From NCBI GenBank assembly GCA_963741955.1, contig CAVUKB010000005.1, forward strand, positions 128,001 through 192,000: 64,000 bases of DNA. The letters are read 5' to 3'. The stretch comes from an uncultured Acidobacteriota bacterium (GTDB lineage: Bacteria; Acidobacteriota; Thermoanaerobaculia; Gp7-AA8). Of the stretch, positions 1 to 64,000 are shown piece after piece. A program made the position numbers and the translations under genes. Under the pieces are notes generated by a model that ran no database searches, was not told the origin of the DNA, and was given only the letters and a program-made list of their open reading frames with translations. The first letter of the stretch is position 1. Each line of letters starts with the position of its first letter.

Positions 1-29
1 GCTGGTAAAGTGCACCCAGGAGGAATGCG

Positions 30-410
30 TTGAATCGCGAACAGGATGCCGGATCGAACGGTGACAGCAAACCGGAAGTGATGACGAAGGCGGAGCTCGT
101 CGACGAGGTCGCCCGCACCGTTCAAGTCACCAAGAAACAGGCTGAGACGATCGTCAACGTCGTCTTCGACTCGATCGTCGACTCTCTTCGCGGTGGCGAG
201 AAGATCGAGCTCCGCGGATTCGGCAGCTTCCGTCTGAGGAACCGTAAGTCGCGGACCGGAAGAAATCCGAAGACGGGCGAGCGAGTCGACGTTCCCTCGA
301 AGAAGATTCCCTACTTCAAGCCCGGCAAGGAGCTCAAGGAGCTGATCAACGGCTCCCGCGGAGAGGACCGTCCGGACACGGATTCCGATTCCGCCGAGGC
401 GCGGTCGTAG
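30..410 (+). CDS. ihfB: Integration host factor beta / HU-family DNA-binding protein
   Basis: MTKAELV...IELRGFGSF...GRNPKTGE...FKPGKELKE signature; AGGAGG before TTG30; alternative ATG at 81. Confidence 0.9.
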   Translation: MNREQDAGSNGDSKPEVMTKAELVDEVARTVQVTKKQAETIVNVVFDSIVDSLRGGEKIELRGFGSFRLRNRKSRTGRNPKTGERVDVPSKKIPYFKPGKELKELINGSRGEDRPDTDSDSAEARS

Positions 411-418
411 GAAGTCTC

Positions 419-931
419 GTGGAGGTTCTGTTCACCCCCTGGAGGTACCCGTACTTGACTGCACCCAAAGGCCCCACGGAGTGCATTTTCTGCGTTGCCG
501 CGGTGTCGAAGAAGCCATCCGAAACTCTGACCCTTTTCCGTGCGCCCCAGGCTCTGGTGATGCTGAACCGGTATCCCTACACCAACGGGCATCTCATGAT
601 CGCGCCGGTGCGCCACGTCGCCCAGCTGTACGAGACCGACGGCGAAGTCCTTTTCTCGCTGATCCGTCTCACCGCCGAATGCCAGAGGATTCTCTCTGAC
701 GTCTACCATCCGGATGGATTCAACATCGGAATGAATCTCGGGGCAGCGGCGGGCGCCGGAGTCGCTGATCACTACCACATCCACGTCGTCCCCCGGTGGG
801 GAGGGGACACGAACTTCATGTCCGTCACGTCGGAGACGCGCGTGGTTCCCGAGGATCTCGGAATCACGCTGAAACGGCTGCAGCCGAAATTTCGGAACCT
901 CTCCCGCGCTTTGCGGAGGGAGCATGAGTAG
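419..931 (+). CDS. HIT-family hydrolase (Ap4A phosphorylase-like)
   Basis: CIFC zinc motif, NRYPYTNGH, histidine triad HYHIHVVPRW. Confidence 0.9.
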   Translation: MEVLFTPWRYPYLTAPKGPTECIFCVAAVSKKPSETLTLFRAPQALVMLNRYPYTNGHLMIAPVRHVAQLYETDGEVLFSLIRLTAECQRILSDVYHPDGFNIGMNLGAAAGAGVADHYHIHVVPRWGGDTNFMSVTSETRVVPEDLGITLKRLQPKFRNLSRALRREHE

Positions 932-1289
932 ACGCACCGTCAACGCCATGATTCTAGCGCTCCTCTTTCCGGGAGCCGGTCACTTCTACCTGGGAAAGCG
1001 GAGCCGGGCAGCGATCTTCTGTGTGGTGATCCTCTTCCTGTTCATCTCCGGACTGGCCCTCGACGGGAAGCTCTACGTCCCGCTTCCGGGCCAGCCGCTC
1101 ACGTTCCTCGCCACTCTGGGGTCCATGGGTGTCGGGGTTCCCTACCTGATCGGAAGGCTGATCGGCGGACTCGGAGACTACACTTCGTTCACCTTCGAGT
1201 ACGGTACTGCGTTCACTCTGACTGCGGGTCTGATGAACCTTCTTCTGGTACTCGATTCGTTCGACATCGGGGAGAAACGCAAGGAATGA
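924..1289 (+). CDS. Membrane protein (DUF6677-like)
   Basis: PGAGHFYLGK motif, about 3 TM segments, AGLMNLL..LD; overlaps neighbours in operon. Confidence 0.7.
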   Translation: MSRRTVNAMILALLFPGAGHFYLGKRSRAAIFCVVILFLFISGLALDGKLYVPLPGQPLTFLATLGSMGVGVPYLIGRLIGGLGDYTSFTFEYGTAFTLTAGLMNLLLVLDSFDIGEKRKE

Positions 1290-1471
1290 GCTTCTTCCGA
1301 AGTCACATCGTCCTGATGTTCGCGTACGCAGTCGCCACCGCGACGTTCTTCACGTTTCTCTGGAAAACGGAGAAGAAGGCGCGAATCCTCTTTTTCCTCG
1401 AAGTGTTCTGTGCGCTCTTCTTCGGCGGAATCATTCTGGCCTGGCTGATGTATCCATTCCCGATTCGTTGA
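1286..1471 (+). CDS. Small two-TM membrane protein
   Basis: ATGA overlap with upstream gene; two hydrophobic helices ending WLMYPFP. Confidence 0.65.
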   Translation: MSFFRSHIVLMFAYAVATATFFTFLWKTEKKARILFFLEVFCALFFGGIILAWLMYPFPIR

Positions 1472-1508
1472 AGACGCAGCGGCCGGCGGCAGGCAACGGA
1501 AATCCACA

Positions 1509-1928
1509 ATGATCTCAGAACTGGCACTCCGTCCATTTCGAGGACGGCTGACGACGTATGCAATCGAGCCGTGGGTCCGTGCAATCCCGGCCACGCTGTA
1601 CCTCGGCCTGATCTATTTCGTTTCCGCGACTCCCGGACCGGATCTGCCGAACGTGGTCGACGACCGCGTCGCTCATTTCACGGAGTACTCGATTCTCGGT
1701 GTTCTGTTGCTCCTGTTCGCGACGGCATTTTCCATTCGTGGGTCACACTTCCCGCGATTCGCTGCAGTCTGGCTCTTTGCCCTCGCGTGGGCGGTCAGTG
1801 ACGAATTTCATCAGAGTTTCGTCCCCGGTCGCGACGTGGAAGTGAAAGACGTGGTTTTCGACATGCTGGGGTTGAGCTTTGCGCTCGTCGTGCTGTGGCT
1901 TCTTCTGCGACGGAGGAGTGATTCGTGA
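1509..1928 (+). CDS. VanZ-family membrane protein
   Basis: DRVAHFTEY and DEFHQSFVPGR...D..FD motifs; start uncertain. Confidence 0.85.
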   Translation: MISELALRPFRGRLTTYAIEPWVRAIPATLYLGLIYFVSATPGPDLPNVVDDRVAHFTEYSILGVLLLLFATAFSIRGSHFPRFAAVWLFALAWAVSDEFHQSFVPGRDVEVKDVVFDMLGLSFALVVLWLLLRRRSDS

Positions 1929-3067
1929 AGCTCGCGATCGTGGCCGGCGAGGCATCGGGCGATCTTCACGCCTCCGAGGTGGTGCGGGAGCTGCGGGCTC
2001 TCGATCCGTCTCTCACCGCATTCGGCATCGGTGGGGGAGGTCTGCGCCGGGAAGGAGTGGAGATCCTCCACGACATTCAGGAACTGGGGATCGTAGGGCT
2101 GTTCAACGTGATCCGGCATCTCCCGATGTTCCGGAGAATCTTCCGCGAGATCGTCGAAAGGATCGAGCGGGAGCGACCGGACGCGCTGCTCCTCATCGAT
2201 TACCCGGATTTCAATCTCCGACTGGCGCGGCGGATGAAGGCACTCGGGATTCCCGTGGTCTATTACATCTCGCCCCAGATCTGGGCATGGAGGAAGGGGA
2301 GAGTTCGTGAGATCGTTCGGAACGTCGAGCGGATGCTGGTGATCCTTCCGTTCGAGGAAGAGTTGTATCGGGGACACGGTCTCGACGTTACGTACGTCGG
2401 TCATCCGCTGGTCGAACAGCTCGAGGGAGTGAAGCGTCATGGCGAGTACGATCCCGCTCGGGTGCGGATTGCGCTGATGCCGGGATCACGGCGGATGGAG
2501 GTGGACAACCTTCTTCCCGCGATGGCCGGAGCGGTCGCCATTCTTCGCAGAAGACGCCACATCGACGCGTACGTGATCAAGGCCGATACCATCGAACGCG
2601 AACGAATCGAGATGCTTCTTCCCCCCGGGAGCGACATCGGAATCGTGGAGTCGAACGGCCGACAGGCTCTCGCGGACTCCGACCTCACCCTCGCGTCGTC
2701 GGGGACGGCGACGCTCGAGTCCGCGATTCTGGGCGTACCCGCGGTGGTGATGTACAGACTCTCGCCGCTGACATACAGGCTGGCTCGGCGCCTGGTTCGC
2801 CTCCCGCACTTCAGCCTGGTCAATATCGTTGCGGGGAAGGAAGTGCTGCCGGAACTGTTGCAGGATCAGGTGAACGCCGAAGGCGTGGCCGCTGCAGCGG
2901 AGCGACTGCTGGATCCGGAAGGCCACGAGCGGATGCGCGCCGAGCTCGCGGAGGTGCGGCGGCGACTCGGTGATCCGGGCGCGAGCCGCCGCGCGGCGGA
3001 AAGAATCTATACTCTGGTTGCGGCGCCGCGGGCGGGCGGGGTCGATCCCGGGGTACGGACGGCATGA
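1925..3067 (+). CDS. lpxB: Lipid-A-disaccharide synthase
   Basis: AGEASGDLH, IDYPDFNL, SPQIWAWR, MPGSR, SGTATLE motifs. Confidence 0.97.
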   Translation: MKLAIVAGEASGDLHASEVVRELRALDPSLTAFGIGGGGLRREGVEILHDIQELGIVGLFNVIRHLPMFRRIFREIVERIERERPDALLLIDYPDFNLRLARRMKALGIPVVYYISPQIWAWRKGRVREIVRNVERMLVILPFEEELYRGHGLDVTYVGHPLVEQLEGVKRHGEYDPARVRIALMPGSRRMEVDNLLPAMAGAVAILRRRRHIDAYVIKADTIERERIEMLLPPGSDIGIVESNGRQALADSDLTLASSGTATLESAILGVPAVVMYRLSPLTYRLARRLVRLPHFSLVNIVAGKEVLPELLQDQVNAEGVAAAAERLLDPEGHERMRAELAEVRRRLGDPGASRRAAERIYTLVAAPRAGGVDPGVRTA

Positions 3068-4965
3068 AAATCCTCAAGAGACTCTACGGCTATCTTCGTC
3101 CGTACCGGACGTGGTCCATCATCGCGCTCGCCAGCATGATGCTCGTGGCTGCGTCCACCGGAGCGCTGATCACGCTCGTCCGGCCGTTGTTCGACGACGT
3201 CCTGAGCCGCGGAGGACAGCAGATCCACCAGACCGCGAACGATCAGCGGAAATCCGCCATGATCAACATCGTGCTCCGACGGGATCTCCCGCCAGGGCAG
3301 CGCGGTCCGATCATCAACCGGATCGACCGGATTCAGAACAGCTGGAGCCAGTGGTGGAAAGCCCATCAGCACGATCGCTGGAAGTACATCCTCGCGATCC
3401 TGATGGTCGTCTTCGTCGTCCGCGCGATCACGTCGTTCTTTTCGGAGTACGCATTTCAGAAGGTCGGACTCTCGACGGTGCGCGACCTGCGCGACCTCCT
3501 CTACGATTCGATCATCCACCAGAGCAATCGTTTTTTCGCGAAACGCTCGACCGGCGAGCTGGTGAGCCGCATCGTCTCGGATGTCGAAGCGATTCAGGCC
3601 GCTGTCTCGATCCGGGTCGGTGACCTCTTTCAGGAGACTGCCAACCTGTTCGTCATCGCAATCGTGGTCCTGGTCACCAACGCAGAGCTGGCGATCTTCA
3701 CTTTCGTTCTCGGACCGATGATCGCGTTTCCGGTGGTCCAGTTCGGGAAGCGCCTTCGTCGCGCCACGCGCAAATCGCAGGAAAGGATGGCCGACATCGC
3801 CACCATCCTCGAGGAGACCATCAAGGGCGTGCGCATCGTGAAAGCCTTCGCGATGGAGCGATTCGAGGTCAAACGATTCCGGGAAGCGACCAGCCAGCAC
3901 CTGTCGATCAATCTCAAAGCGCAGAAGATCCAGGCCATGACTTCTCCGGTGATGGAGCTATTCGCCGGCGTATGCATGGTGGTCCTCTTCGGTTTCGCCG
4001 CGCTCCGGATCCGTTCGGGAGCCCTCACGCTCGGCCAGTTCATGAGTTTTCTCCTCGCTTTGGCTGCGATGTACGCACCGATCAAGCGCCTGAGCAAAGT
4101 GAACCTCGCGATGAATACCGCGCTCTCCGCTGCCGAGCGTGTGTTCAGCGTCCTCGACACTCGAAACGAAGTGACCGAGAAGCCGGACGCTGTCGTGATC
4201 GAGTCGATCGGTGAAGGCGTCAGCTACGAAGAGGTCGAGTTCTCGTACGATCCGGGAGAGCCGATTCTCCGGGGGGTCAACTTCGCCATCCATCCCGGTG
4301 AAGTGCTTGCGATCGTCGGTGGCAGCGGTGCCGGAAAGTCGACTCTGGTCAACCTCCTCCCACGGTTCTACGACGTGAGCGGCGGGCGGGTCACCATCGA
4401 CGGTCACGACATTCGCGATCTCTCGTTCTCGTCTCTGCGCGGCCTGATCGGCTACGTCACGCAGGAAGTGATCCTGTTCAACGATTCGGTGCGGAACAAC
4501 ATCGCCTACGGCCGGTCCGACCTCCCGCACGAGCGAATCGAGGCCGCCGCCCGTGCCGCCCATGCGGCGGAGTTCATCGAAAACCTCCCCGAGGGGTACG
4601 ACACGATTGTCGGCGAATCGGGCGTACGGCTCTCGGGAGGACAGCGTCAGCGTCTGGCGATCGCGCGGGCGCTGCTCAAGAACCCTCCGATCCTCATCCT
4701 CGACGAGGCGACGTCGGCACTCGACACGGAATCCGAACAGCTCGTCCAGGAAGCCCTGACCAAGCTGATGGAAGGACGGACCACTCTGGTCATCGCCCAC
4801 CGGCTCTCCACCGTCCGTCGTGCGGACCACATCATCGTGCTGGACGAAGGTCTCGTCGCCGAAGAGGGAACCCATGACGAGCTGCTCGAACGCCGGGGCA
4901 TCTACCACCGCCTCTACCAGATGCAGTTCTTCGACGAGGAGAAGGTGCGCGAGGCCTTTGCGTGA
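3064..4965 (+). CDS. msbA: MsbA-like lipid A ABC exporter
   Basis: TM domain plus NBD (GGSGAGKST, LSGGQRQR, ILDEATSALD); next to lpxB. Confidence 0.88.
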   Translation: MKILKRLYGYLRPYRTWSIIALASMMLVAASTGALITLVRPLFDDVLSRGGQQIHQTANDQRKSAMINIVLRRDLPPGQRGPIINRIDRIQNSWSQWWKAHQHDRWKYILAILMVVFVVRAITSFFSEYAFQKVGLSTVRDLRDLLYDSIIHQSNRFFAKRSTGELVSRIVSDVEAIQAAVSIRVGDLFQETANLFVIAIVVLVTNAELAIFTFVLGPMIAFPVVQFGKRLRRATRKSQERMADIATILEETIKGVRIVKAFAMERFEVKRFREATSQHLSINLKAQKIQAMTSPVMELFAGVCMVVLFGFAALRIRSGALTLGQFMSFLLALAAMYAPIKRLSKVNLAMNTALSAAERVFSVLDTRNEVTEKPDAVVIESIGEGVSYEEVEFSYDPGEPILRGVNFAIHPGEVLAIVGGSGAGKSTLVNLLPRFYDVSGGRVTIDGHDIRDLSFSSLRGLIGYVTQEVILFNDSVRNNIAYGRSDLPHERIEAAARAAHAAEFIENLPEGYDTIVGESGVRLSGGQRQRLAIARALLKNPPILILDEATSALDTESEQLVQEALTKLMEGRTTLVIAHRLSTVRRADHIIVLDEGLVAEEGTHDELLERRGIYHRLYQMQFFDEEKVREAFA

Positions 4966-5642
4966 AAAAGAAGTTCGACGCCGGCCTGATTCTCATCCCG
5001 CGCCTCGCGTCACTCTTCATCCGCGCAGTCCATCTCGTTCTTCGCGTCCGTCATCTCGACGCCGGACACATCGAGGAGTTGAACCGGGCCGGGAAGAGGT
5101 ACATCGTCTCCTTCTGGCACGGCCACATTCTTCTGATCGTGTACTGTCGCTACGTGAGGCCGATGAGGGCGTTGATCTCGCAGCATCGGGACGGTGAACT
5201 GATCGCGCGGACCATGGGACGGTTCGGCGTCGATTCTTCGCGTGGATCGTCCACCCGGCGGGGAGCCGGAGCGCTTCGGGAGATGATCTCACTGGCCACC
5301 TCGGGAACGAACCTCGCGTTCACCCCTGACGGACCGCGCGGTCCCCGACGTGTCGTGCAGAAGGGAGTCCTCCTCGCGTCGCAGGCCGGGGGCATTCCGA
5401 TCGTTCCGGTGATCGTCGTTTCGGAGAAGAAGATCCAGTTGAGATCCTGGGACCGGTTCGAAATTCCCAAGCCGCTGAGCCGCGTCCTGTTCGTATACGG
5501 CGCGCCGATCGAAATCCCGCGACGGCTGTCGCCGGACGAATTCGAGGCGGCCCGGCTGAACCTGGAGCGCGTGATGAACGCACTCGCCGACGATACGGAG
5601 AAGAATTTCGAGTCGTGCTGGAAGGCTGCGGAAAGCCGGTGA
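4962..5642 (+). CDS. DUF374 / lysophospholipid acyltransferase-family protein
   Basis: FWHG, SQHRDGELI, RGSSTR, TPDGPRGP motifs. Confidence 0.85.
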   Translation: MKKKFDAGLILIPRLASLFIRAVHLVLRVRHLDAGHIEELNRAGKRYIVSFWHGHILLIVYCRYVRPMRALISQHRDGELIARTMGRFGVDSSRGSSTRRGAGALREMISLATSGTNLAFTPDGPRGPRRVVQKGVLLASQAGGIPIVPVIVVSEKKIQLRSWDRFEIPKPLSRVLFVYGAPIEIPRRLSPDEFEAARLNLERVMNALADDTEKNFESCWKAAESR

Positions 5643-5658
5643 TCGGGGGGATGGGCGC

Positions 5659-6306
5659 ATGACCCGAGGTGAAAAGGCCGAGCGGATCCGGACGATTCTC
5701 GACCGCCTCTATCCCGACCCGCCGATTCCTCTCGCTCACGTCGATCCATTCACGCTTCTGATCTCGGTGGTTCTCTCGGCGCAGACGACGGACGCGCGGG
5801 TGAACCAGGTCACCCCCGAGCTCTTCGCGCGGGCCTCTACCGCGGCAGCGATGGCGAAACTCCCGGTGCAGGAGATCCTCTCGATCATCCGGACCTGCGG
5901 CCTCGCACCGGGGAAGGCGAAGAACATCCGCCGCCTCTCCGAGATCCTCGTCGAGGAATACGGCGGCAGAGTTCCGGACGATCTCGCAGCGCTCGAGGGC
6001 TTGCCGGGCGTTGGGCACAAGACCGCCTCAGTGGTGATGGCCCAGGCCTTCGGCGAAGCGGCGTTTCCCGTGGACACGCACATTCACCGTCTCGCGTGGC
6101 GGTGGGGTCTCTCGAACGGGAAGAGCGTGGAACGCACCGAGCATGATCTGAAGCGGATCTTCCCGCGCGAATCGTGGGCGCGCCTCCATCTGCAGATCAT
6201 CTACTTCGGACGGGAGTACTGTCCCGCGCGCGGCCACGATCCCGAGGCGTGTCCGATCTGTTCGTGGGCATCTCCGGCAGTACGCCGCAGACGAGGCGTG
6301 ATATAA
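5659..6306 (+). CDS. nth: Endonuclease III
   Basis: VLSAQTTD, HhH LPGVGHKTA, PVDTH, C-terminal Cys cluster. Confidence 0.93.
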   Translation: MTRGEKAERIRTILDRLYPDPPIPLAHVDPFTLLISVVLSAQTTDARVNQVTPELFARASTAAAMAKLPVQEILSIIRTCGLAPGKAKNIRRLSEILVEEYGGRVPDDLAALEGLPGVGHKTASVVMAQAFGEAAFPVDTHIHRLAWRWGLSNGKSVERTEHDLKRIFPRESWARLHLQIIYFGREYCPARGHDPEACPICSWASPAVRRRRGVI

Positions 6307-6393
6307 ATCGCGCGCCCTCGGAGTCCGCGCGGCACAATAGTCCGTCGCGAGAAAGTGGAGCAGCGAGGCCGGCCTGGAGGAGCGAAACATTCG

Positions 6394-7284
6394 ATGATTC
6401 TGAGCATGACCGGCTTCGGCCGAGCCTCGGGACCCGCGGGTTCCCGCTTCAGCGCGTCCGTTTCGATACGCAGTGTCAATCACCGCTATCTCGAAACGAA
6501 CGTCCGTCTTCCCGAAGCCTTCTGGGAGATCGAACCGTTGATCCGGTCGGCTGCGAGCGAGCGGTTCGAGCGCGGAAAGCTCGACGTTACGATCCGCATT
6601 CAGCGGATCGGTGAGCCTCGCTACGAGGTGCGCGTCAACGGCACCGTTGCCGGATCCGTCATTCCCGAGCTTCGCCGCTTTCTGCGAGAGTACGAGATTC
6701 CAGGAGAGCTCTCCGCCGGCGACATCCTCCGGATTCCGGATCTCGTTTCCGTCGAGCCGGTCGAACAGGAGCTGGACGAGGCCGAGAAGGAGGACCTTCT
6801 CCGGATCGCGATCGACGCCATGGAGCGCGTGCGAGAGATGAGGGCGGCCGAAGGTGTCGCTCTTCGGAACGACATCGAAGCGCGGCTCAAGACGATCCGG
6901 GCACGACGCAACGAGCTCGCATCGATGCGCGAAGCGATTCGCGACGAGCAGCTCGAGAGCTACCGTCAGCGGGTGGGGGAGATCGCACGGGCCGCCGGCG
7001 TGGAGATCGACGCCGACCGTCTCGCACAGGAGACCGTGATCATGGTCGAGAAGGGGGACGTCGCCGAAGAGCTCACCCGTCTCGAGATCCACCTGGATCA
7101 GACCGAGCAGATCCTGACCGGTCGCAAATCATCGGGGAAAAAGCTGGACTTTCTCTCCCAGGAGATGCTCCGGGAGATCAACACCCTCGGACAGAAGTCG
7201 CGCTCGGCGGAGATCCGGAGCATCGTTGTAGAATTGAAGACCGAAGTCGAGCGGATCCGCGAGCAGGTACAGAATGTCGAGTAG
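6394..7284 (+). CDS. yicC: YicC/YloC-family endoribonuclease
   Basis: SMTGFG, SVNHRYLE, GKKLDFLSQEMLREINTLG, REQVQNVE; start set at ATG6394. Confidence 0.93.
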   Translation: MILSMTGFGRASGPAGSRFSASVSIRSVNHRYLETNVRLPEAFWEIEPLIRSAASERFERGKLDVTIRIQRIGEPRYEVRVNGTVAGSVIPELRRFLREYEIPGELSAGDILRIPDLVSVEPVEQELDEAEKEDLLRIAIDAMERVREMRAAEGVALRNDIEARLKTIRARRNELASMREAIRDEQLESYRQRVGEIARAAGVEIDADRLAQETVIMVEKGDVAEELTRLEIHLDQTEQILTGRKSSGKKLDFLSQEMLREINTLGQKSRSAEIRSIVVELKTEVERIREQVQNVE

Positions 7285-7966
7285 CTCCACGCTGAACTAC
7301 CATCCCGACGGGACTCTATTCATCGTCTCGGGACCTTCGGCTGCCGGGAAGACTACCCTGATCAACCGTGCTCGCGCCGAGCTTCAGGCGCTCCAGATCA
7401 ATCTCCATTTCTCCGTTTCACACACCACCAGGACCCCCAGAAATGGAGAGGTCGAAGGGGTGAACTACCACTACGTCGACCGCGTCCACTTCGAGGAAAT
7501 GGTTGCAAAAGGGGAATTTATCGAGTGGGCCCGCGTTCACAAACAGATGTACGGGACATCGAAAACCGAGGTCTTCACCCGTCTCGAAAGAGGCGAGGAT
7601 GTGGTCCTCGACATCGACGTTCAGGGAGCGCGGCAGATCTCGGAGCAACCGGAGCTGCGACGCCACTCGGTGAGTATTTTCGTGTTCCCTCCTTCGTTCG
7701 ACGAGCTGGAGAAAAGGCTTCGCGGCAGAGGCCTGAACACTGAAGACGACATCTCGGTGCGCCTGCGGAAAGCCTCGGATGAGATCGATCTCTGCGATTT
7801 CTACGACTACGTGATCATCAACGACGACATCAAGATCGCCACGGCCTGTCTGAAGGCCGCCATCGTGGCCAGAAAACTCAAGACGAACTCGGCACTACTC
7901 GCGATTCGCGACATGTCCCGCCGGTTCAAGGAGGAGCACAGTGATCGAATTGCCCGAGAATGTTGA
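7274..7966 (+). CDS. gmk: Guanylate kinase
   Basis: SGPSAAGKTT, SVSHTTR, LDIDVQGA; yicC-gmk-rpoZ-coaBC synteny. Confidence 0.95.
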   Translation: MSSSSTLNYHPDGTLFIVSGPSAAGKTTLINRARAELQALQINLHFSVSHTTRTPRNGEVEGVNYHYVDRVHFEEMVAKGEFIEWARVHKQMYGTSKTEVFTRLERGEDVVLDIDVQGARQISEQPELRRHSVSIFVFPPSFDELEKRLRGRGLNTEDDISVRLRKASDEIDLCDFYDYVIINDDIKIATACLKAAIVARKLKTNSALLAIRDMSRRFKEEHSDRIAREC

Positions 7967-8174
7967 CAGCAAGTTCCGTTACGTCCTGGTCGTCGCCAAG
8001 CGGGCGGAGCAGCTGATCGAAGGCTCGCAGCCGAAGCTGCGCACGCGCCACGCGAAGTCGACGCGCATCGCCATGGACGAGATCAACGAGGGCGTCGTGA
8101 ACTGGCAGCCCGCCCCTCCGGAACTTCCGGAAGAGGAAGCAGCGGAGAGCGAGCTCGAGACCGAGACGGTTTGA
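7941..8174 (+). CDS. rpoZ: RNA polymerase omega subunit
   Basis: DSKFRYVLVVAKRAEQL motif; AGGAG RBS; synteny. Confidence 0.92.
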   Translation: MIELPENVDSKFRYVLVVAKRAEQLIEGSQPKLRTRHAKSTRIAMDEINEGVVNWQPAPPELPEEEAAESELETETV

Positions 8175-8175
8175 A

Positions 8176-9378
8176 GTGAGAATCGTCCTCGGCGTTTCGG
8201 GCGGGATCGCCGCATACAAGGCGCCAGAGCTGGTAAGGCGTCTTCGGGACGCCGGTGCCGACGTGAGGGTGATCCTCACTCCGAACGCCACCAGGTTCGT
8301 CGCTCCGCTTGCGTTGTCGGTCGTCTCCGGGCACGGGGTGATCTCAGATCAGTGGGGTGATCCGGCTCATGGTGGGGTCGATCACATCGAGATCGCCCGA
8401 TGGGCCGAACTCCTTCTCATCGCCCCCGCCACGGCGAACATTCTGGCCAAGCTCGCCACCGGAATCGCCGATGACGCGCTGACCACGTACGCACTCGCAC
8501 ACCGCGGCCCTCTGGTCGTCGCTCCGGCGATGAACACGTTCATGCTCGGACACCCGACGGTCACCGAGAACATCGAGCGCCTGCGCAACAGGGGAGTCAC
8601 CATCATCGAGCCCGCTTCGGGCCTTCTGGCCTGCGGAGACGAAGGTGCCGGACGGATGCCGGATCCGGACGAGATCGTCCGCCGGGTGCTCGCGGTGCTC
8701 GCACCTCCGGACCTCGCCGGGATCCGGATCCTGGTCACCGCCGGCCCCACACGCGAACCGATCGATCCGGTGCGTTACATCAGCAACCGCTCCTCCGGGA
8801 AGATGGGTTACGCAATCGCGAATGCCGCTGCACGACGTGGTGCAGACGTGACCCTCGTCAGCGGACCGACCGCTCTCGCCTCGCCCCCTGGTGTGACTGC
8901 GCTTCAGGTGACTACCGCCGCCGAAATGCACCGCGAGGTGCTGCGGCTCGCACCGCAGCAGCAGGTGGTGATCAAGGCCGCGGCGGTCGGCGATTTCGCT
9001 CCTGCGCGCACGGCGCAGTCGAAAATCAAGAAGGGGCGCAACGAGACTCTCTCGCTCGAGCTTCACCGCACTCCCGACATTCTGGCGGATCTAGGAAAGC
9101 TCGATCCTCGTCCCTTCCTGATCGGCTTCGCCGCAGAGACGGATGACGTCGAAGCGAATGCGGAGGAAAAGCTGAGGCGGAAGGAAGCCGACGCCATCGT
9201 GGTGAACGACGTCTCGGATCCTTCCATCGGATTCGAATCGGATGAAAACGAGGTGGTGATCCTTGCGCGATCGGGAGAATCGCATAGAATTTCGCGGGCC
9301 CCGAAAGACCAGATCGCGAATCGCATCCTCGACTTCGTCGTTGCCGGAATGCGCGAGACGATCGCCGCACGCGACTGA
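8176..9378 (+). CDS. coaBC: Phosphopantothenoylcysteine decarboxylase/ligase
   Basis: GGIAAYK, APAMN, LACGDEGAGR, TAGPTREPIDPVRYISNRSSGKMG, GFAAET. Confidence 0.97.
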   Translation: MRIVLGVSGGIAAYKAPELVRRLRDAGADVRVILTPNATRFVAPLALSVVSGHGVISDQWGDPAHGGVDHIEIARWAELLLIAPATANILAKLATGIADDALTTYALAHRGPLVVAPAMNTFMLGHPTVTENIERLRNRGVTIIEPASGLLACGDEGAGRMPDPDEIVRRVLAVLAPPDLAGIRILVTAGPTREPIDPVRYISNRSSGKMGYAIANAAARRGADVTLVSGPTALASPPGVTALQVTTAAEMHREVLRLAPQQQVVIKAAAVGDFAPARTAQSKIKKGRNETLSLELHRTPDILADLGKLDPRPFLIGFAAETDDVEANAEEKLRRKEADAIVVNDVSDPSIGFESDENEVVILARSGESHRISRAPKDQIANRILDFVVAGMRETIAARD

Positions 9379-9398
9379 ATCCACGCTGTTGCCGGAGC

Positions 9399-10100
9399 AT
9401 GATGAACCGCAAGAACGTCGATGACGAACTGCTGTTTCTCGAGGAAATGGGATTCACCCATCTCGATCTCTCCCGCCGGTCTGCTGCCGATCACGTCGCG
9501 GAAACACCGGCCGAGACGGGCCCCGACGATGCGACTCCATCGACCGCCTCCTTCCACGGGCTCGAGATGCTCGCATCCGCATGCACCGCGTGCCGCCTCT
9601 CGGAGGGGAGGAAGAGCGTGGTCTTCGGAAGCGGAAATCCCGAGACCGAGCTGATGTTCATCGGCGAAGCTCCGGGACGGGACGAGGACATCGCGGGACT
9701 TCCCTTCGTCGGACGGGCGGGACAGCTCCTGACCGACATCATCAAGGCGATGAAACTCGATCGCGAGGACGTCTACATCGCGAACGTGATCAAGTGCCGC
9801 CCGCCGGAAAACCGCAATCCCGAGCCCGACGAGATCGAGGCGTGCAATCCTTTCATCACCCGTCAGATCGAGCTGATCGCGCCGAAGGTCATCGTGACAC
9901 TGGGCCGATTCGCCGTCCAGACGCTTCTCAGGAGCGACCTCCCCATCTCGGCAGTCCGCGGAAAATGGCAGAGCTATCGCGGAATCAAGGTGATGCCTAC
10001 CTACCATCCCGCCTATCTGCTCCGGAACCCTTCGGCCAAGAAGGACGTCTGGTCCGACATGAAAAAGGTGATGTCGGAGCTCGGGATCAATCCGGGTTAA
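9399..10100 (+). CDS. Uracil-DNA glycosylase family 4
   Basis: Cxx[25 protein letters not shown] motifs. Confidence 0.93.
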
Positions 10101-10110
10101 AGTTCCCGGC

Positions 10111-12537
10111 ATGCCTCACGGCCTTTCCGACTACGTGGAAGTGGCGGTCCCGATGGGCGTCCATGGGACGTTCACTTATTCGGTTCCGGACGCGCTCCGT
10201 GACGAGGTCCGCCTCGGCGCGCGCGTGGAGGTCCCGTGGGGATCCAAACGCACCACCGGTTACGTGGTCGGATTTCTCGACCAGCCGGCGATCGACGTGC
10301 GACGCATCCGCCCATTGCGTGACGTCCTCGATGACGACGAGCCGGCGCTTCTCCCCGACATCCTCGAACTCTGCCGCTGGGCGGCCGAGTATTACATCGC
10401 GCCGATCGGCGAAATGCTTCGCGTCGCTCTTCCGGCCAATATGTCGTCGACCGCGCGGAAGATCGTCTCGCTGACGCGGCAGCCCGCTCCGGCACTCCTC
10501 GAGACTCTCTCCGACCGCGAACGGGCGGTGGTCGAGCTTCTCGTCTCACGCAAGAAGCTGGAAGTGCGGAAGATCGTCGAGAGCGTCCGCGGCGCACGCG
10601 GGACACTAGCCCGTCTCGAGCAGGCGGGCCTGGTGGTGATCGCAGAGGATCTCCACGACTCCGCGGGAGTCCGTTACGATCGGCACGCTCTCCTGATGGA
10701 GGCCACGGAAGAGCTGACCCCCAAGCAGACCGAGATCGTCTCGTTCATCCGCGACGCGGGGGGTGAGGTTCCGCTGAAGGCTCTCGAGAACGCGGGGCTC
10801 AGCCGTTCCGCCGCGATGACGCTGGCCCGCAGGGGCGTGATCGCGTTCCAGGACAAGCCGCGCCGTCACACCCTGGATGCGTTTCTCTCCCGCCTCGGGC
10901 CGGCTACGGTCGGGGATCTCGTCCATACCGGAGAGCAGCGTGCCGCGATCGCTGCGATCCGCAAGTCGCTGGGAAGATTCGGAGCATTCCTCCTGCAGGG
11001 AGTGACGGGAAGCGGAAAGACCGAGGTGTACATCGAGTTGATGCGGGAAGTGGTCAGCGCCGGGAGTCAGGCGATATTTCTCGTTCCGGAGATCTCGCTC
11101 ACTCCCGTCCTCGCCGCGCGGCTGAAGGAGAGATTCGGCGAGCGGATCGCCATCCTCCACAGCGGCCTGTCGGCGAGCGAGAGGTACGACCAGTGGTGGC
11201 GCGCCCGGCGCGGTGCGGTCGATGTTGCCATCGGTCCGCGCTCCGCCCTCTTCACTCCTTTCCAGCAGCTCGGTCTGGTGATCGTCGACGAGGAGGGGGA
11301 TTCGGCGTACAAGCAGGAAGAGACGCCACGGTACAACGCGCGCGATCTCGCAGTGGTTCGTGCCCGTGCGCTCGGAATCCCCGTGGTTCTCGGGTCGGCT
11401 ACACCTTCCCTCGAGAGCAGGGAGAACGCGGCCCGGGGAAAATACGAGTTGATTCGTCTGACCCGTCGCGTCGAAGAGCGGCAGCTTCCGAATGTCGAGA
11501 TCATCGACATACGGCACGAGAAGGGGGAGAAGGAAGACCGCGGATTGATCATCTTCAGCCAGCGCATGCGGGAAGAGCTGGGACGGGTCTTCGAACGCGG
11601 AGAACAGGCGATCATCCTCATCAACCGGCGCGGCTACGCTCCGTTTCTACTCTGTCGTGAATGCGATAACGACTTCCGCTGTCGCGACTGCAGCGTGAGC
11701 CTGACTGTCCACCGCCGGCAGGGACTCCTCATCTGTCATTACTGCGGCTACCGCCGCGCGATCCCTGCGAAGTGCCCGCTCTGCAATGGTGAGGTCCTCC
11801 AGCCGATCGGATTCGGCACCGAGAAAGTCGAAGAGCGATTCCGCTCCTGGTTTCCCGAGGTCGCAGTCGACGTCGTGGACCGCGATTCGGTGCGGCGGAA
11901 AGGGGAGCTGGTGCGCATCTTCGATGGCTTCCGCCGCCGGAAGACTCAGGCGCTGATCGGGACTCAGATCATCAGTAAGGGACACGACTTCCCGGGCGTG
12001 ACACTCACGTGTGTCATCAATGCCGACTCGATCCTCGGCTTTCCCGATTTCCGCTCGGCCGAGAAGACGTTCTATCTCCTCACTCAGGTTGCCGGACGTT
12101 CAGGGCGTGGCCAGTACCCGGGATCGGTCCTGATTCAGACGGCGTTTCCGCAGCACTACGCGATCCAGCACGCCATCCATCACGATTACGAGGCCTTCTT
12201 TGCGGAGGAGATGGAATTCCGCTCGCGATTCCGCTACCCGCCGGCGAGCTCCATGATCGCGATTCTCTTTCGCGGCGAGGACGAGGCGAAGGTCGAGGCT
12301 GCCGCCCGAGAGGGGGGAGAGAGCCTGGAGCGGGAGGGAAAAGGAATCGGTGATCTCCGGATCCAGGGGCCCGCCCCCGCTCCTCTTGCGCGGATCAAGG
12401 GCGTATGGCGATACCAGATCCTCCTCCGCAGCGCACAGCGTGCAGCGCTGCGACGGGCGGTGGCTCGAACCATGACGGACCGGAAGTTCTCGGGAGTTGA
12501 CGTCGTCATCGACGTCGATCCGATCAATATTCTTTGA
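10111..12537 (+). CDS. priA: Primosomal protein N'
   Basis: GVTGSGKTEVY, DEE, SATPSLES, Cys-rich zinc region, KGHDFP, QVAGRSGR, DVDP end. Confidence 0.97.
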   Translation: MPHGLSDYVEVAVPMGVHGTFTYSVPDALRDEVRLGARVEVPWGSKRTTGYVVGFLDQPAIDVRRIRPLRDVLDDDEPALLPDILELCRWAAEYYIAPIGEMLRVALPANMSSTARKIVSLTRQPAPALLETLSDRERAVVELLVSRKKLEVRKIVESVRGARGTLARLEQAGLVVIAEDLHDSAGVRYDRHALLMEATEELTPKQTEIVSFIRDAGGEVPLKALENAGLSRSAAMTLARRGVIAFQDKPRRHTLDAFLSRLGPATVGDLVHTGEQRAAIAAIRKSLGRFGAFLLQGVTGSGKTEVYIELMREVVSAGSQAIFLVPEISLTPVLAARLKERFGERIAILHSGLSASERYDQWWRARRGAVDVAIGPRSALFTPFQQLGLVIVDEEGDSAYKQEETPRYNARDLAVVRARALGIPVVLGSATPSLESRENAARGKYELIRLTRRVEERQLPNVEIIDIRHEKGEKEDRGLIIFSQRMREELGRVFERGEQAIILINRRGYAPFLLCRECDNDFRCRDCSVSLTVHRRQGLLICHYCGYRRAIPAKCPLCNGEVLQPIGFGTEKVEERFRSWFPEVAVDVVDRDSVRRKGELVRIFDGFRRRKTQALIGTQIISKGHDFPGVTLTCVINADSILGFPDFRSAEKTFYLLTQVAGRSGRGQYPGSVLIQTAFPQHYAIQHAIHHDYEAFFAEEMEFRSRFRYPPASSMIAILFRGEDEAKVEAAAREGGESLEREGKGIGDLRIQGPAPAPLARIKGVWRYQILLRSAQRAALRRAVARTMTDRKFSGVDVVIDVDPINIL

Positions 12538-13072
12538 CCGCGACAATGACCGCTTCCGCGGCCGGCTCCCGGGGCACCGAGGCAGCCACCGAGGATTGAT
12601 TGGCGGCGTTTTCGTAGAGCTTCTCATACGAGTCCGGGTCGATCTCCATGGCGAGCGGAAGTGCTTCCCGGAAGTGGAATGAGATCACCAGCACCGAGGC
12701 GAAGATCACTTCTCCGCGGGAGCGCTCCATCAGGTGAAATGCAGCCCGGCGCCGGAACGATCCGGAGTCGAGAGAGCTCAGAGAATCGATTGCCGCGTGA
12801 AAGGCACGGTCGACTCTCTGCCGGAGGGGTACGTCGTTTCTGAAGCGGGCCCGGCCGGCGATCGAGGCAATTCGCTCGATCTCTTCCGCGATCCGTGTGA
12901 GATGGCGTTCGATCTCCGACCCTGCCGAATCTCCCGGAGGAATCGATTCCAGCAGGTGCAGCAGGTGCTCCGCCCTTCGCCGGAAGTCGATGCGGAGCTT
13001 GTCGACGATGAACGAGAGCTGGGGCACCTGCCGCATTTCCTCGTTCGTCGGGTTGGTTTCGAGTGTCATCAT
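12524..13072 (-). CDS. Hypothetical helical protein
   Basis: 182-aa ORF with AGGAG RBS filling the priA-accA gap; no family recognised. Confidence 0.6.
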   Translation of the reverse strand: MMTLETNPTNEEMRQVPQLSFIVDKLRIDFRRRAEHLLHLLESIPPGDSAGSEIERHLTRIAEEIERIASIAGRARFRNDVPLRQRVDRAFHAAIDSLSSLDSGSFRRRAAFHLMERSRGEVIFASVLVISFHFREALPLAMEIDPDSYEKLYENAANQSSVAASVPREPAAEAVIVAVKEY

Positions 13073-13158
13073 CTCCTGGTCCGCGTCAGCGGTTGTGGCC
13101 GCGTCCGCTCAATCTGCGACATTGACCGCGAACGCGCCATTTGCTAGCGTCCCGCTGC

Positions 13159-14109
13159 ATGAGTAGTGACTTGATGCAGTTTGAAGAACCGCTCGCCCAG
13201 ATCCGCCAGCGAATCGAGACACTGATGAGCTCCGAGACGGATCGGGACGAAGCTCAGCTTCGTGAACTGCGGAGCAAGCTTACCAGAGTCTCCAGCGAGA
13301 TCTACTCGAATCTGACTCCCTGGCAGAAGACACTCGTTGCCCGGCACTCGAATCGTCCGTACACACTCGACATCGTGAACTTCCTCTTCGAGGACTTCAT
13401 GGAGGTCCATGGCGACCGTAATTTCGGCGACGATCCGGCGATCATCTGCGGCTTCGCAACCTTCAACGGGCAGCCGTGCGCGGTGATCGGTCACCAGAAG
13501 GGGCGGGACACGAAGGAGAAGATCTACCGCAACTTCGGCATGCCGCGACCCGAAGGGTACCGAAAGGCGCTGCGGGTGATGAAGCTCGCAGAGAAGTTCC
13601 GCCGCCCGATCTTCACCTTCATCGACACTCCGGGAGCTTATCCCGGAGTCGGAGCCGAGGAGCGTGGGCAGGCCGAGGCCATTGCGGTCAATCTCGAGGA
13701 GATGTCTCGACTCACCGTTCCGATCGTCGCCACCGTCACCGGCGAGGGAGGAAGCGGAGGTGCGCTCGCTCTCGGCGTCGGTGACCGGGTGTTCATGCTG
13801 CAGCACGCGATCTATTCCGTCATCTCGCCCGAAGGCTGCGCTGCGATTCTCTGGAAAGACCCCTCGGCCGCACAGACCGCCGCACAGGCGATGCGGATCA
13901 CGGCTCAGGATCTGAAGGAGCTCCAGGTGATCGACGAAGTGATCCCGGAACCGCCGGGTGGCGCGCACACCGATCACGCCACCACGATGGAGCTCCTCCG
14001 TCCGTACCTCGAGAAGGCGCTGAAAGAGCTGATGAAGCTCAAGCCGGCGCAGCTCCCCGAAGAGCGATACAAGAAGTTCCGGCGCATGGGATCGTTCGAG
14101 AAGGGGTGA
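13159..14109 (+). CDS. accA: Acetyl-CoA carboxylase carboxyltransferase alpha
   Basis: GHQKGRDTKE, RNFGMPRPEGYRKALR, GEGGSGGAL, YSVISPEGCA. Confidence 0.98.
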   Translation: MSSDLMQFEEPLAQIRQRIETLMSSETDRDEAQLRELRSKLTRVSSEIYSNLTPWQKTLVARHSNRPYTLDIVNFLFEDFMEVHGDRNFGDDPAIICGFATFNGQPCAVIGHQKGRDTKEKIYRNFGMPRPEGYRKALRVMKLAEKFRRPIFTFIDTPGAYPGVGAEERGQAEAIAVNLEEMSRLTVPIVATVTGEGGSGGALALGVGDRVFMLQHAIYSVISPEGCAAILWKDPSAAQTAAQAMRITAQDLKELQVIDEVIPEPPGGAHTDHATTMELLRPYLEKALKELMKLKPAQLPEERYKKFRRMGSFEKG

Positions 14110-15836
14110 TGCTCCCTCTCCACGACGCGTGGGTCCGGTCCGGCGACGGTGCCGGCTCAGACGCACATATCCCGCTCGCACAGGCTTCGCTCCGGGCCGT
14201 GCTCCTCAGGCGCGGAGTCGTCGACGCGGAATCGTACCGCCGCTTCGTTTCGCCGACTCTCGACGACCTCCACGATCCGGTCACCATCCACGGGATCGAG
14301 CCCGCCTGCGATCGAATCGAGCGCGCCATCCGTGACCGCGAGCCGATCCTGATCTACGGCGATTACGACGTCGACGGCGTCACCTCCATCGTTCTCCTCC
14401 GCACCGTGATTCGTGCCCTCGGCGGAAATGTCGATCACGTGGTTCCTCACCGCCTGATCGACGGCTACGGCCTGAAGACCGAAGTGATCGACCGGGTCCT
14501 CGCAGAGCGTAACGTGCGGCTGGTGGTGACGGTGGATTGCGGCATCAGCTCGGTCGAGCCGGTGGAGCACGCGATCGAGCGCGGCATCGACGTCATCATC
14601 ACCGACCACCATCTCCCTCCCGGAACGCTTCCCGACGCGGCAGCGGTGCTGAACCCGAAACAGGACGGCTGCACCTATCCGTTCAAGGACCTCGCCGGAG
14701 TGGGAGTCGCTTTCAAGCTCTGTTGCCGTCTGCTGACCCGGGCCGGTCACCGGATGTCCGTCGGCTCACTCCTCAAGATCGCGGCGATCGGCACGATTGC
14801 AGACGTCGCTCCGCTGATCGGCGAGAATCGCACCATCGCGCAGCTCGGCCTGGCGGGACTGGCTGACCCACGCAATCCCGGCCTTCGCGCGTTGTTTCGG
14901 AGTCTCAAGCTCTACGGCCGCCCTCTTTCGTCGTTCGACATCGGGTTCCGGATAGGCCCGCGGATCAATGCCGCCGGACGTCTCGCCTCGGCGGATACTG
15001 CAATCCGCCTCTTCAGCGTCCGGAGCGAAGAGGAGGCGCGACCACTGATCGCAGAGCTCGAGCATCTCAACGGCGAGAGGCGACGACTCGAAAGAGCGCT
15101 GCTCGAAGAGGCGGAAGAACAGATCGCGGAACAGGCGGATTCGCGTGTCATCGTGGTCGCCTCCCCGAACTGGCATCGAGGGGTGGTCGGCCTCTGTGCC
15201 GGCCGCATCGCGCAGACGCATCATCGCCCCGCGTTGGTTCTCTCGATCGACGGTGATCTCGCCGTCGGCTCCGGACGCAGCGTTCCGGCGGTGAATCTCC
15301 ACAGCCAGCTCGAGAAGATGAGAGACCTTTTCGACCATTTCGGCGGTCACGACTTCGCATGCGGATTCTCGTTGCCGTCCGCGCGAGTGCCGGAGCTCCG
15401 CCGCCGCGCTGGAGAGATCTTCGGAGCACTCCCGGACGATTGCTTCGTCCGCAGCATCGAGGTCGACGCGACACTTCCGCTGGAAGAGATCGATCGCGAA
15501 TGGCTCGACGCTCACGCGTTGCTGGAGCCGTTCGGACAATCGAACCGGCAACCGGTATTTCACGCGGCCGGCGTCGGGATCTCCGCTCTTCGCGAATTCG
15601 CTCCGGAATGTCACGCGCTCAGCGTGAAACAGGATGGTGCGACCCGTTCCGGAGTTCTCTGGCCCGCGCGTCGCGAACTGCTCGACGCTTGTCGCGGGAA
15701 CGGAGTGTACGACGTCCTCTTCCACATCGAGGGCGATCGCTGGTCGGCGGACGGGCTGCGCCTCGAGCTCCTCGATGCGGCCCCTTCGGGCACGGTTCCT
15801 GTGAGGAACGAAAAGCCCATTCCCGCTGTTGAATAG
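14106..15836 (+). CDS. recJ: ssDNA exonuclease RecJ
   Basis: YGDYDVDG, TDHH, GTIADV, PRINAAGR, GSGRS, GGH, PFG..N motifs. Confidence 0.96.
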   Translation: MMLPLHDAWVRSGDGAGSDAHIPLAQASLRAVLLRRGVVDAESYRRFVSPTLDDLHDPVTIHGIEPACDRIERAIRDREPILIYGDYDVDGVTSIVLLRTVIRALGGNVDHVVPHRLIDGYGLKTEVIDRVLAERNVRLVVTVDCGISSVEPVEHAIERGIDVIITDHHLPPGTLPDAAAVLNPKQDGCTYPFKDLAGVGVAFKLCCRLLTRAGHRMSVGSLLKIAAIGTIADVAPLIGENRTIAQLGLAGLADPRNPGLRALFRSLKLYGRPLSSFDIGFRIGPRINAAGRLASADTAIRLFSVRSEEEARPLIAELEHLNGERRRLERALLEEAEEQIAEQADSRVIVVASPNWHRGVVGLCAGRIAQTHHRPALVLSIDGDLAVGSGRSVPAVNLHSQLEKMRDLFDHFGGHDFACGFSLPSARVPELRRRAGEIFGALPDDCFVRSIEVDATLPLEEIDREWLDAHALLEPFGQSNRQPVFHAAGVGISALREFAPECHALSVKQDGATRSGVLWPARRELLDACRGNGVYDVLFHIEGDRWSADGLRLELLDAAPSGTVPVRNEKPIPAVE

Positions 15837-15847
15837 AGCGCCAGTTC

Positions 15848-17827
15848 ATGCAACGAACCGTACGTTTTCTTCGTATCGCACTTCCGGTTGCGTTCGTCGG
15901 ATTCCTTCTCCTTCTCGTCTTCAGCTATTCGCCCCGCCGGAGTGTCGAGCGGAGTGGAGGGGAGCCGGTCAGATCCGATGTTCGACCGGGCGATAAACCG
16001 CGTCTGGTCGCTTCGACCTTCGAAGACACTCAGACGATCGGGGGGCGGGTCGTCTCGCGGATCCGTGCACGGCGCACCACCGGATTCGAATCCGGATGGT
16101 ACGCGCTGGAGGACGTGCACCTCACGCTGTACCGGGAGGGGGGACTCACGTACGAGGTCTCCTGTGAACAGGCACAGTTCCAGGCCGAAACGAAGGAAGC
16201 CGAAGCGAAGGGAAACGTCAGGATCACTTCGAGCGACGGGCTGGAGGTCTCCACCGAATCGATCCGTTACGACGGCACCCGGGTGGTGAACCGGATCCCG
16301 GTCCGGTTCAGTATCGACCAGTGGCATGGGCGCGCGGGAGGTCTCGATCTCGACGTCGCCGGCGATACCGTGCATCTCGTGGACGGAATCACTGCGACCT
16401 CGACGCCGGCTGTTCCCTCCGAGCCGCCACTGGAGCTCACCGCACAACTGGCGATCTTCCATCGCGCGAGCTCACAGGTCGAGTTCCATCAGGATGTCGT
16501 CCTCACACGCGCGACGGACCGGCTCCGATCCGACGCGATGACTGCACGACTCGATCAGAACCATCATCAGATCGTCGCACTCGCGGGCGACGGAAACGTG
16601 GCTATCCGGCTGATGCCCGGGAACACTCTTTCGGCGAATCCGTCGCCTCCGGCGAACACCAGGATCGACGCGGAGAAGTATTTCGTCGAGTTCGGAGGCG
16701 ACGGTTCGGTTGCCGCGTTCGACGTGGTCGGCGAGCAGATTCCGGCGCATGCACTCTTCCAGGGCGTTCCGCAGCGGGAAGTCTTCGCCCGACAGTTCCG
16801 GCTGGGAGTCGCGAACGGCCGGGCGACGGACGTGAAGGCGACCGGGAAGGTCCGATTCCAGGAGCTCGGAAGCATTCCGCGGGTGATCACCGCGGACGAG
16901 ATGACCGTCTTTCTCGACAAGAACACCGGCCAGCCTCTGACCTCCGTCATCGCGGGCAATCTCCACTACCGCGATCCGAAGACCGAGGCGACGGGGGAGA
17001 GGGCGAATTACGACATTCCGGGCGACCACGTGGTTCTGACCGCGGTTGCGGGTAGCGAGCCGACCGTGACCTCCGACGGGCAGCTGCTGAAGGCGGTCAA
17101 GCTCGAGATCGCTCCCAAACGGGGCGTGGTGAAAGGATCGGGACAGGTGCTCGCGACCCTGAAACAGAAGGGTCAGAGCTCGATTGCTCCCTCCGGTGGC
17201 ATCTTCGATCCGAACGGTCAACCGGTGTTCGTCAACTCCGACTCGATTCTGATGAATCAGTCGGAGCGCAGCGCGGTCTTCACCGGGAACGTGCGGGCGT
17301 GGCAGGGAAGGAATACTCTCTTCGCGGAGGAGCTGCGGTTGACCGGAGGAGGAGACGAGCTGCAGGCCCGTGGGAACGTGAGGACGGTCCTGTACAATGC
17401 CGGCACCGGCGAACCGAGTGCGGCGCCGGTGACCACGCGCAGCAACACCATGGTGGCCAGAAAAGCGGATCAAAAGATCGATCTGCAGGGTCAGGTGACG
17501 ATTGACGACGGACTTCGCAGGATGACGGCCGACCGGGCGAGCTTCTTCCTCGGGGCGGATCGCAAGCTTCAGCGTATCGAAGCGAATGCGAACCTGACCA
17601 TGGTGGAACGGGCGACGAATCGGAAAGCCGCAGGGGACCGCGCCGTCTACCGGCTCGACCAGAAGAAAGTGATGTTGTACGGTTCTCCCGCGGAGATCAC
17701 CGATCCGGAGGGAACGGTGAAGGGAGCGGAGATCATTCTCGATCTGGTCTCGAACAAGGTCGAGGTCGCGAGCGGGGAGAAGCCCACCGAGGCGACGTAC
17801 AAACCGAAATCGGGCGAGAAGTCGTGA
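15848..17827 (+). CDS. LptC-LptA fusion-type LPS bridge protein
   Basis: N-terminal TM anchor then repeated beta-jellyroll-like segments ([19 protein letters not shown]); directly upstream of lptB. Confidence 0.8.
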
Positions 17828-18618
17828 AAATGGACGAAGGAACGATCAGCCGGAGTGTCGCGGCGGTGGACGAGCTGGAACCGAAGGCGCCGCGTCTTCG
17901 GCTGGCGACGGAAAACCTGGTCAAGGTCTACCGCCGGCGAAAGGTCGTCCGCGACGTCTCGATCGAGATCCTCCAGGGGGAGATCGTCGGACTCCTGGGG
18001 CCGAACGGAGCCGGGAAGACCACGACCTTCTACATGGTGGTCGGTCTGACCCAGCCGGACGGCGGGAGCGTCTACCTCGGGGACGAGGAGATCACGTCTC
18101 TCCCGATGTTCCTCCGCGCTCAGCTCGGGATCAGCTACCTTCCGCAGGAGGCGTCGATCTTCAGGAAGCTGACCGTCGAACAGAACCTCCTCGCGGTATT
18201 CGAAACGATGAATCTTCCACTCGCGGAACGGGAGCGACGGACCCAGAAACTGCTCGAAGAATTCGGAATCGCACATATCGCGAAGAACCGCGGATACGCG
18301 CTGTCGGGCGGCGAGAGGAGGCGTGTGGAGATCGCGAGAAGTCTCGCAATCAACCCGGCATTCATCTTGCTAGATGAACCCTTCGCCGGGATCGATCCGA
18401 TCGCGGTTCTTGATATCCAGCGCATCGTCTCGCAGCTTCGCGACCGGGGTATCGGAATCCTCATCACGGATCATAACGTCCGGGAAACATTGAAGATCAC
18501 CGACCGCGCCTATATCATTAAAGAGGGCGAGATCTTTCGTCAGGGGGATCCGGAAAGCCTTTCATCGGACGCGGAAGTACGAAGGATCTATCTTGGTGAG
18601 AGCTTCAATCTGAGCTGA
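17824..18618 (+). CDS. lptB: LPS export ABC ATPase
   Basis: [51 protein letters not shown]. Confidence 0.97.
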
Positions 18619-18666
18619 GCCGGACCGTACCAGAACATCAAATAACTTGCTTCGCAAGCAGACACG

Positions 18667-20118
18667 ATGGCACTTGAACAGAAACTTCATCTGAGGCTCT
18701 CGCAGAAGCTGATCATGACGCCTTCGCTGCAGCAGGCGATCAAGCTGCTGCAGTTGAGCAAGCTCGAACTGCAGGAAGTTCTCAATCAGGAGCTTCTGGA
18801 GAATCCTCTTCTGGAAGAGAACTCCGAAGAGATCAAGACCGAAGACAGCGAGAACGAACAGAAGACCGAAGAGCCGGCCGAGGCGAAAACGGAATCGAAC
18901 GAGAAGGAACAGGACGAGCAGAAGGACTCCTTCGACGAGATCGACTACGACGCCTACTTCCAGGATTACATCGACTACGGCTACAACCCGCGCATGACCG
19001 AGCAGTACGAGGAAGTGCCGATCGAGAATACGCTCTCCCGCCCTCCGGACCTCGCCGATCACCTCACCTGGCAGCTCTCCATGTCCGACGCCTCGCCCCG
19101 GACCAAGGACGTGGCGAACTTCCTGATCGGAAACATCGACGAAGACGGATACCTCCGCGCGACCGACGAAGAGGTGGTGCGGGTCGGGAAATACACCCAG
19201 GAGGAATGCGACGAAGCGATCCGGTTGATCCAGTCCTTCGATCCGATCGGCATCGGAGCCCGGAATCTCCGCGAGTGCCTCCTCCTGCAGGTCGACCGAC
19301 TGGAGGGGGAGAATGAATTGGTGAGAGTGGTCCTCAGCGACCACTGGGACCTCTTCATGAACCGGCAGTTCGTGCAGCTGGCCAAGGCGATCGGTATCGA
19401 GCTGAAGGATCTCGAGGCCGTGGTGGAGACGATCAAGAGTCTCGATCCGAAGCCGGGACGGCGCTACAGCAGCGAGCGTGCGATCTACGTCGAGCCCGAC
19501 GTTCACGTTCAGAAGGTCGGCGACGAATACGTGATCATTCTCAACGAGGATGGAATGCCGAAGCTCCGGATCAACGGAAGCTATCGTCAGATGCTGCACA
19601 GCATGGACTCGAAGAAGGATGGAGAGACGGTCAACTACATCAAGGAGAAGATCCGTTCCGCGGTGTGGCTGATCAAATCGCTCGACCAGCGCCAGCGGAC
19701 CATCTACAAGGTGGCCGAGTCGATCGTGAAGCACCAGCGAGAGTTTCTCGACCGTGGGATCGAACATCTCCGCCCCCTGGTTCTTCGCGACGTCGCCGAC
19801 GACATCCAGATGCACGAATCCACCGTCTCGCGCGTGGTGTCGAACAAGTACATGCACACCCCGCGCGGGCTCTTTCTGATGAAGTATTTCTTCCACAGCG
19901 GAATCGATTCGGATTCAGGAGAAGACATCTCGAGCCTGACCGTGAAACGGAAGATCCAGATGTTCATCGCGGCCGAAGACCCGCGGAAGCCTCTCTCCGA
20001 TTCGAAGATCATGAAGATCCTCAACGAGGAGGGCATCAATATCGCGCGACGCACCGTGGCCAAGTACCGCGACGAGCTCAATATCCCTTCATCGACCGAC
20101 CGGAAACAGATATTCTGA
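18667..20118 (+). CDS. rpoN: RNA polymerase sigma-54
   Basis: Q-rich region I, HESTVSR, RpoN box ARRTVAKYR. Confidence 0.98.
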   Translation: MALEQKLHLRLSQKLIMTPSLQQAIKLLQLSKLELQEVLNQELLENPLLEENSEEIKTEDSENEQKTEEPAEAKTESNEKEQDEQKDSFDEIDYDAYFQDYIDYGYNPRMTEQYEEVPIENTLSRPPDLADHLTWQLSMSDASPRTKDVANFLIGNIDEDGYLRATDEEVVRVGKYTQEECDEAIRLIQSFDPIGIGARNLRECLLLQVDRLEGENELVRVVLSDHWDLFMNRQFVQLAKAIGIELKDLEAVVETIKSLDPKPGRRYSSERAIYVEPDVHVQKVGDEYVIILNEDGMPKLRINGSYRQMLHSMDSKKDGETVNYIKEKIRSAVWLIKSLDQRQRTIYKVAESIVKHQREFLDRGIEHLRPLVLRDVADDIQMHESTVSRVVSNKYMHTPRGLFLMKYFFHSGIDSDSGEDISSLTVKRKIQMFIAAEDPRKPLSDSKIMKILNEEGINIARRTVAKYRDELNIPSSTDRKQIF

Positions 20119-20165
20119 GTAGTGCCGTGGATCCGCGGATTCAGGACGCGAGACGGGAGGCGTAG

Positions 20166-20711
20166 ATGAACATCGAAATCTCGGGCCGAAACTACGAAGT
20201 CAACGATCGGGTACGGGAACTGATCACCAAGAGGCTCGACAAGGTTACGAAATACTTTCAGGACATCATCGAGATCCGCTGCGTTCTGAACGTCGAGAAA
20301 TATCGCAACATCTGCGAGATCATCATCATCGGGAAAAACTACGACGCGAAGTCGTCGCAGGAAGCGACCACGATGGAAGACGCGATCGTCTCGACCATCG
20401 ACCACCTGAAAATCCAGGCCCAGAAGAACCGGAAGAAGATCACCGACCATCATCGCGGCGAGAAGACTCCGACCGAGAGCTGGGAGGTTCAGGTGGTCGA
20501 GTCCACGAGCCTTCGCGGAACACAGGCCGACCGCCGCGTCATCCAGGTCGACAACATTCCGATCCGACCGATGTCGGTGGAGCAGGCGGCAATGCTCCTC
20601 GATGACTCGAGGAACGATTTCATCGTCTTTCGCGACCTCGACACCGAGCGGGTCACGGTCATCTACAAGCGGCGCGACCGCAACCTGGGGCTGATCTCGC
20701 CTCAGTTCTGA
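20166..20711 (+). CDS. hpf: Long ribosome hibernation factor (HPF/RaiA)
   Basis: S30AE domain plus PMSVEQA...FIVFRD...VIYKR C-domain; follows rpoN. Confidence 0.92.
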   Translation: MNIEISGRNYEVNDRVRELITKRLDKVTKYFQDIIEIRCVLNVEKYRNICEIIIIGKNYDAKSSQEATTMEDAIVSTIDHLKIQAQKNRKKITDHHRGEKTPTESWEVQVVESTSLRGTQADRRVIQVDNIPIRPMSVEQAAMLLDDSRNDFIVFRDLDTERVTVIYKRRDRNLGLISPQF

Positions 20712-20733
20712 CTCCTCACTCCGGTATGCAGCA

Positions 20734-20767
20734 GAGAGGCGCGGATTCTCCGCGCCTCTCTTTTTTT
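20734..20767 (+). terminator. Rho-independent terminator after hpf
   Basis: GAGAGGCGCGGA-ttc-TCCGCGCCTCTC followed by T7. Confidence 0.85.
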
Positions 20768-20815
20768 CTGCTCGTCCCGCGAAACTGTTACGATTTCCCT
20801 CAGGAGCCGCGCCGC

Positions 20816-21895
20816 ATGGAAGACTACAAGCCGACCCCCGTTCAGACGATTCTCTCACCGGAGCTCGAGGATCTCGAGCTTCAGGTCGTCACCGGCGGAG
20901 ACCGGCTCGACCGCACCATCCTCATGCCACGGGTCCAGAAGCCGGGACTCGCGTTCGCCGGCTACTACGAGTACATCAAGCCGGGGAGGGTGCAGATCAT
21001 CGGCGAATCCGAGACCCGCTACCTCCAGAGCCTTCCCGCACGCCTCCGCGAAAAGAGAGTGCGCGAGGTGGTCGGTCTCGACGTCCCCTGTTTCGTCGTC
21101 ACCAAGGGCCTCGACCCGCTCGAGGAGTTCCGCGCCGAATGCGAGAAGCGGAGCGTTCCGCTCCTGATCACTCCCGCCGTCTCGTCCCAGACCATCACCC
21201 GGATCACCTACTTTCTCGAGGAGTCGATGGCGCCGAGCCTGACCATGCACGCCGGCCTTCTCGACGTCTTCGGCATCGGTGTCCTCCTGATCGGCGACAG
21301 CGGAGTGGGAAAAAGCGAGTGTGCCCTCGATCTGATTTACCGTGGGCACCGGCTGATCGCCGATGACATGGTGGTCGTCAAACGGCACCCGAACGACGTC
21401 CTTCTCGGTTATGCCTCCGAAGTCGTCCGTCACCATATGGAGCTGCGGGGGATCGGAATCATCAACATCAAAGATCTCTTCGGCGTCGCATCCACCCGCG
21501 ACCTCAAACCGATCGATCTCGTGGTACGCCTGGAACAGTGGGTGGAAGGGACCGAATACGATCGGCTGGGCATCTCCCGCCACACGTTCGAGATCCTCGG
21601 CATCGAGAAGCCTTTCGTCTGTCTGCCGGTCGCTTCGGGACGCAACCTCGCACTGCTGGTCGAGATCGCCGCGCGGAACCACCTGATGAAGCTCCAGGGC
21701 TACCATTCGGCAGAAGAATTCGCCCGTAAGATCGACGAACAGATCGCCCGCGAATCGGAGCCACAGTCGGACGACCATCTCCCTCACGTGAATCGCGAAT
21801 CGTCCGCCAGCTCCCAGCTGCGGAGCATGCAGACCAAGCAGCTCCGGAACCAGGAAGCCAATCTCAGGATGCAGAGGGCGAAGAGGAAGTCATGA
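20816..21895 (+). CDS. hprK: HPr(Ser) kinase/phosphorylase
   Basis: GDSGVGKSECAL, ADD, MELRGIGII, GRNLA..VE.AARNH; AGGAG before ATG20816. Confidence 0.96.
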   Translation: MEDYKPTPVQTILSPELEDLELQVVTGGDRLDRTILMPRVQKPGLAFAGYYEYIKPGRVQIIGESETRYLQSLPARLREKRVREVVGLDVPCFVVTKGLDPLEEFRAECEKRSVPLLITPAVSSQTITRITYFLEESMAPSLTMHAGLLDVFGIGVLLIGDSGVGKSECALDLIYRGHRLIADDMVVVKRHPNDVLLGYASEVVRHHMELRGIGIINIKDLFGVASTRDLKPIDLVVRLEQWVEGTEYDRLGISRHTFEILGIEKPFVCLPVASGRNLALLVEIAARNHLMKLQGYHSAEEFARKIDEQIARESEPQSDDHLPHVNRESSASSQLRSMQTKQLRNQEANLRMQRAKRKS

Positions 21896-22761
21896 CCGGC
21901 GCTCCCGACTACCTGGTGATCGTCACCGGTCTGAGTGGGGCGGGGAAGAGCTACGTCCAGAGCACGCTCGAGGACCTCGGTTTCTACTGCACGGACAACC
22001 TTCCGATGAATCTGATCGAGCCGTTCCTCGATGAGGTGACCGGGAGGGAAGGGCATCAGAAGATCGGGCTGGTGATCGACGTCCGGACCCACGCGTTCGC
22101 CGAGGAGTTTCCGGTGTATTACCGGGAGCACATCAAGGCGCGGGTGCCTCACGCCATGCTGATCTTCCTCGAGGCGACCGACGAGGTTCTCGCCCGTCGT
22201 TATTCCGAGACCCGGCGGCCGCATCCGTTCGGTTCGGACCGTCAGGTGCTCGACGCCATCCGGGAAGAGCGGCGACTGATGCTCGACGTCAAGTCGATGG
22301 CGAACCTGGTCCTCGACACCTCCCAGTTCTCGGTCCACGAGCTGAAGGCGCAGATCATGCGCCGGTTTCAGCTTCCCGGACCGGAGATCTCGATGCTGGT
22401 CACGGTGATCACGTTCGGCTTCAAATACCCGCTTCCGTACAACGTCGACCTCCTGTTCGACGTCCGTTTCCTCCCGAACCCGCATTTCGTGGAGGAGCTG
22501 CGGCCCAGGACCGGTCTCGATGCGGAGATCGTGCACTACCTGGAACAGCAACCCGAATACGGCGAGTTCCAGAAGCGGCTGCTCGATTTCGTCGGCTATC
22601 TCCTGCCGCAATACGCGAAGGAGATGAAGAGTTATCTCACCATCGGCATCGGCTGCACCGGCGGACGTCATCGCTCTGTGGCGATCGGACAGTGGCTCGG
22701 AGCAGAGGTCGAAAAGTTCGGATACCGGGTGGAGATCATCCACCGCGATTGCTCCCGATGA
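21892..22761 (+). CDS. rapZ: RNase adapter RapZ
   Basis: TGLSGAGKS, ETRRPHP, DVRFLPNPH, GCTGGRHRS. Confidence 0.96.
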   Translation: MTGAPDYLVIVTGLSGAGKSYVQSTLEDLGFYCTDNLPMNLIEPFLDEVTGREGHQKIGLVIDVRTHAFAEEFPVYYREHIKARVPHAMLIFLEATDEVLARRYSETRRPHPFGSDRQVLDAIREERRLMLDVKSMANLVLDTSQFSVHELKAQIMRRFQLPGPEISMLVTVITFGFKYPLPYNVDLLFDVRFLPNPHFVEELRPRTGLDAEIVHYLEQQPEYGEFQKRLLDFVGYLLPQYAKEMKSYLTIGIGCTGGRHRSVAIGQWLGAEVEKFGYRVEIIHRDCSR

Positions 22762-22888
22762 CCTTCTTTCGGGGACCATGCCATGCCGTTTCCCGGCATC
22801 GTCCGGTTGTCGTAAGATGGCTCGCCGGGATGGCCAATTTCACCGGGGTCGAGGGGAGTGACCTCCCGTCCGACCGCAGGAGGCTCTT

Positions 22889-23317
22889 TTGATAGGGGCA
22901 TTGATCGTCACTCATGGGAGGCTCGCGTTCGAGCTGCTCAACGCGGCCCAGACCATCGAGGGTCCGATCGAGGGAATCGAAGCAGTCGCACTGGAATGGA
23001 ACGAGACCGTCGAAGAATCACACGAAAAGATTCGCCAGGCCCTCGACCGGATGCGACAAAACCAGGGAGTGATCATCTTCACCGACATGTTCGGAGGAAC
23101 TCCGAGCAATATCAGCCTCTCGTTTCTGGAGAAGGACAAGGTGGAGATCGTCACCGGAGTCAATCTGCCCATGATCGTCAAGTTCGGTTCGCTGAGGAAC
23201 GAAAGTGAGGATCTGAACTCGGTCGTGCACACCATCCGCGAAAAGGGCGCGAAGTCGATCCGGGTTGCCTCGGATCTTCTGGTATGCGAACCTCGCGAGT
23301 CGGAGACTGAGGCGTGA
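22889..23317 (+). CDS. PTS EIIA (mannose/fructose type)
   Basis: VTHG, TDMFGGTPSN, GVNLPM motifs. Confidence 0.92.
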   Translation: MIGALIVTHGRLAFELLNAAQTIEGPIEGIEAVALEWNETVEESHEKIRQALDRMRQNQGVIIFTDMFGGTPSNISLSFLEKDKVEIVTGVNLPMIVKFGSLRNESEDLNSVVHTIREKGAKSIRVASDLLVCEPRESETEA

Positions 23318-23586
23318 TCTCGAAGGATCTGGAAATCAGGAACAAGCTCGGGCTTCATGCGCGGGCAGCGGCCAAGCTGGTTCATACCGCGGCCCGCTTC
23401 GCTTCGGACGTGAAGCTGCGCAAGACTGGCGGTGAGGAGGTCGATGCGAAAAGCATCCTCGGCATTCTCCTCCTCGCGGCAGGACGGGGAACGACCATCA
23501 CCGTCACCGCGTCGGGCACCGACGAGCGACAGGCGGTGGACTCCATCGAAAAACTGATCGAATCGAAATTCGACGAAACGGAATAG
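23314..23586 (+). CDS. ptsH: Phosphocarrier HPr
   Basis: GLHAR (His15) and DAKSILG (Ser46) motifs. Confidence 0.95.
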   Translation: MISKDLEIRNKLGLHARAAAKLVHTAARFASDVKLRKTGGEEVDAKSILGILLLAAGRGTTITVTASGTDERQAVDSIEKLIESKFDETE

Positions 23587-23599
23587 TGGTCGGTTAACG

Positions 23600-25402
23600 T
23601 TGACTGAAAAACGCGATCTGCCGGAGGGGCGCGACGTACGCAGCGAAGTTCGCACGTACAAGGGCGTCGGTGTCTCTCCGGGTATCGCCATCGGCCGCGC
23701 CCTGATCATCGAGAGCGAAGTCGGGGCCGCCTACCGGATCCCCCTCAAGGAGCAGGACGTTTCCGGTGAGCTCGAGCGTTTCGATGAAGCGCTCGAAAAA
23801 ACCAAGGAGGATCTCCGCGAGCTGAAGGCCAAGGTCACCCGTTCCATGGGTGACGAGTACGCCTCCATCTTCGAAGCGCACGGGATGATTCTCGGTGATC
23901 CTGCCTTCACCGAGAACGTCACCCGGAAGATCGAGGACGAACGCGTCAATGCCGAATGGGCGATCTCCTCGGTCAGGGAAGAGCTGGAGGCGCGGTTCGA
24001 GAGCTTCGAGAACGAGTATCTCCGCGATCGGCGCGAAGACATCAAGGACGTCTCCGAATCGCTGCTCCGGAACCTGAGCGGAATCTCCCATCACGAGCTT
24101 TCAGAGATCGATCACGACGTGGTCATCCTCGCTGATGACCTGACCCCTTCGGATACCGTGCGATTCAACCGCCGACCGATCGTCGGCTTCGCGACCGCTT
24201 CCGGCGGACGCACCTCCCACACCTCGATCATTGCCAAGTCCCTCTTCATGCCTGCCGTGATCGGTGTCCCCCGTCTCACCACCGTCGTCGACAATGACGA
24301 GCTGGTGATCGTCGACGGCTACGAAGGGACGGTGCTCGTCGCGCCGACTCCCGCGCTGATCCAGGAGTATCGAAGCCGGGAGACCCGTCATCAGGAGTAC
24401 GAGAAACAGCTCCTCCAGAACCGCGATCTGGAGACGGTGACCAAGGATGGTCGTCGCCTGAGTCTCCAGGCGAACATCGAGCTGATCGAAGAGATCAAGG
24501 ACGCCCAGCGCTTCGGCGCTGAGGGAGTGGGACTCTACCGTTCGGAGTTTCTCTACATCTCGAAGAGCCCGCAACTGCCGACCGAGGACGAGCACTATGA
24601 GTTGTACGTGAAGCTCGCCGAGGCGATGAAGCCCAACTGGACGGTGATCCGCACCTTCGATCTCGGCGGAAAAAAACTCGCACGCGAAGTGATGGGGAGC
24701 AAGGAAGACAACCCGGTGCTGGGGCTGCGTGCACTTCGCCTCTGCATGAAACATCGCGACATGTTTCGGACTCAGCTTCGGGCGCTGCTCCGTGCGTCCG
24801 CCCATGGGAATATCAAGATCATGTTTCCTCTGGTGACCGGGATTCAGGAGCTGCGGCAGGTGAAGACACTGATCCGCGAGATCCGTACCGAGCTCGACGA
24901 GCAGGGGATTCCTTACGACAAGGATCTCGAGATCGGGATCATGATCGAGGTTCCTGCCGCCGCGATGATCGCCGACCTTCTCGCCACGGAAGCCGACTTC
25001 TTCGCCATCGGTACGAATGACCTCATTCAGTACTCGCTCGCCATCGACCGCTCGAACGAGAACGTCGCCTACCTCTACGAGCCACTCCATCCTTCTGTGC
25101 TGCGGCTGATCAAGTACGTGATCGACGCGGGCAAACACCAGGGAATCGAGGTCTCGCTCTGCGGAGAAATGGCTTCGGATCCTCTCTACTCGATCATTCT
25201 CGTCGGCCTGGGGCTGGAGATCTTTTCCATGAATCCCTCCAACATCCCGGTGATCAAGAACGTGCTCCGGAGTGTGAAGTACAAGGAGTGTCGCCGGATC
25301 GCCGAAGCCGCCCTGCAGAAGAAGACTGCGCAGGAGATCGAGGAGTTCGTCATCGAGAGCGTCGCCACGCGCTTTCCGGAGAAGCTCGTACCGACGGATT
25401 AG
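23600..25402 (+). CDS. ptsI: PTS enzyme I
   Basis: GGRTSHTSI, GLYRSEF, NPVLGLR, GTNDLIQY, CGEMA; no N-terminal GAF domain. Confidence 0.96.
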   Translation: MTEKRDLPEGRDVRSEVRTYKGVGVSPGIAIGRALIIESEVGAAYRIPLKEQDVSGELERFDEALEKTKEDLRELKAKVTRSMGDEYASIFEAHGMILGDPAFTENVTRKIEDERVNAEWAISSVREELEARFESFENEYLRDRREDIKDVSESLLRNLSGISHHELSEIDHDVVILADDLTPSDTVRFNRRPIVGFATASGGRTSHTSIIAKSLFMPAVIGVPRLTTVVDNDELVIVDGYEGTVLVAPTPALIQEYRSRETRHQEYEKQLLQNRDLETVTKDGRRLSLQANIELIEEIKDAQRFGAEGVGLYRSEFLYISKSPQLPTEDEHYELYVKLAEAMKPNWTVIRTFDLGGKKLAREVMGSKEDNPVLGLRALRLCMKHRDMFRTQLRALLRASAHGNIKIMFPLVTGIQELRQVKTLIREIRTELDEQGIPYDKDLEIGIMIEVPAAAMIADLLATEADFFAIGTNDLIQYSLAIDRSNENVAYLYEPLHPSVLRLIKYVIDAGKHQGIEVSLCGEMASDPLYSIILVGLGLEIFSMNPSNIPVIKNVLRSVKYKECRRIAEAALQKKTAQEIEEFVIESVATRFPEKLVPTD

Positions 25403-25599
25403 TACCCTGTCGCCCCGCGACATCGGTACGACGTCAATACGCCGTCGGCGGGGAGCGGCTGCGAAATGAAAGACGGGATGCCCCCTGTTGTTGCCGGCAG
25501 GATGGCGCGCGACACGCGGAGTCCGGCCCGTCGCCGTCGTGGATGATTGGCGGCTCACGGTCAGTCGATGCCGGGCGCGAGAGCGAGGGGAGGAAGCGT

Positions 25600-26247
25600 A
25601 TGAAGACGCCTCGGGGAATGGCAGTTCTGCTGGCGGCGCTCCTTACGACCGCGTTGGCCGTCAGCGCACGATCACAGGAGCCTCCGAAACCGAAGGAGGA
25701 GAGTGAACCTCCGGCTGCCACCACGAAAGAGCCGGCGAAGAAGACCTCTCCTCTCGTCGAAGCGGCCAGAGAGAGCGCCGCGGAACGGGGAAGGGCGAAG
25801 ATCCGTATCGACAACAAGGCGGTCAAAGAGTCGAAGAAGAACATGACCGTCCTGAAGAAGGCGCCTGGAGAGAACCAGAAGAAGAACCCGAAAGAGGAAG
25901 TGCCCGCCGAAGTGGCTCCTCCACCCGAGCCTCAAAAGGACGTGAAAGAGCTCCGGGAGGAACGGTTCGAAGCCGAAACACGGTTGCGCAATGCCATGGC
26001 CGACGTGGAGTCGCTCGAGACGGAGCTCCGGCGCCTCGAGAACGATTATTACAACTCCGACGATCCTGATTACCGGGACGGCGTCCTCGCCAAACGGTAC
26101 GCGCAGGTCGAAGCACAGCTTCGGAAGGCGCGGATCGAAGTGATCGACGCGCGGGAAGTCGTTCAGCAACTCCCGCCGGAGCAGGAACGTTCGAAGAGCG
26201 AGGATCAGAAAGCGCAACCACCCGCCGCGGCGAGTGGCGGCCGGTAG
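25600..26247 (+). CDS. Secreted coiled-coil hypothetical protein
   Basis: GGAGG RBS, signal peptide (LLAALLTTALAVSARS), Pro/Lys-rich linker, coiled-coil C-terminus. Confidence 0.65.
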   Translation: MKTPRGMAVLLAALLTTALAVSARSQEPPKPKEESEPPAATTKEPAKKTSPLVEAARESAAERGRAKIRIDNKAVKESKKNMTVLKKAPGENQKKNPKEEVPAEVAPPPEPQKDVKELREERFEAETRLRNAMADVESLETELRRLENDYYNSDDPDYRDGVLAKRYAQVEAQLRKARIEVIDAREVVQQLPPEQERSKSEDQKAQPPAAASGGR

Positions 26248-26259
26248 ATTCAGGGAGAG

Positions 26260-27555
26260 ATGGGAAAGACCTACTTCATCGAGACTTGGGGCTGCCAGAT
26301 GAACGATCTGGACAGCCAGCGCTTCGCCGGACAGCTCCGGCTTCGCGGGTACACCCCCGTGGAGAACGAAACGGACGCGGACCTGATTCTTCTCAACACC
26401 TGCAGCATCCGCGACAAGTCGGAGCAGAAGGTGTACGGCCGCCTCGGCGCCATTCGCGAGCAGAAGAGCCGTGGAGCGATGATCGGCGTCTGCGGCTGCG
26501 TGGCGCAGCAGGAAGGGGAAGCACTCCTCAAACGTGCCCCCTACGTCGACTTCGTTCTCGGACCCGGGAACATCGGGAATCTCGACCGGGTGCTGAACGG
26601 CGAGACGCGGCTCGCACTCGACTTTCCGGAGGAGAGGAACTGGGATTATCTCGCAGTCGACCGTCCTTCGAAGGTTCGAGCCCAGATCACCGTCATCGAG
26701 GGGTGCAACAAGAACTGCACGTTCTGCATCGTTCCGACCACCCGCGGCCGGGAGATCTCCCGGCCGATGCGCGACATCCTCACGGAAGTTCGATACGAAA
26801 CCGGGAAGGGGAGGGTCGAGATCGAGCTCCTCGGCCAGACGGTCAACGCCTACCGCTGCCCCGAGAGCGGCGCAGGGTTCGCCGAGCTCCTCGAGGCCGT
26901 GGCAGAGATTCCGGATGTGCTCCGTCTGCGCTTCGTTACCTCGCATCCCGCGGAGGTCACCCCCCGGATGATCGAGGTGATGCGCGATCATCCGAATATC
27001 TGCCGTTTTCTTCATCTTCCGGTGCAGTCCGGTTCCTCGGCCGTCCTGAGGCGCATGAAGCGTCTCTACACGCGCGAGCGCTACCTCGAGCTCATCCACG
27101 AGATCCGGCGGGAGATCCCCGAAATGCATTTCTCGACCGACTTCATCGTGGGGTTCCCCGGTGAGACGGACGAGGATCTCGAAGCGACGCTCAGTCTGAT
27201 GCGCATCGTCCGCTTCGGATCGATATTTGCTTTCAAGTACTCTCCGCGCCCCGGAACGCCGGCTCTGCGGTTGCCGAACGTGGTATCCGACGAGATCGCG
27301 AGCGCACGTCTGACGAAAGTATTCGAGCTGCAGGAGGAGATCGAACGGGAGGCTCTGAGATCGCTGGTCGGCAAGGTGATTCCGGTCCTTTACGAGGGCC
27401 CGAGCCGCAATGACCAGCGGATGCTCTCCGGGCGGTCCGATCAGAAGTGGACGGTGAACTTCCGGGGGGATTCCTCAGTCCCGGTGGGAACGATGTTTCA
27501 GGTGCAGATCGAGGAAGCACTGCACCACTCGCTTCGAGGGGAGGCGATCCGATGA
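26260..27555 (+). CDS. miaB: tRNA-2-methylthio-N6-dimethylallyladenosine synthase
   Basis: TWGCQMN, NTCSIR, GCVAQ, CNKNCTFC radical SAM motif, TRAM domain. Confidence 0.96.
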   Translation: MGKTYFIETWGCQMNDLDSQRFAGQLRLRGYTPVENETDADLILLNTCSIRDKSEQKVYGRLGAIREQKSRGAMIGVCGCVAQQEGEALLKRAPYVDFVLGPGNIGNLDRVLNGETRLALDFPEERNWDYLAVDRPSKVRAQITVIEGCNKNCTFCIVPTTRGREISRPMRDILTEVRYETGKGRVEIELLGQTVNAYRCPESGAGFAELLEAVAEIPDVLRLRFVTSHPAEVTPRMIEVMRDHPNICRFLHLPVQSGSSAVLRRMKRLYTRERYLELIHEIRREIPEMHFSTDFIVGFPGETDEDLEATLSLMRIVRFGSIFAFKYSPRPGTPALRLPNVVSDEIASARLTKVFELQEEIEREALRSLVGKVIPVLYEGPSRNDQRMLSGRSDQKWTVNFRGDSSVPVGTMFQVQIEEALHHSLRGEAIR

Positions 27556-28034
27556 CACTCGTACCGATGTCCATCAAGGGTCTGATGCTCGATCCGGTCT
27601 CGAACTCTCCGATCGTGGTTCTTCGGGACGGAGACGAGAAGATCTACCTTCCGATCTGGGTCGGGATCTTCGAAGCGAATGCCATCGCACTCCGCCTGGA
27701 GAACGTCGATACGCCCCGTCCCATGACCCACGACCTTCTGCGCAGCATCATCGACTCGCTCCAGGCGAGGGTACAGCGGGTGATCATCAACGATCTTCGC
27801 GACAGTACGTTCTTCGCCCGGATCGAGATGACCGTGGATGGAAAGAATCTCGATATCGACGCCCGGCCGAGCGACGCCATCGCTCTCGCCCTCCGGACCG
27901 ATTCCCCGATCTTCGTCGACCAGTCCGTGCTCGATCAGGCCCAGACGATCAGCCCCGAGGAGACTACCGACGACCGGCTGAAGAAGTGGTTCGAGAATCT
28001 GGGGCCCGACGACCTCGGGAAATACGAGATGTGA
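27552..28034 (+). CDS. Bifunctional nuclease family (DUF151)
   Basis: LPIWVG.FEA.AI, RPMTHDL, DARPSDAIALA. Confidence 0.93.
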   Translation: MTLVPMSIKGLMLDPVSNSPIVVLRDGDEKIYLPIWVGIFEANAIALRLENVDTPRPMTHDLLRSIIDSLQARVQRVIINDLRDSTFFARIEMTVDGKNLDIDARPSDAIALALRTDSPIFVDQSVLDQAQTISPEETTDDRLKKWFENLGPDDLGKYEM

Positions 28035-28112
28035 CGGCACCGAGGATCGAGCATTTTGGATCGAGAATCCGAAGAGAGATGAACTATCATCGATCCACGA
28101 CCCACGATCACA

Positions 28113-28141
28113 TTGACCCGTCTCCGGCCACCTCTTAGAAT
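28113..28141 (+). promoter_or_regulatory. Sigma70-like promoter of parAB
   Basis: TTGACC-17 bp-TAGAAT, 14 nt before the parA ATG. Confidence 0.6.
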
Positions 28142-28155
28142 CGCCTCGCGAGCTC

Positions 28156-28911
28156 ATGATCATCACAGTTGCCAACCAGAAGGGTGGCGTCGGAAAGACG
28201 ACCACCACCATCAATCTTGCCGCGGCCGTCGCCAGCAAGGGATTCCGTACCCTGATCGTCGACCTCGATCCGCAGGCGAATTCGACGATGAGCTACGTCG
28301 ATCAGCGAGCGATCACCAGGTCGATGTTCGACGTACTCGTCTCCGAGGAGCTGACCCTGGAGGAGGTCGTGGTGCCGACCACGGTGGAGAACCTCTGGCT
28401 CGCTCCGTCGAAGATCGCGCTGGCGAAGCTCGAGTCGAAGCTGATCGGCGAGATCGACGGCCATTACCGCCTGAAGGACAAGATGGCACGCGCGGCGACC
28501 GAGTACGACTACATGTTCATCGACACGCCGCCGACGCTCGGGATGATCACCGTGAACGCTCTGGTTGCCTCGACGCACGTCCTGGTGCCCATCCAGTCGT
28601 CGTATTTCGCGCTGGAAGGGACGGACGACCTCCTGGAGACCATCGACAAGATCAAGGCGCGTCCGAATCCGACCCTTCAACTCCTGGGGGTGGTGATCAC
28701 CATGCATGACAAGCGGACCACTCTGGCCAGGGACATCCAGGACCAGATCGCGCAGGTCTTCGGCGACCGCCTTTTCCGGACCATGATCACCAAGTCGATT
28801 CGTCTGGAAGAGAGTCCGGCGTACAAGGAATCGATCTTCTCGTTCGCGCCGAAGTCGAGCGGCGCCATGGAGTACTACTCGCTGTCGGAAGAGATTCTCG
28901 CCAGAGTGTGA
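28156..28911 (+). CDS. parA: ParA/Soj-family ATPase
   Basis: NQKGGVGKTTT deviant Walker A, DLDPQAN, IDTPP. Confidence 0.93.
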   Translation: MIITVANQKGGVGKTTTTINLAAAVASKGFRTLIVDLDPQANSTMSYVDQRAITRSMFDVLVSEELTLEEVVVPTTVENLWLAPSKIALAKLESKLIGEIDGHYRLKDKMARAATEYDYMFIDTPPTLGMITVNALVASTHVLVPIQSSYFALEGTDDLLETIDKIKARPNPTLQLLGVVITMHDKRTTLARDIQDQIAQVFGDRLFRTMITKSIRLEESPAYKESIFSFAPKSSGAMEYYSLSEEILARV

Positions 28912-29756
28912 GCGGGGAGGAGGAACCGGTGAAACGCGGTCTGCCATCGCGAACGAAAATGCGGCACGACTCCCATTTCGTGGAGGAACTGGCGAAACGC
29001 TCCACCACCAGCGTCGGGGTGATGCTTCCGATCGACCGGATCGAAGTGAACCCCGACCAGCCCCGGACTCAGCTCGGGAACCTCGAGGAGTTGACCGCCT
29101 CGATCATCGAGAAGGGAGTTCTCGAGCCGATTCTCGTGCGGGCCATCGACGAAGCGACGTTCCAGATCATCTCCGGCGAGAGGCGATTTCGGGCAGCGAT
29201 GGCCGCCGGACTGGATGAGATCCCGGCGATCGAGCTCGACGTGGACGACCGCGAAGTGCTCGAGATCGCACTGATCGAGAACATCCAGCGGAAGGACCTG
29301 ACCCCGTTCGAAGAGGCGGAAGCCTTCCAGTTCCTGCAGGAGAAGTTCGACTACACCCACGAGAAGATCTCCCAGGTTCTCGGGAAGTCGCGGACCACGA
29401 TCACCGAGACACTCCAGCTGAACGACATCCCGGACCGGATCCGGATCCTCTGCCGCGAGGCGGGGATCTCGAGCAAGTCGGTTCTGGTCCAGATCGCGCG
29501 TGCGGGATCGAACGAAGCGATGGAGGAGATCGTCGCCCGCTTCGGTCGCGGTGATCTCACCCGGGAGCAGCTCCGGAAGGAGAAGAAGCCCGAGGTGACG
29601 AAGAAGGCGGGACGCCCGAAACACTTCAAGTATCAGTTGAAGGATCGCGCGCTTCCGTTCCGTCTCGACCTGACGTTCCGCAAGCCGAACGTCGAGAAGC
29701 GGGAGATCGTCGACGCACTCCGGCAGATCCTCGAGCGGCTCGAGTCGGAAGAGTAG
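28908..29756 (+). CDS. parB: ParB/Spo0J-family CTPase
   Basis: NPDQPR, GVLEPILV, GERRFRA, ENIQRKDL, HTH. Confidence 0.92.
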   Translation: MSGEEEPVKRGLPSRTKMRHDSHFVEELAKRSTTSVGVMLPIDRIEVNPDQPRTQLGNLEELTASIIEKGVLEPILVRAIDEATFQIISGERRFRAAMAAGLDEIPAIELDVDDREVLEIALIENIQRKDLTPFEEAEAFQFLQEKFDYTHEKISQVLGKSRTTITETLQLNDIPDRIRILCREAGISSKSVLVQIARAGSNEAMEEIVARFGRGDLTREQLRKEKKPEVTKKAGRPKHFKYQLKDRALPFRLDLTFRKPNVEKREIVDALRQILERLESEE

Positions 29757-29850
29757 AGCGCGCGACGCGCGCCCGGGGTCCTCCCGGGCCGTGGCCGAAA
29801 AGGCGGGAGTGATCTTCCGCACCGGAAAGCGGAAGCTCGTCGTTCGCTCC

Positions 29851-29886
29851 TGTCCGACCTGTCTGACATGTCGGACTTGTCCGAGA
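29851..29886. repeat. 4 x 9-bp tandem quasi-palindromic repeat (TGTCnGAcn)
   Basis: tgtccgacc|tgtctgaca|tgtcggact|tgtccgaga. Confidence 0.8.
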
Positions 29887-29914
29887 CGCCCGAGCGTTCC
29901 CCTCCGCGCGTAAT

Positions 29915-29942
29915 ATTTAACATAATCTATCTTATGAGACTC
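29915..29942 (-). other. dif site (XerC/XerD recombination site)
   Basis: Minus strand GAGTCTCATAA-GATAGA-TTATGTTAAAT; XerD arm identical to E. coli dif, 6-bp spacer, AT-rich intergenic island. Confidence 0.88.
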
Positions 29943-30128
29943 TGTGGAAATCTATGAAGAGGTGCTCCGAAGGCCCGTCCAACTCCCTCTCGCATCGCGA
30001 GTTGCCGTTCTCGAGTGCGAATTTCGACCGCCAGGCCGGTGTTGAATGCCAGCGAGTGGTGCCGATCTGCTGCTCCGGGAACTCTCGTTGCGCGATTTCG
30101 CCTCGCACCCGTTAGAATTCACCGGCCG

Positions 30129-32447
30129 ATGCGCATTCTCACCCGCTACATCATTCGGGAGATGACCACGCCGACCCTCCTGGGCTTCGGCTTCTACACG
30201 TTCATCATCCTCATGAAGACCATCTTCGAGCTCGCGGAGATGATCATCCGGCGCTCGCTCCCGTTCTCCACCGTGCTGAAACTCCTCGGGCTTTCGCTTC
30301 CGTGGATCGTGGTGCTGACCATTCCGATGTCGCTCCTGTTCGGGATCCTCATCGCGGTCGGACGGCTCTCGGCCGACTCGGAGATCATCGCCATGCGCGC
30401 CTCCGGAATCTCCACGAGCTCGATCTACCTCCCGGTCTTCCTCTTCTCGTTCGCGGTCTTCGGGGTGAACCTCTACCTGATGAATGTGGTCGTGCCGCAC
30501 GGCAACACGGCGCTCCAGTCGCTCAAGAGCCAGATCGTGAGCTCCGCGGTGGAACGGGAGATCAAGCCACACGTCTTCTACGACGAATTCGACAACCGGG
30601 TCATTTACGTCAACGACGTCGACCCGGCGGTGAACCTCTGGAAAGGCGTCTTCGTCTCCGACCGTTCCGAGAACGGGCGCCAGAAGGTCATCGTGGCTGA
30701 AAGCGGCCGCCTCTCGCGGCTCCATGGACAGGTCTGGCTCGACCTGTACAACGCCGAGACGCACGTCTACAGCCCCGAGAAACGCGACCGGTACGAAGTC
30801 AACCGCAACGCGATGCAGCGGGTTCTCCTGGTGGAGAGCTCCCCAGGGCCCGATCACGAACGCTCCCGTTCGTTCCGGGAGATGACCATCCCCGAGCTGG
30901 TGCGGGAGGTCCGTCATGCGCGGTCGGTCGACGACCCCATCGACGCCCGTCTCGCGTCGGTCGAGATCCACAAGAAGCTCTCGATCCCGTTTGCCTGCCT
31001 CGCCTTCGGAATCGTCGGACTCCCGCTCGGCATCACCAACCGCCGTGGGGGCAAGAGCTCCGGATTCTCCCTCAGTATCGGGATCATTCTTTTCTATTAC
31101 GTGATCATCAACGCCGGCGAAGACATGGCGCGTCAGGGCCGGATGCCGGCTTTTCTCGCGATGTGGATTCCGAATCTCGCGCTGATCCTCTTCGGGATCT
31201 ACCTCATACGCCGGGCGAATGCAGAGATGGGACGCCGGAGCCGCTTCCGCTTCGTCGAGCGTTTCAGTACATTCTTCTCACGAATCCGGGCCCGACGGCG
31301 GGAGGCGCGGAGCGCCGAGGATCGGCCTCCGCTCCTCTCTCGACTCGATATCGCCTTTCCGAACACCCTCGACCGCTACATCCTTCGCGAGTTCACGAAG
31401 ATCATGCTGATGGTCCTGATCTCGTCACTCCTCCTCTTCGTGATCGTCGACTACAGCACGGAGATCGCAGGAAACGTCACTGAGCACAAGATTCCACTCG
31501 CGGTGGTGGTCTCCTACTACCGCTACTTCGTGATCCAGATCCTCCACTGGGTCCTGCCGGTCTCGGTGCTGCTGGGGACGGTGATCACGTTCGGGATCTT
31601 CTCGAAAAACAACGAGGTGACGGCTGCGAAAGCGAACGGGATCTCGCTCTACCGGATCGCGTTGCCGGTCGTCATCGTCGCTGCCCTGATGAGCCTTCTG
31701 TCGTACACGATGCTCGATTTCGTCCTCCCGTACGCCAACGAGCGCGTGGCCCGGCTGAAAGATCAGATCGAAGGGAAACAGACCGCGCGCACCTTCTCCG
31801 TCCGGCAGCGGCAGTGGATCTTCGGGAAGGGCCGCTACATGTTCAACTTCCTCTCCTACGACCGGACGAACCAGACCCTCTCACAGGTCCAGGTGTTCGA
31901 GTTCGACCCGGTGTCGTTCCGGCTCACCCGCCGCGTCTGGGCCGAGGAAGCACGGTTCGACGGTGTCGGCTGGGTGTTCGTGGACGGCTGGATCCGTTCA
32001 TTCGGTGACGACGGGACCTCTTCCTACACGCCGATCGTCTCGCCGGTCCGGCTCCACTACCCGGAAAGGCCGGAGTACTTTGCGCTCGAGGCCCGCAAGC
32101 CCGACCAGATGAATTACGCGCAGCTCCGGCATTACATTCAGACTCTCAAGTCCTCCGGGTATTCGTCGGACGAGCTCTCCGTGAAGTTGTACGAGAAAAC
32201 GTCGTGGCCGTTCATCAGCCTGGTGATGGCGCTGATCGCCCTCCCCTTCTCATTCAGGATCGGGAAGCGGGGCGCGCTCTACGGGATCGGAATCGCGCTC
32301 TTCCTCGCGTTCATCTATTGGACGATCTTCGGAGTCTTCACCAAGTTCGGCGAGGTGGGCAACTTTCCGGCGATACTGTCCGCCTGGAGCGCCAACATCC
32401 TCTTCGGCCTGGCCGCGGTCTACCTCTTCCTTCGAGTCGAGACCTGA
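30129..32447 (+). CDS. Fused LptF-LptG LPS export permease
   Basis: Two tandem YjgP/YjgQ modules (RILTRYI..GRLSADSEIIAMRASG; LDRYILRE..NNEVTAAKANGISLYR). Confidence 0.9.
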   Translation: MRILTRYIIREMTTPTLLGFGFYTFIILMKTIFELAEMIIRRSLPFSTVLKLLGLSLPWIVVLTIPMSLLFGILIAVGRLSADSEIIAMRASGISTSSIYLPVFLFSFAVFGVNLYLMNVVVPHGNTALQSLKSQIVSSAVEREIKPHVFYDEFDNRVIYVNDVDPAVNLWKGVFVSDRSENGRQKVIVAESGRLSRLHGQVWLDLYNAETHVYSPEKRDRYEVNRNAMQRVLLVESSPGPDHERSRSFREMTIPELVREVRHARSVDDPIDARLASVEIHKKLSIPFACLAFGIVGLPLGITNRRGGKSSGFSLSIGIILFYYVIINAGEDMARQGRMPAFLAMWIPNLALILFGIYLIRRANAEMGRRSRFRFVERFSTFFSRIRARRREARSAEDRPPLLSRLDIAFPNTLDRYILREFTKIMLMVLISSLLLFVIVDYSTEIAGNVTEHKIPLAVVVSYYRYFVIQILHWVLPVSVLLGTVITFGIFSKNNEVTAAKANGISLYRIALPVVIVAALMSLLSYTMLDFVLPYANERVARLKDQIEGKQTARTFSVRQRQWIFGKGRYMFNFLSYDRTNQTLSQVQVFEFDPVSFRLTRRVWAEEARFDGVGWVFVDGWIRSFGDDGTSSYTPIVSPVRLHYPERPEYFALEARKPDQMNYAQLRHYIQTLKSSGYSSDELSVKLYEKTSWPFISLVMALIALPFSFRIGKRGALYGIGIALFLAFIYWTIFGVFTKFGEVGNFPAILSAWSANILFGLAAVYLFLRVET

Positions 32448-32520
32448 CCCCTTTTCCGGAGACATGACCCTGCATCTGGAGATCTGACCCCGCTTCTGGA
32501 GACGTGACCCTGCAGGAGGA
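32439..32520. repeat. 4 x 20-bp tandem repeat with core GAGAyNTGACCC
   Basis: Core at 32439, 32459, 32479 and 32499, between convergent lptFG and pckA. Confidence 0.85.
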
Positions 32521-32540
32521 TGGTCGAATTGCGGGCCCGT

Positions 32541-34100
32541 TCAGACCGCCTGGACGATGACCGGATTCAGTCCCGGCCACTTCGCGAGATACTCGCGCCG
32601 CTCCCGGGCGTACTTCTCGACCAGCTTCCGGTATTCCTCGATTCTCCCCTGCCGCTCGTACATCTTCTTCGGCTGGAGGTAATCGGAGTCGTCGATCCCC
32701 GGGACGACCGTGGCGACGTCGTACCCGAAGTCTTCGTCCCGCGTCCATTCGATGGTTCCTTCGGCGATCGCCTTCACCACCGCGCTGGAGTGCTGGATCT
32801 TCACCTTCTTCGAGCGCTCGTCGTTCTCCCCTCCGCCGATCCGTCCCGTGTTGAGAAGGAAGACCTGCATCGGGCTGTTCTCGAGGAGCTCCAGCATCCG
32901 GTTCCCCTGAAACGCGTGGAGCAGAGGGAAGAACGGATTGGTGCCGGGCACCCGGAGCGATTTCCCTGCTTCGGCGGCTCCGCCGGCGCTGGTTCCCTTC
33001 GTCTCACCGAGCATGAAGAACGCCGCCGCCTGAGCCCCTTCCAGCCGTGCCACTGTGGGAATGATGTTCTCGTTGCGGTTGAGGATGAGGAGGAAATCGG
33101 CCTTCGACATCTCCCGGGCATCTCCTGCACCCTGAATGTCGGCCATCCGGATCACCGCGCGTCCGTTCTGGGTGTAGGAGGTGTCGAAGAAATCGACCTT
33201 CCCCTCCTCGTCCTGTGACACGTTCTCCAGATACGCGTGCGGTGACGTGCACGCGCGATAGATGGTCGGCTCGTCCGCCTCGCTCAGACCGAACGTCTTC
33301 GCGAAGCAGCCGTTCTCGGTGGCGTAGACCTTTCCTTCCGGCATCAGGCCGACGAAGTCGTCCTGCACCGGCTGGGAGTCGTTCTGTTTCGTGAACGTGG
33401 TGGTCGTCTTTCCGGTCCCGGAGAGGCCGACGATCAGGAGCACCTTCTTTTCGTCGCCCACCGGGATGATCTTGCAGCCGGCATGAAGAGCGAGCCCCCC
33501 GCGCTCGTAGACCAGGCGGTTCCACATCCGGAGCCCGCCCTTCTTCGATTCGCCGAAGTAGTCGGAGTTGAAGACGCGGGTGACGTTGTTCTCGAGGTCG
33601 ACCGCGATGAGACGGTCGTCGGGATATCCGGGCATCGGAAGATTCGGCGTGTAGATCACCGTCAGCTGGGGCTCGAATCGATCGCGATCCGCTTCGCTCG
33701 CCGGGTAATAGAGGATCTGCTGCATCGCGGCGATGTTGGCGTTCGCCGTCTCGATGATCAGGCGGGCAGCGACGCGAAACGACGGATCGTTGCCGATGAA
33801 CCCGTCGATCACCACCATTTCACGATCCCGAATGTACTCGTCCTGGATCGCCGAGACGCGGTCGAACTCCGCGCGGGGCATGGTCTGGTCGGAATGACGG
33901 GATGGGTCGTCCGTGGCGATGTACGTCGAGAGCTTGCTCCGCGAGACCACTCGGGTGCCGACGTTCAGGTTTCCGAATTCGGTCTCTCTCGCATTCGGCA
34001 TGGCGGAGGCCATCTGACGCAGCTCTTCGCGCGTCGGATTCCACACCACGTTCCTCGGGGTCACGGGAAGCTTCTTCGATTCGGTTGCCAGTTCGCTCAT
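32541..34100 (-). CDS. pckA: PEP carboxykinase (ATP)
   Basis: YFGESKKG, LHAGC, GLSGTGKTT, QDD, ENGCFAK, NGRA, LLNTG; GAGGAG before ATG34100. Confidence 0.9.
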   Translation of the reverse strand: MSELATESKKLPVTPRNVVWNPTREELRQMASAMPNARETEFGNLNVGTRVVSRSKLSTYIATDDPSRHSDQTMPRAEFDRVSAIQDEYIRDREMVVIDGFIGNDPSFRVAARLIIETANANIAAMQQILYYPASEADRDRFEPQLTVIYTPNLPMPGYPDDRLIAVDLENNVTRVFNSDYFGESKKGGLRMWNRLVYERGGLALHAGCKIIPVGDEKKVLLIVGLSGTGKTTTTFTKQNDSQPVQDDFVGLMPEGKVYATENGCFAKTFGLSEADEPTIYRACTSPHAYLENVSQDEEGKVDFFDTSYTQNGRAVIRMADIQGAGDAREMSKADFLLILNRNENIIPTVARLEGAQAAAFFMLGETKGTSAGGAAEAGKSLRVPGTNPFFPLLHAFQGNRMLELLENSPMQVFLLNTGRIGGGENDERSKKVKIQHSSAVVKAIAEGTIEWTRDEDFGYDVATVVPGIDDSDYLQPKKMYERQGRIEEYRKLVEKYARERREYLAKWPGLNPVIVQAV

Positions 34101-34328
34101 GAACTCCTCATCTTTCGTCGGTCTCATGGTGGCGCTCGACATCTCTCGTTCGACCCGGGTCCTCACGGCGGCGCCGGCCGTTGCTGTGTGCGGAGTCGAG
34201 GTGAATGAGTTCGTTTGCAAAGCCTGAACCGTCGACAGCGAAGGAACTGGCCCGCCTGAACCCGTATCCGTCCGGAGACGGCCTCCGGGCCGATGCGCGC
34301 CACGCTCGGAATCACGACACCACCAGGG

Positions 34329-34355
34329 AAAAAGCGTCCGGCGGGACGGGACGCT
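34329..34355 (-). terminator. Terminator-like hairpin in the pckA upstream region
   Basis: Minus strand AGCGTCC-loop-GGACGCT followed by a T run. Confidence 0.5.
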
Positions 34356-34481
34356 CCGCTGCGAACGAGGCTCCTGCAAGCCTCCAACTCCCTACTTCTT
34401 TTAAACGATCGGACTCTTCGGGTCAAGTCGGCTGCTCGCCGGGACTTCTCTTTTTCACGTTCGCCAGTACAATGACGCCCA

Positions 34482-35483
34482 ATGAGCGATTCGGAAAAGT
34501 CGGCCGCCGCAGAGGCCATGACGCATCCCTCGATTCTGGAGGCCCGTCGCGTCCTGGAAGTCGAATCGGCCGCCATTCTCGGGCTCATCGATGGGCTCGA
34601 CGACCAGTTCGTCGGCGCCGTCGAGCTGATCCGAGGCTCCACCGGACGCGTCGTCACCATGGGGATGGGGAAGTCGGGAATCATCTGCAAGAAGATCAGC
34701 GCAACTCTCGCCTCGACCGGCACCCCTTCGCATTTTCTCCACCCCGCCGAAGCGATCCACGGCGATCTCGGGATGATCGTCCGCGGAGACGTGGTCCTGG
34801 CCGTCTCCAACTCCGGAGAAACGGAAGAGATCGTCCGGCTGATCGAAGTGATCAAACGACTCGGCGTGACGTTGATCTCGATCACCGGAAACGCGCGGTC
34901 GACGCTCGCACGTAATTCCGATTTCCACCTCTCCGCCGCGATCTCTCGCGAAGCCTGTCCGCTCGGCCTCGCTCCGACCGCATCGACGACCGCGACTCTG
35001 GCGCTCGGCGACGCCCTGGCGATGGCCCTCCTGATCCGGAAGGGATTTCGCGAAGAGGATTTCGCGATCCTCCATCCCGGAGGCAAGCTCGGCAAGAGAT
35101 TTCTCAAGGTCAGTGACCTGATGCACACCGGAGACGATGTTCCGTCCGTGCCTCTCGACGCGCCGATGCGGGACGTGATCTACGAAATGTCGAAGAAGAG
35201 TTTCGGCATCACCGCAGTGGTGGAGAATGGCGCGAAGCTCGTCGGGGTGATCTCCGACGGCGACCTCCGCCGCCTCCTGCAGAGCGATGACGAGGTGATC
35301 CGCCTGACGGCCGGCGAAGCGATGAAGGAGCATCCCCTCACCATCGCCGGAGGCGCGCTCGCGTCTGCCGCACTTCAGATCATGGAGAATCGCAAAATCA
35401 CATCGCTCTTCATCACCACCGAGGAAGGAGCGCTCGAGGGAATCGTTCACCTTCACGATCTCTGGGGCCTGGAGCTCTTCTGA
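34482..35483 (+). CDS. kdsD: Arabinose-5-phosphate isomerase (KpsF/GutQ)
   Basis: GMGKSG, HPAEAIHGDLG, SNSGETEE, HPGG.LG, two CBS domains. Confidence 0.95.
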   Translation: MSDSEKSAAAEAMTHPSILEARRVLEVESAAILGLIDGLDDQFVGAVELIRGSTGRVVTMGMGKSGIICKKISATLASTGTPSHFLHPAEAIHGDLGMIVRGDVVLAVSNSGETEEIVRLIEVIKRLGVTLISITGNARSTLARNSDFHLSAAISREACPLGLAPTASTTATLALGDALAMALLIRKGFREEDFAILHPGGKLGKRFLKVSDLMHTGDDVPSVPLDAPMRDVIYEMSKKSFGITAVVENGAKLVGVISDGDLRRLLQSDDEVIRLTAGEAMKEHPLTIAGGALASAALQIMENRKITSLFITTEEGALEGIVHLHDLWGLELF

Positions 35484-35875
35484 TGACCGATATGAATTCA
35501 GCGGATTCGTCACGGCAGGAAACAGTACTCAGGTTTCGAGACGGAAGCACCGAACGGCTGACCGGAGTTCTTTCGATCGATCGCGAAGAGCAGGTCGTAT
35601 CGGTCGAGGCGGGCGACTCGCCGAGGCCGATCCCCTTCTCCAGTTTGAAGGCGGTCTTCTTCCTCCGGTCCGGTACGGAATCGGCACTCGAGCCCCCCGA
35701 GGGGGGAATCACCCTCTCGGTCGAGTTCGACGACGGCGAAGTCATCCGCGGAGTTTCCCCCGATTACTCTCCTCAGCGGTCGGGGTTCTTTCTGGTACCT
35801 TTCGATCGGAGCAAAACCGATTCGATTTTTGTTGTGAACTCCGCGATTGTTTCGATCGAGATCGAAAAATTCTGA
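35483..35875 (+). CDS. Hypothetical protein (DUF6982-like)
   Basis: LKAVFF, VEF.DGEVIRG, GFFLVP motifs; translationally coupled to kdsD. Confidence 0.65.
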   Translation: MTDMNSADSSRQETVLRFRDGSTERLTGVLSIDREEQVVSVEAGDSPRPIPFSSLKAVFFLRSGTESALEPPEGGITLSVEFDDGEVIRGVSPDYSPQRSGFFLVPFDRSKTDSIFVVNSAIVSIEIEKF

Positions 35876-35924
35876 CGATCGACCACGGCCTCCCTTCGGA
35901 GCCGTGGCTCATGACACGGGTGAC

Positions 35925-36542
35925 ATGAAGAAACTCCTCTTTTCATCAATTCTGTTGTTCGCTCTTCCCTTCTCCCTTTTTGCGGACGAGCTTGCGAACA
36001 TCGACGCCGCTCTCAGGAGCGCGGCGGGGCTGACCGCCTCGTTTACCCAGAAGTTCACACCGAAGGGATTTCACCACGTCCAGATCGAGAAGGGTGACGT
36101 CGTCTTCGGCGCTCCGCCGAAGATGCGGTGGACCTACCGGACGCCGGAGAAGAAAGTGTTCGTCTTCGACGGCGAGACTTCCTGGTCCTACGTCCCGGAG
36201 GAGCGACAGGTGACGGTGACCCATGTTGGCGAGGCGCAGAGGAAAGAGATCCCGTTTCTCCTCCTCGCCGATTCGGCGACTGCCAGCCGCCAGTTCGAGG
36301 TCTCTGAGTCGCGTTCGGGCGAAGGGATCACCACTCGCCTCGTCGCGAAGGATCCCGGAGCGATGATCCGGAACGTCGCGATCATTTCCGACCCGAAGAG
36401 CCACCGGGTCAGCCGTCTCGAATACGACGACCGCCAGGGGAATCACACCGTTTTCGAATTCTCCGGCTACCGGGACGTGAAGCCGGGTAACGATGCGTTC
36501 GACTTCGTCCCGCCGGCCGGTGTCGAGGTGGTCCGCAACTGA
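35925..36542 (+). CDS. lolA: Outer-membrane lipoprotein carrier LolA
   Basis: Signal peptide, A.FTQ, KMRW.Y..PE, DG...W.YVP, F.F.PPAGVEV. Confidence 0.88.
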   Translation: MKKLLFSSILLFALPFSLFADELANIDAALRSAAGLTASFTQKFTPKGFHHVQIEKGDVVFGAPPKMRWTYRTPEKKVFVFDGETSWSYVPEERQVTVTHVGEAQRKEIPFLLLADSATASRQFEVSESRSGEGITTRLVAKDPGAMIRNVAIISDPKSHRVSRLEYDDRQGNHTVFEFSGYRDVKPGNDAFDFVPPAGVEVVRN

Positions 36543-36583
36543 GAAATGCCGCCATGTTCGGCGGCGAGAGCACAGGAGATTGA

Positions 36584-37078
36584 ATGGCGCAGGAATTTTC
36601 GTTCGACGTCGTATCGAAGACCGACATGCAGGAAGTCTCGAATGCCATCCAGCAGGCGAAGAAGGAGCTCGCCAACCGCTTCGACTTCAAAGGGAGCAAG
36701 TCGGAGATCGAGCTGAAGGCCGACGAGATCGTCCTGGTCAGCGACGATGCACAGAAGCTCAAGAGCGTTCGGGACATCCTGGAAGACAAGCTCGTGAAAC
36801 GGAAGGTCGCGCTCAAGGCCATCGACTATCAGAAGGTCGACGACGCTGCGCTCGGCACAGTCCGTCAGGCTGCGAAGATCGTTCAAGGCATCGAGTCGGA
36901 GAAGGCGAAGGCGATCGTCAAAGCCATCAAGGACCAGAAGCTGAAGGTTCAGGCTTCGATTCAGGGCGATCAGGTCCGGATCGTCGGGAAGAGCAAGGAT
37001 CAGCTCCAGACCGCGATTCAGCTCATCCGCGACCATGATTTCGGCATCCCGCTGCAGTTCATCAACTATCGTGGTTGA
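36584..37078 (+). CDS. yajQ: YajQ-family cyclic-di-GMP/nucleotide-binding protein
   Basis: SFDVVS, NRFDFKG, KVQASIQGDQVR, LQF.NYR. Confidence 0.95.
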   Translation: MAQEFSFDVVSKTDMQEVSNAIQQAKKELANRFDFKGSKSEIELKADEIVLVSDDAQKLKSVRDILEDKLVKRKVALKAIDYQKVDDAALGTVRQAAKIVQGIESEKAKAIVKAIKDQKLKVQASIQGDQVRIVGKSKDQLQTAIQLIRDHDFGIPLQFINYRG

Positions 37079-37153
37079 TCCGTTCGAGCAATGGGGGACG
37101 GATCGGGAGAGGTCGCGCTTTTCACCGTCCCGCGAATCCGGTATTCTTCCGCG

Positions 37154-38173
37154 GTGACCATCCCAGGCGCAGGCATATCGGCCGCGAACCAGACCGCCAG
37201 TCGAATCGAACGCTATCTCGACATCGTCGCGCCCAAGCTTCTGCAGGTTGAAGAGGAGCTTCGGAAGAAATTCGATTCCGACGTGCTGACGATCCGGGAA
37301 GTCGGTGACCACGTTCTCGAAGGCGGAGGAAAGCGTCTTCGCCCCATGCTCGTCCTTCTCGTCTCCGACATGCTCGGGTACGAAGGTTCGCGCGACATCA
37401 CGTTCGCCGCGGTGATCGAATTCATCCACACCGCCACTCTCGTCCACGACGACATCATCGACGAGGCGGCGGTCCGCCGTGGCAAGACTTCCGTCAACTA
37501 CCGCTGGGGCAACCACCTCACGGTCCTGATCGGCGACTTCCTCTACGCCCACGCGATGGACATCGGTCTCGAGGACGGAGGGGTGGACGTTCTCCGACTC
37601 CTGTCGAAGGTCACCATCCGCATGACCGAGGGAGAGATCCTCGGGCTGGAAAGAAACGGTCGCGCCGACCTCACCCTGGACGACTATTTCGACATCGTCG
37701 AACGCAAGACTGCGGCTCTTTTCGCCGCCAGCTGCCGCATCGGCGCACTTCTCACCAAGGAGTCGGAGGACGTCGGCCGGCGCCTCTGGGACTACGGCCT
37801 GAATCTCGGCATTTGCTTCCAGCTCGTCGACGACCTTCTCGATTTCACCTCCAGCACGGAGGTCCTCGGGAAGCCGGTCCTCGCCGATCTGAAGGAAGGG
37901 AAGCTCACCCTTCCACTGATTCTCGCGCTTCCGCAGGCCACACCCGAAGAACGGCAGATGATCGAGCGCGTGCTGTCGGAGAAGACTTTCGGCGATCTCG
38001 ATCCGACCGACATCGTCTCGATCGCGAACCGATACGGATCGATCGACGAAACGCGCGTGATCGCACGGGAGTACGCGGATCGTGCGCGGGAGGCGATCTC
38101 CATCTTCCCCTCCTCGCGTTCGCTGGAAGCGCTGGAATGGGCAGTCGATTTCGTTCTGAGTCGCGACCGCTGA
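37154..38173 (+). CDS. Long-chain polyprenyl-diphosphate synthase (IspB/HepT-like)
   Basis: GGKRLRP, HTATLVHDDIID, FQLVDDLLD, DLKEGKLTLP; start uncertain. Confidence 0.9.
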   Translation: MTIPGAGISAANQTASRIERYLDIVAPKLLQVEEELRKKFDSDVLTIREVGDHVLEGGGKRLRPMLVLLVSDMLGYEGSRDITFAAVIEFIHTATLVHDDIIDEAAVRRGKTSVNYRWGNHLTVLIGDFLYAHAMDIGLEDGGVDVLRLLSKVTIRMTEGEILGLERNGRADLTLDDYFDIVERKTAALFAASCRIGALLTKESEDVGRRLWDYGLNLGICFQLVDDLLDFTSSTEVLGKPVLADLKEGKLTLPLILALPQATPEERQMIERVLSEKTFGDLDPTDIVSIANRYGSIDETRVIAREYADRAREAISIFPSSRSLEALEWAVDFVLSRDR

Positions 38174-38185
38174 CGCGCTTCATCC

Positions 38186-38214
38186 TTGACCCCGCCGGGC
38201 AAGCACCTTAAGAT
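38186..38214 (+). promoter_or_regulatory. Sigma70-like promoter
   Basis: TTGACC-17 bp-TAAGAT upstream of the TPR gene. Confidence 0.55.
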
Positions 38215-38259
38215 ATTCGCAGTCAACGATTAGTCTGAACGCTGGGGAGGGTGTGACGG

Positions 38260-38640
38260 ATGCAGCGTGAAGCCGGTCAATCGAGCGTGTCCACGGGTCG
38301 CCGCCTTCTCTCGGCTCTGCTGACCCACCTGCCGGGCGCGTGGATTCAACCCTCCAATCGGGAGCTCAAGTCGCTCTATCGCGTGCACTACGAGCGCGCG
38401 CTCGCGGAGCAGCGCTACGACTCAGCGATGATCTTCCTCAACAAGATGCTGGAAGCCGATCCGCACGATCTCGAAGCGCGCCTCCTGGTCGGAGAGCTGT
38501 ACCACCGGCATCTTCACGACTACGATCGCGCAGTCGAGCAGTACAACAAAGTCCTGCGTCTCACCTCGGGTGTCCGCTCGTCGCCGATTCACACGCGTGC
38601 GCGGGTCTCGCTCTCCGAGCTGATCGAACTGCTGAGTTGA
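38260..38640 (+). CDS. Small TPR-repeat protein
   Basis: GGGAGG RBS; TPR-like pattern (YDSA...L..DP...EARL..GELY...DYDRAVEQY). Confidence 0.7.
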   Translation: MQREAGQSSVSTGRRLLSALLTHLPGAWIQPSNRELKSLYRVHYERALAEQRYDSAMIFLNKMLEADPHDLEARLLVGELYHRHLHDYDRAVEQYNKVLRLTSGVRSSPIHTRARVSLSELIELLS

Positions 38641-38654
38641 GCTACCATTCCGGA

Positions 38655-39131
38655 ATGCGAACTGCCGTCTATCCCGGCTCCTTCGATCCGATCACCTTCG
38701 GACACCTCGACATCATCCGCCGCGGCACGCGAATGTTCGACCGAGTGGTGGTGGCAGTGCTGCAGAACGAAGAGAAGCGGGCCCTCTTCCCGGTCGGGGA
38801 ACGGATCGAGATGATCCGCGAGTCCACCGCGGACCTTCCGCAGGTGGACATCCAGCACTTCAGCGGCCTCCTGGTCAACTTCATGAAGACCATCGACGCG
38901 CACGTGGTGGTGCGAGGCATCCGAGCGGTCTCCGATTTCGAATACGAGTTCCAGATGGCACTCATGAATCGAGCTCTCGCTCCGGAAGTGGAGACCATCT
39001 TCATGATGCCGGCGGTCGAGTACACGTATGTCTCCTCGCGGCTGGTGAAGGAAGTGTTCCGGCTCGGAGGAAACGTCGAGCACCTCGTCCCCGCGCACGT
39101 TCTCGCCCGGATGAAGGAAAAGTTCGCCTGA
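38655..39131 (+). CDS. coaD: Phosphopantetheine adenylyltransferase
   Basis: YPGSFDPITFGH, RGIRAVSDFEYEFQMA, SSRLVKE. Confidence 0.97.
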   Translation: MRTAVYPGSFDPITFGHLDIIRRGTRMFDRVVVAVLQNEEKRALFPVGERIEMIRESTADLPQVDIQHFSGLLVNFMKTIDAHVVVRGIRAVSDFEYEFQMALMNRALAPEVETIFMMPAVEYTYVSSRLVKEVFRLGGNVEHLVPAHVLARMKEKFA

Positions 39132-39143
39132 GCGCGCGGCTGA

Positions 39144-40130
39144 TCAGATCCCGCGGAGGGTCGGATCGAGCGCTTCCCGGAACCGGTCGCCGATGAGGTG
39201 ACAGGCGGCGACGGTCAGGAAGATCGCGACGCCGGGGAAGAGTGCCAGCCACCACGCGTGACCGACGAACTGGTTCGCCGCGGAGAGAATGCTTCCCCAC
39301 GACGGCATCGGCAGAGGAACTCCGAATCCGAGGAACGAGAGGGCCGATTCCACCAGAATCGCGGATGCGACTCCGAAGCTCGCGGAGACGACCACCGGCG
39401 CGAGCGCGTTCGGCAGGATGTGCCGGAACATGATCCGTACGTCCCCTGCGCCGGTCGCCCTCGCCGCCTGCGCAAATTCCATCTCCCGCACCTTCAGGAA
39501 CTCTCCTCGTATGAATCGCGCCTCGTTCGGCCATCCGGTGATCCCCAGTGCAATGACGATGGTCAGTACCGAAGGCCGCATCAGGGCCACGATCGCCAGC
39601 ACCAGCACGAGCAGAGGGAAACAGAGGACGATCTCGATCAGCCGCGAGATGATCCAGTCCACTCCCCCGCCGTAGTAGCCTGCAAGGGATCCAAGGAGAA
39701 TTCCAACCAGCAGCGCGATTGCCGTCGCACAGACACCGACCGTGACCGAGACCCGTGATCCGTGGATCATCCGTGACAGGACGTCCCGTCCCAGCTCGTC
39801 CGTCCCGAGCAGGTGACTCTTCGATGGAGGCTCGAGGCGCCGCGTGAGATCGATCGAATTCGGCGAGAACGGCACTGGAGCGTGCACCACCATCGCACCC
39901 GCCCCCGCCGATCGGACCAGCGCGTCGGCTGCCAGCCGGTTTCGCAGGAAAGGAAGAACCCATCCACTGCGCGTGTGCATCGCGAGCGGTTCGTCATTCG
40001 CCAGGAGAGGCGCGATGAGCGCGACGAGCACCAGAGCGGCGAGGTAGACCGCAGCGAGCCGCACCGCGACCCGCGACGCGCGGAATCCATAGTCGTTCAC
40101 CCCGAGCTCATCGGCTCTCGACGGGGTCAT
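39144..40130 (-). CDS. Oligopeptide ABC permease OppC/DppC
   Basis: HLLGTDELGRDVLSR, AARATGA, HILPN, ESALSFLG; ATGA overlap with oppB. Confidence 0.92.
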   Translation of the reverse strand: MTPSRADELGVNDYGFRASRVAVRLAAVYLAALVLVALIAPLLANDEPLAMHTRSGWVLPFLRNRLAADALVRSAGAGAMVVHAPVPFSPNSIDLTRRLEPPSKSHLLGTDELGRDVLSRMIHGSRVSVTVGVCATAIALLVGILLGSLAGYYGGGVDWIISRLIEIVLCFPLLVLVLAIVALMRPSVLTIVIALGITGWPNEARFIRGEFLKVREMEFAQAARATGAGDVRIMFRHILPNALAPVVVSASFGVASAILVESALSFLGFGVPLPMPSWGSILSAANQFVGHAWWLALFPGVAIFLTVAACHLIGDRFREALDPTLRGI

Positions 40131-41110
40131 GTCTCCATCACCCTGATTCTCGGATCCACCAGAGGATAGAGAAGATCGGTCACCAGGCTGGCGAGCAGCG
40201 TAATGACCGCGGTGACCACCGTCAGTCCCATCACCATCGGATAGTCGCGGGCGAGGATGGAGTCGAAGAAGAGGAGTCCCACCCCGTCCCACTGGAAGAT
40301 CCGCTCGATGACCACACTCCCTGAGATCAGGAACGGAATCGTCAATCCGAACAGCGAGATCATCGGAACCATGGCGTTGCTCAGCGCTTCCCGAAAGAGG
40401 AGACGCCACTCCCCCGCTCCTCTCGCGCGCGCCGCGGTGATGAACGGCTTCCGTACCACTTCTCCCACCACGGTCCTCGAGAATCGAATGAAGACCGCAA
40501 TCTGCACGTATGCGAGCGTCGTCACGGGGAGAATCAGATGCGTCACCCGATCCATGAAGCGCGCTCCGAACGAGAGCTGCAGGTAGTCCGGTGAGGTGAT
40601 CCCGTAGAGCGGAAGGATGTCGAGACGCATCGACAGAAGTTCCAGGAGGAGCACCGCGACCCAGAAGCTCGGAAGAGAATAGAGAACGAAAGAGAGAAGG
40701 CCCGTGAATCGGTCGAGCTTTCCGTGAGGTCGCGCCGCGCTCAGCACCCCGGCAGGAATGGCCACCGCCAGTGCGACCAGCAGAGCGAGAACGTTCAGCA
40801 GCACGGTATTCGGGAGTTTGTCCGCGATCCGGGCCATCACCGCTCTCCGGTCCGTGATCGACTCACCGAGGTCGAGAGTCGCGACGCCGCGGAACCACCG
40901 CCAGTACTGCGCCGGAAGCGGCTCATCGAGATGATAGCGGTGACGGATCGCTTCGATGACCCTGGGTGGCGCGGAGGACGAACGAATCCCGCCGAGGTAG
41001 AAAGAGACCGGATCTCCGGGGGCCGCGTGAATCATCACGAAGACCACCAGGGTGATGCCCCAGAAAGTGATCGCCGCGTAGGCGAGACGGCGGATGACGT
41101 AACCGAGCAT
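40127..41110 (-). CDS. Oligopeptide ABC permease OppB/DppB
   Basis: APGDP, LDLGES, HLILP, AARARG, RDYPMVMG, DPRIR. Confidence 0.93.
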   Translation of the reverse strand: MLGYVIRRLAYAAITFWGITLVVFVMIHAAPGDPVSFYLGGIRSSSAPPRVIEAIRHRYHLDEPLPAQYWRWFRGVATLDLGESITDRRAVMARIADKLPNTVLLNVLALLVALAVAIPAGVLSAARPHGKLDRFTGLLSFVLYSLPSFWVAVLLLELLSMRLDILPLYGITSPDYLQLSFGARFMDRVTHLILPVTTLAYVQIAVFIRFSRTVVGEVVRKPFITAARARGAGEWRLLFREALSNAMVPMISLFGLTIPFLISGSVVIERIFQWDGVGLLFFDSILARDYPMVMGLTVVTAVITLLASLVTDLLYPLVDPRIRVMET

Positions 41111-41120
41111 CGCAGCCGGC

Positions 41121-42788
41121 TTACTTCGTGCTCCCGGTCGCGACCGGCGGTCCGCTCTTCCGCAGTGACATCGGAATCCACCAGTCGAACGGACCGGGAG
41201 ACCAGTAGAACAGTCCCAGTCCTCCTGCGATCTGAACGTTGCGCATCCGCCGGCTCACCGCCCACTTGTTGGTGACCTGCACCGTCCAGGTGTACGGCTC
41301 GTCCTGATGCAGGATCTGGTGGAGCCGGTGGTACAGCGCCTTTCTCTTGTTCATGTCGAGCTCACGCCTTGCCTCTTCCATGATCCGGTCCGCTTCTGGA
41401 TTGGAGTAGTAAACCCAGTTCTGGCCGTTGGGCGGAAACTGCGAGGAGTGGAACTGCGGATATGGATCCGGGTCGAGATCGTTGCTGAACGCCATGAAAG
41501 CGCCCTGATACTTTCCGGTAGTGAGCCGCTGCACGAGCGTCGGGAAATCGACCGTGGTGAGCCGGACCTCGATGCCTGCCTCCTGCAGTCCCTGCTGAAA
41601 AATCTGCGCCTGATCCTTCGACGCCTGATTCGTCAGGAGAAGCTCGAGCTCGAACTTCTTTCCGTCGCGGTCGAGGACTCCGTCTCCGTCATGGTCGGAC
41701 CACCCCGCCTGAGCGAGGAGGCTCTTCGCCCCTTCCGGGTCGTAACGGTATGGCTCCACGCCCGGGTCGTAGGCCCACTGATCCGGCGTGAACGGTCCGG
41801 TGATGATGCGCGCGGTGCCGTGATAGAGGTTGTTCACGATCGCGGCACGATCCAGGCACATCGTCAGCGCGCGGCGCACGCGTGCATCCGACAGGATCGG
41901 ATCGCGCTCGTTCCACGGAATGAAGTTGTACCCGAGCTGATAGAACCGGTGGATGTCGACGGTCCGCTGAACGCGCGGGTCGTCCTTTTCCAGGAGCCAC
42001 TGGTCGGACGTGATGCGCGTCTCGTCGATGTCGCCTTTCTTCATCGCGTTCCACGCGACAGTCTGATCGGCGATCACCCGGAAGACCACATTCTGGATGT
42101 ACGGCTTGTCCCCGGCGTAGTCGGTTCGTCGCGTGAGCAGGATCTGTTTGCCCGGCTCCCTTCGCACCAGCCGGTACGGTCCGTTCCCGATCACGCGGTC
42201 GTTGTAGTCCTGCTGGAAATTTCCCTTCTCGTAGACGTGCTTCGGGAGAATCGGAATGTCGAACGAGAGGATCTGACCGGCCCGGACGTCCTTGAATCCG
42301 ATCTGCGCGGTCCGGGCGTCGATCGCCTTCGTCTCGGCGGGATCGAGGTCGTCGAAGCTCGACGCGAGCTCGGACGAGAGGGTGGTCGGATCGACGATCT
42401 TCTCCACCGTCCACACCACATCCTCCGCGGTGACCGGAGTTCCGTCGCTGAACGTCGCGTCGGGATCGAGGTGGAACGTGTACAACTTTCCGTCGCTCGA
42501 GATGTCCCAGCTCTCGGCGAGGCCGGGGATCACACGGAGATTCTGGTCGATGTCCACCAGCCCGAGAAAGAGGTACGAGAGGACGTCTTTCTCATACGCG
42601 GAAGTCGTCAGTAACGGGTTGAGAGAATGGACATCACCTTCCAGGCGGCGATACACGGTGCCGCCGGGCTCGGGGACGGGGTTGGCGACGAGTCCGGGCT
42701 GGCTCCCGGACGCAACTTCGGATCGTCGGCAACTCCACATTGGGCAGAGTGCACCCACGACGAACAGGACCGCGATGAACCTTCTCAT
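41121..42788 (-). CDS. Oligopeptide ABC substrate-binding lipoprotein (family 5)
   Basis: Lipobox-like WSC, PGLAESW, FSDGTPVTAEDV, GNGPY, VRRAL. Confidence 0.92.
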   Translation of the reverse strand: MRRFIAVLFVVGALCPMWSCRRSEVASGSQPGLVANPVPEPGGTVYRRLEGDVHSLNPLLTTSAYEKDVLSYLFLGLVDIDQNLRVIPGLAESWDISSDGKLYTFHLDPDATFSDGTPVTAEDVVWTVEKIVDPTTLSSELASSFDDLDPAETKAIDARTAQIGFKDVRAGQILSFDIPILPKHVYEKGNFQQDYNDRVIGNGPYRLVRREPGKQILLTRRTDYAGDKPYIQNVVFRVIADQTVAWNAMKKGDIDETRITSDQWLLEKDDPRVQRTVDIHRFYQLGYNFIPWNERDPILSDARVRRALTMCLDRAAIVNNLYHGTARIITGPFTPDQWAYDPGVEPYRYDPEGAKSLLAQAGWSDHDGDGVLDRDGKKFELELLLTNQASKDQAQIFQQGLQEAGIEVRLTTVDFPTLVQRLTTGKYQGAFMAFSNDLDPDPYPQFHSSQFPPNGQNWVYYSNPEADRIMEEARRELDMNKRKALYHRLHQILHQDEPYTWTVQVTNKWAVSRRMRNVQIAGGLGLFYWSPGPFDWWIPMSLRKSGPPVATGSTK

Positions 42789-42952
42789 GCACCTCTCCCC
42801 ACACGGCGCGAGATCGCATACGACCTCACGCGCTCGATTCATCCCATTATAGAGGGACTCCCCTCGCATGGAAGGTCCAGGCGACAACGCGACGGTGGTC
42901 CCGAATGACGAACCACGAAGGGACCGGTCGTTCGGGACGAAGGAAGCACGTT

Positions 42953-45127
42953 CTACTTCGAGAGATCGATGGTGGTCGTGGTCACGTTGTATTGTCCGTC
43001 CATCGCGCGGACGATCACGAAGTGTCCCTGTACGTCCTCTCGCTTGATTCGGAACGTCTCGTGATTCGAATCGGCGATTCCGTCCTCCGGTACCAGCCGC
43101 ATCCATTTGTGCGCGTCGACCGACCAATCCACCTTCGTGATGGGTGAGAGTGCGTCCGAGATCTCCACGGTCACCGAATCACGACTCGGCTGAACGGCGA
43201 CCACCGGAGGGGTGTTGTCGATGAGCATGGTCAGCCCTTCCCGGCTCGATTTCAGCGGATTCTCGGCGTTACTCCGCGCATCCGACGCCGTGAGCTGAAG
43301 TTCATAGATGCCGTCCGGGAGCTGCGATCCGTCGAAATTGAATTGTGTCCCGTCGATGTCGTCGTGGAGGCGGAGCCACTTGTCGGAGCCCTTCCGGCGG
43401 AACTCGAGCGAGTACCGGACATCGTCACCGTTCTCATCGTGTCCTGACCAGGAGATGGTGCGAAATCCCTTCCGGAAGTACTTCTTTCCCGGCTGATCGT
43501 TTTTCGGCTGCGGCGAATCCACCGAGGTGAAGATCCCGTGCTCGTCGGGATTGGTGGCCTCGATCACCTGCGGCGGCGCGGGAAAGTTCGAGCTGATGAA
43601 GATCACTCCCGGATCCTGCACCTGGACCGCATCGATCACCGGAGCGACGTTGCGGTTCACGTACGCTGCGGTCATGTCGTCGACCACCATCCCCGGATGA
43701 TCTCCGGTACCGCTGATCTTCCACTGGAGGAATCGCGCCGCGGGAGCGGAGACCGTCCCGTCCGGAGCCTTCCCCGCCGGAATCCATTCGCTCCAGGTGT
43801 CGTCCGGAGAGCTGGTGTTCCCGCTCCGGAACGCCACCTCGTAACCACCGGACGAAAGCCCTGACCCCTCGAGGTGATAGTGACCGAAACGCGAGTAGCG
43901 CGCGGTATCCTTGACTGGAGAGCGGTACTCCCACTTCCCGCCAGTGCTGTCGGAGAGCCTGTAGACCGCGCCGCCGTTGGTCGTGGTGACCACCAGCCCC
44001 TTCCCTTCGTTGCGTGCCGAGACGACCTGCTTGTCGGGCACCGTACCGGCGAGCGCAAGTGTCCCGTTCTTCCATTCGTAGATCCGTCCCTGCGGGCCGG
44101 TGGAAAGATAGATCCCCCCGTCCGGAGCGGCGCCGATACCGTAGATCAGCTGATGATCGAACTTCCGCACGGTCTGCACGAATCCGTCCGAGTCGATCCG
44201 GTAGAGCTCCGCGCTCCCCGAGGGCTCGGGCGTGTTGGTGGAGCTCGATGACGGCTCGAACGAGAGCGAGACATCGACCGATCCGGACGGTTCCTGCTGA
44301 TTGGCCGACGTGTCGTTCTTCGAAGTGGCGGTCGCGTGGACTGCCTGGTTCGCCTGCGGTTTCGGAACGGCCGTGGGAAGGACGTTCGACACTCCCGCGG
44401 CCCACGTGGTACCGGTTCTCGAGTCGTACCAGATGGCGGGAATCTCGTTGAATCCCGAATCGTACAGAGCGCGCGCTCTCTTTCCCGGATTCACCTCGTA
44501 GATCCGACCCTCACCCGAGCCGCCGACCAGGATCGTCCCGTCCTTCCGGACTGCGATCGAACGGAGATGCGTCTCCGGCGCTTCGAACAGTACGGTCGCA
44601 TTTCCGCTCCGGTCGACCCGGTAGAGTCGCCCCTGAATACCGGTCGCGACGACCAGGCTCCCATCCTGAAGCGGCTCGATCGCCCAGATGTACCCCTGCT
44701 TCGGATCGAACAGCTCCGTGCTCTTCCCGCTCTCCGGGTCGATCCGATACACCTTTCCGTTCGGCGAGCTCCCGACGTAGAGCGCACCATTCGCGTACGC
44801 AAGAGCGTAGACCTCCGGCTCCGGTGCGGTGAAGAGGAGCGTCGTCTTTCCGTCCTTCAGACGGTAGACGTGACCCTCGTTTCCTGTTCCGAAGTACATC
44901 GCTCCGCCCGGCCCGGCGGCCTGGGCGAACACGAAAGGATCGTTGAACGAGGCGAGCTTGTCGATGGCGGGGCCCGGGATGAGATGACCCTCCGCGGTCA
45001 CCGTCATTCCTTCGATCTCACCACCGAGAAGCTCGTCGGCGCTGCCGACGCTCCAGAACTGGGGCGTCACGGCAAAGGCGGTCGTTCCGAACAGAGCGAG
45101 TACCAGACTGCAGAGCAGTTTCATCAT
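42953..45127 (-). CDS. Secreted beta-propeller plus Ig/FN3-like hypothetical protein
   Basis: Signal peptide; repeated (Y/V)xGS/TG..GxIYR blades; C-terminal DG.YE.QL.ASD, IDNTPP. Confidence 0.75.
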   Translation of the reverse strand: MMKLLCSLVLALFGTTAFAVTPQFWSVGSADELLGGEIEGMTVTAEGHLIPGPAIDKLASFNDPFVFAQAAGPGGAMYFGTGNEGHVYRLKDGKTTLLFTAPEPEVYALAYANGALYVGSSPNGKVYRIDPESGKSTELFDPKQGYIWAIEPLQDGSLVVATGIQGRLYRVDRSGNATVLFEAPETHLRSIAVRKDGTILVGGSGEGRIYEVNPGKRARALYDSGFNEIPAIWYDSRTGTTWAAGVSNVLPTAVPKPQANQAVHATATSKNDTSANQQEPSGSVDVSLSFEPSSSSTNTPEPSGSAELYRIDSDGFVQTVRKFDHQLIYGIGAAPDGGIYLSTGPQGRIYEWKNGTLALAGTVPDKQVVSARNEGKGLVVTTTNGGAVYRLSDSTGGKWEYRSPVKDTARYSRFGHYHLEGSGLSSGGYEVAFRSGNTSSPDDTWSEWIPAGKAPDGTVSAPAARFLQWKISGTGDHPGMVVDDMTAAYVNRNVAPVIDAVQVQDPGVIFISSNFPAPPQVIEATNPDEHGIFTSVDSPQPKNDQPGKKYFRKGFRTISWSGHDENGDDVRYSLEFRRKGSDKWLRLHDDIDGTQFNFDGSQLPDGIYELQLTASDARSNAENPLKSSREGLTMLIDNTPPVVAVQPSRDSVTVEISDALSPITKVDWSVDAHKWMRLVPEDGIADSNHETFRIKREDVQGHFVIVRAMDGQYNVTTTTIDLSK

Positions 45128-45229
45128 CACCTCTTCGTTTTGGATTCCGGATGAGCGCAACAGGCGCGCGATAAATGCACGGCTCCTGATACCGAATCGG
45201 ACTGGTGCGGTGTTTCATGAAACACGACA

Positions 45230-47041
45230 CTAGAGCCGTGGAGTGATGTCGAGATCGATCTTCAGGGCGCCTTCCACGATGTAGTCCAGCGGCCGGACCA
45301 GAGTGTCAGGCGCGTGGTACTTCACCGGAGCGGTCGCCGAGTTCGTGGAGTCCGAGCTCACCACCGCCTGAACCGACGGAGGAAGCTCAGGGAGGTAGAC
45401 ACCGGCCATCACCGCACCCTGCGAGGACGAGTAGAGTCCGACCGTCAGATCCGTCGATGCACGGAGCCGCTCGACCACTCCGATCACCTGAGCGAGCGTG
45501 CGGGGATCCGGCGGAACGAGCGAGAAGCTCAGCTGGTTCGCCGCCGAACCGCTCCCGACGAAGAGATACGCTTTCCCCGGCTTCTGCCCTTCGGGAATCT
45601 TCACCTCGAACGTCTCGACGAACGACTCTCCGCGATACGGCCGGAGGACCGTCCGCACCGCGACGGTATCTCCCGGATGGACTTCGCCGCTCTTCGGGGT
45701 CTCGACCGACGCTTCGATCAACCGCGCGGTCTTGACCTTGTCGTCGTGATGGAGCTTCAGATCGACGCTTCGGATCGTCGCGTCGCCGAATTCGTTCGAA
45801 AGAAGATAGCTCGATACCACCGCGAGATACGCCGGGATCGACTGCCGGGCTTTGTCGCCGGCCCATCCTTCGCGGAGGTGGATCGGGGCGAAGCCCTCCA
45901 CGTCGATGTCCGAGTCGAGGATCACCGTCCGCTCGCCCGCTCCCTTCTGGGTGTTCGCAACCACGCTGTCGCACGCCATGGCCAGAAGGACGGGGAAGAG
46001 CTGCGGATCACGAACTGCCTTGAAGTGGTACGTGTGCGGTGCGGAAGAGCCATTCACCGTGATGGTGACGGGGATCATGTCGTCTTTGGCTCCGAGCTCG
46101 CCGAGAATTCCTGCCGCACGATCCTGCCGGAGCGTACCGATGATCGCACCGGTGTTCGAGAACTTGAACGAGCGCGCGACGTTCGGAAGGACACCGAGGA
46201 TCTCCGCCTTCGCCATCGGGAAACTGACGTCGCCCATGTCGAGGAAAGGATGTCCGAATGCATAGACCTTGTCGCCGTCGACGTAGCTGACCGTCCCGGT
46301 CGCCGCGACGGAGAAGTCTCCATCGATCAGCACTCCCGCGATCGGGTCGCCCGGCTGGAACCGCCGCGAATCGTCGCCTGCTGCCGTCGATCCATCGCCG
46401 TTTGCACTTCCGCTCACCACCGGCATCAGGCCGTTCGCTTCGAGGATCCCGCCGAACCGGTCGATGGTGTCACTCGAGAAACTGGAGAAGGAGACCGGGA
46501 TGGAGATCGGCAGCGCACCGGAGAAGGCGGCGGCCGGCGAGCGCCGCAGCGGGCCGAGCAGCTTCTGGAAGGCGGGGCCGAAGTCACCGCTCGAGAACGA
46601 CTGCATCAGCATCGCGGTCGTCACGGGGGTCGCCGGACCTGCAGGCTTACCCGTGAACTGCCCCTTTCCGATCGCGAGCATGTCCTCGATCGGAGTGATC
46701 CCGGCGATCGGTTCCTTCGCGAATTGCCAGGAGTACGCGAGCGCGCCGATGACCTTCCCGTCGATGTAGATCGGAGATCCGCTCATCCCCGCGATCACCC
46801 CGGCGCGACGGATCATGTCCGAGTCCACCCTGGCCAGAATCAGGTTCTGGTCGGGACCGACATTGTGCATCACACCGAGGATCTCGACGTCGAATCGCTG
46901 AACGTTCGTTCCGTCGAACACCGTCAGGCCGTAGCCCTTCATCCCCTTCTTCACCTGGGAGAGCGGAAGGATCTCCGCGGTGGCGAGGAGGGGCGCGAGA
47001 ATCAGGAGTACCGTGGTCAGGGTGAGCGCGATTTTTCTCAT
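45230..47041 (-). CDS. SpoIVB-like peptidase S55 domain protein
   Basis: Signal peptide; GMKGYGLTVF, AGMSGSPIYIDGK.IGA catalytic motif, AFGHPF. Confidence 0.88.
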   Translation of the reverse strand: MRKIALTLTTVLLILAPLLATAEILPLSQVKKGMKGYGLTVFDGTNVQRFDVEILGVMHNVGPDQNLILARVDSDMIRRAGVIAGMSGSPIYIDGKVIGALAYSWQFAKEPIAGITPIEDMLAIGKGQFTGKPAGPATPVTTAMLMQSFSSGDFGPAFQKLLGPLRRSPAAAFSGALPISIPVSFSSFSSDTIDRFGGILEANGLMPVVSGSANGDGSTAAGDDSRRFQPGDPIAGVLIDGDFSVAATGTVSYVDGDKVYAFGHPFLDMGDVSFPMAKAEILGVLPNVARSFKFSNTGAIIGTLRQDRAAGILGELGAKDDMIPVTITVNGSSAPHTYHFKAVRDPQLFPVLLAMACDSVVANTQKGAGERTVILDSDIDVEGFAPIHLREGWAGDKARQSIPAYLAVVSSYLLSNEFGDATIRSVDLKLHHDDKVKTARLIEASVETPKSGEVHPGDTVAVRTVLRPYRGESFVETFEVKIPEGQKPGKAYLFVGSGSAANQLSFSLVPPDPRTLAQVIGVVERLRASTDLTVGLYSSSQGAVMAGVYLPELPPSVQAVVSSDSTNSATAPVKYHAPDTLVRPLDYIVEGALKIDLDITPRL

Positions 47042-47225
47042 GAGTGCTGCTCGTCTGAACAAAGGCGCGAATCGTTCAAATTTCGGGCGACGGCGTTTCG
47101 AGCACTCTTTGCCACCGTGTTTCCCAATTCCTCGCATCTGGTTGCGGGCGCCGACAGCTCGGATGCGAACCGCCCGCTCCCCGACCTTGCACCGCTAGCG
47201 CCACCAACCGGATGGGAGGCTTTAG

Positions 47226-47403
47226 CCCGCATTTCTCACACCATCTCTGCTGCGGAGCCGGATAGCGGCCTGTCTGCTGCGTTGAGCCCCTCTTCGGCTC
47301 CTCGACATAGTCACCGCTATGCCTTCGTCGCCGAAGCGAGGCGCGCCTTGCATCCAGGCCGCTCTCCGCCTCCTCCGCGACGAGATGGTGTGAGAAATGC
47401 GGG
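47226..47403. mobile_element. MITE/ERIC-like element, family A
   Basis: Perfect 22-bp terminal inverted repeats CCCGCATTTCTCACACCATCTC; TTAG on both flanks; internally palindromic; second copy at 62337. Confidence 0.8.
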
Positions 47404-47407
47404 TTAG

Positions 47408-47562
47408 GAGTCTTCCCAGTAGAAACTGTCCTACTGCGAAAGCGGATCAGCGGTCCAAGTCCGCCCGGATTTTCGGCGAGTAGCCACCGCCACGCACCTC
47501 GAATCCGAACGAATCTGGCTGCTCCGCTTTCTCGCTACGGACGTTTCTACCCGTGAAGAGTC
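47408..47562. mobile_element. MITE-like element, family B (copy with degenerate ends)
   Basis: Core closely matches 63651..63809; imperfect terminal inverted repeats. Confidence 0.8.
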
Positions 47563-47631
47563 CGGGTCAGGAAACACGACACCGGGCACCGGAATGCGAT
47601 GCTGCACCACTCGTGTCGCCGTCTTCCTCCG

Positions 47632-48750
47632 TTATTCGACCACGTCGCCGGCGCGGACGAATCGGTAGCCGCGACGCTCCAGCTTCGGCAACTCTCTTTG
47701 AAGGATCCGTACCGTCAGCGGATGTACGTGCCCGATTCCGATGGCCACCCCATCTGCGTCGGCGACCGACGCGAGCTCGTTGAGCTGGCGGACGATGGCC
47801 GCTTCGTTCTGATCCGCGTCGAGAAAGACGTCCCGCGCCGCGGTCGGAACATTCATCTCACGGGCGATCGGCTCGACCACCGAGCGAGGTGACGTTCGCG
47901 AGTCGATGAAGAACGCCCCGGCTCGAAGCATCGCCGCCATGACATCGCGAACCACGCGCGGATCCGACGTCGCCTTCGACCCCATGTGATTGTTCGCGCC
48001 GGCAGCGAACGGTACGAGGCGGTAATCGTCGAAGGCCGTCCTGCGGATCTCCTCGTCCGACATGCTCGTCAGAATCGCCTCCCCTCCCGGAGAGATCCGC
48101 GGATATTTCTCCGGTTCCATCGGCAGATGACAGAGCACCTGGAATCCTCGGGCGTTCGCCAGTCGAGCGGCCTCGGCGGCATTCGGAGCGTTCGGGAGGA
48201 CGGAAATGTTCAGAAGCGCATGGATGGTGAGCGCGTCCCGCAGGGTTTCGTTGTCGTAGCCGGCGTCGTCGAGAATCAGAGCAATCCGTGGCTCGTCCCC
48301 GCTCTCCACGAGTCCCGCTCCCGAATCGACCGTACGCAGCGGAAGCACCCGCAGGAGATCGTCGCCCGCTGCAGTCCTGATGCGGATCAGAGCTCCGCGA
48401 CGGGAAATGACGGCACCCGGATTCTGAGCTTCGATCTTCGCGGCGACCGTTTTCGCGGGGTCGATCGTTTCGATGGTGGCCCTCCGTCCGTGCCGGGTCA
48501 GACGGCTCGTGTCGACGCCGGCCGTGCGGAGCATCGTTTCGAGCGTCGCCTCGCTTCGCGGGGATGGAGTCCGCTCTGATTGTCGAGGAGCAGACGGATG
48601 CGATGCGAAGAACGACCAGGCCAGCCACCCCAGGATCGCGAGCAGCGGAAGGGCGATCCAGAAATAGAAGAGCGGAGAGACCCGCCGGGAGCGTCGCACG
48701 ATCCTGCGGCGTCCCCCTCGTCCCGTCCCCCCGCTCGGCGTCGGCATCAC
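47632..48750 (-). CDS. Divergent polysaccharide deacetylase (YibQ-like)
   Basis: TM anchor; IALILDDAG, HLPMEP, NNHMGS, FIDSRT, RDVFLD, IGIGH. Confidence 0.92.
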   Translation of the reverse strand: MMPTPSGGTGRGGRRRIVRRSRRVSPLFYFWIALPLLAILGWLAWSFFASHPSAPRQSERTPSPRSEATLETMLRTAGVDTSRLTRHGRRATIETIDPAKTVAAKIEAQNPGAVISRRGALIRIRTAAGDDLLRVLPLRTVDSGAGLVESGDEPRIALILDDAGYDNETLRDALTIHALLNISVLPNAPNAAEAARLANARGFQVLCHLPMEPEKYPRISPGGEAILTSMSDEEIRRTAFDDYRLVPFAAGANNHMGSKATSDPRVVRDVMAAMLRAGAFFIDSRTSPRSVVEPIAREMNVPTAARDVFLDADQNEAAIVRQLNELASVADADGVAIGIGHVHPLTVRILQRELPKLERRGYRFVRAGDVVE

Positions 48751-49937
48751 GCAGCTTTATCGAGGACCGTCTCGCTCTCCCCGAAGAGGCCGAGCGCCTT
48801 CTCGAGGATCAGGTCCTCCTGCTTCGCCTTCTCCTCACCGTTTTCCTTCTGGATTGCGAGCATCGCAAGGTCGACGTTCACGTCCGGACGCAGTCCCTGC
48901 GAATCGATCGGCTTCAGGTCGGGGGAGGTGTAGTGCCCGATGGTCAAGTCGAGCGCACCGCCCGACGGGAGCGCCACGACCTTCTGATAGATCGCCTTTC
49001 CGAACGTGGTCACACCGACGCTCTTCGCTCGCCCGTTTCCCGTCAGTGCCGCAGTGAAGACTTCGGCGGCATCGGCAGTCGATCGATCGGTCAGCACCTC
49101 GATATCACCGGAGAAGCCGACGGCCGGGTCCGCCTGCCACCTCTTCGCGTCGACGCGCCGTCCCTCGAGTGAGGTGATCACGCCTTTGGAGAGAAGCTCG
49201 TCGGCGGTTGCGATGGCGTCGTCGACTTCGGCCGATGCGTTGCCGCGGACGTCGACGATCAGCTGCTTCTTTCCGTTCGCGTTCACGTCGACGAGAAGCT
49301 TCGTCACCTGGGCCGGGGTCTCCCGCGTGAAGTACGGGATCCTGATGTACGCGACGTTGCCGTACATGGTGAGTGAGGGAGGAGTGGGGATGTAGCTCTT
49401 CGCATGCACCTCCACCTCGCTGCGATTGCTCATTCCGGCATGAATGATGGTCAGCTTCAAGGTCGATCCGGGCTGGACCTGCAGACCCTGCCGGATCTGC
49501 CAGACCGCCATCGGCTGGGTGGGCTGGCCGTTGATCTTCTCGATGAAATCTCCCGTCTCGATCCCCGCCTCGTCGGCCGGAGATCCGGGGATCGGCGCGA
49601 TCACGTAAGCAAAGCCGAACCGCTTGGTGGCCACCAGTCCGACGTTTCGAAGATCGTTGTCGACGAAGGTTCGGAACCGCGGCATGTCGGCCGGCGGAAC
49701 GTAGAAGCTGAACTCATCGATCGCGTCGGTGACGCCTTTGAATGCGCCGTCGACCAGTTGATCGGAGGGAACTGCTTCCACGTAATTGCTGCGGACCAGC
49801 GAGAAAACTTCGGTGAACGTGCTCAGGTACCGATAGATACCGTCTTTCTGCAGCGGCTCACCAAAAACGCCGACTGCGAGAAGCAGCACCATCGCGGTGA
49901 CCGAGACGACCAGAAATGCGATTTTCCTGAAATTCAT
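48747..49937 (-). CDS. S41/CtpA-like PDZ peptidase homolog, probably inactive
   Basis: PDZ (PIPGSPADEAGI..GD), TTFGK; catalytic-Ser motif reads TADAAE. Confidence 0.85.
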   Translation of the reverse strand: MNFRKIAFLVVSVTAMVLLLAVGVFGEPLQKDGIYRYLSTFTEVFSLVRSNYVEAVPSDQLVDGAFKGVTDAIDEFSFYVPPADMPRFRTFVDNDLRNVGLVATKRFGFAYVIAPIPGSPADEAGIETGDFIEKINGQPTQPMAVWQIRQGLQVQPGSTLKLTIIHAGMSNRSEVEVHAKSYIPTPPSLTMYGNVAYIRIPYFTRETPAQVTKLLVDVNANGKKQLIVDVRGNASAEVDDAIATADELLSKGVITSLEGRRVDAKRWQADPAVGFSGDIEVLTDRSTADAAEVFTAALTGNGRAKSVGVTTFGKAIYQKVVALPSGGALDLTIGHYTSPDLKPIDSQGLRPDVNVDLAMLAIQKENGEEKAKQEDLILEKALGLFGESETVLDKAA

Positions 49938-49946
49938 GAACGCTCC

Positions 49947-51134
49947 TCAGCGAAGCCACTTCTCCGGGTCCGCCGGCTGATTCCGGTCGCGGATCTCGAA
50001 GTAAAGAGTACTCGGGGCATCTCCCTCGCCTTCGGCTACCTCGCCGATCACCTCTCCCGTGTGAACCTGCCGGCCGACCGAAACCTTCGTGTTTTTCGTG
50101 TTGCCGTAAAGCGAAAAAACGCGATCGCCATGGTCTACGACGATGAGATTCCCGTACCCTTTGAACCACTGGGAGAACAAAACTGTTCCCTCGAAGACCA
50201 CGTGGATCGGAGTCCCGGGAGGGGCGGCGATCTTCAGACCGTTGTTCGAAGTCACGGTCGCGAAACGGGGATCGCGCTGTCGGCCGAAGTGCTCGAGCAC
50301 CTCTCCCTGAACCGGCCATTCGAGCGCTCCCTTGAACTCGTCGATCGTGGCCGGCGAAGGAGATTCGCTCGAGCGGCTCCCGTACAGATAGGCGAACAGT
50401 TTCTCCAGGCGCCTCGCCTTCTCCTGCAGCTCGGCGAGTCGTCTCGCCGAGTCGGTCGATTCGGCGCGCAGCCTTTCGAGGAGGCTCGCCTTCTGCCGTC
50501 GCGATCTTTCCATCTGTTCGCGCTGCCGGGCCACCAGTTGCTGCACGACCTGCACGCTCCGGCTCTTTTCCGCCAGAGCGCTCCTCTCCTCCAGAAGGCG
50601 TCGCCGTGTCGATTGGAATTCCGTCACCGTCGCAGCGTCGCGTGCGATCAGATACCGGAGCATCTGCACCGCTTCGATCGGGTCCTGTTTCGTGTCGAGC
50701 GACAGAAGCATCCGGAGATAGCTCATCGGACCAAGCCGGTAGAGGGCGTCGAGTCTGTGCGCGAGATAACGCTTCTGCTGCTCCAGTCGCGGAGAGAGGG
50801 ATGCGATCTTCGATTCGATCCCCGCCTTCTCCGTTTCCACTTCCTGCTGCGCGTCGACCGCGAGGTTCAACTGCCGGGTATGGACGGCGAGCTCGAGCTC
50901 GATCTGCTCGAGCTCCTGCTCGACGCTCCGGGCGCGTGTGCGGACATGCGTCAGACTCTGGCGGAGCTTTTCGATCTCCTTCTGAACCCGGTCGATCGCC
51001 GGGTCGGGAGCATGAGAGGCATTCTCGCCTTGCGCAGTGCCCGACAGCAGCAGAGCGAGCGAGGTCGCGACGATTCCGGCGACACGAACCGGAACGGCCA
51101 TTCCGCGCCGGCCTCTTCGGAGGTGGAGGATCAT
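49947..51134 (-). CDS. envC: Murein hydrolase activator EnvC (coiled coil plus degenerate M23)
   Basis: Long coiled coil, L.WPV.G, NNGLKI, GYGNLIVVDHG, LYFEIR; M23 His ligands missing. Confidence 0.85.
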   Translation of the reverse strand: MILHLRRGRRGMAVPVRVAGIVATSLALLLSGTAQGENASHAPDPAIDRVQKEIEKLRQSLTHVRTRARSVEQELEQIELELAVHTRQLNLAVDAQQEVETEKAGIESKIASLSPRLEQQKRYLAHRLDALYRLGPMSYLRMLLSLDTKQDPIEAVQMLRYLIARDAATVTEFQSTRRRLLEERSALAEKSRSVQVVQQLVARQREQMERSRRQKASLLERLRAESTDSARRLAELQEKARRLEKLFAYLYGSRSSESPSPATIDEFKGALEWPVQGEVLEHFGRQRDPRFATVTSNNGLKIAAPPGTPIHVVFEGTVLFSQWFKGYGNLIVVDHGDRVFSLYGNTKNTKVSVGRQVHTGEVIGEVAEGEGDAPSTLYFEIRDRNQPADPEKWLR

Positions 51135-51868
51135 GAGCCGCCCGGGGAGGTCTCCTTCGCCTGACGTTCACTCTGGATACGGAGTGCGTCCTTGGCTGCC
51201 TGCTGTTGGGCTTCCTTCTTGGACGATCCTATCCCGCGAGCCACCACCCGGTTCGCGAGTCGCACCTCCACGACGAATCGCTTCTCGTGGTCGGGTCCCT
51301 GCTCTTCGACGACCGTGTACTCGGGAAGAGTCAGCCCCATCCCCTGGGCGACCTCCTGCAGGGCGGTCTTGTAGTCGTGAAATAGCAGATCCTCGCGATT
51401 GATCTGGTCGAGGTCGTCGGCGAAGCTCCGGTCGATGATCTCCCGCGCGAGATCGATCCCTCCGTCCAGATAGGCTGCGGCGATCACCGCTTCGAACAGA
51501 TTTGCGAGCAGCGAATCCTTGTTGCGTCCGCCCGACTTCTCCTCTCCTACCCCGAGGAAGAGGGCGTCTCCCATCGAGTACTCCCGCGCCTTTCGGGCGA
51601 GGATGGGGGCGCTCACCAGATACGCCTTCATCTTCGAGAGTGCTCCTTCGTCCAGATCGGGAAAGCGGCGGAAGAGGACATCGCCGATCACGAATCCCAA
51701 CACCGAATCGCCGAGAAACTCGAACGTCTCGTTGTCCTGCAGCTCGCGGGAACGTGCCTCGTGGGAGTAGGACTTGTGGGTCAGGGCGCGAACCAGCAGC
51801 GATCGCTCGCGGAATCGATGGCCGAGCCTTTCTTCGAAGGCGTCGAGATCTTCGGATTCGATCGTCAA
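51131..51868 (-). CDS. rnc: Ribonuclease III
   Basis: ALTHKS, NETFEFLGDSVLG, dsRBD DYKTALQE...GPDHEKRF...SKKEAQQ; TTG start inferred. Confidence 0.95.
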   Translation of the reverse strand: MTIESEDLDAFEERLGHRFRERSLLVRALTHKSYSHEARSRELQDNETFEFLGDSVLGFVIGDVLFRRFPDLDEGALSKMKAYLVSAPILARKAREYSMGDALFLGVGEEKSGGRNKDSLLANLFEAVIAAAYLDGGIDLAREIIDRSFADDLDQINREDLLFHDYKTALQEVAQGMGLTLPEYTVVEEQGPDHEKRFVVEVRLANRVVARGIGSSKKEAQQQAAKDALRIQSERQAKETSPGGS

Positions 51869-52027
51869 GACCCAGCAAGTATAGCGTAGAGGCTGGAGAT
51901 CCGGGCTCGTCGGAGGCCCTGGCTCGGGGTCCGGAAGCGACCGGGACTCGGGGCTCGAGGCTCGAAAAAGGACCGAGGCTCGAGGCTCGGGATTGGAAGC
52001 TCGACAATGGACCGGGGCTCGGAGGCG

Positions 52028-52055
52028 AAAAAAGGCCCCTGATTTCTCAGGGGCC
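52028..52055 (-). terminator. Rho-independent terminator of tRNA-Phe
   Basis: Minus strand GGCCCCTGA-gaaa-TCAGGGGCC-TTTTTT. Confidence 0.85.
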
Positions 52056-52068
52056 AGCGTCATTCGGT

Positions 52069-52144
<76 letters not shown>

Positions 52145-52364
52145 GTGTCCGTTGCCGGGCCGAAGGTCTCCGGCGCTCTCGAGTATCGCCGGGCCGGTTC
52201 GAGCCCCGTGACCGCGCTCTTCAGGACGCGCGATCCGCAGCGGGCGCGGATGATAACACATCCGGCAGACCGGTCAATCCCGGTTCCGTTCGTATCTGCT
52301 GAGGGCATGGGATGCCCCGGTTCGGACCCTCCCCCGCTCGAGCTTTCAAAACGGACAGTTTGGA

Positions 52365-52393
52365 TTGACCCCGGCCGCCGCTCAGCTTAGATT
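52365..52393 (+). promoter_or_regulatory. Sigma70-like promoter upstream of the riboswitch
   Basis: TTGACC-17 bp-TAGATT. Confidence 0.6.
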
Positions 52394-52430
52394 ATCGGTG
52401 TCGCCGGGGAACTTGGGTGTACCGGCGATG

Positions 52431-52575
52431 GCTTGTCAGCCAAATCCCCGGCGCCGGGGAGCGGGGGACCCAAGCGGAGACGGCTTGCCACCGTCCGGGG
52501 TGAATCCGGCCAGAAGCCGGTAGGGTTTCCAGCCCGAATCCGACAGCTAACCTCGTAGGCAACCGGATGGCAAGT
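52431..52575 (+). ncRNA. c-di-AMP riboswitch (ydaO/yuaA)
   Basis: Conserved blocks AAUC...GAGCGGGGGACCCAA...GGGGUGAAUCC...GGUAGGG...GCCCGAAUCCGACAGCUAACCUCGUAGGC in the expected order, with paired stems. Confidence 0.92.
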
Positions 52576-52578
52576 CCG

Positions 52579-52614
52579 CAAACGCCGCGCAGATTTGCGC
52601 GGCGTTTGTCCTTT
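52579..52614 (+). terminator. Terminator-like hairpin after the riboswitch
   Basis: CAAACGCCGCGCA-gatt-TGCGCGGCGTTTG followed by tccttt. Confidence 0.65.
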
Positions 52615-52776
52615 CCGGCCCTCCCTGCAGGACGATCGTTTCCGGCCCACGGGCAAATCGCTCTGCACAACGGTTCGTCGCGCAGAATATTCTGCAACAG
52701 GTCGTCTCGGCAGAATAAAATTCCGTACAGACGCCTTGACACAGAATAATCGACTGCGCGGAAAGCTGCCACAGGC

Positions 52777-53652
52777 TCAGCTGACCCGATCCCGCACCAT
52801 CGACGCGATCTCCCGCAGATGTTTCGCCGCGCCGCCGAGAAATGCAATCGCGTCGAGCGAAGTATCGATCAGCTCTTCGGTGAGCTGGCGCGCTCCCTCC
52901 ACGCCGGCGAGCTTGACGAACGTCAGCTTCTGCTCATCCTTCCCGACGTCTTTTCCCAGCTGCTCGGGTGTCGAGGTGACGTCGAGGATGTCGTCCGTGA
53001 TCTGGAACGCGAGTCCGAGGTTCTTCGCGTATTGCTCGATTGCGCGGATGCCGCCGGTCGGAGCGTTTGCGAGCATCGCACCGGTCACCGCGGCGGCGCC
53101 GAAGAGCGCACCCGTCTTGCGCGAGTGGATGTATTCGAGGGTGCCGAAATCGAGAGAGGCCGCCTCGCTGTGGAGGTCCACCGCCTCTCCTCCGATCGTC
53201 CCGTCCCAACCGACCGCCTGCACTACCCCGTCGAGGACCTTCCGGAGCGGCCACCGTCGTGGATTCACGGCAGCGTGATTGTCGGCGATGAGCCCGTACG
53301 CGTGGTTGAGAAGCGCGACCGCCGCGAGGATCGCCAGATCCTCTCCCACCGCACGGTGCAGAGCCGGCAAGCCGCGCCGCAACTCGGCGTCGTCCATTGC
53401 CGGGAGGTCGTCCAGCACCAGGGAACAGGTATGGATCATCTCGAACGCACACGCGGCGTCGAGAAGTTTTTCCGGCCGTACGCCCCACGTCTCACCCACC
53501 GCGAGGGTCAGGACTCCACGAAATCGTTTCCCCGGGGTGCTCAGTGCGCGCTGGAGCGGTTCACGAAGTGGATCCGGGCTGACGGCGCGGTCGAGCACCG
53601 CGGCGAGCCGGCGGTCCACGAGAGCTCTCTGGGCGTTGAAGTAGTCGTTCAA
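52777..53652 (-). CDS. Short-chain polyprenyl synthase (IspA/CrtE; GGPP synthase-like)
   Basis: [48 protein letters not shown]; TTG start inferred. Confidence 0.9.
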
Positions 53653-53665
53653 GATCAGTCCGATT

Positions 53666-56600
53666 ATGGTAGCATCCGAATCCGGCAAGTCTATGAAGAA
53701 TCGGCTCTTGTACGGTAGGTCCCTACTCCTTCTGTGGATCGCGTGGCTGCTTTTTTTCTCGATCCTTCTCGCGATCCTCACGCCGGTGTCAGGCGGCCGT
53801 TTCTGGGCCGTAGTCGGCGTCGCGGCGCTCTCCACCTTCGTGGTCATCGCGAGAGTCTGGTACAAGCCTCTCGGCGTGCGTCTCGGTGAAGACAGCGTCA
53901 CTCCGGTACTGAATCAGATCACCGCCGGAGATCTGACGATCCGCACTGACGAGATCCGCGCAAAGATCTCCTCGAAGGAGCTCTCGGGCTCGATCCGGGC
54001 ACTTCTGCTCAACCTGGAACGGACGATCACCCGTTTCTCCCAGCTCGTCTCCGACGTCACCACCGCCGGCGACCAGATCAGCCGGAGGGCTCGTGCCCTT
54101 TCGATGACCGCCGGCGAGCAACTCTCCTCCACCCAATCGACGTCTCAGTCCCTCGAGCAGATCGACGCGTCGATCAAGAGCGTCGGGAAGAGCATGGAGA
54201 ATCTCTCGCTGAACGCCGAGGAAACGTCGACCTCGGTGCTGGAGATGTCCGCCTCGATCCAGGAGGTGACCCGAATCGGCGAGAACCTCTCCGAATACGT
54301 AGAGCAGACCGCGTCGGCGATCGAAGAGATGATCGCGTCGATCAACGAAGTGGCGACCAACACCGAGAGCTTCTCGTCGTTCGCGACCGAGACCGCCAGC
54401 TCGATGATCGAGATGAACACCACCACCCAGGAGATCGCCAAGTCGGCGCAGCAGTCCTCGGATCTTGCCCGCTACGTCATGGACTCCGCCGGCGAAGGGC
54501 TCGAGTCGGTCCTCGGTACGGTGGAAGGAATGCGCAAGATCCAGGGCTCGGTCGATGAGTCGAAGAACGCCCTGATGCAGCTCGCCGAACGATCCGCGGA
54601 GATTGGTGAGATCGTGCGGGTGATCGATGAGATCGCCGGACAGACCAACCTCCTCGCGTTGAACGCGGCGATCATCGCCGCGCAGGCCGGCGAGCGGGGA
54701 AAGGGATTCGCCGTCGTCGCCGACGAGATCCGCGATCTCTCCGAGCGCACCTCCGTCTCCACGGAAGAGATCCGGACCCTGATCAGCAACGTTCAGCGCG
54801 GGGTCGACCGCGCGATCGAGCAGATGAACGTCAGCTCCGAGCACGTGAACGAAGGAGTCGGTCTCACCTCCCGCGCAGAGACCGTACTGACCAAGATCCG
54901 GGACCTGATCGAGCGATCCACCCAGTCGATCTCGGAGATCGCCCGCGCCACGGAAGAACAGATGCGCGGCAGCGAGAGCACCACCCAGGCGATCGAAGAA
55001 GTGACCAAGATGGTGCAGCAGATGGCAGCCGCCACCCAGCAGCAGTCCATCACATCACTGAAGATCGGGCAGCAGACCTCGGTCGTGCGCGACTACATGA
55101 AACACCTGCAGCGCGCGATGGAAGAACAGGAGAGCGGAAGCAAGTCCATCGGCTCGGCGATGGAAAACGTGATGAGTGCGGTGAGCATGGTGCTCGAGTC
55201 CACATCGATCCTCGCGAACGAGAGCGCCGCCGTGGTCTCCTCGATGGCGGTGATCGAACGGGGTGCGCGAGAGAGCAACTTCGGCGTGGCGGACCTCAGC
55301 CAGATGGCCAACACGCTCCGCCACGAGTCGTCGCTCCTCCAGCAGGAGCTTCAACGCTTCCAGCTTCCCTCCGCCGCTCAGGGAGGACGGGTGGTCACCG
55401 CGACCGTCATCCCCCAGCTCACTCTCGACCCGGTCTACGCCCAGTTCATGGCTCTCAGCTACGTCCAGAAGGCCATCCACGAAAACCTGGTGCTCTTCGG
55501 AGAAGGCGCAGAGCTGGTTCCCGGCCTCGCCGAGCGGTGGGAGGTCCTCGATCATGGAACGGTCTACCGCTTCCACCTTCGCCCCGATGCCCGGTTCCAC
55601 AACGGACGTAGCGTCACCGCGAAAGACGTGAAGGAAACCTTCCTTCGCCTGCTCTCCCCGCAGATCAACTCCAGCGGGAAATGGATCATGCGTTTCGTCT
55701 CCGGAGCCGATGCGGTGATCGATGGAAAAGCGAGCGACGCGGCCGGATTCAGGGTGGTCAGCGATCGAACGATCGAGATCGTTCTCGAAGAGCCGCTCGC
55801 TTTCTTTCTGCTCCTCCTCTCGATGCCCGAGGCGGCCATCGTTCCGATTGAGGAAGCCCGGGATGCCGCCCGGTTCCGCACCCATCCGGTGGGCGCCGGG
55901 CCGTTCCGGGTGGACGAGGTCAGAGAAGGTGAGTTCGTACGTCTGGCCCGCAATCCGTCCTACTTCAGACCCAATATCCCGCACGTGGACGAGCTCGAAT
56001 TCCGTCTCGATCTGAAGAGCGCCAAAGATGTAGCGAACGCCTTCTTCGCCGGCGATCTCGACATCGCTCACGGAGTTCCTCTCCCGGTCGTAAAGGAGAT
56101 TCGCGAAGACCCCCAGCGTGCGCCCTATCTCCGCGACACGATCATGCTTCACACTTCATACCTCGGGTGGGACAATTCCGTCGCTCCCTTCGACCGCGTG
56201 GAAGTGCGACAGGCAGTGAGTCATGCGATCAACAGGAACCGGCTGAACGAGAACATCTTCTCCGGGCTGGGAATGATCGCGGAGTCCCTCCTCCCGCCCG
56301 GGCTTCCGGGGTACGACCCGAACCGGAAGGGCTACCAGTACGATCCGGAGCGCGCACGCGCGCTGCTGCGGAAAGGAGGATTCCCTTCCGGCTTCTCGAT
56401 CGACTACTGGAGATGGGATACGGACGAGTTCTACAACTCCGGCCTCATGGATCTGATCGTCGAGGATCTCGCCGCCATCGGGATCCGGGTCAACGTCACT
56501 CTTCACGACGCGAAGGAAGCGAGAAGCGCACAGCTCGCGCCCGGGCACAAGCGAATCTTCGCCGCCAACTGGTATGCCGATTTCCCCGATTCCGACAACT

Positions 56601-56881
56601 TCTTCTTCATCTTCTTCCATTCGGAATCGGAAGTCCTGAAGGGCCTCGGATACGGCAGCGCGGAGATCGACGGGCAGATCGAGCGGGCACGCCGGACCAA
56701 CGATCCGGAGGAGAGGGTGCAGATCTATCGTACGCTCGACGAGAAGATCCTCCAGGATTCTCCGATCTCGTATCTGTTCCACGACCGGCTGTTCGTGCTG
56801 CACAAGCCGGAAGTCCGCGGTCTGAGGACGTACCTCGCGCCGCCCCCGGTGCGCTATCACGACGTCTGGCTCGAACGCTGA
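53666..56881 (+). CDS. Methyl-accepting chemotaxis protein fused to a C-terminal family-5 solute-binding domain
   Basis: 2 TM, HAMP-like segment, tip [31 protein letters not shown]; then TLDP, PGLAERW, FHNGR.VTAKDV, GAGPF, VRQA, YDPERAR. Confidence 0.9.
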
Positions 56882-56911
56882 GGCGGCACGCCTCACCCGC
56901 CGTACACCGCC

Positions 56912-57817
56912 ATGCAACGATCGGTACTCCGCGTCCACGCGGCACTCGGCACCGTCGCGCTTCTCTTCTCGATCAACTACGTCGTGGCGAAGATCGCCCT
57001 TCGGGAGATCGATCCGCTGGCGTTCGCATGGCTGCGGGTGGTCGGCGCCGCGGCGTTGCTCCACGCACTCGCGCGCTCCCGACGGTCCCCTCTCTCCGCC
57101 CGTCTCACGCGCTCCGATCTTCGCAAGCTCGTCGGCTATACGTTTCTCGGCGTCGTCTTCAACCAGCTCCTCTTCATCAACGGGCTCGCACGCACTTCTG
57201 CACACGAAGCGGCGATTCTGATTACCACCATTCCCATCTTCACCCTCATCGGCGCGTTCGCGTTGCGGCTGGAGAAGGCTTCTCTCGCCAAAGCGGCGGG
57301 AATCGCCATCGCGGCCTCCGGTGCTCTACTCATCATCGGACTCGAGGGCGCTGCGCAGCGGCAGGGACGGCTGACGGGAGACATCCTCATTCTCCTCAAC
57401 TGCATCTCCTACGGCACGTATCTCGTAGTCTCCCGCCCTCTGGTGATGCGGCTCTCCCCTGCCCGCGTGATCCGTATCATCTTCACCCTCGGCATTCCGC
57501 TGATGCTCCCCTTCTCGATCCATTCACTTCTGGCCCAGGACTGGAGCTCCGTCCACGCTTCCTCCTGGGCCGCTCTGGCCGTCGTCGTCGCGGGACCGAC
57601 GGTCGGAGCCTATCTCCTCAACGCGTGGGCGCTCGCCCGCATCGAGAGCTCGGTCGTCGCCGCCTACACCTATCTGCAGCCCGTCTTCGCCTCGATCCTC
57701 GCATTCCTGGTGCTCGGCGAGAGGTTGAGTCTGGTGACGGCCGCCGGAGCGCTCCTGATCATCGCCGGGGTCTGGCTGGCGAGCGGTAAACGAAATCCCT
57801 CCCGTTCCGTCTTATAG
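56912..57817 (+). CDS. DMT/EamA-family transporter
   Basis: About 10 TM in two EamA repeats; YTYLQPVFA, LGE. Confidence 0.9.
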   Translation: MQRSVLRVHAALGTVALLFSINYVVAKIALREIDPLAFAWLRVVGAAALLHALARSRRSPLSARLTRSDLRKLVGYTFLGVVFNQLLFINGLARTSAHEAAILITTIPIFTLIGAFALRLEKASLAKAAGIAIAASGALLIIGLEGAAQRQGRLTGDILILLNCISYGTYLVVSRPLVMRLSPARVIRIIFTLGIPLMLPFSIHSLLAQDWSSVHASSWAALAVVVAGPTVGAYLLNAWALARIESSVVAAYTYLQPVFASILAFLVLGERLSLVTAAGALLIIAGVWLASGKRNPSRSVL

Positions 57818-57819
57818 TC

Positions 57820-58443
57820 GTGACCGTGGCGACCATCGAACGGCATGATGCCGTCTCTGCTCCCTCCGACGAGGAGTTGATCGGCCGGACCATCTCCGGA
57901 GAGACCGACGCGTTCGAGGTGCTCGTCGAGCGATACCAGAAGAAGATCTATCGTGTGGCCTACTCGATCGTCCGATCGGAGGCGGATGCGGACGGGGTGA
58001 CGCAGGATACGTTCGTGCGCGCCTTCACGAAGCTCGCACGTTTCGAGAACCGGTCCGGATTCGAGACCTGGCTCACGCGGATCGCGATCAACCGCTCCCG
58101 GGACGTCCTCCGGGGACGCCGCTGGGTCTCTCTCGATAGCATGGAAGGAGACCGCGGTAGCGCCGCGGCTTTCGAGCTGGCCGACTCGGGAGCCGACTCG
58201 GAACGCGCCCTCTTCTCCCGTCAGATCGAGAAGGCCATCGAGCGTGCCGCAGCGACTCTTTCCGCACGGCAGCGAACCATCTTCCGTCTCCGGCATTTCG
58301 AGGAGCTTCCGCTCGAAGAGATCGCCCGGATGATGGGGCTCCGCGCCGGTACGGTGCGCTCGCACCTCTTCCGAGCCGTGCAGAAGTTGCGGCGCGAGCT
58401 CGAGGAATGGATGCGACCCGCCGCCACGAAGGGACGCGCATGA
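57820..58443 (+). CDS. ECF RNA polymerase sigma factor
   Basis: AFE.LV.RY, QDTFVRAF, FETWLTRIAIN, EIA..MG...GTVRSHLFRA. Confidence 0.93.
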   Translation: MTVATIERHDAVSAPSDEELIGRTISGETDAFEVLVERYQKKIYRVAYSIVRSEADADGVTQDTFVRAFTKLARFENRSGFETWLTRIAINRSRDVLRGRRWVSLDSMEGDRGSAAAFELADSGADSERALFSRQIEKAIERAAATLSARQRTIFRLRHFEELPLEEIARMMGLRAGTVRSHLFRAVQKLRRELEEWMRPAATKGRA

Positions 58444-59024
58444 CAGGATCCATCATGACCACTCACTACGAAACATCCGACCTCCTGGAGCACTACTACG
58501 TGCCCGACGAACGAGGCCACCTCGCCTCTCACCTCCGCCAGTGTCTCGAATGCGCCGGGCGCTTCGAAGCGCTGAAAAGAGAGATGTCGGCAGCCGCGGA
58601 GGCTTCCCGAAGCGAAGCCTCGTCCAGGCCGGAATGGTTCTGGTCCCGGCAACGGATGGCGATCCGCCGAAGAATCGAAGAGGGTGGCCGGTCGAGATTC
58701 AGGAGCGGGTGGCTGCGGCCTCGCACCTGGAGCTACTCGCTGGCAGGAATCCTCCTCGTTGCTGCTGCGATCCTCACGCTTCGCTCCGACTTCGGCCGCG
58801 ATCACCGTGCGCAGGTCCGGACCACGCACAGCATCGCTCAGACGACGGAGACATCCTCCCCCGACTCGAGCCGGGCGTCGGCCATGACCGACGACGAGAC
58901 TCTTCTCGGTGGGTCGAGGACGCCCTGGAGCGACGATGCCATCAGCGACTTCCACCCGGCCGTCGAGTGGGAGTCGTGGCTCGAGACAACCGACGGCGAA
59001 TCGAATCCCGGAGGAACCTCATGA
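58440..59024 (+). CDS. Zinc-finger anti-sigma factor
   Basis: HLRQCLEC (HxxxCxxC), single TM; ATGA overlap with the sigma gene. Confidence 0.8.
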   Translation: MTGSIMTTHYETSDLLEHYYVPDERGHLASHLRQCLECAGRFEALKREMSAAAEASRSEASSRPEWFWSRQRMAIRRRIEEGGRSRFRSGWLRPRTWSYSLAGILLVAAAILTLRSDFGRDHRAQVRTTHSIAQTTETSSPDSSRASAMTDDETLLGGSRTPWSDDAISDFHPAVEWESWLETTDGESNPGGTS

Positions 59025-59476
59025 AACGAATCGTACCGATGATTCTCGCAATTGCCGCTCTGGCGACTTCGCTTCCGGCGCAGCAGCTTCCACGCGGGAA
59101 GTGGTGGACTCGCCCCGAAGTGGTGCAGCGACTCGGTCTGACCAGCGAACAGCAGGAGAAGCTCGACGCGATCTTCCAGGCCGCCGCGCCACAGCTGATC
59201 GACTTCAAGGCGGAAGTGGAGAAGGCCGCTGTCGCGCTGCGTGGCGAGATCGATCGCCCCGAGCTCGATCGGGAGCGGGTGGAAAGGGCCGCCGCGCGAA
59301 TCAACGATGCACGTGGACGACTCTTTCAGCGTGAGCTGGCGATGCTCGTCGACATGCGCTCCGTTCTCAGCACTGAGCAGTGGAATCGCTTTCGTTCCGT
59401 CCTCGAGAGAATGGACGGACGTCAGAAGATGCGTCCTCAGCGAGGAGCTCCGCGGCGGCCCGGCGCGCCGCAGTAG
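59021..59476 (+). CDS. Periplasmic Spy/CpxP / heavy-metal-sensor-family protein
   Basis: Signal peptide, GKWW, LGLTSEQ...VLSTEQW (LTxxQ repeats). Confidence 0.85.
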   Translation: MKRIVPMILAIAALATSLPAQQLPRGKWWTRPEVVQRLGLTSEQQEKLDAIFQAAAPQLIDFKAEVEKAAVALRGEIDRPELDRERVERAAARINDARGRLFQRELAMLVDMRSVLSTEQWNRFRSVLERMDGRQKMRPQRGAPRRPGAPQ

Positions 59477-59599
59477 TCTTCCGTGTTCGTCGGGACGTTC
59501 GGGTCGGAGCTCTCTCCCGGCGATCTGTCTCGACGCGAAGAGGCGGGTCGCGAGGATGTGAGGCCACGCGCGAGCCCTACCCTCCGCTACAATTCCAGC

Positions 59600-60625
59600 G
59601 TGCTCGACGTCGCGTTGGACCAGGTCGCCTTCTGCTACCGGGACGCATCAGTCCCCCTCGAGATCACCACACGCTTTCCTGCCGACTCCCGAACGGCTCT
59701 CCTCGGCGCCGGCGGCTCGGGCAAGACGACCCTTCTCCGCCTGATCGAAGGATCGCTCCGCCCCGACTCCGGAACGATCCGCATCGGGGCCCATGACGTC
59801 TCCAGGATGCGGCCGGCGCAACGTCCGGTCACCAGCATCGGTCTCGCCGCGCCTCTTCCCGCTCGCTGGTCTGTTTCGCACTTCCTCGTCGCGGCGCTCC
59901 GCCGGACGAAACTCGATCGCGCCGACCGCCTCGAGGAAATGACGCGCCTGGTGAACGAGTGGGGACTCGAGCCGTTCGCCGGACGGCGGATCGCGACGCT
60001 CTCCCGGGTCGAACATCTTCGGCTCGTCGGTGCGTGGCTCGAGCTCCTTCGCCCTCCGATCGTGGTTTGGGACGCATCAGGTTCAACCGCACCGCCGGAC
60101 GCGAGGCGACTCACCGAGCGAATCCACTCGAACTTCCGTGCTCACGGGACGACGGCCGTCGCTGCAGTCGGGACGATCGAGGATGCGGGATGGTTCGATC
60201 GCGTGGTCGTCCTCGATCACGGCAGAATCGTCGCCGGCGGTCCTCCACGGACGATCTACTCGGGGGCTGAGACGAGAGCCGGAGCCGAGGCGGTCGGAGA
60301 TCTCAACATCATTCCGGTGCATGTACGCGGCTCGCTGGTCCGCTCCCCGATCGCGGAGTGGGAATTGCCGGATGCTCCGTTTCAGGGAGACGGGACGGCA
60401 TGGGCGCGGCCCGAAGATTTCACGCTCGCCGCACCGGGTGAGGAGTCGGACTTTTTTCTTCCGGTGGAGGAAGCCAGGTTCGTCGGCGGCCGCTGGCTCG
60501 TCTCCGGGATGCTCAGCGGCGGGATCACACTGAGGGTCTTCCTTCCGTACGATACGCGCCTGGAGAAGGGACGCCTGCTCGCTCTCCGCTGTGCAGTCGA
60601 ACGTTTCCGTCTGGTTCCGGGCTGA
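59600..60625 (+). CDS. Degenerate PotA/CysA-like ABC ATPase with TOBE-like tail
   Basis: Walker A GAGGSGKTT intact; signature reads LSRVE, Walker B IVVWDA; RPED motif. Confidence 0.7.
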   Translation: MLDVALDQVAFCYRDASVPLEITTRFPADSRTALLGAGGSGKTTLLRLIEGSLRPDSGTIRIGAHDVSRMRPAQRPVTSIGLAAPLPARWSVSHFLVAALRRTKLDRADRLEEMTRLVNEWGLEPFAGRRIATLSRVEHLRLVGAWLELLRPPIVVWDASGSTAPPDARRLTERIHSNFRAHGTTAVAAVGTIEDAGWFDRVVVLDHGRIVAGGPPRTIYSGAETRAGAEAVGDLNIIPVHVRGSLVRSPIAEWELPDAPFQGDGTAWARPEDFTLAAPGEESDFFLPVEEARFVGGRWLVSGMLSGGITLRVFLPYDTRLEKGRLLALRCAVERFRLVPG

Positions 60626-60911
60626 CTCGGATCTTTTTTCCTCGAAGCGCCCCGATCGAGTTCCGCAGCAGAGAGAAATGCGGGCTGGAGGCGGATCACT
60701 TCGCGGGTCTGCATTCCGCAGGCGAACGCCACCGTCTCTGCCGAAAAGGTGGACGGGGACCTCTCCGCTGCGAATCTCTTGTTTCTGCCTCAAAAGTTAT
60801 TTAAAATCGAAGAAAGCCTGCCGGTGCAGCCGTCCTACCCTGCAGGGTATGTGACTTGCAGTGCCTCCGGGGCGTTCGCTACACTGAAAAACCCCGACAG
60901 GACGAGACAAA

Positions 60912-61319
60912 GTGCGCGTCAGAAGAGCCCGACAATCCCTTCGAAAGCTCCTCGTCATCGAGGACGACGCGAGACTGCTCGCATCGTACTGCGATCTTCT
61001 TTCTCCTTACGGATTTCACGTCCTCACCGCCCCCGATGGAGAGAGCGCGATCACCGTCGTCCAGGAGCATCCCGACATCCAGCTGGTGATCCTCGATCTG
61101 ATGATGCCGCGGATGGATGGCCGTGAATGGCTTCGCTGGTATCGCGCCCTGCAGCGCGAGTCTCCGGTCATTCTGGTGACGGGGTATGCGTCGACCGTCG
61201 ATCCGGAAGAAATGGGACTGGCTGCGGTACTTCAAAAGCCATTTCACGTGGCCGAGCTGCTCGACCTGGTGGGCCTCTTCTGCGGTCTCGGAACACCCGC
61301 AGCGTCGATCATGATCTGA
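60912..61319 (+). CDS. Stand-alone response regulator receiver
   Basis: IEDD, LDLMMPRMDG, VTG, QKPF. Confidence 0.85.
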   Translation: MRVRRARQSLRKLLVIEDDARLLASYCDLLSPYGFHVLTAPDGESAITVVQEHPDIQLVILDLMMPRMDGREWLRWYRALQRESPVILVTGYASTVDPEEMGLAAVLQKPFHVAELLDLVGLFCGLGTPAASIMI

Positions 61320-61343
61320 TTCCGCAGGGCGACGCCGTAAACC

Positions 61344-62189
61344 TCAGATGCCGAGCGCCGTCACTGCGTTCTCGACTTCCTCGATCACGTAGTCCGGAGT
61401 CGATGCACCCGCGGTCACCCCGATCCCCCTAGCCCCTTCGAACCAGGCTCGATCGAGATCGTCCGCTCCCTGGATCAGGTACGATGGCTTCCGTTCCCGG
61501 CAGATCTCCCACAGGTGCTTCGTATTGGCACTCTGCCGCCCGCCGATCACCAGAATCAGGTCGATCTCCGGATCGGCTGCGAGCTTCCGGGCCGCCTCCT
61601 GATTCTCCTTCGTCGCGTAGCAGATCGTATCCGCCCGTTCCACCTGCCGCACCGCGTCGATCGTCCGCACCACGTCCTCGTAGTCCTCCGCGTTGAGCGT
61701 GGTCTGGTAGAAGACCTTGAGCTTCGGGTACTGCTTCCAGTCCACGGCGTGCGCCCCTTCGACGGTGGAGACGATGTGGTAGAGCTCCGGATTGAGATCG
61801 CCGGTGTAGCCGATCACCTCGCGATGCTCGGGATCACCGATGAAGATGAGATGGTAACCCTCGTCCAGTGCCTTCTTCGACTCGCGATGGATGTCGTAGA
61901 CGAACTTGCAGGTGGTGTCGAGGATCTCCAGTCCGCGCTTCCGCGCGTTCTCGTGAAACGAGCCCGGCACGCCGTGCGCCGAGAAGACGATGGTCGGCTC
62001 CTCGATCTCATCCAGCTCCTCGACGGTCCGCACACCGAGTGCTTCCATCTCCTGCACCACCCGCTCGTTGTGAACGACCTGTCCGAGGATTGCCCCGGTA
62101 CCACCCTTTCCAACGAAACGCTTGACCTTCATGTCGGCAATGCGAACGCCGGAACAGAACCCGTACTTTTCCGCTCTCTTGATGATCAT
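61344..62189 (-). CDS. ispH: 4-hydroxy-3-methylbut-2-enyl diphosphate reductase
   Basis: GFCSGV, VHN, SAHG, DTTC, TICYAT, SANT, TAGASTP. Confidence 0.96.
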   Translation of the reverse strand: MIIKRAEKYGFCSGVRIADMKVKRFVGKGGTGAILGQVVHNERVVQEMEALGVRTVEELDEIEEPTIVFSAHGVPGSFHENARKRGLEILDTTCKFVYDIHRESKKALDEGYHLIFIGDPEHREVIGYTGDLNPELYHIVSTVEGAHAVDWKQYPKLKVFYQTTLNAEDYEDVVRTIDAVRQVERADTICYATKENQEAARKLAADPEIDLILVIGGRQSANTKHLWEICRERKPSYLIQGADDLDRAWFEGARGIGVTAGASTPDYVIEEVENAVTALGI

Positions 62190-62336
62190 CGTTGCTCTGA
62201 ACAGCCTCCCGCGGCGAAGCATTCTACAACGCCCCCGTGAGCCCCCGATCGGCGCTTTCCGCCGGTCCGAGCGTTCCATTCGGATTCCCGGAGCGGCCGC
62301 GCCGGCTCGCATCCGACGTGTCTGGGCCAGCAACCA

Positions 62337-62440
62337 GACGAAGGCATAGGGGTGAGTATGTTGAGGAGCCGAAGCTGTGCGCAACGCAGGAGACAGGCCG
62401 CTATCCGTCTCCGCAGCAGAGACGGCGGGGAAAATGCGGG
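62337..62440 (-). repeat. Partial degenerate copy of family A element
   Basis: Reverse complement aligns by eye to 47226..47329; ends AAATGCGGG followed by CTAG. Confidence 0.8.
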
Positions 62441-62453
62441 CTAGAATCCGCCC

Positions 62454-63650
62454 GTGAAACGCGCTTCCCTCACCTCCAGGCCCGAGCCGCTCTTCACCCC
62501 GGCGTTTCTTCTGATGTGCGGCTTCAACCTCGTCGCGTTCCTCTCCGCGTTCCAGCTGCTCCCCACCATTCCCTTCCGCATCCTCGCCCTCGGCGGAACG
62601 AGAGCCGAGGCGGGATGGTTCCTCGCCGTGTACACGTATGCGAGCGCGTTCTCGGCACCACTGACCGGTGCGATCGCGGACCGGATCGGCCGTCGCAGAG
62701 CGATCTTCATCTCCTGCAGTCTCTTCATCGTCTTCTCCGTCGCCTACGGTTTCGTCACCTCACTCGTTCCGCTCCTCGTCGTCGGCTGCATTCACGGAGT
62801 GGCGTGGTCGTCGATGCTCTCCTCCGGTGGAGCGATCATCAGCGAAGCGATCCCCGAGGGGCGGAGAACGGAAGGAATGGCGTACTACGGACTCGCGAGC
62901 ACCATCGCCGTCGCCATCGCGCCCTCCATCGGCCTCTTCGTTTACGGGTTCAGCTGGCTCGCGCTCTGCCTCGAAATGGCGGGTCTTTCGGCCGTGCTGC
63001 TTCTCGTCGCCACGCGCATCCCTCGCGAGATCCGTCTCCTCCATCGCGCTTCGTGGCATCCGCGCGAGCTCGTGATCTGGCGGGTGGTCCTCGTGGCGAT
63101 GGCGATGTTCGCGGTCTCGTTCGGCTACGGCGGCGTGACCAGCTTCGTCGCGCTTCTCTCGCAGGCCCGCAACATCCATCCCGAGTCGATCTTCTTCACC
63201 GTCTTCGCCATCGCGGTTCTCTTCACCCGCATCTTCACTTCGAGACTCGGCGACCGATTCGGCCCGGCGTATCTCCTCTATCCGACACTGGCGATGATTC
63301 CTCCCTCCCTGCTGATTCTCGCCCTCTCGCAATCGAGGACGGGAGTGATCCTCTCCGCCACGATCTTCGGAATCGGCTTCGGGAGTGCGTATCCGGCGTT
63401 CATCTCCTTCGTACTGGGGCGAACCGATCCCGCGCGCCGCGCGAGCGTCTTCGGGAGCGTGCTTTGGGCATTCGACACCGGAATCGGTACCGGATCGGTC
63501 GTCACGGGATGGGTCGCCCAGGAATGGTCCTTCGGCGCGGCGTTCATCGTCGCAGCGTGCTTCTCCACGCTGTCGATCCCGATCTTCGCCGCTACGTCGA
63601 GGCTGCTGGGACGAGAGGATCAAGACGTCAGCGGTCCGCGAACGGGCTAG
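62454..63650 (+). CDS. MFS transporter
   Basis: About 12 TM; motif A GAIADRIGRR and LGDRFG. Confidence 0.92.
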   Translation: MKRASLTSRPEPLFTPAFLLMCGFNLVAFLSAFQLLPTIPFRILALGGTRAEAGWFLAVYTYASAFSAPLTGAIADRIGRRRAIFISCSLFIVFSVAYGFVTSLVPLLVVGCIHGVAWSSMLSSGGAIISEAIPEGRRTEGMAYYGLASTIAVAIAPSIGLFVYGFSWLALCLEMAGLSAVLLLVATRIPREIRLLHRASWHPRELVIWRVVLVAMAMFAVSFGYGGVTSFVALLSQARNIHPESIFFTVFAIAVLFTRIFTSRLGDRFGPAYLLYPTLAMIPPSLLILALSQSRTGVILSATIFGIGFGSAYPAFISFVLGRTDPARRASVFGSVLWAFDTGIGTGSVVTGWVAQEWSFGAAFIVAACFSTLSIPIFAATSRLLGREDQDVSGPRTG

Positions 63651-63809
63651 GAGTCTGCGCGGTAGAAACTGTCTTACTGCGAAAGCGGATCAACGGTCCA
63701 AATCCGCCCGGATTTTCGGCGAGTAGCCACCGCTACGCACCTCAAATCCGAACGAATTTGGCCTCGCTGCTCCGCTTTCTCGCTACGGACGTTTCTACCG
63801 CGCAGACTC
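63651..63809. mobile_element. MITE-like element, family B (intact copy)
   Basis: Perfect 19-bp terminal inverted repeats GAGTCTGCGCGGTAGAAAC; CTAG on both flanks. Confidence 0.85.
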
Positions 63810-63820
63810 CTAGCCCGATG

Positions 63821-64000
63821 TCAGATCCGGACCACACCCGCCTTCTGGAAAATTTTCGCCTCGATGAAGAGATCCACCAGCGAGGGATCGAGGAGCCCGT
63901 CCGCCATTTCCATCCGGAGGATGTCGAGCGCTCGCTCCGTCGGGACTGCCTTCTTGTACGGGCGGTCGTTCGCGGTGAGCGCGTCATAGATGTCCGAAAC
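63821..64000 (-). CDS. HD-GYP phosphodiesterase, C-terminal fragment (cut by window edge)
   Basis: Own translation [45 protein letters not shown]...; DxxDAL..RPYK motif. Confidence 0.85.

Follow-up and report, generated by a model that had tools for sequence, protein, structure and literature searches.

A second ParA-ParB pair beside the chromosomal dif site of an uncultured Acidobacteriota bacterium

Genes and sites of the parA2-parB2 locus

The window, a stretch of 64,000 nt from the genome of an uncultured soil bacterium of the Acidobacteriota, carries two consecutive genes of the ParA and ParB type, designated parA2 and parB2, which follow a sigma-70-like promoter and are themselves followed within 190 bp by an array of 9-bp units and a dif site (Table 1). 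The neighbours are housekeeping genes, and synteny of the entire miaB-BFN-parA2-parB2-dif-lptFG block extends from one class to another. The promoter of its own that had been proposed for the pair was recovered with the sequence TTGACC-17-TAGAAT. Between positions 27900 and 30200 three promoter-like sites were seen against 0.4 expected from shuffled sequences, and in relatives of the same family a TAGAAT, TACAAT or TAAAAT box recurs at the same distance from the parA2 ATG. Because the -10 box lies 14 nt before this ATG, the parA2 mRNA would be nearly leaderless. An Rfam search of 27900-30200 gave no match at E values up to 0.1. Heptamer hairpin arrays occur ahead of parA2 or in the gap between the two genes; as a locus-specific site they were discarded, since repeats of this type are spread over the whole genome (569 arrays of period 7 and 2.8 or more copies).

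Table 1. Features of the parA2-parB2 locus, in window coordinates
Feature	Position	Strand	Remarks
BFN-domain (bifunctional nuclease, DUF151) gene	27447..28034	+	conserved upstream neighbour of parA2 across classes
sigma-70-like promoter of parA2	28113..28141	+	10 of 12 consensus matches
parA2	28156..28911	+	small ParA/Soj-type deviant Walker ATPase, 251 aa
parB2	28929..29756	+	GTG start, full-length ParB, 275 aa
array of four 9-bp units	29849..29886		TRF period 9, 4.0 copies
chromosomal dif	29915..29942	-	28 bp: XerC arm GAGTCTCATAA, centre GATAGA, XerD arm TTATGTTAAAT
fused lptF-lptG	30129..32447	+	772 aa, conserved neighbour beyond dif

ParA2 matched the Pfam families AAA_31 (2.2e-56) and CbiA (9.4e-26). 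The deviant Walker A motif with the signature lysine that marks a ParA, KGGxxK[ST], is present as NQKGGVGKTT at residues 8-17, and a regex search across the loci matched the motif 104 times. ParA2 is 41% identical to the canonical ParA encoded on contig C13 of the same genome. In 114 of 118 loci parB2 is immediately preceded by a ParA2 ortholog with 54-88% identity; three closed genomes (G300, G186 and G227) have a parB2 with no parA2 next to it.

The GTG start of parB2 is preceded at 6-8 nt by GGAGGAGG, and an alternative GTG lies at 28908. The deduced protein contains a ParB_N domain (PF02195, 1.8e-28) and a ParB-type helix-turn-helix (HTH_ParB, PF17762, 3.6e-14) and scores 152 bits against TIGR00180 (cut-off 58). 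Its N-terminal CTP-type domain shows the motifs GERRFRA and ENIQRKD, so that the sequence marks of a ParB, a ParB_N domain with the CTP motifs GERRxR and ENxQR and a ParB helix-turn-helix, are all there. In 48 orthologs G83, E84, R85, R86, E117, N118, R121, R155, T159 and E160 are invariant. In the part where a ParB should have its C-terminal dimerisation domain, beyond residue 197, no Pfam family matched; the predicted model (pLDDT 81.5) has a C-terminal beta-beta-alpha element at residues 233-274 (pLDDT 85-94). The closest relatives in the PDB are ParB, Spo0J and Noc, namely 6t1f, 1vz0, 7bnk and 6sdk by sequence and, in a Foldseek search with the model, Noc 7nfu as top match (E 1.6e-14). Identity is 38-44% to canonical chromosomal ParB and 31-37% to the best plasmid ParBs. 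The recognition helix had been described as unlike that of Spo0J, and it differs also from the canonical ParB of its own genome (GKSRTTITETL versus GKERPTVANFL). The suggestion of a Noc-like role was not supported: against the Noc model TIGR04285 ParB2 reached 147 bits with a cut-off of 315, and a cognate ParA accompanies it in 114 of the 118 loci.

The XerD arm of the dif site is identical to that of the dif of Escherichia coli K12 (as tabulated in PMC2731167), in agreement with the original prediction. The 23-base dif pattern, with at most one mismatch allowed, matched once in the genome, and its reversed control did not match at all. Two proteins exceeded the cut-off of the XerD model (375 and 330 bits versus 329.6); from these scores we take them, both encoded elsewhere in the genome, to be XerD and XerC. 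The 11-6-11 layout, the single copy, the terminus-type skew switch beside it (see below) and the encoded XerC and XerD are what characterises a chromosomal dif. The four TGTCnGAC units next to it exist as predicted, but as a cis-acting site of the locus, or its centromere, the array was rejected: it is one of 22 GTCNGAC-N2 arrays of at least three units, a repeat family dispersed over 6 contigs, and most orthologous spacers between parB2 and dif lack it.

Chromosomal position and distribution in the phylum

On contig C5, which holds the locus, the GC skew is positive up to about 155 kb and then negative for the next 1.31 Mb. The maximum of the cumulative skew, at 155,681, and dif, at 157,915, are 2.2 kb apart. 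The parA2-parB2-dif locus lies at the replication terminus. This is where the original prediction had placed it, and the only dif of the genome, rather than some better one, stands at the skew inversion. The pair was also predicted to be a second ParAB system. Exactly two ParB_N loci were found in the genome, parB2 and an rsmG-parA-parB locus on contig C13, which adjoins two parS sites with one mismatch each and lies 8.6 kb from dnaA. We take TGTTNCACGTGAAACA to be the consensus of canonical parS; no such site occurs in the window at up to three mismatches, as had been noted. Both the origin-proximal position and the TGTTNCACGTGAAACA parS of canonical chromosomal ParABS systems are thus missing from parA2-parB2. 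On the origin side, C13 showed no V-shaped skew minimum at dnaA, so the origin is not confirmed by skew, and a search for a cluster of DnaA boxes, with what we take to be their consensus, found none. A skew minimum at 134 kb of contig C4 was rejected as origin; it is the edge of a segment of about 54 kb with opposite skew.

ParB2 was present in 38 of 40 relatives from the same class and in 179 of 301 genomes of the phylum. Ten closed Acidobacteriota chromosomes were examined (G041, G100, G117, G129, G245, G300, G307, G186, G195 and G227). In all ten, ParB2 and dnaA are 0.416-0.4998 chromosome lengths apart, and in nine of them dif follows parB2 within 3.2 kb; the distance in G195 is 24.7 kb. 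Within the class, 33 of 41 genomes had a unique dif match. The predicted linkage was borne out in 30 of these 33, where dif is on the parB2 contig and downstream of the gene every time, at 25 bp to 3.7 kb (within 1 kb in 25 of the 30); parB2 is at a contig end in the remaining three. Many loci of Terriglobia/Acidiferrales and Blastocatellia showed no dif-like site within 5 kb (about 53 of 80 loci). Since related genomes are not independent, these counts overstate the number of events.

As the block around the two genes is syntenic across classes, part of the adjacency of parB2 and dif may reflect inherited gene order and not selection for the pair. Taken further, the argument would be that ParABS2, as we call the putative system, stays near dif only because miaB-BFN-parAB2-dif-lptFG is rarely broken, and that it has no terminus-related role but some other one, for example in SMC loading, KorB-like transcriptional control or backup partition. 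This agrees with the synteny of the entire block in distant classes, with the lineages that have no dif within 5 kb, and with insertions of 2.6-4.5 kb that relatives tolerate between parB2 and dif. However, synteny in bacterial chromosomes is usually lowest around the terminus, and in G300, which has lost parA2 and shows no lptFG among the scanned ORFs, parB2 and dif are still together. We regard gene order as an improbable explanation of the position.

It might also be thought that the terminus captured and domesticated a stability module of a plasmid or an IMEX, made up of par genes plus a Xer site, as the original prediction had offered as one option; on the gonococcal genetic island parA/parB likewise lie beside dif. 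Par genes together with Xer sites are indeed carried by plasmids and by islands that exploit Xer recombination (PMC4207684, PMC3334931), and the ParB2 helix is non-canonical. An integrated element of this kind should show two flanking Xer sites, foreign composition and a patchy distribution. The genome, however, has one dif-like site with no second flanking one, G+C content and GC3 resemble those of the neighbours (GC3 0.85-0.86 versus 0.75-0.87), the adjoining genes are housekeeping genes, plasmid ParBs are less similar to ParB2 than canonical chromosomal ParB is, and the system is phylum-wide with conserved synteny. A domesticated module is most unlikely; such an origin would at most be very ancient and not the present nature of the locus.

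A candidate parS2 palindrome

The palindrome TGTCGGC-NN-GCCGACA, of 16 bp, usually occurs once or twice per ParB2-bearing genome and is here called the candidate parS2. Among the 301 Acidobacteriota genomes it was found in 142 of the 179 with ParB2 and in 2 of the 122 without (reversed control, 5 of 301); the perfect form is absent from 37 of the 179. One or two copies were present in 35 of 41 relatives, compared with 1 of 41 for the reversed control. Usually the palindrome lies inside or beside parAB2: within parB2, on the codons for C-R-x-A-D-I, or just downstream of parB2, and just upstream of parA2 where the C-R-x-A-D-I codons have been lost. No perfect palindrome was seen in the locus stretch examined for 86 of 118 loci.

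This 5.44-Mb genome has one perfect copy, outside the window at C5:115,652, adjoining rnpB and 41 kb upstream of parAB2. In the family to which the window belongs and its sister family the candidate is 41-58 kb off, on the side upstream of parA2, in 10 of 10 resolvable genomes. As it is 42 kb from dif here, dif does not have to fall within a ParB2 complex. The candidate site has moved several times, yet it lies at most 58 kb from parB2 wherever it can be placed, which again argues against mere inheritance of gene order. TGTCGGC-NN-GCCGACA is a better candidate for the centromere than the 9-bp array.

Other searches for a site gave little. Perfect palindromes of 12-16 bp clustered within 100 kb of dif were trivial ones only, and among 30 orthologous loci no palindrome within 1.5 kb was common outside coding motifs. 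When the DNA of 21 parAB2 loci was aligned, the highly conserved 16-mers all fell into conserved protein motifs and none was palindromic; 10-mers common to the flanks of 85 loci were confined to BFN coding sequence, the parA2 start and dif. Three of the four genome copies of the 13-mer GTGATCATCAACG lie within 30 kb of dif, but it was rejected as a cis site, since it is coding sequence for V-I-I-N that relatives do not keep. GGATCCGGATCC inside parB2 was dismissed as a consequence of D-R-I-R codons that is not kept at the DNA level, and the palindrome GGCC-ATATAT-GGCC, found upstream of parA2 in loci of the Acidiferrales type, is clade-specific and absent here.

A possible role at the terminus

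Taken together, parA2 and parB2 are probably the protein half of a second, complete and vertically inherited ParABS system of the Acidobacteriota, which is tied to the terminus and dif. Their place beside dif across much of the phylum is suggestive of a machine that actively positions the end of the chromosome, and we infer a function in terminus positioning or segregation. ParB2, with its intact CTP motifs and changed helix, would load at the candidate parS2 as a sliding clamp, and the loaded clamps would thereby mark out the region of the terminus. ParA2, bound to the nucleoid through ATP, would bring the ParB2-parS2 complex into place in the manner of type I plasmid partition, where one copy is placed at mid-nucleoid and two copies are placed apart. 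In this way dif could be held near the division plane, and sister termini could then be helped to separate. Tentatively, then, ParABS2 may be a dedicated, motor-driven system in which ParB2 loaded at the candidate parS2 marks the dif region, while ParA2 keeps the terminus at mid-nucleoid as long as it is unreplicated and then moves the sister termini apart, perhaps giving a division-site cue in a lineage where no MinD was found.

The last point leads to another explanation, in which the terminus is only a landmark and ParABS2 controls the division site or positions other cargo, in analogy to MipZ-ParB, PomXYZ or Noc; terminus-bound ParA2 or ParB2 would favour or prevent assembly of the Z-ring. 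In most bacteria a dividing cell has the terminus at its middle (PMC4177673). In 11 of 11 genomes, this one included, no protein exceeded the MinD cut-off of TIGR01968 (best 72.9 versus 212.9 bits), an absence that rests on one family model, and the three closed genomes named above keep ParB2 without ParA2. However, no evidence connects the pair with FtsZ, ParA2 is a small ParA/Soj protein of the ordinary kind, and ParB2 scores far below the cut-off of the Noc model. The landmark explanation is accordingly given a small probability.

ParABS2 resembles the chromosomal ParABS systems (Soj/Spo0J-parS of Bacillus and Thermus, ParAB-parS of Caulobacter and Myxococcus) in its small KGGVGKT ParA, in a ParB with CTP-type N-domain, helix-turn-helix and a predicted C-terminal domain, and in having, within or next to the operon, a palindrome of 16 bp as candidate site. 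Unlike these, it is located at the terminus beside dif instead of near oriC and coexists with a canonical origin-side system; its ParB recognition helix reads TITETL in place of V/I-A-N-x-L; and its candidate site, usually a single copy, is unrelated to TGTTNCACGTGAAACA. MatP-matS, the organiser of the Ter macrodomain in enterobacteria and vibrios, and ZapT of Caulobacter are likewise DNA-binding systems dedicated to the terminus region, and are thought to keep ter and dif at mid-cell (PMC4177673, PMC7858052). The protein families are unrelated, however, and MatP acts through many matS sites and has no ATPase motor, whereas ParABS2 possesses a ParA motor and, in most genomes, one or two candidate sites. 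Noc, the nucleoid occlusion protein of Firmicutes, with its NBS sites and an N-terminal membrane-targeting helix, is a ParB paralogue with changed DNA specificity, as is ParB2, but Noc is encoded at the origin, lacks a cognate ParA and binds many sites that avoid the terminus. The ParABS of secondary replicons such as chromosome II of Vibrio cholerae provides a precedent for one cell having a further ParAB of separate site specificity, and the gonococcal genetic island one for par genes beside dif. Those systems serve the origin of a separate replicon or a mobile island, whereas ParABS2 is part of the core chromosome, where it lies between housekeeping genes at the main replicon's terminus, and its conservation is phylum-wide.

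ParABS is the textbook machine of origin segregation. Segregation of the terminus is assigned to FtsK and Topo IV (PMC7174722). Our literature search found no paper on a terminus-linked ParAB or on a ParB beside the chromosomal dif of a main replicon. If ParABS2 should be the dedicated, motor-driven terminus system tentatively outlined above, nature would here provide its first example of a bacterium that employs a pair of ParABS systems on a single chromosome, with one of them for either pole of the replication cycle. Three questions would become directly testable with it: how two ParB-parS pairs avoid cross-talk, how ParB clamps act next to dif, XerCD and FtsK, and how a terminus stays at mid-cell in cells that have no MatP. 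Given the predicted site TGTCGGC-NN-GCCGACA and closed genomes of carriers, ChIP-seq, imaging and in-vitro loading are straightforward. A conserved ParABS2 at the terminus would give a large phylum of soil bacteria an active means of placing and separating the ends of its chromosomes.

The parAB2 operon and its surroundings

Next to its only dif site, at the terminus, the genome encodes a second ParA-ParB pair, and both genes are intact. The two-gene operon parA2-parB2 sits between miaB and a BFN-domain gene on one side and lptFG on the other, and all elements of the original prediction (parA-parB with a promoter-like site, then a four-unit 9-bp array and dif) were recovered where they had been placed. 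The XerD arm of dif, described as perfect, matches the one tabulated for E. coli K12 dif in PMC2731167 at every position. No canonical parS occurs in the window even at up to three mismatches, in agreement with the first reading, and Rfam gave no match across 27900-30200.

Features of the parAB2 locus and of the region carrying the single candidate parS2 palindrome
Feature	Position	Context	Remarks
miaB	26260-27555	upstream flank of operon	
BFN-domain gene	end at 28034	between miaB and parA2	
heptamer hairpin array, degenerate	28042-28111	BFN stop to parA2 promoter	GGATCGA-like units, loop, TCGATCC-like units
promoter-like site	28113-28141	ahead of parA2	TTGACC-17-TAGAAT
parA2	28156-28911		small ParA/Soj-type ATPase, Walker A KGGVGKT
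parB2	GTG 28929 to 29756	GGAGGAGG precedes start	ParB_N and HTH_ParB domains
GC-rich hairpins		downstream of parB2, ahead of array	
array of four 9-bp units	29849-29886	downstream of parB2	
dif, 28 bp	29915-29942		minus-strand reading GAGTCTCATAA-GATAGA-TTATGTTAAAT
fused lptFG	30129-32447	far flank of operon and dif	
candidate parS2	C5:115,652-115,667 (L125:2053-2068)	outside window	TGTCGGCNNGCCGACA
rnpB	L125:2202-2573		RNase P RNA gene; Rfam RF00010, 303 bits

lptF and lptG form a single 772-aa ORF in which TIGR04407 and TIGR04408 both score above cut-off, and such a fusion lies beside dif again in distant Acidobacteriota (662-950 aa ORFs, L117-L124). The hairpin architecture of four units, a loop and four reverse-complement units recurs between parA2 and parB2 in some relatives (L015, L037); genome-wide, 569 arrays of period 7 reach at least 2.8 copies, and 24 form clear inverted pairs.

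As a cis site of parAB2 the 9-bp array was rejected, because it belongs to a dispersed family of 22 arrays of at least three units each (on C1, C4, C5, C6, C7 and C10) and is not conserved in orthologous parB2-dif spacers, some of which measure only about 25 bp. The unit is a self-complementary 9-bp GTCNGAC-N2, present in 3-8 copies per array; it has TGTC...GACA ends in common with the candidate parS2, at a different spacing. Several searches of our own for a conserved or terminus-clustered motif found none.

Terminus position and relation to the canonical system

The window occupies C5:128,001-192,000 of the source assembly (16 contigs, 5.44 Mb). The genome contains two ParB_N loci, parB2 on contig C5 and rsmG-parA-parB on C13, so parAB2 is indeed a second system, as proposed. 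The C13 ParB carries the usual helix GKERPTVANFLRLL, its operon is adjoined by two parS-like sites with one mismatch each (C13:60,506 and 62,959), and dnaA lies 8.6 kb away. With ParA2 as query, tblastn (E ≤1e-5) returned from this genome ParA2 itself and the canonical ParA only. The dif pattern (at most one mismatch) has a single match in the whole genome, and two proteins encoded outside the dif locus exceed the cut-off of the XerD model and were taken as XerD and XerC.

GC skew on C5 is positive over the first ~155 kb and negative over the remaining 1.31 Mb, with the cumulative maximum at 155,681, 2.2 kb from dif. Skew mapping bore out the terminus. It could not confirm the origin in so fragmented an assembly: C13 lacks a V-shaped minimum. 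The skew minimum, at C4:134 kb, is the boundary of a local segment of strongly opposite skew (80-134 kb, ~54 kb), and C13 has a weak maximum at 35-55 kb where a minimum was expected; an inversion or island is possible.

The AlphaFold model of ParB2 (pLDDT 81.5) comprises a ParB N-domain, an HTH and a C-terminal beta-beta-alpha unit, and its best solved relatives are ParB of Caulobacter, Thermus, Myxococcus and Bacillus, and Noc. GERR and ENxQR are invariant across 48 orthologs. The recognition helix, correctly singled out as non-canonical, has an invariant R..x..TE where canonical ParBs carry A-N. ParA2 and the canonical ParA share 41% identity, and ParA2 orthologs, at 54-88%, are better conserved than those of ParB2.

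A recent origin from a plasmid or IMEX, the domesticated par+dif module of the original prediction, is unlikely: GC3 of parAB2 equals that of neighbouring genes, dif is single, identity to ParB2 is only 31-37% even for the best plasmid matches, and the synteny extends across the phylum. A division-site role is a less probable reading than terminus positioning. No MinD scored above the TIGR01968 cut-off in 11 of 11 genomes, this one and ten relatives (best 66-73 against 212.9 bits).

Conservation in the class and the phylum

parAB2 and its terminus position are conserved together across the phylum. Among 40 class relatives from 12 families, 38 possess a full-length ParB2 ortholog (41-75% identity); nearly all encode a canonical ParB as well, which aligns over no more than the N-domain and HTH (34-45% identity). 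The 41 class genomes, the source included, yielded a unique dif match in 33 cases, and in 30 of these 33 it lies on the parB2 contig (28/31 without the unpublished G022 and G030). In every case dif is downstream of parB2, 25 bp to 3.7 kb away, in either orientation. The distance is at most 1 kb in 25 of the 30, and in the other three genomes parB2 is at a contig end. The predicted linkage therefore holds in relatives.

ParB2 occurs in 179 of 301 Acidobacteriota genomes (at least 95% complete, E ≤1e-40). In all ten single-contig chromosomes it lies 0.416-0.4998 chromosome lengths from dnaA (G041 0.497, G100 0.470, G117 0.476, G129 0.473, G245 0.497, G300 0.498, G307 0.500, G186 0.416, G227 0.471, and G195 about 0.47 from a rounded size), and canonical ParB is 9-16 kb from dnaA in the five where it was located (G041, G186, G195, G227, G307). 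Nine of the ten have dif downstream of parB2 at 35 bp to 3.2 kb; in G195 the two are 24.7 kb apart. Of 118 loci, 114 have parA2 immediately before parB2; the gene is missing in G300 (L120), G186 (L123) and G227 (L124), where parB2 remains with dif beside it. The BFN gene is the operon's constant neighbour on the upstream side, and in L124 it directly abuts parB2.

In Pfam scans of eight closed-genome loci, another family with five closed genomes showed the block miaB-BFN-parA2-parB2-dif-lptFG in four of them. metK lies beyond lptFG in two of the loci, and a recN-like gene further upstream in three of the four genomes. Part of the parB2-dif linkage is therefore probably ancient synteny. A less probable alternative is that parAB2 has a function unrelated to the terminus and owes its position to inherited gene order. 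The block order also recurs in distant families (L117-L124, from G100, G129, G245, G300, G307, G117, G186 and G227). Speaking against a universal parB2-dif rule are about 53 of 80 phylum-wide loci, mostly from Terriglobia/Acidiferrales and Blastocatellia MAGs, in which our pattern found no dif-like site within 5 kb; some of these loci have little flank, and the counts are approximate because some genomes were fetched twice (e.g. L026 and L045). Acidiferrales-type loci (L065, L075, L081, L086, L089, L111 and similar) have a conserved GGCC-(N0-4)-ATATAT-(N0-4)-GGCC palindrome ~50 bp upstream of parA2, and neither a dif-like site nor a TGTCGGC palindrome up to 5 kb away; the source genome does not have the GGCC motif.

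A candidate centromere and a proposed terminus-dedicated ParABS

Many parB2 orthologs encode C-R-[RLQH]-A-D-I with codons that read (A)TGTCGGC-NN-GCCGACA(T), the candidate parS2. The window's ParB2 reads CREAGI here and has lost the palindrome, of which exactly one perfect copy exists in the genome, in an intergenic, AT-rich spacer. This copy precedes rnpB by 134 bp and parB2 by 41.3 kb, and dif is 42.2 kb away. By our own arithmetic from base composition, about 0.06 copies per genome are expected by chance. One or two perfect copies occur in 35 of 41 class genomes (reversed control 1/41). They lie inside parB2 in nine and 100-270 bp upstream of parA2 in the three whose ParB2 is without CRxADI. 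Genomes of the window's family and a sister family have them 41-58 kb off on the parA2-upstream side, in all ten cases with both on one contig; 13 further class genomes are too fragmented for placement.

Across the phylum the palindrome is found in 142 of 179 genomes with ParB2 (140/177 without the unpublished G030 and G160) versus 2 of 122 without, counts that measure consistency rather than number of events, because related genomes are not independent; the reversed control matched in 5 of 301. Among the matches listed it lies within or adjoining parAB2, and a few genomes (e.g. G165, G123) have clusters of 2-4 copies within ~40 kb. No perfect copy was found in 37 of the 179; one-mismatch forms occur in some fetched loci (e.g. 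L117, L058, L084). In the two-contig genomes G310, G264 and G165 the main contig bears 2-4 copies within ~40 kb of parAB2; the other contig of G310, presumably a separate replicon, encodes a third ParB.

Judged by this distribution, the private palindrome, of which most genomes that carry it have one or two copies, behaves like a ParB2 centromere. ParB2 would load at it, and ParA2 would position the terminus. In one review the most frequent place of parS is near the origin (PMC7333895); another names FtsK and Topo IV as the factors that segregate the terminus (PMC7174722). A full-text literature search turned up no account of a ParAB(S) linked to the terminus of a main chromosome. parAB2 is probably a ParABS dedicated to the terminus.
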